Positions 1 to 64,000 of a stretch of 64,000 bases of DNA are shown here, piece after piece. Positions within the stretch are counted from its first letter, which is position 1. Every line of letters starts with the position of its first letter. A program made the translations under genes and the position numbers. The notes under the pieces are model-generated. The model was not told the DNA's origin. It saw only the letters and a program-made list of their open reading frames with translations, and searched no databases. The DNA comes from Escherichia coli (lineage in GTDB: Bacteria > Pseudomonadota > Gammaproteobacteria > Enterobacterales > Enterobacteriaceae): assembly GCF_030013595.1 (NCBI RefSeq), contig NZ_CP122768.1. One strand, written 5' to 3'.

Positions 1-19167: not shown

Positions 19168-22100
19168 CTACCGCGTGCTCAGTCGCCCCTGGCTTCTGAG
19201 CACTTCACGGTGCAGGGCGTCACGTGTGAACTCGCTGATGACCTCCCGGTCCAGATTTATCTGCTGGAGATGGCCGCTGCCGTAGTACAGATGACGCTGC
19301 GTTCTGCCGTCCGGAAAGGTGGTGGCTGTCCGGTTGCTGAGTTCATCGTACTGATGGGTCAGGACGCCCTGCGCCGTCTCCTCAGTCAGCATCCGCCCCA
19401 GTCTGTCGTAACTGAAGCGGATAATCTCCGGTGCGTCTGTTTCCCCGGCATCCGACCGTCGGCGGCGGATTTCCAGTAGCTGGTCTGCCGCATCATGGAC
19501 GTATTCCGTACGGCTATCGGCTGTCTCCTTTGCCGTAAGCCGGCCCGCCGCATCACGTGCCAGCCGATGGCGGATTTCACCGCCCCGGTCCCCGGTGAAC
19601 ACCACTTCCGTGACCGCGTTCAGCGCGTTGTAGCGGTACGTCTGGCGGCAGCCGTCCGGATTTATCTGCTCCGCCAGACGGTCCAGCACATCATGGCGGA
19701 ACCGGTAGCTTTCTCCGTTCTCGTTTGTCAGCGTGACCAGACGCCCGTAAGCATCGTACCCGAATGCCGTCCTGCGCCCCGTCGCGTCCGTCCGGCTGCG
19801 CACCCGGCCCTGCCCGTCCCGCTGCCAGCGCGTTATCCTCCCCATCGGGCTGGTGTACTTCACCAGCCTGCCCGCCGCGTCCGACTGGTAATTCACCGTG
19901 CGGCCGTCCGCCAGTATCACCTCCGTCAGGTGGCCGCTGTCGTCATACCCGTAGCGCGTGCTGTGGCTCTGCGCGTCTGTCATCCGTATCAGCCGCGTGC
20001 GTTCGTCGTAGAACCAGGCCGTCTGCGAGCCGGAACAGTCCGTGTGCCGCATGAGCTGCCCGTCTTCGTTCCACTGAAGGTATTTATTCCCCCCGCGCGC
20101 ATCGGTTATCTGCACCACCTGGCCGTGGCGGTCATACTGATACCGGGTGTTCTGCTGCAGCGGGTCGGTCACCGCAAGAAGATTGCCGCGTTCATCGTAC
20201 TCACAGCACCAGCTGTTCCCCGCCGCGTCCACCTCCGTTTCCGGCTGGTGCCACACCGGGTGCCACTGTGTCTGTGCCACCCGCCCCAGCGGGTCGTGCG
20301 TCTCCGTGATATGCCCCTGCCGGTCATACACATAGCGCCATTTGCCGCCCTGCGCATCGGTCATTCCCAGTAACAGCCGTTCTTCGTCGCTCCAGCGGAA
20401 CGTCGTCACCTGCCCGGCTTCGTCCTGGTACGCCGTCACCTGGTTCTGCGCGTCCCACTGATGATAACGCGTGCGCCCCAGCCCGTCCGTCACGCACAGC
20501 CTGCGTGACGCCAGGCTCCACGCCAGCCGGTACTGTTCACCGCTGTCCGTGTGGTGCCCCGTCACCCGCCACGCTGCGTCATCCGGGCCTTCATACCAGC
20601 CCCACTGGTAATAATACCCTTCGCCGCCCGGCTGGCGGTGCAGGGTCATGCAGTGGTTTTCGTCGTAAGCAAACTCGCGCAGCAGGTGTCCCGTGCTGTC
20701 GTACACGCCGTTCAGGTCGCCGGCCTCGTCATAGCGGTAACGACGCAGCAGTAAAGGAGCCGTCTCAGGGAAATGCTGATAAATCTGTGTCACCCGCCGG
20801 GGATGCGCCGCCAGTTCATAATGCAGACGGATGCACGGACGCTGCTGTTCACCGCTGATTTGCGTGATGCGCCCCAGCTCGTCGTAGTACAGATTCAGAC
20901 AGTTGCTGTTGCGGTCGCCCAGCATTTTCAGCCGCTGGCGCTGCGGGTGATGCGGGTCGGCCTCAAACAGAAAAAACTGCCCGTCATCGCTGCTGATAAG
21001 CCAGTGCCCCTGCTCACCCCGCCTTACCGCCAGTCCTTCGCCGGGGCTGTAAAACCCGCTCCCCGGCAGCACGGCCTCCATATCCAGGCGTCGTCCCATG
21101 CCCGACACAAAGGTCATACAGTTTTCGTCAGCAGTACCCGGCGTGCGCTCGAGGCTGACTTCATACATCACGCTCCAGCCCTGCCCGAACATCCCTTCCG
21201 TGCGGTCGTCACGACTGCTGTACACGCGCTGCCAGTCCAGCGGAAAGTGGCCCGGCAGACTGAAATCGAAGTCATCGTCATCCGCCAGATATTTGGCTCC
21301 GGTGGCGGCATTGACCGGATGCGGAAGGGCACTGATGGCCTTCTGCGTCATCACCCCCATCCCGACACTGGCAGCAAAACAGGCGATTTTAGAAAGCATT
21401 TTGCCCGGGCGAAGAAACATCAGCGCCACAGTTGCCACCAGGGTTATCTGCGACCTGCCGCTTCTGATATCCCTGACCACCAGTAACGGACCGCCAATGC
21501 GGACATCCGGTGACACAAACGCCCCGTTCCCCGGCTCATTCACCACCCAGGCCTCGCAGGTGCAGCGTGCCCCGCTGCGTGCCGCCGGCTGGCTGTTGAT
21601 ACGCACATCCCGCGCGCCTTCCGCGATATATTCCGCTGCGGGCGGTTCATCATCGCCTTTGAACAGATTACTGATGCTGCCAATAACCGCATTCACTCCC
21701 TGAAAGGCGGTTTCCAGCATACCGCCCGGACTCAGCAGGTTAAGGGCCGTTCCCAGAGGGTCATCCAGAAAGGCGGCTTTTTTTTGTGCGAGAAACTGCG
21801 TCAGTGAGGAGGGATGTTTATGGCAGTCGATTTTATCGTCAGGGGTCGGGGTGGAGCCCGGGGCCGCACTGGCCACGGTGGGCTGCCATAGTTCCGACAC
21901 AAAATGTGTCACGCCATCCACCATTTCAGAACGCCCTTCTTCCGTACTGAGCTGGTCATGCAGCGCCCGGGACATCAGCACAGGCCCTGTCACCGGGTTA
22001 ACCGCCAGGGCTATGGCCCCCGCCATTTCCAGATATTCCCCGGCCACATCCCGGAACGTTCTGGCGTCCTCCTGACGCTGCGCTTCTTCCTGTTCCGCCT

Positions 22101-22503
22101 TCGCCTGTGCCTCCTGCGCCTCAATGTCCTGCCGCGATGCCGCAGTCGCCGCTGCCCGCGCGGCAGGTTTGCTGTTGATCCATGTGTCGCCAGAGCCGGT
22201 GAGGATGTAACCTTCAATCTGAGGCGGGAAAAGCATATTTGCGAGGTCTGAACAGACTTCGCTGACCTTTTCTGTCACGCCGGTGTACACCATCGCCACA
22301 CCCGCCACAAAACCGGTCAGCACGACGGCCGTGCACCCCATAGTGATCCCCGCTGACGTCGCCAGTAACGAGGTTGTGCCGACAATGAGGGCATCAATAA
22401 CGACATTTGCGGCCACCTCCAGCACCGCCCCCAGCACATCTGCCATAAACGACGTATGCAGCAGGGCATCACCCTGCCTTGCCGCCCAGAATGCCTCTTC
22501 CAT
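19168..22503 (-). CDS. prePAAR/PAAR-Rhs effector, N-terminal 1111 codons, terminated by an in-frame TAG at 19165-19167
   Basis: N-terminal AARQGDALLH (AARxxDxxxH prePAAR motif), hydrophobic segments, SKPAARA / SQPAARSG PAAR-like motifs, many YDxxGR repeats. Confidence 0.8.
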   Translation of the reverse strand: MEEAFWAARQGDALLHTSFMADVLGAVLEVAANVVIDALIVGTTSLLATSAGITMGCTAVVLTGFVAGVAMVYTGVTEKVSEVCSDLANMLFPPQIEGYILTGSGDTWINSKPAARAAATAASRQDIEAQEAQAKAEQEEAQRQEDARTFRDVAGEYLEMAGAIALAVNPVTGPVLMSRALHDQLSTEEGRSEMVDGVTHFVSELWQPTVASAAPGSTPTPDDKIDCHKHPSSLTQFLAQKKAAFLDDPLGTALNLLSPGGMLETAFQGVNAVIGSISNLFKGDDEPPAAEYIAEGARDVRINSQPAARSGARCTCEAWVVNEPGNGAFVSPDVRIGGPLLVVRDIRSGRSQITLVATVALMFLRPGKMLSKIACFAASVGMGVMTQKAISALPHPVNAATGAKYLADDDDFDFSLPGHFPLDWQRVYSSRDDRTEGMFGQGWSVMYEVSLERTPGTADENCMTFVSGMGRRLDMEAVLPGSGFYSPGEGLAVRRGEQGHWLISSDDGQFFLFEADPHHPQRQRLKMLGDRNSNCLNLYYDELGRITQISGEQQRPCIRLHYELAAHPRRVTQIYQHFPETAPLLLRRYRYDEAGDLNGVYDSTGHLLREFAYDENHCMTLHRQPGGEGYYYQWGWYEGPDDAAWRVTGHHTDSGEQYRLAWSLASRRLCVTDGLGRTRYHQWDAQNQVTAYQDEAGQVTTFRWSDEERLLLGMTDAQGGKWRYVYDRQGHITETHDPLGRVAQTQWHPVWHQPETEVDAAGNSWCCEYDERGNLLAVTDPLQQNTRYQYDRHGQVVQITDARGGNKYLQWNEDGQLMRHTDCSGSQTAWFYDERTRLIRMTDAQSHSTRYGYDDSGHLTEVILADGRTVNYQSDAAGRLVKYTSPMGRITRWQRDGQGRVRSRTDATGRRTAFGYDAYGRLVTLTNENGESYRFRHDVLDRLAEQINPDGCRQTYRYNALNAVTEVVFTGDRGGEIRHRLARDAAGRLTAKETADSRTEYVHDAADQLLEIRRRRSDAGETDAPEIIRFSYDRLGRMLTEETAQGVLTHQYDELSNRTATTFPDGRTQRHLYYGSGHLQQINLDREVISEFTRDALHREVLRSQGRLSTR

Positions 22504-22521
22504 GTCCCGTTCCCTGTGTGA

Positions 22522-22974
22522 TTAATTCGTCCCGGCTTCCTGCCGCATCCTGAAGCGCAGATTCTTTTTAATTTCAGCCCAGCGCGTCATATCTGCCGGG
22601 GTCAGCGGTGTGGTTCTGGCGTAGGTGAAGGCCATCATGACCCGCTCACCCGGCAATACAAATGCCACCTGACACTGGTACACCTGCTCGTTACCCCGGA
22701 GAAACTGGCTCTGTATTTCCAGTCCTTCTTCACCGTCATTAATCCCCACCCGTGTTACCTGAACGGGCGTGTAGTGAAGATCTTTTACCTGTTTCTCCAG
22801 TTTTTTCATTTGCTGTTCAATCTGGGAGGCTAATTCGTCTCCTTCCTGCATCTGGCCCCGGCTGATAATGAGTGCAGCGTCGGGATCGCTGAGGCGCAGC
22901 ATATTAATAGTACTGTCCTGAATAATATTCCCGGAAAAAGTTACAACAGTTTCATTGAGATAATACTCCGTCAT
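22522..22974 (-). CDS. DUF1795/Eag-family effector-associated chaperone candidate
   Basis: 150 aa immediately upstream of the prePAAR-Rhs gene, AGGA RBS; family assignment by context and size, not by a search. Confidence 0.55.
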   Translation of the reverse strand: MTEYYLNETVVTFSGNIIQDSTINMLRLSDPDAALIISRGQMQEGDELASQIEQQMKKLEKQVKDLHYTPVQVTRVGINDGEEGLEIQSQFLRGNEQVYQCQVAFVLPGERVMMAFTYARTTPLTPADMTRWAEIKKNLRFRMRQEAGTN

Positions 22975-23024
22975 AATAATATGAGTCCTTTTAAATTAAT
23001 AAATTATTTAATGATGGTTTTTGT

Positions 23025-25019
23025 TTATTTTTTAGTCATGAAGGCGACATCTATCGCCAATTGAAGGGCTGTTTTTTCCGATGTTCCAGGCGGAAGTATA
23101 TCTGCCGCCCTGTTATTCATATTTAAATCAAGCTGACCTGATTGTGTATTTATCTTTCCATTTTCTGTTGCAGTAATATTAAAATTCTTACAGGTTATAT
23201 TAAATATTCCGTCACTGGTCATTTGCAGGATAGTGTTCCCACAACTAAGAATTATGGAATCTCCCGCAGCAAGGCGTAAATTCTGTACGGCCTGAATCGT
23301 TTTATTTTGTCCGGCAAGGGAGGTATCATCCATCTGAACTGTAAGAGAACGTTCCTCACCAATTATCGCTGTTTCTGTTTTATCAATGACTTTAAGGCGA
23401 TTATTGCCCACCCAGTGGCTTTCATTATTATTTACTTCAATCCGCTGATCTTTTTCGGCATGTAGCCAGACCTCTTCACCGCCAGGTTTATCCTCAAAAC
23501 GTAGTGCGTTGGCATTGGTTGGGCCGCCGCCGATAGTGTGACTGTAAAATCCGCTTTGCGTCGCTGCGCCCGGTAGTCCCCACGGTGGCATGGTGTCCTG
23601 GTTGTAGGTACGCCCAACAATTATCGGTAAATCCGGATCACCGTTTTTGAAATCCACCAGTACTTCCTGACCAATGCGCGGGATCTGAATGCCACCGAAT
23701 CCTTTACCCGCCCACGGATAACTGACACGGACCCAGCAGGAACTATTTTCGTCATTCTTACCGTAACGATCCCAGCCAAACTGAACTTTCACCCGGCCAT
23801 ATTTATCTGTCCAGATTTCCTGCCCTGCCGGGCCGGTGACGATGGCGCTCTGCGGGCCTTTAGTGTGGGGTTTGCTCAGGGTTCGTTGTGGGCGGTAAAC
23901 TTCGCTGGTGGGATGCAGTTCAAAGCTGGTTGAGTAAGAGAAATGCTGCTCCTGGCCGCTGTGTTGCGCATTGTCCTGTATAAATAGCGTGGTCTGTACC
24001 AGCAGATATTCCCGGTTCACTTCGGCTGTCGGATAGTTTTCCAGGATGAAGGTAAAACCTGTCATCAGGGTACGAATATTGCCGCTGCCCTGTACCCGAC
24101 TACCTGGGCTACGCTGTTCTTCCATGCGAATGCGTGTCAGCATTTCACCTTCACTCTTTGTGAAGTAATCTCCCGGCCATTCGTAGTGCTCATATTCAGC
24201 AAGGCCGGTTTCACGCGGATTAGCCACGATGCTCTTCAGCAGTGAACGCGGCTTCATAAAGTCGAAATCATTCAGCACCCACTGTCCACTGCGCAGACTT
24301 TCATTTGCTGTGATGGTATGGATAAACTCCTTGTCCAGTTTCAGCCCTTTCTGGTAATAACACACCAGCGGCGAATCTGCGCATGCCTTGTGGACATTAA
24401 TGGCATCAGCCAGCACTAACGTGTGACTGTTCTCGCTGTGCTCAAACCACCAGTAGATACCCCACTCCTGCATCAGGCGCTGAACAAAATCGAAATCTGT
24501 TTCACCGTACTGCACCTGCCAGGCGCGAGTCGGATAATTTTCCACCAGTCGTTTTTCCACTGGCCAGGGGTACTCATCCAGTACCTCATCCAGGATCTCC
24601 ACCACGTTTTTATTCTGAAACGCTTTGTAGTCACTAGTGTGGGTCAGTATTTTTAACCACGGTTCGAGCCGCAGTTCATACACCACCGAACGTCCTTGAT
24701 GACCAGCCACGCGTGCCGCCGTCACCAGCCCGCTGATATAACGTTTTCCGCCGCCATCCAATTCGATATTGACGCACAGATCTTTGCCCACCATCGGTTT
24801 GAGCTGCAGGTTGGCTGCGGGGGAAACATAGCCCAGGTTCAGGATGTCAGGAGTTTTTAATTTAATAGAATAAGTAAATAGTTCCCCTACTGTTTCTGTA
24901 CCCCCTAAGCTTGCAAACAGTAACATTCCATCAGGAACTGCGCTGCCGCTCAAAGTCACGTTATGTGTACCCGATCCAGTTAGTGCGCCGGATGGATAAT
25001 CTGTAGCTGCAAAACTCAT
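23025..25019 (-). CDS. vgrG: VgrG (TssI) T6SS spike protein
   Basis: 664 aa; N-terminal VgrG-type region ([25 protein letters not shown]), gp27/gp5-like body, Gly-rich repeats; AAGGA RBS. Confidence 0.8.
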
Positions 25020-25240
25020 AATTAATCCTTTTAACTAGAAATGGATAAGTGCTAATAAGAAATCTTACAGAGAATAAAATATGCAATATATTCGTAGCTG
25101 GCATAAAACATCTCAATACTTATGCGTGCTACTGAAGATACTATCAACCATATATGCCTTGAAGAATGCACCGTCATGTTAACCTGGTGGAAACATTCAC
25201 CTAAAGTACATTAATAAAACTAATAAAATTATTTAATTTT

Positions 25241-25597
25241 TTATTTGATATGATTATCATCAAGTCTTAAAATACGTTCTCCGGTTCTAATTATGCTAAA
25301 ACCATAGTATTCTTTTTTACTTCCGGAAGAGAGCATATATTTCCCGATATACATAACATCTGAAGATAGCTCACTTATATCAATACATACGGGTTCGAAC
25401 TGACCTGTCACTCTTTTCAACTTTATTGCATTGCCATATTTACCTTCATATAAAACATAATTTGAAATAATATTCCCATCGTCTGGTTTTGAACAAATCT
25501 GTCCGTCTTGCAAATATACACTACCGGGTAACAATGGGCGAACATAATCACCAACAGTGCATCCCGACAAAAAGAAAAACAAAAAGAATCTCTTCAT
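25241..25597 (-). CDS. Lipoprotein, putative periplasmic immunity protein
   Basis: Signal peptide plus lipobox (FLSGC); start overlaps stop of the upstream HExxH gene (ATGA). Confidence 0.6.
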   Translation of the reverse strand: MKRFFLFFFLSGCTVGDYVRPLLPGSVYLQDGQICSKPDDGNIISNYVLYEGKYGNAIKLKRVTGQFEPVCIDISELSSDVMYIGKYMLSSGSKKEYYGFSIIRTGERILRLDDNHIK

Positions 25598-26163
25598 ATG
25601 ACACCCGCAGGAAATAAATTAAGCACCTTTTTGTATTTTTCCGATAGAGTGTTCACTGATTCAGTTGTATCACCTACATAGTTAACATTTGCCAAATCAG
25701 CCACCAGTCCATAGTTAATTAATAGCCAATAATCAGCAACTATAGATGCTTGTTGTTCCATGGAATAAGAAGAAATTGACTGTAAATTAAGATCGTAATG
25801 ATAATTTGCCGCCCAAGAAAATAAACCACGCAACTTAACTGCATACCCTTTCTGATATTGCCAAACATGCATCATTTCATGAATAAACAAGTGAGAAGCA
25901 CCTGCTACTGTTTCACGATCACCAGGCATTGCTTGCGATGAATAATCTGAACTATAAACAGCATCAGGATAATACATTTCCCCGTTTGGGGTCATCGCTG
26001 TTCTTTCCCCTTGACCAGGCAAATATTTTTCATTGTGGATCCATACCTTGCTATAATCAATTGTATTCTCAAAAATCGATCTGGCCAATGTTAATTCACC
26101 AGATGTCATTCTCCTTAATGACATATCCTTTCCCCTGGAAATAATATCTTTCAGATAAAACAC
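25594..26163 (-). CDS. HExxH zinc-metallopeptidase-like protein, candidate toxin/effector
   Basis: HEMMHVWQYQKG motif; no signal peptide; track start is GTG, ATG alternatives at 26124 and 26109. Confidence 0.55.
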   Translation of the reverse strand: MFYLKDIISRGKDMSLRRMTSGELTLARSIFENTIDYSKVWIHNEKYLPGQGERTAMTPNGEMYYPDAVYSSDYSSQAMPGDRETVAGASHLFIHEMMHVWQYQKGYAVKLRGLFSWAANYHYDLNLQSISSYSMEQQASIVADYWLLINYGLVADLANVNYVGDTTESVNTLSEKYKKVLNLFPAGVI

Positions 26164-27061
26164 AAACGCCCTTTGATGTTCAATATTCCCACTTTATACA
26201 GTATTGATGACATCATCTTCATAGAAAATAAAATCAAAGCAAGTTATCAACGTTTCCCGTTATGATTTCTTAACATTAATTCTCAGCATTTTTATTAATC
26301 TATCTTCAATATCAATAACCGATGCAAATGATTACGCAGCTAACATAATTCTCATCAATTGATTAATGTCTGTAAACGCTACCGCCCCACCCTGATATCT
26401 TAATCTGCACATAGCAATCTTAACGTTATGCCCCATACATTAGTAATGTAAATTAAGAATTCGGAATATATCAAATTCACTTCATAAATTAATATCGGGA
26501 ATGATATACACATTAATTATAATGAAGTAATGTTTTAAGAGTTGTAATGACCATGGAACAGGACTAATTCCAGAAGCTCCTGTTGGGCAATAGCGCGTTT
26601 ATCATCCTACATGCCTCTTACATTTTTTAGCCTTTTCTTTAACGTCAGCAATTGGCTCATTTAATCAGCAATTGTATTGGTATTTGGCGTATTACCCCTG
26701 AAACCCGTCATGTGCTAGCACCTCACTATTCAATGAGCCAACCACGCCAGTGTCCACTGCAACCACTGGCGTTCAGAGCGACGAACGAGTGGCGCAAGAG
26801 TAGGACTGCCGTCGGGCATCATCAAACCAATAGTGGTTGTTTCCGTCAAAATTTCATCAGGTTGCTATTTTGTTGCCGGCCGCCTTTATCCCCACATATT
26901 TATAGCGGGATTATTTTGCATCGTTACACGATAAAAGGTAGGATTCTGCGCCGACAGTTATACCCATAAAGAATAATGGTGAATCTTGTCATCGCCAGGA
27001 TGAATAAACATTGTTCATGGCAACTTATATGACTTTTTCATTAAAGCAATCAGGGAGAGCA

Positions 27062-28561
27062 ATGAGTAAACACGACACCGACACTTCAGATCAACACGCC
27101 GCGAAACGCCGCTGGCTTAATGCCCACGAAGAGGGGTATCACAAAGCGATGGGCAATCGCCAGGTACAGATGATCGCCATTGGCGGCGCGATTGGCACCG
27201 GCTTGTTTTTAGGCGCGGGAGCCCGACTGCAAATGGCGGGTCCAGCACTGGCACTGGTTTATTTAATTTGTGGCTTGTTTTCGTTTTTTATTCTGCGTGC
27301 ATTGGGTGAGCTGGTGTTACACCGCCCTTCCAGTGGCAGTTTTGTCTCTTATGCCCGTGAGTTTTTAGGAGAGAAAGCCGCTTACGTTGCAGGCTGGATG
27401 TACTTCATCAACTGGGCGATGACGGGGATTGTCGATATTACCGCCGTTGCACTGTATATGCATTACTGGGGCGCATTTGGTGGTGTACCGCAGTGGGTCT
27501 TTGCGCTCGCTGCGCTGACCATCGTTGGCACCATGAATATGATTGGTGTGAAATGGTTTGCCGAGATGGAGTTCTGGTTTGCGCTTATTAAAGTGCTCGC
27601 CATTGTGACCTTTTTGGTCGTGGGTACAGTGTTCCTCGGTAGTGGTCAGCCGCTGGATGGCAACACCACTGGCTTTCATTTAATTACCGATAACGGCGGC
27701 TTCTTCCCCCACGGTTTGCTACCTGCGCTGGTGTTGATTCAGGGCGTAGTGTTTGCTTTTGCCTCCATTGAAATGGTGGGTACAGCTGCCGGAGAATGTA
27801 AAGATCCGCAGACCATGGTGCCTAAAGCGATTAACAGTGTGATTTGGCGTATTGGCCTGTTTTACGTCGGCTCCGTGGTGTTGCTGGTTATGTTATTGCC
27901 GTGGAGCGCGTATCAGGCGGGGCAAAGTCCGTTCGTGACGTTTTTCTCTAAACTGGGTGTGCCGTACATCGGCAGCATTATGAACATTGTGGTGCTGACC
28001 GCTGCCCTCTCCAGCCTGAACTCAGGTCTGTACTGCACCGGACGTATTCTGCGCTCGATGGCGATGGGCGGTTCCGCACCGAGTTTTATGGCGAAAATGA
28101 GTCGTCAGCATGTGCCGTATGCCGGGATTCTGGCGACACTGGTTGTGTATGTCGTCGGCGTATTCCTCAACTATCTGGTGCCGTCGCGCGTATTTGAGAT
28201 TGTGTTGAACTTCGCGTCGCTGGGAATCATCGCTTCATGGGCGTTTATCATCGTGTGCCAGATGCGCCTGCGTAAAGCGATTAAAGAAGGCAAAGCCGCG
28301 GATGTCAGTTTTAAACTGCCTGGCGCGCCCTTCACTTCATGGCTGACATTACTGTTTTTACTGAGTGTTCTGGTGCTGATGGCGTTCGATTACCCGAACG
28401 GGACTTATACTATCGCGGCGCTGCCGATTATCGGTATTTTGCTGGTTATAGGCTGGTTTGGTGTGCGCAAACGCGTTGCTGAAATTCACAGCACTGCGCC
28501 AGTCGTCGAGGAAGATGAAGAACAACAGGAAATTGTGTTTAAGCCTGAAACGGCGAGTTAA
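27062..28561 (+). CDS. ansP: L-asparagine permease AnsP (APC family)
   Basis: MSKHDTDTSDQHAAKRRWLNAHEEGYHKAMGNRQVQMIAIGGAIGTGLFLG; GGGAG RBS; 499 aa. Confidence 0.9.
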   Translation: MSKHDTDTSDQHAAKRRWLNAHEEGYHKAMGNRQVQMIAIGGAIGTGLFLGAGARLQMAGPALALVYLICGLFSFFILRALGELVLHRPSSGSFVSYAREFLGEKAAYVAGWMYFINWAMTGIVDITAVALYMHYWGAFGGVPQWVFALAALTIVGTMNMIGVKWFAEMEFWFALIKVLAIVTFLVVGTVFLGSGQPLDGNTTGFHLITDNGGFFPHGLLPALVLIQGVVFAFASIEMVGTAAGECKDPQTMVPKAINSVIWRIGLFYVGSVVLLVMLLPWSAYQAGQSPFVTFFSKLGVPYIGSIMNIVVLTAALSSLNSGLYCTGRILRSMAMGGSAPSFMAKMSRQHVPYAGILATLVVYVVGVFLNYLVPSRVFEIVLNFASLGIIASWAFIIVCQMRLRKAIKEGKAADVSFKLPGAPFTSWLTLLFLLSVLVLMAFDYPNGTYTIAALPIIGILLVIGWFGVRKRVAEIHSTAPVVEEDEEQQEIVFKPETAS

Positions 28562-28568
28562 TTGCAAA

Positions 28569-28591
28569 ATTGCCCGGCTACGTGCCGGGCA
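28569..28591. terminator. Hairpin between convergent ansP and yncE, T-run on the minus side
   Basis: ttgcccgg ctacgtg ccgggcaa; minus-strand transcript has TTTTGCAATT after the stem. Confidence 0.45.
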
Positions 28592-28673
28592 AATTCAAAT
28601 TACTGACGAAGGTGCCGGATACGGCGTGATAAAAGTCAGGCAAGTCTCGCCGTTTTCACCCTCTCCATATCTA

Positions 28674-29735
28674 TTACAGCGCAATACGAATCACATCGTC
28701 CGGCTGGGTAGCTTCCTGCTGTTTAGTGGATTTTTGTTTCACACTGACATACAGCGTTTTGCCATCGGCAGACAGCGCCAGGCTGTTCGGATGAGTCGGC
28801 GTATCGAACGTTTTCACCACTTTATAGCTTTTCGCGTCAATCACACTGACTTTACCTGCCTGACGATGCGTTACGTAGGCTTCATTACGCGCGGGGTTAA
28901 ACAGCACAGCCAGTGATTCCGGTGCCGCAACCTTCGCCAGAATATTGCCATTACGGGTATCGACCACTAACACTTCTGCCGCTTTAGAGTCGGTGATAAA
29001 TGCACGCTGTCTGGCGGTATCAAGGCTGATGTTGATAAAGAAGTGCTCTTTGCCGTCATCCAGCAGCTTTTTACGGCTGAGGATTTTATTGTCGGCGGTG
29101 TCGATGGTAATCAATTCGCCATCAGCGTTAGTGGTGTAAAGACGTTTGCCTTTGCTATCCAGCGCCAGACCTGTACTCATTTTACCGGTGTTCTGGATGG
29201 CGGTTTTCAGTTTGATGTTCTCGCCATCAACGACCCAAATCACGCTCTCTTTACCAATACCACTGATATAAACGGTGTTCGTGGCATCGTCAGCTACCAG
29301 CTCACGCGGTTGCAGCGGGCGCACCTCTTCCGTGCGCTTACGATCATCCAGCACCAGACGGCCTTTCACCTCGCCCGTTTTGGCATCTATCGCCGTGACC
29401 GCGCTGTTTACGGTGTTACCAAACCACAACGTCTGAGTCGTGTTATTGATGGTGGCACCAAACGGCTTAAGATCGTTATGTATCGCCTGCGTCACTTCCA
29501 GAGTGACCGGATCAAGACGATAAACCACGCCACCTTTATCCAGTTTGCGGCTTTGCGAAGTAGCAAGCCACAGCGCGTTCTCCTGCTGGCTATAAGCCAT
29601 TTCGTAGGCACCTTTACCTACCGCTTTACGCAGCATTTCTTCTGCGGCCTGCGTACTGAATGATGAAGCAACAAGCAATGAACCTAACAGTAATGAACCA
29701 CGCAGGCGCGATGAAAACAGATGACGTAAATGCAT
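28674..29735 (-). CDS. yncE: YncE, periplasmic beta-propeller protein
   Basis: 353 aa with signal peptide; AGGGAG RBS. Confidence 0.85.
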   Translation of the reverse strand: MHLRHLFSSRLRGSLLLGSLLVASSFSTQAAEEMLRKAVGKGAYEMAYSQQENALWLATSQSRKLDKGGVVYRLDPVTLEVTQAIHNDLKPFGATINNTTQTLWFGNTVNSAVTAIDAKTGEVKGRLVLDDRKRTEEVRPLQPRELVADDATNTVYISGIGKESVIWVVDGENIKLKTAIQNTGKMSTGLALDSKGKRLYTTNADGELITIDTADNKILSRKKLLDDGKEHFFINISLDTARQRAFITDSKAAEVLVVDTRNGNILAKVAAPESLAVLFNPARNEAYVTHRQAGKVSVIDAKSYKVVKTFDTPTHPNSLALSADGKTLYVSVKQKSTKQQEATQPDDVIRIAL

Positions 29736-29976
29736 GACGACTCCCTTTGATGAACCGATATTTTTGCTGCTTCACAATGCTTCGCTAAGCGTAATCATCG
29801 TTACGCTCTTGTTATAAATGGGAATGGTAATCATTATTTTCTCAAATGTGGAGCATTTCTTGCCGTTACGACTACAATTTTCTCAATTACTTAACGTATT
29901 GTGCCGTTTCGTTTTCCATAAATTTACAATTTTATTACCATGACGGCGTTTTCCCATACTTAACCTGGCTTTTTTC

Positions 29977-32079
29977 ATGAAGATTTTTTCCGTCCGACAG
30001 ACCGTTTTGCCCGCGCTGCTTGTCCTTTCCCCCACCGTTTTTGCCGCTGATGAACAGACCATGATTGTCAGTGCCGCGCCGCAGGTGGTTTCAGAACTGG
30101 ATACCCCAGCAGCCGTGAGCGTGGTGGATGGCGAGGAGATGCGCCTGGCAACACCGCGCATTAACTTGTCCGAATCACTGACCAGCGTGCCTGGTTTGCA
30201 GGTACAAAACCGGCAGAACTATGCGCAAGATTTACAGCTGTCGATTCGCGGATTTGGCTCCCGCTCCACTTACGGAATTCGCGGTATTCGCCTGTATGTT
30301 GACGGTATTCCCGCTACCATGCCCGACGGACAAGGGCAGACATCCAATATCGATTTAAGCAGTGTGCAAAATGTGGAAGTGCTGCGTGGCCCCTTCTCTG
30401 CCCTGTATGGCAACGCGTCTGGCGGTGTAATGAATGTCACCACCCAGACCGGACAACTGCCACCAACCATTGAAGCCAGTAGTTATTACGGCAGTTTTGG
30501 CAGCTGGCGCTATGGGCTGAAAGCAACGGGCGCAACGGGAGACGGCACACAGCCCGGCGATGTCGATTACACCGTCTCAACCACGCGTTTTACGACCCAC
30601 GGCTATCGTGACCATAGTGGCGCACAGAAAAATTTAGCCAATGCCAAACTGGGCGTACGCATTGATGACGCCAGCAAATTAAGCCTGATTTTCAATAGTG
30701 TGGATATCAAAGCAGATGACCCAGGTGGGCTAACCGAAGCAGAATGGAAGGCGAATCCGCAACAAGCGCCACGCGCTGAACAGTACGACACGCGAAAAAC
30801 CATCAAGCAAACTCAGGCTGGGTTGCGCTATGAACGTAGCCTGAGCGCACAAGATGATATGAGTGTGATGATGTATGCCGGGGAGCGAGAAACGACCCAG
30901 TACCAGTCAATCCCGATGGCACCACAACTTAACCCGTCGCATGCGGGCGGCGTGATTACTCTGCAACGCCATTATCAGGGGATAGACAGCCGCTGGACAC
31001 ACCGTGGCGAGCTGGGCGTTCCGCTCACGTTCACTACCGGCCTGAACTACGAAAACATGAGTGAAAATCGCAAAGGCTACAATAACTTCCGCCTGAATAG
31101 CGGCGTGCCGGAATACGGGCAAAAAGGTGAGTTGCGCCGCGACGAACGCAATCTGATGTGGAACGTCGATCCCTATTTACAGACGCAGTGGCAGCTGAGC
31201 GAAAAACTGTCGCTGGATGCTGGCGTGCGCTACAGCTCCGTGTGGTTTGATTCCAACGACCATTACGTTACTCCGGGTAACGGCGATGACAGCGGTGATG
31301 CCAGTTATCACAAATGGCTACCTGCCGGTTCGTTAAAATATGCAATGACCGATGCCTGGAATATCTATCTGGCAGCCGGGCGAGGTTTTGAAACGCCGAC
31401 GATTAATGAGCTGTCTTATCGTGCTGACGGTCAAAGCGGTATGAACTTTGGTTTAAAACCATCCACCAACGATACAATTGAGATCGGCAGTAAAACGCGT
31501 ATTGGTGATGGGCTGCTTAGTCTCGCATTGTTCCAGACCGACACCGATGATGAAATTGTTGTCGATAGCAGTAGCGGTGGGCGTACGACTTACAAAAATG
31601 CCGGAAAGACCCGTCGTCAAGGCGCTGAACTGGCATGGGATCAACGTTTCGCGGGAGATTTTCGCGTAAAAGCGTCCTGGACCTGGCTTGATGCGACCTA
31701 TCGCAGCAATGTTTGCAATGAACAGGATTGTAACGGTAACCGGATGCCAGGGATCGCCCGTAATATGGGCTTTGCGTCGATAGGTTATGTACCGGAAGAT
31801 GGCTGGTATGCAGGTACGGAAGCGCGTTACATGGGCGATATTATGGCAGATGATGAAAATACGGCCAAAGCGCCGTCTTATACTCTCGTCGGCTTATTCA
31901 CCGGGTATAAATACAATTACCACAATTTAACTGTGGATTTATTTGGTCGTGTCGATAATTTATTCGATAAAGAATACGTTGGTTCTGTTATTGTCAATGA
32001 GTCAAACGGGCGATATTACGAACCTGCGCCCGGGCGAAATTATGGTGTCGGCATGAATATTGCGTGGCGATTTGAGTAA
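29977..32079 (+). CDS. yncD: TonB-dependent outer-membrane receptor YncD
   Basis: 700 aa; signal peptide, plug and barrel regions, C-terminal aromatic residue. Confidence 0.85.
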   Translation: MKIFSVRQTVLPALLVLSPTVFAADEQTMIVSAAPQVVSELDTPAAVSVVDGEEMRLATPRINLSESLTSVPGLQVQNRQNYAQDLQLSIRGFGSRSTYGIRGIRLYVDGIPATMPDGQGQTSNIDLSSVQNVEVLRGPFSALYGNASGGVMNVTTQTGQLPPTIEASSYYGSFGSWRYGLKATGATGDGTQPGDVDYTVSTTRFTTHGYRDHSGAQKNLANAKLGVRIDDASKLSLIFNSVDIKADDPGGLTEAEWKANPQQAPRAEQYDTRKTIKQTQAGLRYERSLSAQDDMSVMMYAGERETTQYQSIPMAPQLNPSHAGGVITLQRHYQGIDSRWTHRGELGVPLTFTTGLNYENMSENRKGYNNFRLNSGVPEYGQKGELRRDERNLMWNVDPYLQTQWQLSEKLSLDAGVRYSSVWFDSNDHYVTPGNGDDSGDASYHKWLPAGSLKYAMTDAWNIYLAAGRGFETPTINELSYRADGQSGMNFGLKPSTNDTIEIGSKTRIGDGLLSLALFQTDTDDEIVVDSSSGGRTTYKNAGKTRRQGAELAWDQRFAGDFRVKASWTWLDATYRSNVCNEQDCNGNRMPGIARNMGFASIGYVPEDGWYAGTEARYMGDIMADDENTAKAPSYTLVGLFTGYKYNYHNLTVDLFGRVDNLFDKEYVGSVIVNESNGRYYEPAPGRNYGVGMNIAWRFE

Positions 32080-32087
32080 TTACCTTG

Positions 32088-32110
32088 ATGCCCGGTATTT
32101 GCCGGGCATT
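32088..32110. terminator. Hairpin terminator between convergent yncD and mcbR
   Basis: atgcccgg tatttg ccgggcat followed by TTACTTT. Confidence 0.5.
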
Positions 32111-32114
32111 TACT

Positions 32115-32780
32115 TTAACGATTGTATTGCTGGTATAAAATAGCAATATTTTGTTGCATAATTTCAGCAAGACAATGTCTGCATCCCTCTTTGTCTTTTG
32201 CTTTTAACGCGGCGAGTAATAGACGATAGTTTTCTATACGCTCCCGTAATTCCGCTGGATTAATCGCTTCATAGAGATAATGTAAACCAGGTCCCATCCT
32301 GACCCACAGTTGCTCAATCATCTCACACAGGATGGGCATATTTGAACGATGATAAATTGCTAAGCGAAATAGCCTGTTCGCATTAATGATTTGTTCCATG
32401 TCGCCCTTTTCTTGCGCCTGCTGTAATTTCTCGAGCAATTCCTCGAGTTCCGCCAGGTCTTGCGGGGTGAGGTTTTCAACAGCCAGAGTAACTGCCATTA
32501 ATTCCAGCTCGTAGCGGATCCGATTGATTTCGTCTAATTGACGTTTCCCCACTTCCGGAACTGTAAATGCTTGCGCTGGTGCGACAGAAAGCGCATTCAC
32601 CGAAACCAGACGTAATAATGCTTCACGCACAGGTGTAATACTCATACCTAATTGCTCCGCCAGATTTTTAGTAATCAGGCGTGCGCCAGGTTTTAGTGCG
32701 CCAATACTAAGCTGATGTTTCAGGTCATTCTCAACCTGCAGAGTCAAACTGACATGTTTCATTATTTCCGTTCCAGGCAT
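32115..32780 (-). CDS. mcbR: GntR/FadR-family transcriptional regulator McbR (YncC)
   Basis: 221 aa from MPGTEIMKHVSL; N-terminal winged HTH. Confidence 0.8.
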   Translation of the reverse strand: MPGTEIMKHVSLTLQVENDLKHQLSIGALKPGARLITKNLAEQLGMSITPVREALLRLVSVNALSVAPAQAFTVPEVGKRQLDEINRIRYELELMAVTLAVENLTPQDLAELEELLEKLQQAQEKGDMEQIINANRLFRLAIYHRSNMPILCEMIEQLWVRMGPGLHYLYEAINPAELRERIENYRLLLAALKAKDKEGCRHCLAEIMQQNIAILYQQYNR

Positions 32781-32977
32781 TTTAATTCCTTCGCGTGTTT
32801 TCTGTCCAACCCTGCCTGCATGGCAGAAGGAGTTCACCTGGGGTATTAAAGTGAATAATCATAAACCACTCACCTTTGTTGTTATTAGCAGCAGAACAAT
32901 GACGTGGTTAGTTAATTAAAGCTGAAAATAAGCTTTTTGCCTGGATTTTTATGGCGGCTTACGCCGCCGTCGTATCT

Positions 32978-34015
32978 TTAATCATCACCCGCCACGCGGA
33001 TCACCACTTTGCCGAAGTTTTTACCCTTCAGCAGGCCGATAAATGTCTGTGGCGCATTCTCTAAACCGTCAGTAATTTCTTCGCGGTAGTGGATTTTATC
33101 CTCTTTCACCCATTGCCCCATCTCCTTCTGAAACTCATGGATGCGGTGACCATAATCCTGAGCGATAATAAATCCTTGCAAGCGAATACGTTTTTTCAGC
33201 ACCGTAGCCATCAGCAGAGGTAAACGATCCGGACCGGGTGGTAGCTCTGTAGCGTTATAGCTGCTCACTAAGCCGCAGACGGGAATGCGCGCAGATGTAT
33301 TAAGTAAAGGTAGCACTGCATCAAATACCTTACCGCCCACGTTTTCATAATAGATATCAACGCCTTTTGGGCACGCTTTCGCCAGTTGTTCGGCAAAATC
33401 ATCCGCATGGTGATCAAGGCATACATCGAAGCCTAAAACCTCGGTAGCATGGCGGCATTTTTCCGCGCCACCGGCTATCCCCACCACCCTGCAACCTTTA
33501 AGTTTGCCGATTTGACCCACCGTCGCCCCCACTGGTCCTGTCGCCGCAGCTACCACCAGCGTTTCGCCCTCTTTGGGCTGACCGATATCCAGCAGCCCCA
33601 TATAAGGGGTAAAGCCTGGCATCCCCAGCACACCCAGCGACCACGATGGATTTTGCGGATGATCGCCAAGTTTCACCAAATCATCACCACTGGATATGTC
33701 ATAGTCCTGCCATCCACTGTAGCCCAGCACCCAGTCGCCAGGCTGGTAATCAGGATGATTCGACTCCACGACACGGCTCACCGTACCGCCGACCATCACG
33801 CCGCCAATATCAACCGGCGGTGAATAAGATGGCTCATCGCTCATACGTCCACGCATATACGGGTCCAGGGACAAATAAACTGTGCGCAGTAACACCTGTC
33901 CTTCACTCGGTGTGGCGACATCATCTTCTTCAAGACGAAAGTTCTCCGGAACCGGCGCGCCATGCGGACGCGAGGCCAGAACCCAACGTCGATTACGCTG
34001 CTTTTGTTGCCCCAT
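32978..34015 (-). CDS. curA: NADPH-dependent curcumin/dihydrocurcumin reductase CurA (YncB)
   Basis: 345 aa from MGQQKQRNRRWVLASRPHG; medium-chain dehydrogenase fold with GxGxxG. Confidence 0.85.
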   Translation of the reverse strand: MGQQKQRNRRWVLASRPHGAPVPENFRLEEDDVATPSEGQVLLRTVYLSLDPYMRGRMSDEPSYSPPVDIGGVMVGGTVSRVVESNHPDYQPGDWVLGYSGWQDYDISSGDDLVKLGDHPQNPSWSLGVLGMPGFTPYMGLLDIGQPKEGETLVVAAATGPVGATVGQIGKLKGCRVVGIAGGAEKCRHATEVLGFDVCLDHHADDFAEQLAKACPKGVDIYYENVGGKVFDAVLPLLNTSARIPVCGLVSSYNATELPPGPDRLPLLMATVLKKRIRLQGFIIAQDYGHRIHEFQKEMGQWVKEDKIHYREEITDGLENAPQTFIGLLKGKNFGKVVIRVAGDD

Positions 34016-34195
34016 AATGCTCTCCTGTGCTTTTGGCATGAATCCATCAATAGTAGCAGGCTCGCAGGAATGGTTTTGTTTGCAGCCGTCACATCCCCTC
34101 TGCAACACGCAATAATTTCATCGAGGAATCCGTTGCTTCGGGCTGTTTTCGATAGTATTGATAACGTCATCATCATTATTTAATCGAGGCCAAAC

Positions 34196-34711
34196 ATGTC
34201 CATCCGTTTTGCCCGCAAAGCCGACTGTGCTGCCATTGCGGAAATTTATAACCACGCCGTGTTGTATACGGCGGCTATCTGGAATGACCAAACGGTGGAT
34301 GCAGATAACCGCATTGCCTGGTTCGAAGCGCGGACTTTAGCTGGTTATCCGGTGCTGGTGAGTGAACAAGATGGCGTAGTGACGGGATATGCCTCGTTTG
34401 GCGACTGGCGTAGTTTCGATGGTTTTCGCCATACCGTGGAACATTCGGTTTATGTCCATCCCGATCATCAGGGCAAAGGTCTGGGGCGTAAATTGTTAAG
34501 CCGATTGATTGATGAAGCGCGGGATTGCGGGAAGCATGTCATGGTCGCCGGGATCGAATCGCAAAACCAGGCTTCGCTGCATCTCCACCAGTCGCTGGGA
34601 TTTGTCGTCACCGCGCAAATGCCGCAGGTAGGCACTAAATTTGGGCGCTGGCTGGATCTGACATTTATGCAGTTGCAACTCGACGAACGCAGTGAACCGG
34701 ACGCAATCTGA
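34196..34711 (+). CDS. mnaT: GNAT N-acyltransferase MnaT (YncA)
   Basis: 171 aa; GNAT motifs (HPDHQGKGLGRKLL). Confidence 0.8.
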   Translation: MSIRFARKADCAAIAEIYNHAVLYTAAIWNDQTVDADNRIAWFEARTLAGYPVLVSEQDGVVTGYASFGDWRSFDGFRHTVEHSVYVHPDHQGKGLGRKLLSRLIDEARDCGKHVMVAGIESQNQASLHLHQSLGFVVTAQMPQVGTKFGRWLDLTFMQLQLDERSEPDAI

Positions 34712-35160
34712 TGAATCAGTCGCTTACCCTTGCCTTTTTGATTGCCGCCGGGATTGGTCTGGTAGTCCAAAACACGCTGATGGTGCGCATCACTCAGATC
34801 TCCTCAACCATTCTCATCGCCATGTTGCTGAACTCTTTGGTAGGAATTGTGCTGTTCGTTTCTATTTTATGGTTTAAACAAGGCATGGCGGGGTTTGGCG
34901 AACTGGTGTCCAGCGTGCGCTGGTGGACACTTATACCTGGCTTGCTGGGATCGTTTTTTGTCTTCGCCAGTATCAGCGGATATCAGAATGTGGGAGCGGC
35001 GACAACTATTGCGGTACTGGTCGCCAGCCAGCTGATTGGCGGTCTGGTGCTGGATATCTTCCGCAGCCATGGCGTACCACTACGGGCGTTGATCGGCCCA
35101 ATTTGTGGCGCAATTTTACTTGTGGTTGGTGCCTGGCTGGTGGCCAGGCGCACATTTTAA
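34711..35160 (+). CDS. ydcZ: YdcZ inner-membrane protein (DUF606-like)
   Basis: 149 aa, hydrophobic; start overlaps mnaT stop. Confidence 0.8.
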   Translation: MNQSLTLAFLIAAGIGLVVQNTLMVRITQISSTILIAMLLNSLVGIVLFVSILWFKQGMAGFGELVSSVRWWTLIPGLLGSFFVFASISGYQNVGAATTIAVLVASQLIGGLVLDIFRSHGVPLRALIGPICGAILLVVGAWLVARRTF

Positions 35161-35394
35161 TCAGAGGATGGTGCCACCTTTGGTTAACTGTTCGTGGCGC
35201 GCTTCCATATCTTCTTTATGCTTGCGACCGTGATGGGCGATCGCTGTGCGCAGACGCTGCTGCTGGGTGTAGCGATCTTCCCGACTTAACTCCGCGTCAT
35301 CGCTCAGGGCGATTAATAATTCGTTCATATGGGCAATGACGCTCTCTTCAATCGCGGCATCCACGCGCGCGATGACTTCATCCAGATGCGACAT
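35161..35394 (-). CDS. ydcY: YdcY small protein
   Basis: 77 aa MSHLDEVIARVDAAIEESV... Confidence 0.75.
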   Translation of the reverse strand: MSHLDEVIARVDAAIEESVIAHMNELLIALSDDAELSREDRYTQQQRLRTAIAHHGRKHKEDMEARHEQLTKGGTIL

Positions 35395-35479
35395 ACTTTC
35401 TCCTTAGCCACTTGTGAAATTTATCGATTCATCCAAATGATATAAGTCTGCGTGGTGCCGTCAAGCCAGTGAGTAAGAT

Positions 35480-35653
35480 TTAAAACAGTGAAAACAACAG
35501 CGCCACCGGGAAACTCATCGGCCATGTTGCCCCCACCAGAAAGGCGCTTAAGAAACGGATGCGTTTCTTATCGTGAGAAAGAAACCAGGTGATAAGAAAT
35601 GCGATTGCTGCCATAACCGCATAAAAAACAAGCATGTGTTGATAGAGAGACAT
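35480..35653 (-). CDS. ortT: Small membrane toxin OrtT (YdcX)
   Basis: 57 aa MSLYQHMLVFYAVMAAIAFLITWFLSHDKKRIRFLSAFLVGATWPMSFPVALLFSLF; track ORF is extended upstream. Confidence 0.7.
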   Translation of the reverse strand: MSLYQHMLVFYAVMAAIAFLITWFLSHDKKRIRFLSAFLVGATWPMSFPVALLFSLF

Positions 35654-36343
35654 GTACGGGCGTCCAGCCAGATGAATAAAACGCGCGCAAATATGCGTCA
35701 TTTTTTGATGTGCATCAAGTTTTTTCACCAGTTTGAGAAAAAATCATCAACAGCAACTTGCCCTTATCCATCTTCAGAATAAGTATTATTGCGGATTTTC
35801 TTAACCCGTACTATACACATAGGGGCAATGATAAAAGGTGGCAAAAATGAATGTTTCCAGTAGAACCGTAGTACTGATAAATGTCTTTGCTGCTGTTGGT
35901 TTGTTTACTCTTATCTCTATGAGATTTGGCTGGTTTATTTGATGTAGTGATTTTGCACGCAGCACGTACTGTCAGAGAAATCAGTGCTCTGACAGTACGC
36001 AAGATCATCTCATACTCTCCAGGTTTACAACATTATCCTTAATATTTACTTCTTTTTCCTGACATCTACATTGAAATAAGTAGAAAACATCCCCCTCCTG
36101 TCGTCTATACAGACAGCTTACTGATTCAAAGGGAACCTTGTTTTCACATTTTTCTATCATCAATACTTTAGACGCGCGGGAGTCTATAAATGCTTTATAC
36201 TTTCAGGGAATAAAGTAAATATAAAAAGATGGCGTAAAGTATATGCATGGCAGGATGATTGCAACCTCCTTGATGACGCTGTCCCATTGAAATTGCAAAC
36301 CCCGCACTGGTTATCTTGCCCATTTATCATGCAGAACAGATAA

Positions 36344-37153
36344 TTATAGGTCTCTAAATATCTCAGAAAGATTGAATTTTTTATAGTCCATCTCTTGAAT
36401 ATTTCCATTTGATATCAATCGATTCATCTCTTCAACAAAATAATTTATATCATCACATTTGTTATTATCCGGAAGATCTGAGTAATTATAATTCCACCAC
36501 TTTATTCTCAACAATTCATCAATAACATTTGAATCAAATCTAAATCTGATTATTTTTGCTGGAACTCCTGCAACTATGGCATATGGGGGCACATCTTTGG
36601 TAACAACGGAATTGGCAGCAATAACAGCACCATCACCTATTGCGATGCCACCTTTCAGTACAACATCATTTCCTATCCAGACATCATTTCCTATAATCGG
36701 ATTTTCAGGTTTGGTAATGAATGGTTTCAATGTCCAGCTACGTTCAAACTCACTCTTAGCAAACTTATCAAATTCACCGTTATAAGTCATCATGTGAGTA
36801 GTAAAACGATTCAAAGGATGATTTCCACCCATTATTTTTACATTTGATGCAATACTACAAAATCGACCTATATGTATATTCCCTGTAAAATGACAGGTCG
36901 GGAATGAAAAAGCGCCGACACTGGAGAAATTTTTTACAGGCATTGTTGAATATTCTTCAGCAATAACATTATCTTCAATTGTTATCTTGTCACCTTTTGA
37001 GAAAAGAAATAAATTTCTTTCTTTATACGACTTCTTCCCCTTATGATTTAAAAAGATTTTATTATCCATACAAAACTCAAAGTGTTTTTTCGCCCACCTG
37101 AAGGTAAGGGTTTTATTTTTATCTTCCGTGAATTTATACAATTGAACTTTCAT
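36344..37153 (-). CDS. Hexapeptide-repeat (XAT/Vat-like) acetyltransferase
   Basis: IGRFCSIASNVKIMGGNHP...IGNDVWIGNDVVLKGGIAIGDGAVIAANSVVTKDVPPYAIVAGVPAKIIRFRF...WWN resembles streptogramin A acetyltransferases; very AT-rich. Confidence 0.7.
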   Translation of the reverse strand: MKVQLYKFTEDKNKTLTFRWAKKHFEFCMDNKIFLNHKGKKSYKERNLFLFSKGDKITIEDNVIAEEYSTMPVKNFSSVGAFSFPTCHFTGNIHIGRFCSIASNVKIMGGNHPLNRFTTHMMTYNGEFDKFAKSEFERSWTLKPFITKPENPIIGNDVWIGNDVVLKGGIAIGDGAVIAANSVVTKDVPPYAIVAGVPAKIIRFRFDSNVIDELLRIKWWNYNYSDLPDNNKCDDINYFVEEMNRLISNGNIQEMDYKKFNLSEIFRDL

Positions 37154-37375
37154 TGTTAATACTTCTACTTATAAATTATTAGGTTAATAACGATACTCTA
37201 AAGCCTTATGCGAATCAACTATGACAGGATGAAAAATCACCAACATACATTTAGATCATAATAACTGCCTAATTTTTCCGCTAGTTATTAATGTAATCAT
37301 TCTGATACTTAATCACCATTACACTCAGAACCTAAAACGATAGTGGCCGCCCTATAACAGCCACTAACATTTAAC

Positions 37376-38800
37376 TTAATGTTTAACCATGACGTGGCGG
37401 ACGACGGTGTAATCCTCCAGCCCATAAAGTGACATATCCTTGCCGTAACCAGAAAGTTTCTGCCCACCGTGCGGCATTTCACTTACCAGCATGAAATGGG
37501 TATTGACCCAGGTACAACCATATTGTAGCCGTGCGCTGACGCGATGCGCCCTGCCCACATCTTTCGTCCATACCGAAGATGCAAGTCCGTACTGGCTGTC
37601 ATTCGCCCAGTTCACCATCTGTTCTTCGTTGTCGAAGAGCGTAACACTCACTACTGGACCAAATACCTCTTTTTGCACGATGGCATCATCCTGTAATGCG
37701 CCAGCCAGCAGCGTCGGCGCATAGTAATAGCCATTACCCTTGCGCTTTTCACCGCCAGTGATCACTTTGATGTGCCCTGTCGCTTTCGCCTCTTCTACCG
37801 CCTTGCTGACGCGTTCGAGATGCGCCAGCGAACTTAAAGGTCCAAGCTCCGTAGAGTCGTCATCCGGCGCACCCGATTTTAACGTTGCCACTGCAGCACC
37901 AAGTTTTTCCACCAGCGTATCGTAAATGCCTTTTTGCGCATAGATCCGACAAGCCGCTGTACAATCCTGTCCGGCATTGTAATAGCCAAAAGTACGTACA
38001 CCTTCGACCACCGCTTCAATATCCGCATCATCAAAAACTATCACTGGCGCTTTGCCACCAAGTTCCATATGAGTACGCTTTATGGACGGCGCGGTATGGC
38101 TGATGATGTGTTCCCCAGTGGCGATAGAGCCCGTCAGCGACACCATCCGCACTTTGGGATGACCGGTCAGCGGATCGCCCACCGTTTTGCCTCTGCCAAA
38201 CAGTACATTAATCACGCCAGCCGGGAAGATATCTTTCGCCAGCTCTGCCAACTTCAACGCTGTCAGCGGGGTAATTTCTGATGGTTTAAGCACTACGCAG
38301 TTCCCTGCCGCCAGCGCCGGAGCCAGTTTCCACGCAGCCATCATCAGCGGATAATTCCACGGTGCGATAGAAGCCACGACCCCCAACGGATCGCGACGGA
38401 TCATCGAAGTATGACCTTCAAGATATTCACCTGCCGCCAGACCATTCAGGCAGCGAGCTGCTCCGGCGAAAAAGCGAAAGACATCGACAATCGCCGGGAT
38501 TTCATCATTGAACGCACTATGCAGCGGTTTGCCACAGTTACGGGACTCCAGTTCGGCTAAAACCTGACCATTTTCTTCGATAACATCAGCCAGTTTCAGC
38601 AGGCATTCCGCACGCGCTTTCGGCGTGGTTTGCCCCCATTCGGCAAATGCTGCATCTGCCGCGCGAACAGCAGCATCCACCTGTTCTGCGGATGCCTCGG
38701 CAATCTCTAGTAAAACGTCCCCCGTTGCCGGATTATAGACAGGCTGTTTTTCCCCTTCGCCGCTAACCAGTTCTCCGTTAATCAGTAACTTATGTTGCAT
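37376..38800 (-). CDS. patD: Gamma-aminobutyraldehyde dehydrogenase PatD (YdcW)
   Basis: 474 aa [37 protein letters not shown]; aldehyde dehydrogenase family. Confidence 0.9.
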
Positions 38801-38821
38801 AGCATATTCCTGTATCAGTGG

Positions 38822-39616
38822 TTATTGACCATTGTCGCCTTCGCGGGTTAGCCACCAGGCCCCCAGGATCGGCAAGGTTGTTACCAACATAACCAGCAGT
38901 GCCACCACGTTAGTTACCGGTACATCACGCGGTCGCCCAAGCTGATTGAGCAACCACAACGGTAACGTTCGTTCATGACCTGCCGTAAAGGTCGTCACGA
39001 TGATTTCATCGAACGACAAGGCAAACGCCAGCATTCCTCCTGCCAGTAACGCCGAACTGAGATTCGGCAACACTACGTAGCGGAAGGTTTGCCAGCCATT
39101 GGCCCCAAGATCCATTGACGCCTCAACCAGACTCCACGAGGTGCGGCGAAAACGGGCGATGACATTGTTAAACACCACAACTACACAAAAAGTCGCATGA
39201 CCGACCACGATGGTGAAAAATCCCGGCTCCAGATTGATGGTTTTAAAGGCGGTTAACAACGCCAGACCAGTGACAATGCCCGGCAGCGCAATGGGCAGCA
39301 GCAGTAACAGCGAAATGGCGTTTTTGCCGAAAAAGTCTCGTCGCCACAGCGCGGCAGCGGCCAGCGTCCCTAACACCAGCGCCATTAATGTCGCCAGCGC
39401 CGCCACTTTAAGTGACAGTGTCACGGCATCAAGAATATCACTACGCTGTGCTGCCACGCTAAACCAGCGCAGCGTCAGGCCCTGCGGTGGAAAACTAAAC
39501 GCCGCACCTTCAGTGTTGAACGCATAGGCGGCGATTATCAGGATGGGAAAATGTAGGAAAACAACGCCGCCCCAGGCCGCCAGTTTGAGGAAAAACGGTG
39601 CGCGTTCAGAGTGCAT
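38822..39616 (-). CDS. ydcV: ABC transporter permease YdcV
   Basis: 264 aa polytopic permease, last gene of the ydcSTUV operon. Confidence 0.85.
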
Positions 39617-40547
39617 CGAACGCTCCCAGACGTTTCACGAACGCCAGGTACAGTGCGATAAGAACAATCGGCACCAGGGTGAATGCCGCCGCCATCGGCA
39701 TATTGCCAATCGCCCCCTGCTGGGAATAAACCATATTGCCGATAAAATATCCTGGCGGGCCAACCAGCTGCGGGACGATAAAATCGCCCAGTGTGAGTGA
39801 GAAGGTAAAGATAGAGCCAGCGGCAATACCAGGGATCGCCAGCGGCAGCACCACATAGCGAAAGGTTTGTCGTGGACGTGCGCCGAGATCAGCTGACGCC
39901 TGCAACAATGACGGCGGCAAACGCTCAAGCGCCGCCTGCACGGGCAGGATCATGAACGGCAGCCAGATATAGAGAAACACCAGAAAGCGCCCCAGCCCGG
40001 AAGTTGACAGCGTATTGCCGCCCACCGCAGGTAATGTAAGGAACGCAGTCAGCAGTGGTTCCAGCCCAAGATGTTGTAAAAACCACTGAGCCACGCCATC
40101 TTTTGCCAGCAATAACGTCCAGGCATAGGCTTTAACAATGTAGCTCGCCCACATCGGCAACATTACCGCAATATAAAAAAACGCTTTCATTTTCCCGCTG
40201 GTATAGCGCGCCATATACCACGCCATTGGAAAAGCCAGAATGGCGCTGGCGATAGTGACTGCCACAGCCATAGTCAGCGTGCGGAGAATGATGTCGTAAT
40301 TCGCCGGATTAAACAGCGCACGGATATTCGCCAGCGTCAGTTCCGGCGTTACCGACATGGTGAAATCGTCAAAGGTATAAAATCCCTGCCATAACAGTGT
40401 CAGCAGCGAGCCGAAATAGACAATGCCAAACCACATTAGCGGGCCAAGCAGCAGTAAAAACAGCCCCAGCCCCGGATTACGCCAGAAGAAACCGGACACC
40501 TTACCCAGACCTGGACGTGAAGGTGATTGCAATACATTCATCGCCAT
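39606..40547 (-). CDS. ydcU: ABC transporter permease YdcU
   Basis: 313 aa polytopic permease. Confidence 0.85.
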
Positions 40548-41561
40548 TCACCTCTCCTCAACCAGCGGCACCATCACATCACGCGACCAGGAAACCATCA
40601 CCTGTTGTCCGGGCGTGAGCGTGGCAGGCAGTTCTTCGCCTGTCATATTGGCCTGACTCACAAGCAGTTTTTCACCGCCGTTCAATTTCAGTTCAAAACG
40701 TGTTGCCGCGCCCTGATATTGCACCGCCTGGATCGTGCCATTGGCCTGCAGTTCACCAGGGGTGTTGAGGCGGATATGTTCCGGTCGCAGGGCGAAGCTT
40801 CCCGTCATGCCACAAAGTTTCTCTGCCATCAGTCCATCAAAAACATTCGATGTACCAACGAACCCGGCAACAAACGGCGTGCGCGGGCGCATATAGAGAT
40901 CGCGCGGGGAATCGACCTGCTCAATGCGTCCATTATTGAAAACCGCAACACGATCAGACATCGATAACGCTTCGCCCTGATCGTGGGTAACGAAGATAAA
41001 AGTGATACCGAGAGACTGTTGCAGCTTTTTTAGTTCCAGTTGCATCTGCTCACGCAATTTGAGATCCAGTGCGCCGAGCGGTTCATCCAACAGCAATACG
41101 CGCGGTTCATTCACCAGTGCTCTGGCGATGGCGACTCGCTGGCGCTGACCACCAGAAAGTTGTGACGGTTTGCGTTGCTGAACAAAACCCAGCGCCACTT
41201 TCTCCAGCGCCTCTTGCGCCATCGCATGCCGCTGTTTTTTATTCACGCCTTTGACCATCAGACCATAGGCGACGTTGTCAAGAATCGACATATGCGGAAA
41301 TAGTGCGTAGTCCTGGAAGACAGTATTCACGTCCCGCTCCCACGGTGGCAGATTGCTGGCGGGTTTACCAAAGATAGAGATAGCCCCGCCGGAAAGCTGT
41401 TCGAAGCCAGCAATCAGGCGCAGGCAGGTGGTTTTGCCGGAGCCGGACGGCCCCAGCATAGAGAAGAACTCACCATCTTTTATCGCAATACTGACGCCAT
41501 CTACTGCGCGAACGTCACCGTACAACCGCGAGACGTTGTCAAACTCCACTGCGTACGTCAT
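40548..41561 (-). CDS. ydcT: ABC transporter ATP-binding protein YdcT
   Basis: Walker A GPSGSGKTT, signature LSGGQRQR, Walker B LLLDEP. Confidence 0.9.
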   Translation of the reverse strand: MTYAVEFDNVSRLYGDVRAVDGVSIAIKDGEFFSMLGPSGSGKTTCLRLIAGFEQLSGGAISIFGKPASNLPPWERDVNTVFQDYALFPHMSILDNVAYGLMVKGVNKKQRHAMAQEALEKVALGFVQQRKPSQLSGGQRQRVAIARALVNEPRVLLLDEPLGALDLKLREQMQLELKKLQQSLGITFIFVTHDQGEALSMSDRVAVFNNGRIEQVDSPRDLYMRPRTPFVAGFVGTSNVFDGLMAEKLCGMTGSFALRPEHIRLNTPGELQANGTIQAVQYQGAATRFELKLNGGEKLLVSQANMTGEELPATLTPGQQVMVSWSRDVMVPLVEER

Positions 41562-41578
41562 AAAACACCCCAGCGAAG

Positions 41579-42724
41579 TTAGCGACCGCCCATAATGGCA
41601 ATGTAATCCTGCGTCCAGCGACTGTAGGGAACAAACTTGCCCCCTTCTGCTATAGGCGTTTTCCAGAAGGCGATTTTATCGAAATAGTTAAAACCGTTGG
41701 TTTCACAACCTTTTTCGCCTAATAACGGACTGGCTTTACACCCTTCCGGCACTACCGGTAACGAGCCAAACCAGGCCGCCACATCGCCCTGCACTTTTGG
41801 CGTTAATGACCAGTTCATCCATTTGTAGGCGCAAACCGGATGTTTCGCTTCACTATGTAGCATGGTGGTGTCAGCCCAACCGGTAACGCCCTCTTTCGGG
41901 AATACGGTCGCGACAGGCTGGCCTTCGGCTTTCAGGGCGTTGGCCTGATAGGGCCATGCACTGGAAGCAACCACACCCTCGTTTTTGAAATCGCTCATTT
42001 GCACGGTAGTGTCATGCCAGTAGCGATGGATCAAACTATGTTGATCGCGCAGCACTTTCAGCACCGCCTGGTACTGTTCTTCGGTGAGTTGATACGGATC
42101 GCTGATGCCCAACTGCGGCTGAGTGGCTTTAACGAACAACGCAGCGTCCGCAATGTAGATAGGGCCATCATAAGCCTGGACGCGGCCTTTATTGCTCTTG
42201 CCGTCCGGCAGATTCTGCTCAACAAAAACCACTTGCCAGCTATCCGGCGGCGTCGGGAAGGTTTTAGTGTTGTACATCAGCAGGTTCGGCCCCCATTGGT
42301 AAGGTGTGCCGTAAACTTTGCCGCCAACGTTAAACCAGTCGCCTTTAACCACGCGCGGATCGAGCGCTTTCCAGTTGGGAATCAAGGCAGTATTAATCGG
42401 CTGCACGCGTTTGCCCATAATCAAACGCAGCGAGGCATCGCCAGATGCCGTAACCAGATCGTAACCCCCTTTGGTCATCAGACTGACCATTTCATCGGAA
42501 GTCGCGGCGGTTTTCACATTCACCGCGCAGCCTGTCTCTTTTTCGAATTGCGTTACCCAGTCGTATTGTTTATCAGTTTGTCCGCGTTCGATGTATCCCG
42601 GCCAGGCGATAATATCCAGTCGCCCTTCCGGTTTATCTAAATTGGTAGGCGGTTCGGCGGCGTGAGCGGTCATTATTGTCATGGTGAGCGCACACAGGCT
42701 GCTGCGGGCAAATGTCTTGCTCAT
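41579..42724 (-). CDS. ydcS: Periplasmic polyamine-type substrate-binding protein YdcS
   Basis: 381 aa with signal peptide; PotD/PotF-like. Confidence 0.85.
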   Translation of the reverse strand: MSKTFARSSLCALTMTIMTAHAAEPPTNLDKPEGRLDIIAWPGYIERGQTDKQYDWVTQFEKETGCAVNVKTAATSDEMVSLMTKGGYDLVTASGDASLRLIMGKRVQPINTALIPNWKALDPRVVKGDWFNVGGKVYGTPYQWGPNLLMYNTKTFPTPPDSWQVVFVEQNLPDGKSNKGRVQAYDGPIYIADAALFVKATQPQLGISDPYQLTEEQYQAVLKVLRDQHSLIHRYWHDTTVQMSDFKNEGVVASSAWPYQANALKAEGQPVATVFPKEGVTGWADTTMLHSEAKHPVCAYKWMNWSLTPKVQGDVAAWFGSLPVVPEGCKASPLLGEKGCETNGFNYFDKIAFWKTPIAEGGKFVPYSRWTQDYIAIMGGR

Positions 42725-42968
42725 AAGGTCTTACTCCTGTCGTAATTAATTGTTCAGCCGCCGTGCCGTAAAAATATCTCCTTGTTTAACCATAGACGGC
42801 GGCTTGCAGGCACACCTTCGCCCCTGAGAAAATTTAATCAGGTTGTGAGCTACCGTGCATTATGCCGTCTGTAAGGTTATCTTCTGGAGTATAGACAAGG
42901 AGTTAGGAAATATGACTGCTATTCGAAATTCATATTACTTAACCTGAGAGGAATTAAATTAAACGCTA

Positions 42969-44375
42969 TTACAGCCGTTCTTGAATAAGTTTGCCTAATT
43001 GTTTAACCGCCTGTTCTTCACGTTCTCCCCACTGCCACGCGGTATTAAAACGGAAAAAACGTGACCAGTTTTCACCGGTAGAAAACATTTTACCCGGCGC
43101 AATACTGATATGATGCGCCAGTGCCGCCAGGCTTAATTCGCCCGCATCTAACGGTTCGGGAAGCTCCAGCCAGAGAAAATAACCGCTGTCATTATGATGA
43201 ATTTTCACTTCCGCAGGCAGATAACGCAGCAGTGCTTGCCAGGCACGTTGTTTACGTTCCGCAAGCTGGCGACGCAGGCGACGAAGATGGGCGTCGTATC
43301 GGCGCGTGGAAAGGTAATCCACCAGAGCAAGCTGCATCGGTGAGCTGGTGGAAAGCGTACTCATCAACTGCAAGCGTTGAATTTTACGTGCATGTTTTCC
43401 GGCGGCGACCCAACCAATACGAAAACCAGGCACCAGACATTTCGAAAACGAAGAGCAATGCAAAACACCATCGTGGTGATCCCACGCTTTCGCAGGCAGC
43501 GGTTTTTCCCGTCCAAAATAAAGTTCGCTGTAAACGTCATCTTCAATCAGCGTTACGTTGTACTGATTGAGCAACGCTACCAGCCGCGCTTTTTTCTGCG
43601 GCGTTAAGGTAAATCCGAGTGGATTCTGGCTATTAGTCATCAGCCAGCACGCTTTCACTGGATACTCCTGCAACGCCAGTTCCAGCGCCTTGAGATCAAT
43701 CCCTTCTTTAACGTCCGTCGCCACCGATAACGCCTTCAGCCGTAACCGCTCCAGCGCCTGCAACGCGCCGTAGAAACAAGGATTCTCTACTATCACCCAA
43801 TCGCCCGGTTCAGTGACCGCTTGTAAACTGAGGTTTAATGCCTCTAACGCCCCGGCGGTAATGACAATTTCATCAGGAGAAATAGTGATGCCCTGTAAGG
43901 CATAGCGACGAGCAATAGCCTGACGCAGTTCTGCGTTTCCTGGCGGTAAGTTTTCAATCACGCTCATCGCCGTGGCGGTTTTGCTTACCTGCGCCAGCGA
44001 GCGGTTTAGTTGTTGGAGGGGGAAAAGTCGCGGGTCGGGAAAGGCCGAGGCAAACGGAACTACCGACGGATCGCGACTGGCCTGCAACATATCAAAAATA
44101 TAGGTGTTGATATCGACTGCTTCATCTCGAGTGACAGGAATGACTGGCGCTTTCGGCATTTTTATTGCCTGTGGCGCAACGTAATAACCCGACTGCGGTC
44201 GAGCGATAATATGTCCCTGACTTTCGAGCAACTGATAGGCATGGCTGACAGTCATAAAGCTCATGCCAGAAAGCGCCACCTGGTCACGCAACGAAGGCAA
44301 ACGATCGCCAGGTTGCCAGATACCCGACGCAATCTGCTCGCGTAATTGTTCTGCAAGCTGCTGGTATTTTTTCAT
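42969..44375 (-). CDS. ydcR: MocR/GntR-family regulator with aminotransferase domain YdcR
   Basis: 468 aa; N-terminal HTH plus PLP-dependent aminotransferase-like domain. Confidence 0.85.
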   Translation of the reverse strand: MKKYQQLAEQLREQIASGIWQPGDRLPSLRDQVALSGMSFMTVSHAYQLLESQGHIIARPQSGYYVAPQAIKMPKAPVIPVTRDEAVDINTYIFDMLQASRDPSVVPFASAFPDPRLFPLQQLNRSLAQVSKTATAMSVIENLPPGNAELRQAIARRYALQGITISPDEIVITAGALEALNLSLQAVTEPGDWVIVENPCFYGALQALERLRLKALSVATDVKEGIDLKALELALQEYPVKACWLMTNSQNPLGFTLTPQKKARLVALLNQYNVTLIEDDVYSELYFGREKPLPAKAWDHHDGVLHCSSFSKCLVPGFRIGWVAAGKHARKIQRLQLMSTLSTSSPMQLALVDYLSTRRYDAHLRRLRRQLAERKQRAWQALLRYLPAEVKIHHNDSGYFLWLELPEPLDAGELSLAALAHHISIAPGKMFSTGENWSRFFRFNTAWQWGEREEQAVKQLGKLIQERL

Positions 44376-44453
44376 TATCGAATCGTAATTATGTGCAGAT
44401 GATTCGGCAGTCTATATCAGTTGTTAAAAATGACAACTTTTCGTTAACTGTAA

Positions 44454-44558
<105 letters not shown>

Positions 44559-44573
44559 TTTAGGTTTCCCTAA

Positions 44574-44579
44574 TATAAT
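44574..44579 (+). promoter_or_regulatory. Candidate -10 hexamer (TATAAT) upstream of the first moron gene
   Basis: Perfect TATAAT about 30 nt upstream of ATG 44610; -35 not convincing. Confidence 0.3.
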
Positions 44580-44609
44580 GCCCCCACAATAACACGAGGG
44601 GGTACAACA

Positions 44610-44996
44610 ATGTTCAATATCATGATTCGTAAATTTGGCGAGATGACTTTCGAGAAAGCTGGTGTTGCTCGTACCGAAGAAGAAGCAATGGCCTTAGTTC
44701 TGGTAGCACTGAGATCATCACCTGAGATTATCGACGCTGAATATGTAGCTGCTGAGGGTGAGATTAAAGAGATTAAAGCGGTGGCTAAGGAATTAGGTGT
44801 TAAAGGTTTCCGTAAGCTGAGATTGAATCGTGAGACTTATGTAATTGGACAGCAAGGACAATACCTAGATGAGAATACCGTGATTGTTCTACTGAATAAG
44901 ATTACCCGCTACGGTTGGAAGATTGAGCAATATAAAACGTGTTTCGAATTATACGAAAAAGGTTTGCTGGATACTCTGACCATCGTTCGCGCTTAA
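44610..44996 (+). CDS. Hypothetical protein, prophage moron
   Basis: 128 aa, strong RBS (gaggggg), own terminator downstream; no family recognised. Confidence 0.6.
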   Translation: MFNIMIRKFGEMTFEKAGVARTEEEAMALVLVALRSSPEIIDAEYVAAEGEIKEIKAVAKELGVKGFRKLRLNRETYVIGQQGQYLDENTVIVLLNKITRYGWKIEQYKTCFELYEKGLLDTLTIVRA

Positions 44997-45010
44997 TTAA
45001 TTTCTAATTT

Positions 45011-45037
45011 GGTGGGTGTAATTCCCACCGCTTTTTA
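45011..45037 (+). terminator. Rho-independent terminator
   Basis: ggtggg tgtaatt cccacc followed by GCTTTTT. Confidence 0.65.
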
Positions 45038-45053
45038 AACTGGAGAATCAAAC

Positions 45054-45134
45054 ATGTTAGCTTTTATCTCATTCGTGGGAGGTAGTCTCACAACTATGAT
45101 TAGTCTTTCTTATCTTGTCGTTAGTATGGGGTGA
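45054..45134 (+). CDS. Small hydrophobic peptide (26 aa)
   Basis: MLAFISFVGGSLTTMISLSYLVVSMG; GGAG RBS; below the ORF-track length cut-off. Confidence 0.3.
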   Translation: MLAFISFVGGSLTTMISLSYLVVSMG

Positions 45135-45137
45135 GCA

Positions 45138-45263
45138 ATGAAACAATTTCATGATGGCATTTCATCTAAGACATTCAAGAAAGAATATAGCGGATTGTGT
45201 ATTAACTGGATTGATTTGATTGGTGCGGTTGTGTTTGGTCTGGTAATTAGCATCAATTTTTAA
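45138..45263 (+). CDS. Small membrane peptide (41 aa) with C-terminal TM segment
   Basis: MKQFHDGISSKTFKKEYSGLCINWIDLIGAVVFGLVISINF; starts 3 nt after the previous small ORF. Confidence 0.35.
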   Translation: MKQFHDGISSKTFKKEYSGLCINWIDLIGAVVFGLVISINF

Positions 45264-45304
45264 CGATATAAATATATCGTAATTCATTCAAAGAGGATTC
45301 AATT

Positions 45305-45646
45305 ATGAAAAAGACTATCTACGCAATTATTGTTTCTGTGTGTGTTGGTGGCATCGGTGGATTTGTTTGTGGGTATGACTATTCCGATACTCAACATCAA
45401 GAGACTATCCGGTCAAATAAGGCCGAGATTAAGGATCTGAATCAGGAGATTAGCCAGTTAGAAAATGCTCTCTCACTCAAAGACAGTGAATATAGCGAGG
45501 TTTATGCAGATAAACAAAAATATTGGAAAGAGAAAGATAATCTCGTTGTTTACGGGATGAAATTGTGTAAGAGCATGAAGGACGAGCGCAGTTGTTTAAT
45601 GGAACTTGCCCTTAAAGGTAACGTGACCATCGACTTCAAAGACTAA
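45305..45646 (+). CDS. Membrane-anchored coiled-coil protein
   Basis: N-terminal TM (IYAIIVSVCVGGIGGFVCG) then coiled-coil-like region; AGAGGA RBS. Confidence 0.55.
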   Translation: MKKTIYAIIVSVCVGGIGGFVCGYDYSDTQHQETIRSNKAEIKDLNQEISQLENALSLKDSEYSEVYADKQKYWKEKDNLVVYGMKLCKSMKDERSCLMELALKGNVTIDFKD

Positions 45647-45675
45647 TTAATTCAAATAACAAAGAGGATTCTATT

Positions 45676-45921
45676 ATGAAAAAGATTATCGCTGGTATCG
45701 TTCTTGCTCTGGGTTTGGTTGGTGCTGCAAATGCCGAACAATATGTACAGGGTGATAGTGTCAAGCGTGCTGCCGTTGCACCTTCTTTAAATCAACTGTG
45801 TACTGAATTAGCACAGGTTGCCGGAGTTGGTGACGATGACGACTTTATTACTGCGTGTGTGTGGAGTCATATCGAGGATATTAATAAACGTGATGCAAAA
45901 CTAACTGGAAAGAAATATTAA
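45676..45921 (+). CDS. Small secreted protein (signal peptide, two Cys)
   Basis: MKKIIAGIVLALGLVGAANA/EQY...; RBS context near-identical to the previous gene. Confidence 0.55.
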   Translation: MKKIIAGIVLALGLVGAANAEQYVQGDSVKRAAVAPSLNQLCTELAQVAGVGDDDDFITACVWSHIEDINKRDAKLTGKKY

Positions 45922-45932
45922 TGACTTACTAA

Positions 45933-45975
45933 CCAATGCCCCTATCGTTATAATACACGGTAGGGGCGTTTTTGT
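45933..45975 (+). terminator. Rho-independent terminator before the recombinase gene
   Basis: ccccta ... tagggg stem followed by CGTTTTTGTTTGG. Confidence 0.55.
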
Positions 45976-45986
45976 TTGGAAATGGT

Positions 45987-47666
45987 ATGAAAACTAAACT
46001 ATATTCGTATATTCGCTTCTCGTCTATGCGTCAGAATGATGGTTCGAGTTATGAACGGCAAATCAGGATGGCGAGAGAGGTTGCGGCAAAGTATGACCTT
46101 GAACTGGTAAATGATTATCAGGATCTGGGTGTATCTGCGTTTAAGGGTGCTAACTCTAAAACAGGGGCGCTATCTCGTTTCCTTGATGCAATTGGTAGAT
46201 CCGTTCCTGTTGGTAGCTGGCTATTCATTGAAAACTTGGACCGCTTATCCCGTGCCGATATTGTCAGTGCGCAGGAGTTATTCCTTTCAATCATCCGTAG
46301 GGGAATAACCATTGTTACTGGCATGGATAACAAGATCTACTCGCTGGATACTGTTACCGCTAATCCGATGGACCTGATGTTCTCCATCCTTCTATTCATC
46401 CGTGGTAATGAGGAAAGTCAGACTAAGCGCAATCGTACTAACTCAAGCGCATTGATTAAGATTAAAGCTCATCAAGAAAATCCCCAGAATCCGGCAGTGG
46501 CAATCGAGGAAGTTGGAAAGAATATGTGGTGGACTGATACCACATCTGGTTATGTGCTTCCTCATCCGGTCTTCTTCCCTATTGTTCAGGAAGTTGTGGA
46601 ATTACGCAGGAATGGACGGTCAACCGCCGAGATACTGGATCACCTTAACGCGACATACACACCACCACCAGCCGCAAGTCACAAGAGGCATTCAAACTGG
46701 TCACGGGCAATGATTGAAAGGTTGTTCCATACCCGCGCTTTGATTGGTATCAAGGAAATCTCTGTAGATGGCGTTAAGTATGAGTTAAAGGATTATTATC
46801 CTCGTGTGCTAGATGACGCTGAGTTTTATCACCTTAAGAAAAGCATTGGTGTTAGAGCATGTAACTATGGAGACAAGGAAGAAGTTAAACCGATCCCCCT
46901 GCTTAGTGGTGTTAATCTGCTGAAATGTGATCATTGCGGTTCCGCTATGGTTAAGGTGAAAGGAACAAACAGACGGCCTAACCAATATCGTTATTCATGC
47001 GATGCAATGCGCTCTAGTCGTATTGAATGTGTGCATACAAACTGGAGTTTTCGCGGCGACCAATTAGAGAAAGCTGTATTGCAATTGCTGGCTGATAAAA
47101 TCTGGATTGCTGAAGATAAGGCTAATCCGGTTCCGGCTTTGAAAGTACAGATTGATGAAATATCACGCAAGATTGATAACCTGATTGCCCTTTCTGCTAT
47201 GACAGGAGCAACGAAGGAGCTAGCCGATCAGATTACTACCCTCAATAGCGAGCGTGAAACACTCTACAATCAGATCAAGATGGCAGAAGAGGAAATGTAT
47301 TCTGTGGACTCTCAAGGCTGGGAGAAGCTCGCAGAATTTGATTTAGAAGATGTTTACAACGAGGATCGCATTAAGGTCCGGTTTAAGATTAAGCAAGCTC
47401 TAAAACGGATCGGGTGTAGCAGGATTGACAAGTACAAAAACTTGTTTGTACTGGAATACATCGATGGCAAGACCCAGAGAGTTGTAATAGAAAATTCAAG
47501 AGGACCGAGGAAAGGCCGGATCTTCGTTGATTTGAAGACTATCAATGATAGGCAGATTCTGGAGAGTAACGGGCTTGTTCTGCATCCATGTTTAGACATG
47601 CTGACAGATAAGAACTGGAAACCAGAAGAGGAAATACCAGGTCCATTACAGGAATTTGGAATTTAA
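45987..47666 (+). CDS. Large serine recombinase (probable prophage integrase)
   Basis: ATG at 45987 (track start 45972 is TTG); N-terminal resolvase catalytic region (LYSYIRFSSMRQ), zinc-ribbon-like Cys cluster, C-terminal coiled coil. Confidence 0.8.
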   Translation: MKTKLYSYIRFSSMRQNDGSSYERQIRMAREVAAKYDLELVNDYQDLGVSAFKGANSKTGALSRFLDAIGRSVPVGSWLFIENLDRLSRADIVSAQELFLSIIRRGITIVTGMDNKIYSLDTVTANPMDLMFSILLFIRGNEESQTKRNRTNSSALIKIKAHQENPQNPAVAIEEVGKNMWWTDTTSGYVLPHPVFFPIVQEVVELRRNGRSTAEILDHLNATYTPPPAASHKRHSNWSRAMIERLFHTRALIGIKEISVDGVKYELKDYYPRVLDDAEFYHLKKSIGVRACNYGDKEEVKPIPLLSGVNLLKCDHCGSAMVKVKGTNRRPNQYRYSCDAMRSSRIECVHTNWSFRGDQLEKAVLQLLADKIWIAEDKANPVPALKVQIDEISRKIDNLIALSAMTGATKELADQITTLNSERETLYNQIKMAEEEMYSVDSQGWEKLAEFDLEDVYNEDRIKVRFKIKQALKRIGCSRIDKYKNLFVLEYIDGKTQRVVIENSRGPRKGRIFVDLKTINDRQILESNGLVLHPCLDMLTDKNWKPEEEIPGPLQEFGI

Positions 47667-47703
47667 GCGGCCTAAATCGACGTATAACGAGCTAAAACAG
47701 TTA

Positions 47704-47727
47704 AGGGGTACAGATGTACCCCTTTTT
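47704..47727 (+). terminator. Rho-independent terminator after the recombinase gene
   Basis: aggggtac agat gtacccct followed by TTTTT. Confidence 0.75.
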
Positions 47728-48245
47728 AATTTAATTGCGTTAGGCAGCGTAAGCAAGTTTCATAGTAGTTTCCTCTAAAATAATAAGTTCACTACTATTT
47801 ATCAGAGAAAATTGTCTTACTATTGCATTCTCTATCTGGATGTGGGTATAGGCGGGATTGAATACGGCAAAACTGAAACATTCCACTACTGCAATAAATC
47901 ACTAAACAATATAAAGAATATTGCAAGTGTGGAGTGGAACTAATGCAAGATATTAAAATTCATTTTCAAGATTACAGTTTCGTTAAGGTTGATTGCTCTC
48001 CTTCTATCGGAATGGAATTAAGAGATTATTTCTCGTTTGAGGTTGAAGGGGCTAGGTTTAGCCCCCGTTACAAGTATTCTGGCTGGGATGGACGAATAAG
48101 ACTGTTTACGCATGAAAACACCCTACCAATTGGACTATTAAAAACGTTGGGTGTCTTCGTTAAAAATATGGGCTATTCAGTCTGGATTGACCCCAGATTG
48201 CTTGAGAAGGAAGATGTAACCAAAGACGCGATTAATGAATGGATT

Positions 48246-48254
48246 GATTCCTTA
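48246..48254. repeat. IS1 target-site duplication, left copy (gattcctta)
   Basis: Identical 9-mer at 49022-49030. Confidence 0.85.
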
Positions 48255-48309
48255 GGTGATGCTGCCAACTTACTGATTTAGTGTATGATGGTGTTTTTGA
48301 GGTGCTCCA

Positions 48310-48585
48310 GTGGCTTCTGTTTCTATCAGCTGTCCCTCCTGTTCAGCTACTGACGGGGTGGTGCGTAACGGCAAAAGCACCGCCGGACATCAGCGCTATC
48401 TCTGCTCTCACTGCCGTAAAACATGGCAACTACAGTTCACTTACGCCGCCTCTCAGCCCGGTACGCACCAGAAAATCATTGATATGGCCATGAATGGCGT
48501 CGGATGTCGCGCCAGTGCACGCATTATTGGCGTTGGCCTCAACACGATTTTCCGCCACTTAAAAAACTCAGGCCGCAGTCGGTAA
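48310..48585 (+). CDS. insA: IS1 InsA
   Basis: [43 protein letters not shown]. Confidence 0.9.
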
Positions 48586-49007
48586 CCTCGCGCATACAAC
48601 CGGGCAGTGATGTGATTGTCTGCGCTGAAATGGACGAACAGTGGGGCTACGTCGGTGCTAAATCACGTCAGCGCTGGCTGTTTTACGCGTATGACAGGAT
48701 GCGGAGGACGGTTGTGGCGCACGTCTTCGGTGAACGCACTCTGGCCACACTGGAGCGTCTTCTGAGCCTGCTGTCGGCCTTTGAGGTCGTGGTATGGATG
48801 ACGGATGGCTGGCCGCTGTATGAATCACGCCTGAAGGGAAAGCTGCACGTTATCAGCAAGCGTTATACTCAGCGCATTGAGCGGCATAACCTGAATCTGA
48901 GACAACATCTGGCAAGGCTGGGACGGAAGTCACTGTCGTTCTCAAAATCGGTGGAGCTGCATGACAAGGTCATCGGGCATTATCTGAACATAAAACACTA
49001 TCAGTAA
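48504..49007 (+). CDS. insB: IS1 InsB reading frame (expressed as InsAB by frameshift)
   Basis: Overlaps insA in the -1 frame; IS1 transposase C-terminal portion. Confidence 0.85.
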
Positions 49008-49021
49008 GTTGGAGTCATTAC

Positions 49022-49030
49022 CGATTCCTT
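49022..49030. repeat. IS1 target-site duplication, right copy (gattcctta)
   Basis: Identical 9-mer at 48246-48254. Confidence 0.85.
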
Positions 49031-50211
49031 AGAAGTGTATTCCGGTAGCAATAAAATCAATCCTTATTGGTATCAAAGGGAGGCAGTCTTTCAGGGTATC
49101 CACAATCGCCGTAGAATGCTGGTTCTTCCTACCAGTGCCGGAAAGTCATTGATTGCTTGTATGCTGTCTCGTTGGTACTTAGAGAACTACACCGGAAAAG
49201 TGTTAATCATTGTTCCGACTACATCGCTAGTGGTTCAAATGAGGGATGATTTCATCGATTATAGGCTATTCCCTTATGAAGCAATTCATACAATGATGAG
49301 TGGTAGCGGGAAACATCCGGGAGACAGGTTAATCACGGTTAGTACCTGGCAATCAGCTTGCAAGATGCCTCCTGAATGGTTCCGACAATATGGAATGTTG
49401 ATAGTTGATGAATCGCATAAGGCTAGTGCCAAAAATATTACCAATATCATCAATGGAATGAATCATTGCCAATTTAAGATCGGCATGACTGGTTCCCCGA
49501 AAGAATCAAAGTGCCATTTAATGCAGTATGTCGGGCTTTTCGGTGATATTTCTAAGATCGTGAGTATTGACCGCCTGATGGAAGAAGGGCAGGTGACAAA
49601 ACTGAAAATTAACTGTCTTTTCCTTCGTTATACAGATGAGGAATGTAGCGCGGTTAAGGGGCGAGAATATGCGGAAGAGATCAAGTATATTACGTCTAAC
49701 CCACGACGAAATAAGTTTGCTTGTAATTTGGCGCTAAAACTAGCTAAGAAGGGCGAAAACGTATTCCTGATGTTCCGCAATACTAAGCACGGAAAACTTA
49801 TGTATGATGCGTTACAGAAGGTACACGACAAGGTTTATTATATTGACGGTGGAGTTAAGACAGAAGAACGTGATGAATTTAAGAAAATGGCGGAGGGTGA
49901 CACCGGGATCATTTGCGTTGCATCCTATGGTGTGTTCTCTACTGGTGTTTCAATTAAGAATTTGCATCATGTTATTTTCGGTCATCCAGTGAAGGAATCA
50001 ACTATCGTTCGTCAGAGTATCGGTCGTGCATTGCGTAAACATGGTTCTAAGGATATTGCAACGGTCTGGGATCTTATAGATCATCTGTGTATATTCGGTC
50101 GTAACGGAAAAGTCAAGCATAAAAATTATGCGGTAAAACATGCACTTGAGAGAATCCGCTATTATCTAACCGACAAGTTCAGCTATGCAACTAAAACAAT
50201 TGCTATATAAC

Positions 50212-50244
50212 AAAAAAGCGCCCACTAGAGGCGCTTTAATTTTA
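50212..50244. terminator. Bidirectional hairpin terminator between the convergent helicase and M15 peptidase genes
   Basis: aagcgcc cactaga ggcgctt, A-run upstream and T-rich downstream. Confidence 0.6.
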
Positions 50245-50595
50245 TCCATTCCATCGTGATTTTTTCGATCTGGAATCGATATGCGTAAAGGTTTTATATT
50301 TGCCTAAGCCGTATTGAGTAGGATATTTCCCATCAAGATAAGCATGGACAATATCAGGGGAGACACCCTTGATCACAATGTCAGCCGCACGGCCTCGAAC
50401 GTGATAGCTGTTGGTTGCACCGCCTACATTCTTGTTATGAGTCGGGCAACGGTTGCCACTGTTAATAATCACTGGTTTACCGAAGTGCTCTCGTACATCC
50501 TCAAGAATTACCAGTAATTCAGCGTCGATTGTATCATAATCACATTTTCCGCATTTACATTTAAATTCCTTGCGAGAAAAATGCTTACTTAACAT
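50242..50595 (-). CDS. Peptidase M15-family (zinc D-Ala-D-Ala carboxypeptidase fold) protein, possible phage cell-wall hydrolase
   Basis: 117 aa with SYHVRGRAADI and HxH-type motif; GGGGG RBS. Confidence 0.6.
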   Translation of the reverse strand: MLSKHFSRKEFKCKCGKCDYDTIDAELLVILEDVREHFGKPVIINSGNRCPTHNKNVGGATNSYHVRGRAADIVIKGVSPDIVHAYLDGKYPTQYGLGKYKTFTHIDSRSKKSRWNG

Positions 50596-50604
50596 ATTAC
50601 CCCC

Positions 50605-50952
50605 TTAGATCATTTCGAAGATATAACCAATAAAGCGCATACCCTTGATATAATAAGGAGCAGTGCCTACACACACCGCGCGTGCATCGCCCAGACAGTT
50701 AAAGCTATAAGGATTAACTACATCGACTTCTTGCCCTACACGAAAACGATATTTAGGACGTTTAGCCAATGTAGCGACACAAAACACGGTCCCTTTTTCA
50801 TGATCGCGGATACATTCTTTATATTGTTTATGTTTAACTCTCTTCGCCTCAAAATCATGTGTCATGGATTCTGGGCTAATGCCATTGATAAAAATACCGG
50901 AAAGCTGGTCGACCGGATAAGTAGGAAATTCAGTAAAAATATTTTTAGCCAT
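50605..50952 (-). CDS. Hypothetical phage protein
   Basis: 115 aa, GGGGG RBS, no recognisable family. Confidence 0.5.
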   Translation of the reverse strand: MAKNIFTEFPTYPVDQLSGIFINGISPESMTHDFEAKRVKHKQYKECIRDHEKGTVFCVATLAKRPKYRFRVGQEVDVVNPYSFNCLGDARAVCVGTAPYYIKGMRFIGYIFEMI

Positions 50953-50990
50953 GTTATACCCCCATAAGATTCTATGAGGGTATTTATTGA

Positions 50991-51674
50991 TTAAACGTAT
51001 TTCATGCGCGATTTAATGTGCTTATTGATGTTTTCAAGCATCATTGCTTCGTTGCTTTCCCACGATCCTAGCGTCGAATAACGAGTAGAAATTTTATCCG
51101 ACTTAACGGCAACAATTCGCTTACTCTGTTTCTGTATGCGTTTCTCTAAGCGACGTTTTGCCACCGCCGATCCATTCTTAGCGCGTTTGGTTCGGGATTT
51201 CTTAGGCTTGTACTTCTTCATGATAAAAGTCCCTTCCTGGTTCTCTACCTTGATGAAGTTGCCATTTTCGATGTTACGCATCATCTTACCGCCTTTGATG
51301 GCCTTAATGTTCCCGTGGGCGTCTAAGACCTTACCGTTGGCAATTGGCACTAGCTTATTGATTTTGCCACCATCGAAATAGTGTTTCAGATAGTCATCCT
51401 GACTGCCGATCTTCTTGTCCTTATCCCTTGCGCCCTTGATGAAGATTTGGTGTCTCGTCCCTGAACGGTTCTTGTAGTTGGTATTACCTACAGCTTGTTG
51501 AGTCCAGCGAGTAGGTCTATCAACATTCTTGTTAATCTTCTTCTGGAGTGCTCTGGAAGCAAAGATCGCCCCTTCCCCTATCGCCTTTTCGAATGTATCG
51601 GTTGCTTTATCAGACCATTGGCGTAACGCTTTCTTAGTCCTTAGAGCGTTTCGTTTATTGGTACTGGTTGCCAT
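50991..51674 (-). CDS. Highly basic hypothetical phage protein
   Basis: 227 aa, Lys/Arg-rich C-terminal half; GGGGG RBS. Confidence 0.5.
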   Translation of the reverse strand: MATSTNKRNALRTKKALRQWSDKATDTFEKAIGEGAIFASRALQKKINKNVDRPTRWTQQAVGNTNYKNRSGTRHQIFIKGARDKDKKIGSQDDYLKHYFDGGKINKLVPIANGKVLDAHGNIKAIKGGKMMRNIENGNFIKVENQEGTFIMKKYKPKKSRTKRAKNGSAVAKRRLEKRIQKQSKRIVAVKSDKISTRYSTLGSWESNEAMMLENINKHIKSRMKYV

Positions 51675-51675
51675 G

Positions 51676-51846
51676 TTAGCCCCCTAATAACGAAAAGACC
51701 CCCGCCAGTGTCCTTAGCAATTGTTCATCCACGGTCATAGCCGGGAGTTCAAGCCCAAAGGACGTTAGCAGAGGTCTAATTGCTACGTTATAAGTGAGGG
51801 CGACAATCAAGAGATAACCAAAATATTTCTTAAGTTTATTCTTCAT
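51676..51846 (-). CDS. Small membrane protein (56 aa)
   Basis: ATG at 51846 with GGGGTG RBS (track start is TTG); one TM segment. Confidence 0.4.
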   Translation of the reverse strand: MKNKLKKYFGYLLIVALTYNVAIRPLLTSFGLELPAMTVDEQLLRTLAGVFSLLGG

Positions 51847-51865
51847 ATATTCACCCCTTTTATTA

Positions 51866-52144
51866 TTATTTTTGTCTGAGTAAATCGATAACTTGGTCAA
51901 ATTTAGCGTCCATCGCAACCACTTTCTTTTCTATACCGTGAAGGGTTTGTTCCATGCGATAAACTCTCTCGGCGATCTGGTCGTGGTTATTCTGCATTGT
52001 TTCAAACTTCTGATTAAACAATGCATCATTGGACTCTAATTTCGACAATCTATTTTCTGTGGCTAATTGATTTCGGTGAAGTCTCCATAATCCACCACAA
52101 ATTAAGGCGATAACACCGATACCGCCATATATAATTTCAGTCAT
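51866..52144 (-). CDS. Membrane-anchored coiled-coil protein, holin/spanin-like by architecture
   Basis: N-terminal TM (IIYGGIGVIALICGGLW) then coiled coil. Confidence 0.45.
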   Translation of the reverse strand: MTEIIYGGIGVIALICGGLWRLHRNQLATENRLSKLESNDALFNQKFETMQNNHDQIAERVYRMEQTLHGIEKKVVAMDAKFDQVIDLLRQK

Positions 52145-52249
52145 TACGCCCCCGATATTTTTATATAGTTTAATGGCAAAATTATTTAGATAAAAATAAT
52201 CCCGCCTAACTCAAAAGAATTAAGCGGGATTTATTATTAAAATTAAATT

Positions 52250-55200
52250 TTAAGAAACAGTAATACCGGTAGTTGCTTTTTTAGTTACCATTACCGTTAA
52301 ATCACTGATCCATGTGCTAGGCGTCCAGTTGTTGATTGCGCTTGATTGCACTTCAAAGGTCAAGGTCACAGCACCCTTACCCGCTGGCATATCAATAACA
52401 CCTGAGTAAAGACCAGTATTACCGCCATACGCCCTATTATACAACTCTGACCCATTCTTACGAACAATCAGGCGACAGGTGTCGTAATAGGTATTATTGT
52501 TCGACCCTTCACGCGCTCGCAATCCACCAAAACTAACAGCCGGAATAACGATTTGACGATCGAACTTGTGATCATCTTCAACGCGAACAGTGACCGTACC
52601 TTGTGGATAGCCAGCATAACCATTATCAACGTTAACATCACGATGCGGGAACTTACGTCCAATCACCTTAACGAAATCACCCTTAACCTGAGTAGCTTCA
52701 AGCATACCCTTAATAACACAGCTAGAGTTAATCGTGACGTTGTTCAGAGTACCAGAATCGGCAGTGATATTACCTTTAACGGTTGCATTCATGAACGTAG
52801 CGGACCCGTTCTTGTTGATATGCCATCCGGTAGATCCGTTCCAGTCGGAAGACTGGATATAGTTACCAATTTTAGCGTTATCAATTGCGCCATTTACAAT
52901 CTTGGCGTTGGTGATCGCGCCGTCTTGGATTTTCGCTGAATTGATCGCAGCATTGCCAATTTTAGCCGTGGTGATACTAGCATCAGTAATCTGTGCTGAT
53001 CCGATTGAGGCATTACGAATCATGGCACTGTCGAGATAAACCTTGTTACCTTCGATACCAAACGGGCATACTTCCGATCCGTTCTGTGGAGCTACCGCGA
53101 TTTTATCAGCATTAAAGATGATTCTCGTCGGTTGCGCCGGATCGTTGGTTGCGCTCATGTGAATACCAGCCACGCGACCATCTGCATTAACTGCCAGATT
53201 ATATTTGCTGTTAATGGTTCCTTTCAAAGCATCGATTTTTACATCTGCTTCCTGATTCACGCCAGCAATCTTGCCATCCATTTCTACCCGAACTTGATCA
53301 ATCTTGCTTGCGCTTGCTGCCTCACTGGTAGCAATTGCTTGTTTCAGGGTAGTAGCAGATGCGCTGACTTCGGATTTAATATCGCCTTTCAGTTCAGCTT
53401 TAACCTGATCAATCTTAGTGGAGCTAGCTTGCTCGCTGGTAGCAATCAGACTCTTTAAGGTATTGGCTGAGGCTTGGACCGTCTGCCCTGTTTCGGTAGT
53501 GATTTGCTTATGCATTGCATCAATTTTAGCATCGGCATTAGCGCCAGCTTGAGCAATAGCATCCGCGATAGTTTCATCTAAGCGGTCTTGTAAACCAATC
53601 AGGTCTTCCAGTGCTTCTTTGTCCTGATCGTCCCAGCTAATTGTAGATCTCATTTGCATGAAATAAGGTTCAGACCAAACAGCATCATCCATACCGAAAA
53701 TATCGTAGTGAGCACCACGGATATAATAATCACCGTCAGCAATATCAAAGGAAGTATGGCTAACACTATTCGTGCTTACTGCCCTTGCATCGGAGAAAGT
53801 GTTATCGGTTGCATACTGGATGATTGACCCTGCATAATCATGTTCTACGTCATCTGCCCAGCTAACAAACACACTATTAAAGCCACCACGCGCACTAAAA
53901 CCTTTCATTGGCTTATGTTGTGGGTTGATAGCCACTAAACGCGCTGGGGCGCTCTCTGAGTTGTTATAGCCCTTAGCCGATACTTCTACCGTCAGTTGAC
54001 GCGAAAGGCCGTTAAACTGGTTCATATCAAGCGTATAAGTCCATGATTCAGGATCGCGGGTACGGTACTGAATAGACTTACCAGCCTTGTTAGTCACCTT
54101 GATAATGTATGCTTCAAACAGGTCACTAAACTTGTTAGTTTCACCGTTGATCTCAACATCTAATTGTTGCTGATTTTCCCATTCGATAATCAGATCATTA
54201 CCTTCGAAAGTTCCTGGCGTGCTACCCTGATTTTTGATTCGAATAACCGGAGTCGGCAATTCATAGGTAACAGTCGGATTCTGGTTAATCAGTTCTACCC
54301 ACTCGGAACGAGCAATAATACCGAAAGCACAAACTCGGTAATCATAAGAGCGATCTTTCGCCAGTGCATTGACACTGAAAATTTGCTGTGAAGTCTGTCC
54401 CAGCTTAATCCAGTTAGGCGATCCGCTTACACGGTAATCAATCTGGAAACCATAACGGTTAAAATCTTCCGGTGCATCCCATGTCAAAGTAACGTTTTTA
54501 CCGTAAATCGTCTCACCAGTTGCCTTAATCCTGAAATTAGTAGGCTTCTGTACTGTCATTGAATCCGGTAAACCACTTGGTCTATTGTCTGGAGTTGCCG
54601 CATAGTTCAGGTCAGTATAAACCTGAGAATTATATTCTGTGGCGGTGATAGTCATCATCCCAGCAATACCAGAATCAATCGAGCGATCAATTGCAGTAAT
54701 ACGCCATAAGGAATTATTCAGCTTCAATTCATCATAGGTTACGCTGATAACGTCCCAAACTTCGGCAGTGAATGCGTCAGTAGTCATAAAGCTGATAACC
54801 TGAGTGATACGAGATTTATTTCGCTCAATGCTCGCGAGTTTATCAATCTGATCTTTAGACTTAACAAAACGATATTCAATATCTTTAGCGATAATTCGAC
54901 CATCTTGACGAATAGTAGCATCGTTTTCAGCATCAGCCGGATAACGTAGCATTTGCTCTGAATAGTCAATTGATGGTTCTTGATACATCGCGTTAATGGT
55001 ATTGAAATAACCGTTAGTGCCACCTGTTTTCAGTGATACCTTACCCATCATGATATTGTCTTCATTGAAGGTATGCTTAACAATATCAGGAGCATCCAGT
55101 TTCAGCGTAATACGTCCAAAGGATTCGAACATCACCCCGCCGAAAGTCTGCATAAGATTAGTCAAGTTCTCTTTAAAGCTGGCGTTCGGATCACATGCAC

Positions 55201-56026
55201 CGTTTGAATGTAGATCCATCTGGCGTACTTGTTTACGTACTTTCAGGAATGAATCAACGTTAATGTTTTCAATTGGTACAGATAAGCCATATTTTTCATT
55301 TGTTAGGTAGTGGAAAATCTGGTCCACGCCGTTAGTGCTAGCCTCAATAGCATTAGTTTCAAGGTTACGAATCTTTAAGCCCATAACATCGACTGCTACC
55401 TGGCTATTTGGCTGGAGAATATCAACACCAGCAGCAAGAGATTTGTCATCACGACGTAACACAATACACATGGTTGCAATACCATTGCCTTTGTAGTTGT
55501 CGTTCCAGTCTGATCCTAAATGACGTTTTGCCAGTGACAAAGCGGTGTTAGGATTCTTACCCGTGCGAAACTCAACTTCTAAAACTTTCCGGTATTCTTC
55601 TTTAATGTTGCCTTTGTCCAGTACACCATCACGGATCGTCATGTTCTTACCAACAAGAACATTTTTGTTATCGATAAACAGTGCTTTGTAATGGTCGATT
55701 TCACCCTCGGCAATTGCGAAGATTTGCACTAACTTATTGTTTTCTTGCTTAGAAATTGCTTTGTAAACGCAGATTGCACCCGTGCGGGTAGTACCAAAAA
55801 GAACGGGTAATACTGTCTTCGGATCGTTTGATGTTCCTAGTGTCACCGCATTATCTGGGCTTTGTACTTTCGGTGTTTTTGGTGCGCCTACAGTGGAAGC
55901 GATCAAGGTCATTGCACCAGCAGCCATACCGATAGCGACTGCGGTCATAACCGAAAATGTTGCGGCTGCCGCCATCCCCGCCGAAGCACCAGCAATAACC
56001 GCGCCTACCAATACTTCAAATCCCAT
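52250..56026 (-). CDS. Host-specificity / central tail fibre protein (lambda gpJ-like)
   Basis: 1258 aa; C-terminus colinear with lambda J (GTLNNVTINSSCVIKGMLEA...VIDMPAGKGAVTLTF...), fibronectin-III-like middle; unusual hydrophobic N-terminus. Confidence 0.8.
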   Translation of the reverse strand: MGFEVLVGAVIAGASAGMAAAATFSVMTAVAIGMAAGAMTLIASTVGAPKTPKVQSPDNAVTLGTSNDPKTVLPVLFGTTRTGAICVYKAISKQENNKLVQIFAIAEGEIDHYKALFIDNKNVLVGKNMTIRDGVLDKGNIKEEYRKVLEVEFRTGKNPNTALSLAKRHLGSDWNDNYKGNGIATMCIVLRRDDKSLAAGVDILQPNSQVAVDVMGLKIRNLETNAIEASTNGVDQIFHYLTNEKYGLSVPIENINVDSFLKVRKQVRQMDLHSNGACDPNASFKENLTNLMQTFGGVMFESFGRITLKLDAPDIVKHTFNEDNIMMGKVSLKTGGTNGYFNTINAMYQEPSIDYSEQMLRYPADAENDATIRQDGRIIAKDIEYRFVKSKDQIDKLASIERNKSRITQVISFMTTDAFTAEVWDVISVTYDELKLNNSLWRITAIDRSIDSGIAGMMTITATEYNSQVYTDLNYAATPDNRPSGLPDSMTVQKPTNFRIKATGETIYGKNVTLTWDAPEDFNRYGFQIDYRVSGSPNWIKLGQTSQQIFSVNALAKDRSYDYRVCAFGIIARSEWVELINQNPTVTYELPTPVIRIKNQGSTPGTFEGNDLIIEWENQQQLDVEINGETNKFSDLFEAYIIKVTNKAGKSIQYRTRDPESWTYTLDMNQFNGLSRQLTVEVSAKGYNNSESAPARLVAINPQHKPMKGFSARGGFNSVFVSWADDVEHDYAGSIIQYATDNTFSDARAVSTNSVSHTSFDIADGDYYIRGAHYDIFGMDDAVWSEPYFMQMRSTISWDDQDKEALEDLIGLQDRLDETIADAIAQAGANADAKIDAMHKQITTETGQTVQASANTLKSLIATSEQASSTKIDQVKAELKGDIKSEVSASATTLKQAIATSEAASASKIDQVRVEMDGKIAGVNQEADVKIDALKGTINSKYNLAVNADGRVAGIHMSATNDPAQPTRIIFNADKIAVAPQNGSEVCPFGIEGNKVYLDSAMIRNASIGSAQITDASITTAKIGNAAINSAKIQDGAITNAKIVNGAIDNAKIGNYIQSSDWNGSTGWHINKNGSATFMNATVKGNITADSGTLNNVTINSSCVIKGMLEATQVKGDFVKVIGRKFPHRDVNVDNGYAGYPQGTVTVRVEDDHKFDRQIVIPAVSFGGLRAREGSNNNTYYDTCRLIVRKNGSELYNRAYGGNTGLYSGVIDMPAGKGAVTLTFEVQSSAINNWTPSTWISDLTVMVTKKATTGITVS

Positions 56027-56445
56027 TATTCACCCCCGAATCTATAAACTTGTTCATAGTCAATGTCTGAAACAGGAATGGTCATCCAGATACCATCTTC
56101 TTCAACGAGGCCATAACCGGAATAATGAGGAACTACGGAATAATAATTACGGTTTCCTAATTTGTGGGCTGTGACCAGTAAGTCGCCGTCCTGTAAATCA
56201 TCAGTGACTAATTTGAAATGTTTCTTAATTGGTTGAAGGATATTTGAATACCCGCTTAATTCTTTGCAGATTTTCAAACCTTCTTCTTTAGTTGAATATT
56301 TTTTATAAAGAGAATTATATAGGTCAGTACCAGCGAGAATATCGATGATCTTACATGCAATTAGATTGCAATCATTCTCACCCTGAACGAACTCCTGACC
56401 TATTAAAGAATTGATGTAATCGGTGATAAGCCTAGTTTTTAGCAT
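56026..56445 (-). CDS. Minor tail protein (gpI/gpK-position tail assembly protein)
   Basis: ATG at 56445 with GGAGG RBS (track ORF extended upstream to 56601); precedes J-like gene with 1-nt overlap. Confidence 0.45.
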   Translation of the reverse strand: MLKTRLITDYINSLIGQEFVQGENDCNLIACKIIDILAGTDLYNSLYKKYSTKEEGLKICKELSGYSNILQPIKKHFKLVTDDLQDGDLLVTAHKLGNRNYYSVVPHYSGYGLVEEDGIWMTIPVSDIDYEQVYRFGGE

Positions 56446-56491
56446 GTTGAATACCTCCATGCTGTTATTTACTAGGCTTAGGGAGAAGGGA

Positions 56492-57145
56492 TTATTTCTT
56501 CGATGAATGCCACTTGCTTTCGCTATTCCACTTCCCGGCTCGGGAGAAGAATAGATCGTTCTCGTTTCCGGCATAGGAACGGTGGATACCATCGGAGGCA
56601 TGACTACGAGCGTTTTTATCTAGAACTTCCCAGATACTATTAAGCTGAAATTCTGATTCGTTTTTACACTCATCATCTTCATGTTCGATGTTAATCCCGA
56701 TGGAATCGACTACCCCACGGAAAACAGGGTAAGTAGTTTCAACCTTGCCCGTGTTGGGGTTAAGGAAAACCATCTCGATTTTCACATCAGATTTATCGAA
56801 TTGCTTGTTTCGAATTAGGGTAATGTATTCTTCGCGAACGTTAGAAACGGTTACGTTAATCCCGTTGTTGTTGATCTCCTTCTCTTCGGTATTCGATGAG
56901 ATTTGAAGAAAATCACCCGTTGCGAGATACGTAAATCCGTTATAGTCCAAATCGAAATACCCATCTGTAAGCCGTAGAACGTCCCCTGACGCTGTTATCA
57001 CTTCGATAATGTGAAACATCGATCCAGTGGAAAAAAGCTGCGGTAGCGTCAATCTAGACACGTTCTGACCTGTCTGGTCGTTGTAGACCTCGATGAAGTC
57101 CAGATTAGTGCATAGTTTGCTGAATGATTCTTGAATAGTTGCCAT
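56492..57145 (-). CDS. Minor tail protein (gpL-position)
   Basis: 217 aa between distal tail gene and J-like gene. Confidence 0.45.
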   Translation of the reverse strand: MATIQESFSKLCTNLDFIEVYNDQTGQNVSRLTLPQLFSTGSMFHIIEVITASGDVLRLTDGYFDLDYNGFTYLATGDFLQISSNTEEKEINNNGINVTVSNVREEYITLIRNKQFDKSDVKIEMVFLNPNTGKVETTYPVFRGVVDSIGINIEHEDDECKNESEFQLNSIWEVLDKNARSHASDGIHRSYAGNENDLFFSRAGKWNSESKWHSSKK

Positions 57146-57705
57146 TATACATTCTCCACTAATTCAAATTTCATCTTGCCAATCTGGGCGATCTTCCAAT
57201 CGATATTTTCAGTTTTGAGAACAAATTCACCTTCTACGTTTTGATACTTGATCACCTCACCCGCCAGGACGTTTTGACGCAAGTTAGGGAAGAGTTTCAT
57301 TTCACCACCTGATTTCACGTCTTCGGTGATCGTGTAGATTTTCTTGTGGTTCTCAAACTGGATGATAGTTCCTGCTTTCAGTGTTCCGGTGAAGTTGGAG
57401 AGTCTCACCTTACGCCCACCGCGAGCAGTACCAGCAGCAGCCGTTACCATCTGGCGTACATCACCTGTATATTTTGAAAAGTAAGACAGTGGCACATTGA
57501 AAGGACGACCAAAAAGGTGACGTGCTACAAATTCTTTTACTTCGTTAATATCCTGAGCCATGTAATTCGCGGTAAATTCTGCTTCGTAAAAATGGATGCC
57601 AGTAAAGCGACGCTGGAACTTACCAGAAATAGATTGCGCCTTAAAGAAAGGCTGTTTTGATTTAAGAGTAAAATCTGTGATTTTAATATTCTTGGATTTG
57701 AACAT
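57145..57705 (-). CDS. Minor/distal tail protein (gpM/Dit-position)
   Basis: Directly downstream of tape measure gene; probable start ATG 57705 (track start 57720 lies in a hairpin). Confidence 0.45.
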   Translation of the reverse strand: MFKSKNIKITDFTLKSKQPFFKAQSISGKFQRRFTGIHFYEAEFTANYMAQDINEVKEFVARHLFGRPFNVPLSYFSKYTGDVRQMVTAAAGTARGGRKVRLSNFTGTLKAGTIIQFENHKKIYTITEDVKSGGEMKLFPNLRQNVLAGEVIKYQNVEGEFVLKTENIDWKIAQIGKMKFELVENV

Positions 57706-57756
57706 AGAAAAGCCCCCCATAGTTTTATGATTATTTATGACTATGGGGGCTTTTAA

Positions 57757-60111
57757 TTACATCTTACGGCGTTGTGCGTCTTCTACCGCCTGAGCAACTA
57801 ACTTAGCGTGACGTTTGATAGCATCCATGACCATCTTGTCTGAGCTATTAACGTTGCCGTTAATGTTCAAAGGCGCATTAACTTCAATCGGTTGAGAGTT
57901 GCCACCGCCTGATTTTTGAGCAGCAAGGAAGTCTTTCAAATCACCGTTAGTACGCTGATCAACTACTCGTTCACCCTTATCAAGCAACCATGTACCCTCA
58001 CGAGGGATGTTATCAATACCATCATGAGCCATACCGCTAACGTTAGTAGACTTGATGTTGGCGATGCTCCCCATGTTCTGAGAAACAGCCAATGCAGCAG
58101 CCGCGATTTTTTGACCTGTGGTTACGTTGGTCGGATCGTTCCATGCATCGGTAGCAGCCGTCCACATGTTCACCGTCGCTTGTCCAATAGAGAATGCTTT
58201 ATGAGCAGTGAAAGCCATCTGCATAGCTTTAGTGTTTTCCTGCCCGAAGAGAGTCATTGCAGCAGCAAAACCGCCATACATATCATCAGCTATTGACTGA
58301 CGAGCATCAGCATATTTCTTCTCAATTGCAGCCATTCGTTTTTGATGGTTTTCATTGAGTTTTTCTAATTCTTCCATCCGTTTAGCCGGATCGGTGATCC
58401 CATCAATCTTGATTTTACCGGTCTTATAATCTTGTTCCGCTTCCGATTTCTCTTTATCGATTGCATTAAATTTAGCAAACGGATCATTTGGATCTTGATA
58501 GTCTAAGCTATTGGTCAACTGATTGGTTTTAAAACCATCCATTCCATGCAAAGAATCTTCAATCTGTGAATAACTTTGCTCGGTATCATTCACACGACGC
58601 ATATATTCTTCGTAGGAGATAGCTTTACCATCAAGTAACCGTTTATGGCTTTCTAACTCGTTGTCCCTGATTTGTTGCAAAACTGTTAAGGCATTCAAAG
58701 CATCAACCGGATCAGCACCCAGCATCATTTTATAGATGTTTTCTGCGTTCTGGTCTAACAGTTGCTGACGTTTAGCGGCTGCGTCTTGCTGTGAGATTAA
58801 GCCCAGATCTAAAGCAGTGTCCAAATCTTTCAAGCTGGCTTCTAACTGCTTGTTTTGAGAAGCAATAGACGCGGCTGTCTGTCCTTGCAATTTAACATCA
58901 AGAGCATTCAGTCGCTTGATTGCATCCTCGCGTGCTTTCTGTGCTTTTTCTGCGGCTTCCTTAGCCTTTTTAGCTGCCTCTTCCGCTTTCTTCTTGGCTT
59001 CTTCTTGTTCTTTTTTTGTTGGACCAGTGACGCCTCCACCTTGACCCGTTGGGGTAAATCCAGTATCCGATTTATTTCCAGTGATAGTAATTACCGGATC
59101 GCCGTTTTTATCACGGGTAACTCCTTCACTATCCACCCAACGATCAGGATAATTTGGTTTATTGTTGAAGCTGGCTTGTCCACCTGCTAGACCAGTAGAA
59201 CTATAACCATGCTTGTTAATAAAACCACCGTTAGCCATAGCCATATTCTGGCGAGCTTTTTCAAACCTTTCATTAAACGTCTTTAATGCGTTGAATAAAG
59301 CGGTCTTTTCCCAATCTTTATCAAACCAGTTGTATAACTTGTTCATCCCTTCAACAACTGGATTTAGCGCATTTGCTGCCATACCCTTTAAGTTATCGGT
59401 AAGGGTATCCATATTTTTAGAGAATTTATTATATTCTTCGGCTGTATCATTGGTGATTTTAACAGTTTGCTGATTAATGGCGTTTACAGCTTCCTGATAA
59501 GATCCGTATTTCTGCAATTCATCAGCCATATGACTTGAATCACTGGCTAACGATTCCATCATAAACTTAACATCAGCGATAGACGCACCAGCCTTGCGCA
59601 TATCATAGAAGACCTTGATTGCCGCTTTCATCCCGCCTTGTGGATCGTTCATAAACTCGGCATAATCTTTAATCTTCAAACCTACACTTTCTAGGTCGTC
59701 TTCAATACCGCCACCGTTACGCCATGCATCAGCCAGTTTATCTAAGGTGTCTTTGTTAATATCACCAAATTTCTCAACGGTTAAGCCAGTGCCAGAGAAT
59801 TGCTTCTCTAATTTCTGGAGTGTTTCGACGGTTAAACCAGTTGCTTTTGAAACTTCGCTGTATTCCTTTACATAATCACCGATGGCATTTGCAGCAGAGA
59901 CAGCACCAGCAGCCAGACCAACAAAACCACCAGCAGCCAAAGCAAGCGATCCACCAGTTCCGCGAAGGGTTCCACTTAAACTAGATAAACCACCAGACAA
60001 ATCAAGATTCATTGCCCTTTCTGAAAGGTTATCAAGCATGTCAATCGCTTGGTTGGTACTTCTCCTTAGACCGTCGTTATTCCCTTCTATTGTTACTATA
60101 TGTCTTGTCAT
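57757..60111 (-). CDS. Tail tape measure protein
   Basis: 784 aa, long coiled-coil/Ala-Lys-Glu-rich regions (EEAKKKAEEAAKKAKEAAEKAQKA), Gly-rich segment. Confidence 0.8.
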   Translation of the reverse strand: MTRHIVTIEGNNDGLRRSTNQAIDMLDNLSERAMNLDLSGGLSSLSGTLRGTGGSLALAAGGFVGLAAGAVSAANAIGDYVKEYSEVSKATGLTVETLQKLEKQFSGTGLTVEKFGDINKDTLDKLADAWRNGGGIEDDLESVGLKIKDYAEFMNDPQGGMKAAIKVFYDMRKAGASIADVKFMMESLASDSSHMADELQKYGSYQEAVNAINQQTVKITNDTAEEYNKFSKNMDTLTDNLKGMAANALNPVVEGMNKLYNWFDKDWEKTALFNALKTFNERFEKARQNMAMANGGFINKHGYSSTGLAGGQASFNNKPNYPDRWVDSEGVTRDKNGDPVITITGNKSDTGFTPTGQGGGVTGPTKKEQEEAKKKAEEAAKKAKEAAEKAQKAREDAIKRLNALDVKLQGQTAASIASQNKQLEASLKDLDTALDLGLISQQDAAAKRQQLLDQNAENIYKMMLGADPVDALNALTVLQQIRDNELESHKRLLDGKAISYEEYMRRVNDTEQSYSQIEDSLHGMDGFKTNQLTNSLDYQDPNDPFAKFNAIDKEKSEAEQDYKTGKIKIDGITDPAKRMEELEKLNENHQKRMAAIEKKYADARQSIADDMYGGFAAAMTLFGQENTKAMQMAFTAHKAFSIGQATVNMWTAATDAWNDPTNVTTGQKIAAAALAVSQNMGSIANIKSTNVSGMAHDGIDNIPREGTWLLDKGERVVDQRTNGDLKDFLAAQKSGGGNSQPIEVNAPLNINGNVNSSDKMVMDAIKRHAKLVAQAVEDAQRRKM

Positions 60112-60114
60112 AAA

Positions 60115-60465
60115 TTACCCCGTTTGTGCGCTTCTGAGTTTCTCAAGCAAAGATGGATCGAACATGTTCAGCATTGCCGCTTTACGTTCTTCTTCTTTCT
60201 TGCGTGCAATTTCTTCCAGTTCTTCTTTAGTTTTAAAGAGTTTTTCTTCTCTAATTAATTGGAATTGGCTAGGCTTGAGTTTGCGTGCAGTTTCGCGAGT
60301 CATTCCTTGTGACGTCATATACATGGAATATTGCAACATCGCATTCTGCATATCATGAAACGCGGGGCTTTGTGGTTCTAAGTAGGTGTCGAAAATGTAT
60401 AATTTCCAAAACAGAGTGATTGGCATATTATCCATTTCATCTTTACTAAGCCCCGATCGCATCAT
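60115..60465 (-). CDS. Tail assembly chaperone, T-like frame
   Basis: 116 aa immediately upstream of TMP; its frame is open across the stop of the preceding gene. Confidence 0.45.
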   Translation of the reverse strand: MMRSGLSKDEMDNMPITLFWKLYIFDTYLEPQSPAFHDMQNAMLQYSMYMTSQGMTRETARKLKPSQFQLIREEKLFKTKEELEEIARKKEEERKAAMLNMFDPSLLEKLRSAQTG

Positions 60466-60494
60466 TTGCCGGAAATAGAAATTCAGAAGCGGGT

Positions 60495-60803
60495 TTACTT
60501 TACCTCGTTTTCAATTACTGCCGGATCTTGCATCAATGACGCTTGAGCAACCAAACCGATTAATTCACTACGGACGTTAGTATACAGTGCCTTAACTTGT
60601 TCCATAGATTCAAATACTGGTTTACCGTCTTCATCTTCAATACAACGAAGAATAGAACGTTCATCACGGTCTTCTTTATCAGTATTGAAAACATGTTCGT
60701 TAAATTCTTTTACTGACATAGGGCGAGCATAGAACGTGAATCCGCCGATGGTCAGAGATTCACGTTTCGGAGAAAGAGCTTTCAGCATTTCATTAATATT
60801 CAT
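60495..60803 (-). CDS. Tail assembly chaperone, G-like
   Basis: 102 aa acidic protein between tail tube-side genes and TMP. Confidence 0.45.
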   Translation of the reverse strand: MNINEMLKALSPKRESLTIGGFTFYARPMSVKEFNEHVFNTDKEDRDERSILRCIEDEDGKPVFESMEQVKALYTNVRSELIGLVAQASLMQDPAVIENEVK

Positions 60804-60845
60804 TCTTGTTTCCTCTTAAGTTAATTCGATATGTTTATTTAGAAT

Positions 60846-64000: not shown

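Follow-up and report, generated by a model that had tools for sequence, protein, structure and literature searches.

A conserved hairpin between the tape measure and distal tail protein genes of an Escherichia coli prophage contains the downstream Shine–Dalgarno sequence and may couple translation of the two genes

The 51-nt gap between the genes encoding the tape measure protein (TMP) and the distal tail protein (Dit) of an E. coli prophage was found to specify a stable and conserved RNA hairpin, the 3′ arm of which carries the Shine–Dalgarno (SD) sequence of the Dit gene. The prophage lies in the window, i.e., the whole stretch of 64 kb of DNA that was analyzed. We give about an even chance to the reading that this element is a translational-coupling hairpin that also serves as a weak, ribosome-sensitive terminator. 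An earlier note on this DNA had suggested only that the hairpin could attenuate transcription; because the Dit SD lies in its 3′ arm, a role in translation carries at least equal weight. As judged from sequence comparison, the hairpin is real, conserved, functional-looking, and ordinary in kind; it resembles two textbook devices (the intrinsic terminator of phage late operons and the SD-sequestering coupling hairpin) and represents no new class of mechanism. It would provide a simple case in which a phage might grade the expression of tail-shaft versus tail-tip genes via one RNA element acting on both transcription and translation.

The prophage has a tail module of the siphovirus type, in which the relevant genes are all located on the minus strand in the order of a 641-aa tail-fibre-domain protein, tube, a 168-aa protein, chaperones G and T, TMP, Dit, a hub N-terminal domain protein, a DUF6950 protein, and a gpJ-like tip protein. 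The tube gene spans 62003–61527 and the gpJ-like gene 56026–52250. The TMP gene (57757–60111, 784 aa, taken from the open reading frame list) ends with a TAA stop codon at 57759–57757 and matched PHROG TMP families with a best E-value of 9e-70. The Dit gene (57145–57705, 186 aa, start ATG 57705) matched PHROG_1302, distal tail protein, with an E-value of 8e-17, and its product matched T5 pb9 weakly in the PDB (E-value of 0.018). The prophage was present at 95–99% identity in approximately 55 of 5426 complete E. coli genomes (approximately 1%), and its insertion site in strain PSJ-22 was ycdX. The GenBank phage collection yielded no DNA-level match to the prophage, and the only match at the protein level was the distant phage DCP80 (44%). 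The Dit homologue of DCP80 (L001, PQ671644; 6004–6564) is unannotated in the GenBank record. This 141-kb record is classed as Straboviridae/Gaprivervirus, yet it has a siphovirus-type tail module, which suggests a misclassified record or a chimeric assembly.

Within the module, the second chaperone open reading frame (ATG 60465; region 60115–60803, minus strand) follows the G-like chaperone gene and lacks an SD (−1.1 kcal/mol), which is consistent with the usual programmed frameshift between G and GT. The longest open reading frame for the DUF6950 protein overlaps the hub gene by 110 nt (56492–56601), and the start assigned by PGAP is later (a 420-nt gene in locus L040). An insertion of approximately 840 bp was present in the DUF6950/hub region of locus L074 (5215–6052).

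On the coding (minus) strand, the 51-nt spacer that separates the TMP stop codon from ATG 57705 (57756–57706) reads UUAAAAGCCCCCAUAGUCAUAAAUAAUCAUAAAACUAUGGGGGGCUUUUCU as RNA. It folds into a stem of 15 bp, interrupted by one bulged G, that closes a 16-nt A/U-rich loop. The 5′ arm, AAAAGCCCCCAUAGU (57740–57754), begins 2 nt past the TMP stop codon and holds a C-run complementary to the SD; it is followed by the loop, CAUAAAUAAUCAUAAA (57724–57739). The 3′ arm, ACUAUGGGGGGCUUUU (57708–57723), contains an in-stem AUG (57720–57718), the G-run of the Dit SD (57718–57713), and four U residues (57711–57708). The stem includes a G, five C–G pairs, and CAUAG/CUAUG, after which the sequence continues as UUUU C U A U G U U; that is, the U-run is followed by CU and then by AUG 57705, and it doubles as the SD-to-AUG spacer of Dit. 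The minimum free energy (MFE) of the hairpin alone was −20.2 kcal/mol (z = −4.94), a value not reached by any of 200 dinucleotide-shuffled sequences. In a 101-nt context, the z-score was −3.98. Across the 64 kb, just 15 inverted repeats (≥12 nt, arms no more than 60 nt apart) were present, and the hairpin is among them. The inverted repeat that the earlier note had placed between the TMP stop codon and the next gene was thus borne out by the folding energies, and ATG 57720 does lie within its 3′ arm. The loop, previously read as 20 nt, is 16 nt long; the T-run on the minus strand is present, but it comprises just four T residues; and the arms of the coding strand carry C5 on the 5′ side and G6 on the 3′ side, a small correction to the earlier description.

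A chance palindrome was ruled out by the z-scores, the conservation, and the compensatory change described below. The best matches of Rfam covariance models to positions 57000–58500 had E-values of 2.6 or worse, far under the gathering scores. A search for a dispersed repeat (REP/BIME/ERIC-like or MITE) retrieved only one related copy in the 64 kb (50983–50956), which is also in the prophage.

Homologous loci (given as L numbers) were gathered by alignment of Dit homologues down to approximately 30% identity, and their synteny was mapped with tblastn. Among 35 close sequences, substitutions were observed at two sites in the 51 nt of the hairpin region, and variable columns accounted for approximately 27% of the last 145 nt of TMP and approximately 13% of the first 150 nt of Dit. 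The loop was nearly invariant in the 35 relatives, with one C/G polymorphism; its G variant could form an inner 5-bp stem (GUGAU/AUCAU). Six IMG/VR loci have U in place of one C of the 5′ arm (CCCUC opposite GGGGG), which gives a U·G pair in the coding-strand RNA, and the same stem pair was U–A (CCUCC opposite GGAGG) in L136 and L137, two E. coli relatives of approximately 89% identity. One stem pair is accordingly C–G in most relatives, U·G in six loci, and U–A in L136 and L137, where the compensatory change also yields the textbook SD GGAGG. Because the U·G pair is acceptable only in the sense RNA, and neither the antisense RNA nor a DNA cruciform would tolerate the change, these substitutions indicate that base pairing is under selection in the sense RNA. 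In L135, the A-tract is gone (AAUUG) and UUUU is kept, so the retention of the U-run does not merely serve pairing with the A-tract. The compensatory changes were read straight from the sequences, and formal pair counting on the alignment was dropped; the alignment rows were out of register because the lengths of the C, G, and T homopolymers vary.

The earlier note had preferred ATG 57705 to the in-stem ATG 57720 as the true start of Dit, and this choice is backed by five independent lines of evidence. ATG 57720 belongs to the stem (CUAUGGGGGG), with loop sequence upstream and no SD (+1.6 kcal/mol for the duplex with the 16S 3′ end), and ATG 57705 is preceded by GGGGGG at 7 nt upstream (SD duplex of −9.3 kcal/mol). 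G-runs of this type, GGGG(G), are the norm for SDs in the prophage; they also serve the tube, TMP, and gpJ genes and four further genes. Among 34 close relatives, homopolymer lengths were C4–6, G5–6, and T4–5, and because of this variation the in-stem ATG was out of frame with Dit in 21 and in frame in 13. The combination in the window (C5, G6, and T4) is in frame and was absent from all others of the 35 sequences compared. The N-termini of Dit homologues with 44–63% identity (MINSK, MFKND, and MIKSK) aligned with MFKSK from ATG 57705, following the pattern M-x-x-S/N-K. PGAP annotated the 186-aa form of Dit in six E. coli genomes, three of which have the in-stem ATG in frame. A start at ATG 57705, with a non-functional in-stem AUG 57720, is well supported by these comparisons, and annotation of Dit in this prophage family should place the start at ATG 57705 (186 aa) rather than at ATG 57720. 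The variation in C, G, and T run lengths (57708–57750; L002–L034) occurs among prophages that are otherwise 97–99% identical, and it could reflect slippage or a sequencing artefact.

In the MFE structure as well as in the centroid structure, the G-run of the Dit SD is base-paired. Opening of the region from −18 to +13 around AUG 57705 was calculated to cost 25.2 kcal/mol, the maximum in the module, versus 5–12 kcal/mol for most other genes. As the 5′ arm occupies positions +3 to +17 past the TMP stop codon, the cost was recalculated with the nucleotides after the stop codon held single-stranded: it was 20.4 kcal/mol for 7 nt, 11.4 kcal/mol for 10 nt, and 6.4 kcal/mol for 13 nt, where the extent of stem melting by a terminating ribosome is based on an assumed reach of 10–13 nt. 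All the sequence-level features tested for an SD-sequestering coupling hairpin were present, i.e., the SD is paired, the opposing arm is within reach of the ribosome, and the pairing is kept.

These features suggest the following mechanism. The 51-nt gap would be transcribed within the tail operon mRNA and fold into the stable stem-loop, in which the Dit SD forms the 3′ arm, and the ribosome-binding site of Dit would be closed as long as the hairpin is folded. A ribosome that has reached the TMP stop codon, 2 nt before the stem, would draw the 5′ arm into its mRNA channel, and the SD thus freed would allow a new 30S subunit to load at Dit. Dit synthesis would then be tied to, and capped by, TMP translation through ribosome-assisted unfolding. 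The hairpin together with UUUU(C)U would probably end a minority of transcripts, mainly those without a ribosome close behind RNA polymerase. Classic cases of coupling are atpHA and the coat/replicase genes of RNA phages.

For E. coli operons, Tian and Salis both modeled and measured coupling by ribosome-assisted unfolding of intergenic structure and obtained an apparent Boltzmann factor for coupling of 0.45 mol/kcal (PMC4538824). At this factor, the calculated drop of 14–19 kcal/mol would correspond to a several hundred-fold or larger change in initiation. The TMP–Dit junction resembles their system in that the SD is paired in a stable local hairpin, the stop codon is within a ribosome footprint of the 5′ arm, and the calculated opening cost falls by 14–19 kcal/mol with a ribosome on the stop codon. 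It differs in its intercistronic distance of 51 nt, which is longer than that of typical coupled pairs, and in the 16-nt A/U-rich loop and U-run, which give a terminator-like shape; the dependence on upstream translation is a prediction here. Coupling cannot explain a group of rearranged loci (L077–L086, described below) because no co-directional open reading frame precedes their hairpin. In siphophage tails, at least as many copies of Dit as of TMP are needed, and a strong down-regulation of Dit would be surprising for this reason.

A sister hairpin was found at 50956–50983 (minus strand). It has the form AUACCCUCAUAG-AAUC-UUAUGGGGGUAU, with a 4-nt loop and no U-run, and its arms (CCCUCAUAG / UUAUGGGGG) match those of the TMP–Dit hairpin almost completely. 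It is separated by 7 nt from the stop codon of an upstream 227-aa gene and by 3 nt from AUG 50952 of a 115-aa gene, the GGGGG SD of which it masks, and it lies just upstream of an endolysin-like gene. Opening of this ribosome-binding site was calculated at 18.8 kcal/mol, falling to 12.2 or 5.8 kcal/mol with a ribosome on the upstream stop codon. The sister hairpin is kept in 26 IMG/VR loci; in one variant (L121), both wobble pairs are changed to Watson–Crick pairs and the SD becomes GGAGG. Because this hairpin lacks a U-run, SD masking appears to be a recurring design independent of termination.

Hairpins are carried by all the non-overlapping junctions of the operon in the window, and all its other junctions overlap. 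The hairpin before the tube gene (62051–62033; CGGGGGA-CUAGU-UCCCCCG), between the 641-aa gene and tube, has a U-run on the antisense strand only. Canonical terminators follow tube (61396–61372) and gpJ (52231–52198); the remaining hairpins are the one after TMP, the sister hairpin between the 227-aa and 115-aa genes, and one at the operon end (50237–50215). The tail operon of this uncharacterized E. coli prophage is thereby punctuated after tube, TMP, and gpJ.

The TMP–Dit boundary is similarly marked in other lineages. In every lineage with a TMP gene (12 of 12 diverged lineages), a GC-rich hairpin starts 0–9 nt past the TMP stop codon. Canonical terminators were found in L098 (AAGCCAUCC-UAUC-GGGUGGCUUUUUU), in L088 (AAAAAGCCCGG...CCGGGCUUUUUU, with a large inner part), in the rearranged L078 (AAGGGACC-UACG-GGUCCCUUUUG), and in L087, L096, and L097 (GCCCUCU-CAUG-AGGGCUUUUU types); in L095, a first hairpin without a U-run is followed further downstream by a canonical terminator (AAACCCGC-CACG-UGCGGGUUUUUUU). 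The U-runs of the positional counterparts in L088, L098, and L078 are U6–7. Hairpins without a U-run were observed in DCP80 (GGGGC-UUCG-GCCCC), L092 (GGGGGC-UUCAU-GCCCCC), and L075 (GGGAUUC-AUAAGU-GAAUCCC). The window type and L073 have a short U-run and a hairpin fused with the ribosome-binding site of Dit; in L073 (63% identity) and in L077–L086, a long hairpin likewise carries the Dit SD in its 3′ arm. Not every lineage masks the SD at this boundary: in six relatives (DCP80, L075, L088, L092, L095, and L098), the post-TMP hairpin and the Dit SD are kept apart. Because a hairpin is found in every lineage as well as at the non-overlapping junctions of the operon, the boundary is a conserved punctuation point, which supports a punctuation role for the hairpin there and, in general terms, the idea of the earlier note.

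In three distant lineages (L087, L096, and L097), a predicted membrane-protein gene of 203–269 aa is inserted on the reverse strand exactly between the post-TMP terminator and Dit (e.g., L087 3144–3953 and L096 3326–3937). It looks like a moron exploiting the same boundary.

In L077–L086 (41–49% identity), Dit and hub are not preceded by TMP and diverge from a T4-lysozyme-like gene. In L077, L078, and L086, G, T, and TMP come after the lysozyme gene on the strand opposite to Dit–hub. The 50–60-nt spacer between the divergent genes holds a perfect 13–18-bp palindrome with CCUC...GAGG ends that contains both outward-facing SDs (e.g., L078 3943–4001 and L082 approximately 3950–4000). The L086 hub gene appears frameshifted, and these loci look like rearranged, partly decayed prophages. 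A large serine recombinase and a CAP12/Pycsar-type TIR protein are encoded nearby.

An explanation in terms of transcription alone is that a leaky intrinsic terminator lowers the tip genes (Dit, hub, and gpJ) relative to tube, the chaperones, and TMP, and that its overlap with the SD reflects genome compaction. The GC-rich stem is followed by U4–5 and preceded by an A-tract, canonical counterparts occupy the same position in L088, L098, and L078 and lie slightly downstream in L095, and the same operon has the canonical terminators after tube and gpJ. A terminator consensus scan, which required a loop of 3–8 nt, listed four other hairpins of the operon and missed the TMP–Dit site because its loop is 16 nt; loop size was the sole reason for the failure. 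Stem-loop terminators also delimit the late gene clusters of SPP1 (PMC6316719), and the TMP–Dit hairpin resembles those terminators in its GC-rich stem, U-run, A-tract, and location right after a major structural gene. In the literature, nothing specific was found on a terminator between TMP and Dit. Relative to canonical intrinsic terminators, the GC stem and U-tract are present and the short loop and the distance between stop codon and stem are not: the loop measures 16 nt, the U-run is interrupted by a C after four residues and is also the SD-to-AUG spacer, and no more than 2 nt separate the stop codon from the stem. The sister hairpin does without any U-run, and the terminators of L087, L096, and L097 may equally serve the convergent inserted gene. 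Li et al. reported that lambda tR2 was almost fully repressed close to a stop codon: when the stop codon was moved from 28 bp to 5 bp upstream of the lambda tR2 terminator in E. coli, the efficiency decreased from approximately 90% to less than 10%, and the repression was abolished when translation was removed (PMC4824070). With a stem 2 nt past the stop codon, a ribosome completing TMP would therefore usually block hairpin formation behind RNA polymerase, and termination would be limited to transcripts with lagging translation. The attenuation of tail-operon transcription proposed in the earlier note is plausible and finds partial support, as a hairpin follows TMP in every diverged lineage and several of these hairpins are canonical terminators, but the 16-nt loop, the four U residues, and the proximity to the stop codon weigh against its being strong here; leaky termination as the full account of the element is possible but rather unlikely.

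Less likely still is a role in mRNA stability or processing, in which the hairpin blocks 3′-to-5′ exonucleases or is cut by RNase III, giving the tube-to-TMP and tip-gene segments different lifetimes. Any stem this stable would impede exonucleases, stable hairpins without a U-run are found at the same place in DCP80, L092, and L075, and a further such hairpin is located before tube (62051–62033). However, nothing specific points to processing; neither an Rfam family nor a known RNase motif turned up, and this account leaves unexplained both the location of the SD in an arm of two hairpins and the retention of U4–5 without the A-tract. Stable intercistronic C(UUCG)G tetraloop hairpins were reportedly described in T-even phages by Tuerk et al. 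in 1988; the homologous junction of DCP80, with GGGGC-UUCG-GCCCC right after the TMP stop codon, is like these, whereas the window hairpin has a large A/U loop and includes the SD. A palindrome acting at the DNA level, as a protein-binding site or as a point of recombination or module exchange, seems very unlikely. It would fit the location of the hairpin at a mosaic junction, where a perfect palindrome joins Dit–hub to the divergent lysozyme gene in L077–L086. It would also fit the putative IS1 end adjoining the 5′ edge of the hairpin in L026/L063 (IMGVR_UViG_2690316210_000001), in which the sequence approximately 50 nt upstream of Dit, ...GTTGGCAGCATCACC, which we take to be the IS1 terminal inverted repeat, is found in place of the TMP gene. 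Against it, the U·G intermediate of six relatives would be a T·G or A·C mismatch in a cruciform, and the arms map exactly onto the SD and its complementary sequence; a sequence-specific protein site is disfavored because hairpins of unrelated sequence hold the same position elsewhere. A further reading, which we consider improbable, is that the hairpins at the TMP–Dit and 227-aa–115-aa junctions belong to a small family of SD-masking palindromes (arms CCCYCAUAG/YUAUGGGGG) that are ribosome-gated switches and could also be substrates for inversion. Both read-through and downstream translation would then be set by translation of the upstream gene. Because each palindrome carries its sequence in both orientations, inversion between two similar palindromic SD hairpins may yield a junction of the L077–L086 type, and it would explain the palindrome joining Dit–hub to the divergent lysozyme–chaperone–TMP block. 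Ribosome hopping from the terminal AUG of TMP over the hairpin to the Dit AUG, which would produce a TMP–Dit fusion, is extremely improbable. Bypassing of the T4 gene 60 type involves matched take-off and landing codons on either side of a gap of about 50 nt, a stop codon and hairpin at take-off, and conservation of these features in relatives. Here, TMP ends with an AUG codon, UAA and the hairpin come next, and the Dit AUG is 54 nt on. The match between take-off and landing AUG is trivial because every gene starts with AUG, and the C-terminal Met of TMP is common to the window, L073, L075, DCP80, and L078, while TMP in L087–L098 ends with Q, T, or S. The coupling hairpin with weak termination remains the reading that we prefer.

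Promoter-like sequences in the loop were also considered and rejected. A sigma-70 promoter there would give a transcript without the 5′ arm, but the best −10-like hexamer was AATAAT with no acceptable −35 element at 15–18 nt, and the promoter scan listed none. The loop also contains ATAAATA, a motif like that of T4 late promoters; its 19 occurrences in the window, versus 12.7 expected, are not a significant excess. Its two copies in the prophage are located in A/T-rich spacers beside the two hairpins.

What the first reader, a model, noticed from the sequence alone, without database searches (positions are those of the whole stretch)
60466..60513. Tail chaperone pair with the downstream frame open across the upstream stop
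The T-like ORF frame (-1 relative to the G-like gene) is open for 45 nt upstream of its ATG and overlaps the last codons of the G-like gene, the arrangement used for G/GT frameshift fusions ahead of tape-measure genes. I could not identify a canonical X-XXY-YYZ slippery heptamer in the overlap, so this is only suggestive.
Basis: partly seen in the sequence, partly recalled or inferred. Interest (0 to 1): 0.35.

Follow-up and report, generated by a model that had tools for sequence, protein, structure and literature searches.

The report
Unannotated prophage tail-chaperone frameshift site
An E. coli prophage most likely makes its two tail-assembly chaperones, as phage lambda does, by letting a few ribosomes slip back one base at the last lysine codon of the first gene; this is an ordinary mechanism at a non-textbook slip sequence that annotators have missed.

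Summary
On the minus strand, the T-like ORF (60465..60115) lies in the -1 frame of the G-like gene (60803..60495). Its frame is open for 45 nt above its ATG and overlaps the last 16 nt of G. That openness alone is about what chance gives (roughly 0.34).

Comparison with relatives supports the frameshift reading.
- In about 20 lineages of this small family, an in-frame A_AAG sits at the same aligned position near the end of G.
- Frame-0 conservation stops at that lysine, and -1-frame conservation starts there.
- The 29-nt "spacer" above the T ATG evolves like coding sequence in the T frame (8 synonymous to 2 non-synonymous variants).
- The T ATG has no Shine-Dalgarno sequence.

The window's slip site is G_GTA_AAG (60504..60498), followed at once by the stop TAA. 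It differs by one base from lambda's G_GGA_AAG. Relatives carry A_AAA_AAG, T_TTA_AAG, G_GAA_AAG or A_GTA_AAG.

The predicted G structure best matches the HK97 tail assembly chaperone. I found no stimulatory RNA structure. The predicted fusion protein is 229 aa.

Verdict: a new member of the known G/GT system, with a tetramer-type slip site. RefSeq calls the T-like gene "hypothetical protein" and the G-like gene "hypothetical protein" or "cytochrome". No product was observed here. Interest is modest.

The parts
60495..60803 (-). G-like tail assembly chaperone gene (102 aa). It has a strong Shine-Dalgarno sequence (AGAGGA), and this is the product of normal frame-0 translation.
   Evidence: ORF. 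PHROG 344 'tail assembly chaperone' E 2.3e-7. Pfam Phage_TAC_13 at 22.3 bits, below its cut-off. AlphaFold model pLDDT 82.5, with top Foldseek PDB hit 2ob9, the HK97 tail assembly chaperone: prob 1.0, E 1.9e-3, TM 0.54-0.59. SD duplex -6.0 kcal/mol.
60498..60504 (-). Proposed -1 slip site G_GTA_AAG (frame 0: Val101 Lys102; frame -1: GGT AAA). The core is the tetramer A_AAG at 60501..60498.
   Evidence: It is the only in-frame A_AAG in G. It is invariant in all 30 distinct close relatives, including L024/L025 where the upstream flank has diverged. An in-frame A_AAG lies at the aligned position in all distant lineages with a normal frame arrangement. It differs by one base from lambda's G_GGA_AAG.
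60495..60497 (-). G stop codon TAA, immediately 3' of the slip codon. It may act as a pause element.
   Evidence: Sequence. A stop directly follows AAG in the window clade and in L024/L025 (=L109/L111), L113, L072, L075, L078, L114 and L117. It is absent in L112, P0110 and P0117 (TAA changed to AAA) and in L069, L070 and DCP80.
60511..60513 (-). TGA stop in the T (-1) frame. It sets the 5' limit of the window in which the frame change must happen.
60466..60498 (-). Trans-frame linker of 11 codons (VNPLLNFYFRQ), read in the -1 frame between the slip site and the annotated T ATG. It is nominally intergenic.
   Evidence: 8 synonymous to 2 non-synonymous codon variants in the T frame, against 1 to 8 in the G frame. 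Variable columns by T-frame codon position are 2/9, 1/10 and 7/10. The peptide motif K-x-(RS)-N/D-P/W-x-x-x-F-x-Y/F-R-Q is conserved across homologues with less than 50% identity. No conserved start codon lies within it.
60115..60465 (-). T-like ORF (116 aa as called), proposed to be expressed as the C-terminal domain of a 229-aa G-T fusion.
   Evidence: Pfam Phage_tail_T E 2.7e-4, at 21.7 bits against a cut-off of 25.9; 7 of 20 family members hit it. There is no SD at the ATG: -1.7 kcal/mol, against -6 to -10 for neighbouring genes. Gene callers disagree on the start, giving 116, 113, 103-105, 100, 78 or 75 aa. DCP80 and L074 have no Met at this position.
57757..60111 (-). Tape measure protein gene (784 aa), immediately downstream of T.
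   Evidence: PHROG 13674 'tail length tape measure protein' E 9e-70.
61527..62003 (-). Major tail (tube) protein gene, upstream of G. A gp38-like adhesin gene (61352..60846) lies between them.
   Evidence: PHROG 158 E 6.7e-22; Pfam lambda-like TTP families near threshold. RefSeq names it 'phage tail tube protein' in E. coli 14EC029.

Best explanation
This is the G/GT tail-assembly-chaperone pair of a lambda-like siphovirus prophage of E. coli, expressed by programmed -1 ribosomal frameshifting.

Most ribosomes translate G (102 aa) and terminate at TAA 60497..60495. A minority slip back one base on G_GTA_AAG (60504..60498). The single E. coli tRNA-Lys moves from AAG to the overlapping AAA. The Val-tRNA on GUA either re-pairs imperfectly on GGU or does not need to re-pair. 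Translation then continues in the -1 frame through 11 linker codons (VNPLLNFYFRQ) and the T ORF, giving a 229-aa G-T fusion.

By analogy with lambda, the G part would coat the tape measure protein, and the rare T part would recruit the tube protein.

Shown here: the frame geometry, the conserved A_AAG, the switch of conservation between frames, the coding-type evolution of the linker, the missing ribosome-binding site for T, and the chaperone fold of G.

Inferred: that slippage actually happens, how efficient it is, which ribosomal site the Lys-tRNA occupies when it slips, and what the two proteins do.
For: 1. Geometry: T is in the -1 frame, and the shift window is 60510..60498.

2. Linker evolution: in 30 distinct close relatives the 29-nt 'spacer' shows 8 synonymous to 2 non-synonymous variants in the T frame, against 1 to 8 in the G frame. 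As a rough figure, the binomial P is about 4e-4 if 25% synonymous were expected. Variation concentrates at T-frame third positions, 7/10.

3. Family size and arrangement: an exhaustive HMM search finds only 27 clusters at 50% identity, two of which are repetitive false positives. In 9 of 11 contexts retrieved T is in the -1 frame.

4. Conserved slip motif: 11 more IMG/VR lineages with a complete G all have an in-frame A_AAG at the same aligned place. The motifs seen are A_AAA_AAG, T_TTA_AAG, G_GTA_AAG, A_GTA_AAG, G_GAA_AAG and A_GAA_AAG. In L078 and L074 the -1-frame stop lies directly before A_AAA_AAG. In L078 the G stop also follows directly, which pins the shift to the heptamer.

5. Frame switch: downstream of the AAG, mean pairwise BLOSUM scores are 27.5 in frame -1, -1.5 in frame 0 and 2.1 in frame +1. 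Upstream they are 14.7 in frame 0, -0.4 in frame -1 and 1.7 in frame +1. The -1 frame is open downstream in 11 of 11.

6. Codon choice: Val before the slip Lys is GTA in every lineage that has Val there, and the Lys is always AAG, although G otherwise prefers AAA, 5 to 2.

7. T start: no SD at the T ATG, -1.7 kcal/mol against -6 to -10 for other tail genes. The Met is absent in DCP80 and L074.

8. Protein identity: the G model's top PDB match is the HK97 tail assembly chaperone 2ob9, and T hits Pfam Phage_tail_T weakly.

9. Literature: A_AAG is the most shift-prone tetramer in E. coli (PMC4066793). NNA_AAG sites are used by IS1222 and occur at B. subtilis cdd, with efficiency depending on the wobble properties of the tRNA on the 5' codon (PMC5009743).

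10. Lambda: its site G_GGA_AAG differs by one base, and both read G-K-V in the -1 frame.
Against: - No fusion product was observed, and nothing here measures frameshifting.
- The heptamer is not canonical. The P-site Val-tRNA would mispair at the middle position of GGU.
- In reporter assays, tetramers without a stimulator were only marginally above background (about 0.15% against 0.11%, PMC4066793). I found no stimulator: downstream folding is weaker than shuffles (z +1.4 and +1.7), there are no compensatory pairs and no Rfam family. The GAGG just upstream is too close to the site and is not conserved (L024 and L070 have TCGG).
- In-frame A_AAG also occurs in genes where no shift is expected, including GTA_AAG in the tape measure gene at 59868.
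- The similarity of T to lambda T is below curated thresholds, and hhalign against the single lambda T sequence gives E 0.3.
- Most relatives keep ATG(ATG) at the called T start, so some independent initiation cannot be excluded.
Confidence: 0.82

Rival explanations
1. There is no recoding. T is a separate gene translated from ATG 60465 (or ATG 60462), perhaps by re-initiation of ribosomes that have just terminated G 29 nt upstream. The 45-nt open stretch is chance.
For: The open stretch is not statistically unusual, P about 0.34. An ATG is present here and in most relatives. There is no canonical heptamer and no predicted stimulator. All public annotation treats the two as separate genes.
Against: The region above the ATG evolves as coding sequence in the T frame. 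Its peptide is conserved in homologues below 50% identity. It contains no conserved start codon. DCP80 and L074 lack the Met altogether. The ATG has no SD. The in-frame A_AAG with fixed GTA and AAG codon choice has no explanation under this model.
Confidence: 0.08
2. The -1 frameshift is real, but it works as a 'shifty stop'. Peptidyl-tRNA-Lys slips from AAG to AAA in the P site while the A site waits on the slowly decoded stop codon TAA. It is not a tandem or A-site slip on the heptamer. The adjacent stop would be the stimulator that replaces an RNA structure.
For: TAA directly follows AAG in the window clade and in L024/L025 (=L109/L111), L113, L072, L075, L078, L114 and L117; in six more lineages (L073, L116, L119, L120, L123, L124) the stop is one codon later. 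No other stimulator was found. A 17-nt island, GGTAAAGTAAACCCGCT, is identical between lineages whose flanks differ. From general knowledge, Weiss et al. 1987 described stop-adjacent slippage. Stalling at stop codons promotes -1 shifts in E. coli (PMC6815119), although there the effect was through collisions 8-10 codons upstream.
Against: L112, P0110 and P0117 have TAA changed to AAA with the same G_GTA_AAG. L069, L070, L122 and DCP80 run 10-11 codons past the site. So the stop is not required across the family. Both mechanisms give the same protein sequence, so sequence data cannot separate them.
Confidence: 0.35
3. The shift occurs elsewhere in the overlap, on T_GAA_AAC (60513..60507), or the extra product comes from transcriptional slippage rather than from the ribosome.
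For: GAA AAC contains a run of four A inside the permitted window. Relatives L076 and L077 carry runs of A8 and A10 at the site, with aberrant frame relations that could reflect polymerase slippage.
Against: GAA AAC is replaced by GAA GAA TCG in L024/L025 while the downstream frame is kept. tRNA-Asn would re-pair poorly on AAA. From general knowledge, the window has only three or four consecutive A's, far fewer than the 7-9 usually needed for transcriptional slippage. The L076 and L077 runs are in short metagenome contigs, where homopolymer length is unreliable.
Confidence: 0.03

Closest known systems
Phage lambda G / G-T tail assembly chaperones (Levin et al. 1993; Xu, Hendrix and Duda 2004, as cited in PMC5009743)
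   Same: There are two small ORFs just upstream of the tape measure gene, downstream of the tube gene. The second is in the -1 frame and overlaps the end of the first. The slip is on ...A_AAG near the end of G. Lambda's heptamer G_GGA_AAG differs from the window's G_GTA_AAG by one base, and both read Gly-Lys-Val in the -1 frame. No strong RNA stimulator was found here. The T ATG has no ribosome-binding site.
   Different: The heptamer is not of the X_XXY_YYZ type. The G stop follows the slip codon at once, whereas lambda has 5 more codons. G is 102 aa rather than 140, with no detectable sequence similarity to lambda G (hhalign E 0.43). Similarity to lambda T is only sub-threshold. A gp38-like adhesin gene lies between the tube gene and G.
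HK97 tail assembly chaperone (PDB 2ob9)
   Same: It is the best structural match of the predicted G protein over its full length: Foldseek prob 1.0, E 1.9e-3, TM 0.54-0.59, about 20-22% identity.
   Different: The comparison uses a predicted structure, not a solved one, and the E-value is moderate.
Tetra- and hexanucleotide -1 shift sites NNA_AAG: IS3 (A_AAG), IS1222 (G_CGA_AAG), B. subtilis cdd (A_CGA_AAG) (PMC5009743, PMC4066793)
   Same: The slip depends on a single tRNA-Lys moving from AAG to AAA. The 5' codon cannot re-pair fully in the -1 frame. A_AAG is the best tetramer in E. coli.
   Different: The IS elements use a downstream pseudoknot or hairpin, or an upstream SD, and none was found here. 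The gene context is phage tail assembly, not a transposase.
E. coli dnaX A_AAA_AAG frameshift
   Same: Several relatives (L071, L072, L074, L075, L078, L114) carry exactly A_AAA_AAG at the homologous site.
   Different: dnaX has an upstream SD and a downstream hairpin, and its shift shortens the product. Here the shift lengthens it, and the window's own site is not A_AAA_AAG.

Membership tests
Lambda-type G/GT tail assembly chaperone pair with programmed -1 frameshift | Two small ORFs lie between the major tail (tube) gene and the tape measure gene | tested here: met
   The order on the minus strand is tube 62003..61527, gp38-like 61352..60846, G 60803..60495, T 60465..60115, tape measure 60111..57757. 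The extra adhesin gene sits between tube and G.
Lambda-type G/GT tail assembly chaperone pair with programmed -1 frameshift | The downstream ORF is in the -1 frame, with its frame open across the end of the upstream ORF | tested here: met
   Frame offset 2, which equals -1, with a 16-nt overlap. This is kept in 9 of 11 distant contexts, and the -1 frame is likewise open across the G stop into a 129-159-aa T-like reading frame in 11 further lineages with a complete G.
Lambda-type G/GT tail assembly chaperone pair with programmed -1 frameshift | A canonical slippery heptamer X_XXY_YYZ lies in the overlap | tested here: not met
   The window has G_GTA_AAG. Canonical A_AAA_AAG or T_TTA_AAG is present at the homologous position in L071, L072, L074, L075, L078, L114 and DCP80. 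The conserved element is the tetramer A_AAG.
Lambda-type G/GT tail assembly chaperone pair with programmed -1 frameshift | The arrangement and slip site are conserved among homologues, and protein conservation switches frame at the site | tested here: met
Lambda-type G/GT tail assembly chaperone pair with programmed -1 frameshift | The upstream protein belongs to the tail assembly chaperone fold or families | tested here: met
   Foldseek top hit is 2ob9, the HK97 chaperone. PHROG 344 E 2.3e-7. Pfam TAC_13 is hit by 7 of 12 family members but below the gathering score.
Lambda-type G/GT tail assembly chaperone pair with programmed -1 frameshift | The downstream domain is homologous to lambda T (Pfam PF06223) | tested here: inconclusive
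   21.7 bits against a cut-off of 25.9. 7 of 20 family members hit, best E 1.3e-5. hhalign to lambda T gives E 0.3, with a plausible M-x-x-G-[LM]-S motif alignment.
Lambda-type G/GT tail assembly chaperone pair with programmed -1 frameshift | The T part has no independent translation start | tested here: inconclusive
   There is no SD, -1.7 kcal/mol against -6 to -10 for neighbours. The Met is missing in DCP80 and L074. But an ATG ATG is present in the window, so weak independent initiation is not excluded.
Lambda-type G/GT tail assembly chaperone pair with programmed -1 frameshift | A fusion protein is made at a low fixed ratio to G and is needed for tail assembly | not testable with these tools
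   This needs western blotting or mass spectrometry and genetics.
Tetramer/hexamer NNA_AAG -1 shift sites (IS3, IS1222, cdd type) | An in-frame A_AAG allows cognate re-pairing of tRNA-Lys in the -1 frame | tested here: met
   A_AAG at 60501..60498 is the only one in G. The host is E. coli, which has a single tRNA-Lys for AAA and AAG (PMC5009743).
Tetramer/hexamer NNA_AAG -1 shift sites (IS3, IS1222, cdd type) | A flanking stimulator is present: a downstream pseudoknot or hairpin, or an upstream SD at 10-14 nt | tested here: not met
   Folding z-scores are +1.4 and +1.7. RNAalifold gives -8 kcal/mol with 0 compensatory pairs. There is no Rfam hit. GAGG lies only 2 nt from the AAG codon and is not conserved.

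The most novel reading that the evidence does not exclude
This whole family of enterobacterial tail chaperones works mainly with a bare A_AAG tetramer. Most lineages have non-canonical G_GTA_AAG or G_GAA_AAG and no RNA stimulator. The G stop codon placed zero or one codon after the slip lysine serves as the pause element. This would be a natural 'shifty stop' -1 frameshift that sets the G:GT ratio.
Probability: 0.3. Interest if true: 0.4.

Novelty: new member of a known kind. Interest (0 to 1): 0.3.

Why it matters
**Annotation.** The prophage is present in 50 of 5,426 complete E. coli genomes, and relatives occur in Salmonella, Shigella, Proteus, Providencia and Edwardsiella. There T is labelled 'hypothetical protein' and G 'hypothetical protein' or, wrongly, 'cytochrome'. 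The start of T is placed inconsistently, and no ribosomal slippage is recorded.

**Detection rule.** The family shows how often tail-chaperone frameshifts rest on a non-canonical NNA_AAG site, so searches that need X_XXY_YYZ will miss them. A more reliable signal is that protein conservation changes reading frame at an in-frame A_AAG.

**Experimental use.** The family offers natural variants for testing how the P-site codon and an adjacent stop affect -1 frameshifting in E. coli: the stop adjacent, one codon later, or up to eleven codons away, and GTA, GAA, AAA or TTA as the 5' codon.

The finding does not change what is known about how tails are assembled.

Tried and rejected
- **Close phage relatives.** Megablast of the tail region against 50,697 phage records found nothing. 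tblastn found only Escherichia phage DCP80.
- **T_GAA_AAC as the slip site.** Rejected: it is not conserved in L024/L025.
- **Downstream hairpin or pseudoknot.** Single-sequence folds are weaker than shuffles. RNAalifold on 9 relatives shows no compensatory changes. Rfam gave no relevant hit.
- **Internal SD stimulator.** GAGG at 60506..60503 is too close to the site and is not conserved.
- **Alternative start codon in the linker.** None is conserved: the CTG is TTG in L027 and TTA in L024.
- **Natural in-frame G-T fusions.** None found among G homologues, which are all 80-106 aa. The long hits P0086 and P0091 to the T profile are repetitive false positives.
- **Search with the 229-aa fusion.** It returned no scored hits. 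I treat this as uninformative, because G and T searched separately both find relatives.
- **The 12-member G alignment (A3).** It was too divergent for a locus scan. A narrower alignment, A6, worked.
- **PDB sequence searches.** Searches with the G and T profiles gave nothing useful.
- **Licznar et al. 2003.** This paper has the hexamer efficiencies, including the effect of the 5' codon, but it is not held in the library. I therefore have no measured value for GUA_AAG.

Full report
**Observation**

All genes at this end of the window are on the minus strand.
- The G-like ORF runs 60803..60495 (102 aa, stop TAA 60497..60495).
- The T-like ORF runs 60465..60115 (116 aa).
- The tape measure gene starts at 60111.

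T lies in the -1 frame of G. Its frame is open for exactly 45 nt above the ATG, back to TGA at 60513..60511, so the two frames overlap by 16 nt. The overlap reads GAA AAC GAG GTA AAG TAA in the G frame and has no X_XXY_YYZ heptamer.

On its own it means little. Off-frame stops occur at about 0.07 per codon in this region, so 15 open codons are expected about one time in three.

**Context**

The window is E. coli chromosome; 20000..23000 is 99.9% identical to E. coli HCP5S3_I2. A prophage occupies its right-hand end. The G-T segment is found in 50 of 5,426 complete E. coli genomes.

The gene order is tail fibre, tube protein, gp38-like adhesin, G, T, tape measure, then distal tail and J-like tip proteins. 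In RefSeq, T is 'hypothetical protein' and G is 'hypothetical protein' or 'cytochrome', and no ribosomal slippage is annotated.

No sequenced phage is close. Only Escherichia phage DCP80 has detectable G and T homologues, at 30% and 40% identity.

**Protein identity**

- G hits PHROG 344, 'tail assembly chaperone' (E 2.3e-7), and Pfam Phage_TAC_13 below its cut-off.
- An AlphaFold model built from a 12-sequence alignment has pLDDT 82.5. Its best match in the PDB is the HK97 tail assembly chaperone 2ob9 (prob 1.0, E 1.9e-3, TM 0.54-0.59).
- T hits Pfam Phage_tail_T at 21.7 bits, against a cut-off of 25.9. Seven of 20 family members hit it.
- A profile comparison with the lambda T sequence is not significant (E 0.3), although it aligns a shared M-x-x-G-[LM]-S motif.

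**Close relatives**

IMG/VR holds 32-34 prophage-derived contigs with this T. They give 30 distinct G-T sequences including the window.

The 17 nt GGTAAAGTAAACCCGCT are identical in all of them apart from a 3-nt insertion in L015. This includes L024/L025, whose flanks differ on both sides.

The 29-nt 'spacer' between the G stop and the T ATG varies as coding sequence does in the T frame:
- 8 synonymous and 2 non-synonymous codon variants in the T frame, against 1 and 8 in the G frame;
- variable columns at T-frame codon positions 1, 2 and 3 in 2/9, 1/10 and 7/10 cases.

No start codon is conserved inside the spacer. If it is translated in the T frame, the ribosomes must therefore come from G.

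**Distant relatives**

An exhaustive profile search of 1.84 billion representative proteins finds only 27 clusters at 50% identity. Two of them are repetitive false positives.

I fetched the DNA around ten of these clusters and around DCP80, and around eleven further G homologues with a complete G from IMG/VR. T is in the -1 frame in 9 of the first 11. Every lineage with the normal frame arrangement has an in-frame A_AAG at the same aligned position.

| Slip motif | Lineages |
|---|---|
| G_GTA_AAG | window clade, L024/L025 (=L109/L111), L112, L113, L070 |
| A_GTA_AAG | L069, L122 |
| G_GAA_AAG | L073, L116, L117, L119, L120, L123 |
| A_GAA_AAG | L124 |
| A_AAA_AAG | L071, L072, L074, L075, L078, L114 |
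| T_TTA_AAG | DCP80 |

Other points from these contexts:
- In L078 the -1-frame stop lies immediately before, and the G stop immediately after, the heptamer. The shift can occur nowhere else.
- Val before the slip Lys is always GTA, and the Lys is always AAG, although G otherwise prefers AAA.
- Anchoring all sequences on that AAG shows a clean switch of conservation from frame 0 to frame -1 at that codon:

| Region relative to AAG | Frame 0 | Frame -1 | Frame +1 |
|---|---|---|---|
| 12 codons upstream | 14.7 | -0.4 | 1.7 |
| 16 codons downstream | -1.5 | 27.5 | 2.1 |

(Values are mean pairwise BLOSUM scores.)

- The -1 frame is open downstream in all 11 sequences, and 9 of 11 have a stop in it within the 12 codons upstream.
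- The -1 peptide K-x-(RS)-N/D-P/W-x-x-x-F-x-Y/F-R-Q-[MIL] is shared from the lysine onward.

**Translation start of T**

The T ATG has no Shine-Dalgarno sequence. Its best duplex with the anti-SD is -1.7 kcal/mol, no better than the coding-sequence background (mean -2.4). The starts of the tube, gp38-like, G, tape measure, L-like and J-like genes give -5.9 to -9.9.

Gene callers place the T start at six different positions. DCP80 and L074 have no Met at the aligned position.

**Mechanism**

The best-supported reading is a -1 programmed frameshift on G_GTA_AAG (60504..60498). It would give a 229-aa fusion: G residues 1-102, then VNPLLNFYFRQ, then T.

Three published points bear on this:
- E. 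coli has a single tRNA-Lys for AAA and AAG (PMC5009743).
- A_AAG is the most shift-prone tetramer in E. coli (PMC4066793).
- NNA_AAG sites are used by IS1222 and occur at cdd. Their efficiency depends on the wobble capacity of the tRNA reading the 5' codon (PMC5009743).

From general knowledge, GUA is read in E. coli by a cmo5U34 tRNA-Val with broad wobble. I could not obtain measured values for GUA_AAG.

The site differs by one base from lambda's G_GGA_AAG, and both read Gly-Lys-Val in the new frame.

**What remains weak**

- No stimulator was found.
- Tetramers without a stimulator were barely above background in reporters (PMC4066793).
- In-frame A_AAG also occurs in other genes of the prophage, including GTA_AAG in the tape measure gene.

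The stop codon directly after the slip codon may supply the pause. It is adjacent in the window clade and seven further lineages, and one codon away in six more. It cannot be essential across the family, because L112, P0110 and P0117 have replaced it with AAA, and L069, L070, L122 and DCP80 continue for 10-11 codons.

Whether the lysyl-tRNA slips in the A site or the P site cannot be told from sequence, because both give the same protein.

**Rivals**

- Independent initiation of T does not explain the coding-type evolution and deep conservation of the linker, the fixed codon choice at the site, or the lineages without a Met. I give it about 0.08.
- A shift at T_GAA_AAC, or transcriptional slippage, is unlikely here (about 0.03).
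- The aberrant A8 and A10 runs in the metagenome contigs L076 and L077 are more likely assembly errors. They are noted below as unexplained.

**Verdict**

This is a new, unannotated member of the well-known G/GT tail-chaperone frameshift system. Its slip site is of the tetramer (NNA_AAG) type rather than the canonical heptamer type.

The result is useful for annotation, and the family offers a natural series for studying how sequence context affects A_AAG slippage. It would not surprise a specialist. Expression of the fusion has not been shown.

Noticed in passing
window 60846..61352 (-): A gp38-like tail-fibre adhesin gene (Pfam Gp38_N E 3.5e-15; PHROG 1121 E 5.6e-33) sits between the tube gene and the chaperone gene G. 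This slot varies among relatives: L069 has a YecR-like gene on the opposite strand, L073 has an Endonuclease_7 gene plus two small ORFs, and L075 has gp38 upstream of the tube gene.
   Followed up: partly
window 60495..60803 (-), and homologues P0092-P0118: NCBI and UniRef name the G-like tail assembly chaperone 'cytochrome' in E. coli, Salmonella, Proteus and Edwardsiella records. It has no haem-binding motif that I noticed, and its predicted fold matches the HK97 tail chaperone. This looks like a propagated misannotation.
   Followed up: partly
L001 (Escherichia phage DCP80, PQ671644.1, 8142-20342): This 141-kb record is filed under Straboviridae/Tevenvirinae/Gaprivervirus, yet it carries a siphovirus-type module of tube-like gene, G, T and tape measure. 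Every CDS is 'hypothetical protein', and there is a canonical T_TTA_AAG G/T slip site. It may be a chimeric assembly or a misclassification.
   Followed up: no
L076 2470-2520 and L077 620-660: Two metagenome relatives have long A runs at the slip site with aberrant frame relations. In L076 (A8), T is in the same frame as G after the stop, while the family motif KKIRANP is in the -1 frame and soon hits a stop. In L077 (A10), T is in the +1 frame. These could be homopolymer assembly errors, decaying prophages or sites of transcriptional slippage.
   Followed up: partly
window 60488..60504 (-): A 17-nt island, GGTAAAGTAAACCCGCT, is identical between the window clade and L024/L025 although both flanks have diverged. 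Third positions of GTA, AAC and CCG never vary. This suggests a nucleotide-level constraint on the 3' context of the slip site. No structure explains it.
   Followed up: partly
window 45972..47666 (+): A large serine recombinase (Resolvase, Recombinase and Zn_ribbon_recom domains) lies beyond the lysis genes. It is probably the prophage integrase and marks the prophage end. The same arrangement is seen in E. coli 14EC029.
   Followed up: no
window 62059..63984 (-): A tail-fibre gene with a Gp34 trimerisation domain and a C-terminal Peptidase_S74 chaperone domain lies upstream of the tube gene, inside the tail-shaft module. The listed ORF (641 aa, TTG start) is much shorter than the 1,091-aa homologue in E. 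coli 14EC029, so its true start may differ or lie outside the window.
   Followed up: no
window 59868 (-), and four other in-frame A_AAG sites in the tape measure gene: The tape measure gene contains five in-frame A_AAG sites, including the same GTA_AAG hexamer and one AAA_AAG at 58968. Low-level -1 shifting there would truncate the protein. I did not examine whether these sites are conserved or avoided in relatives.
   Followed up: no
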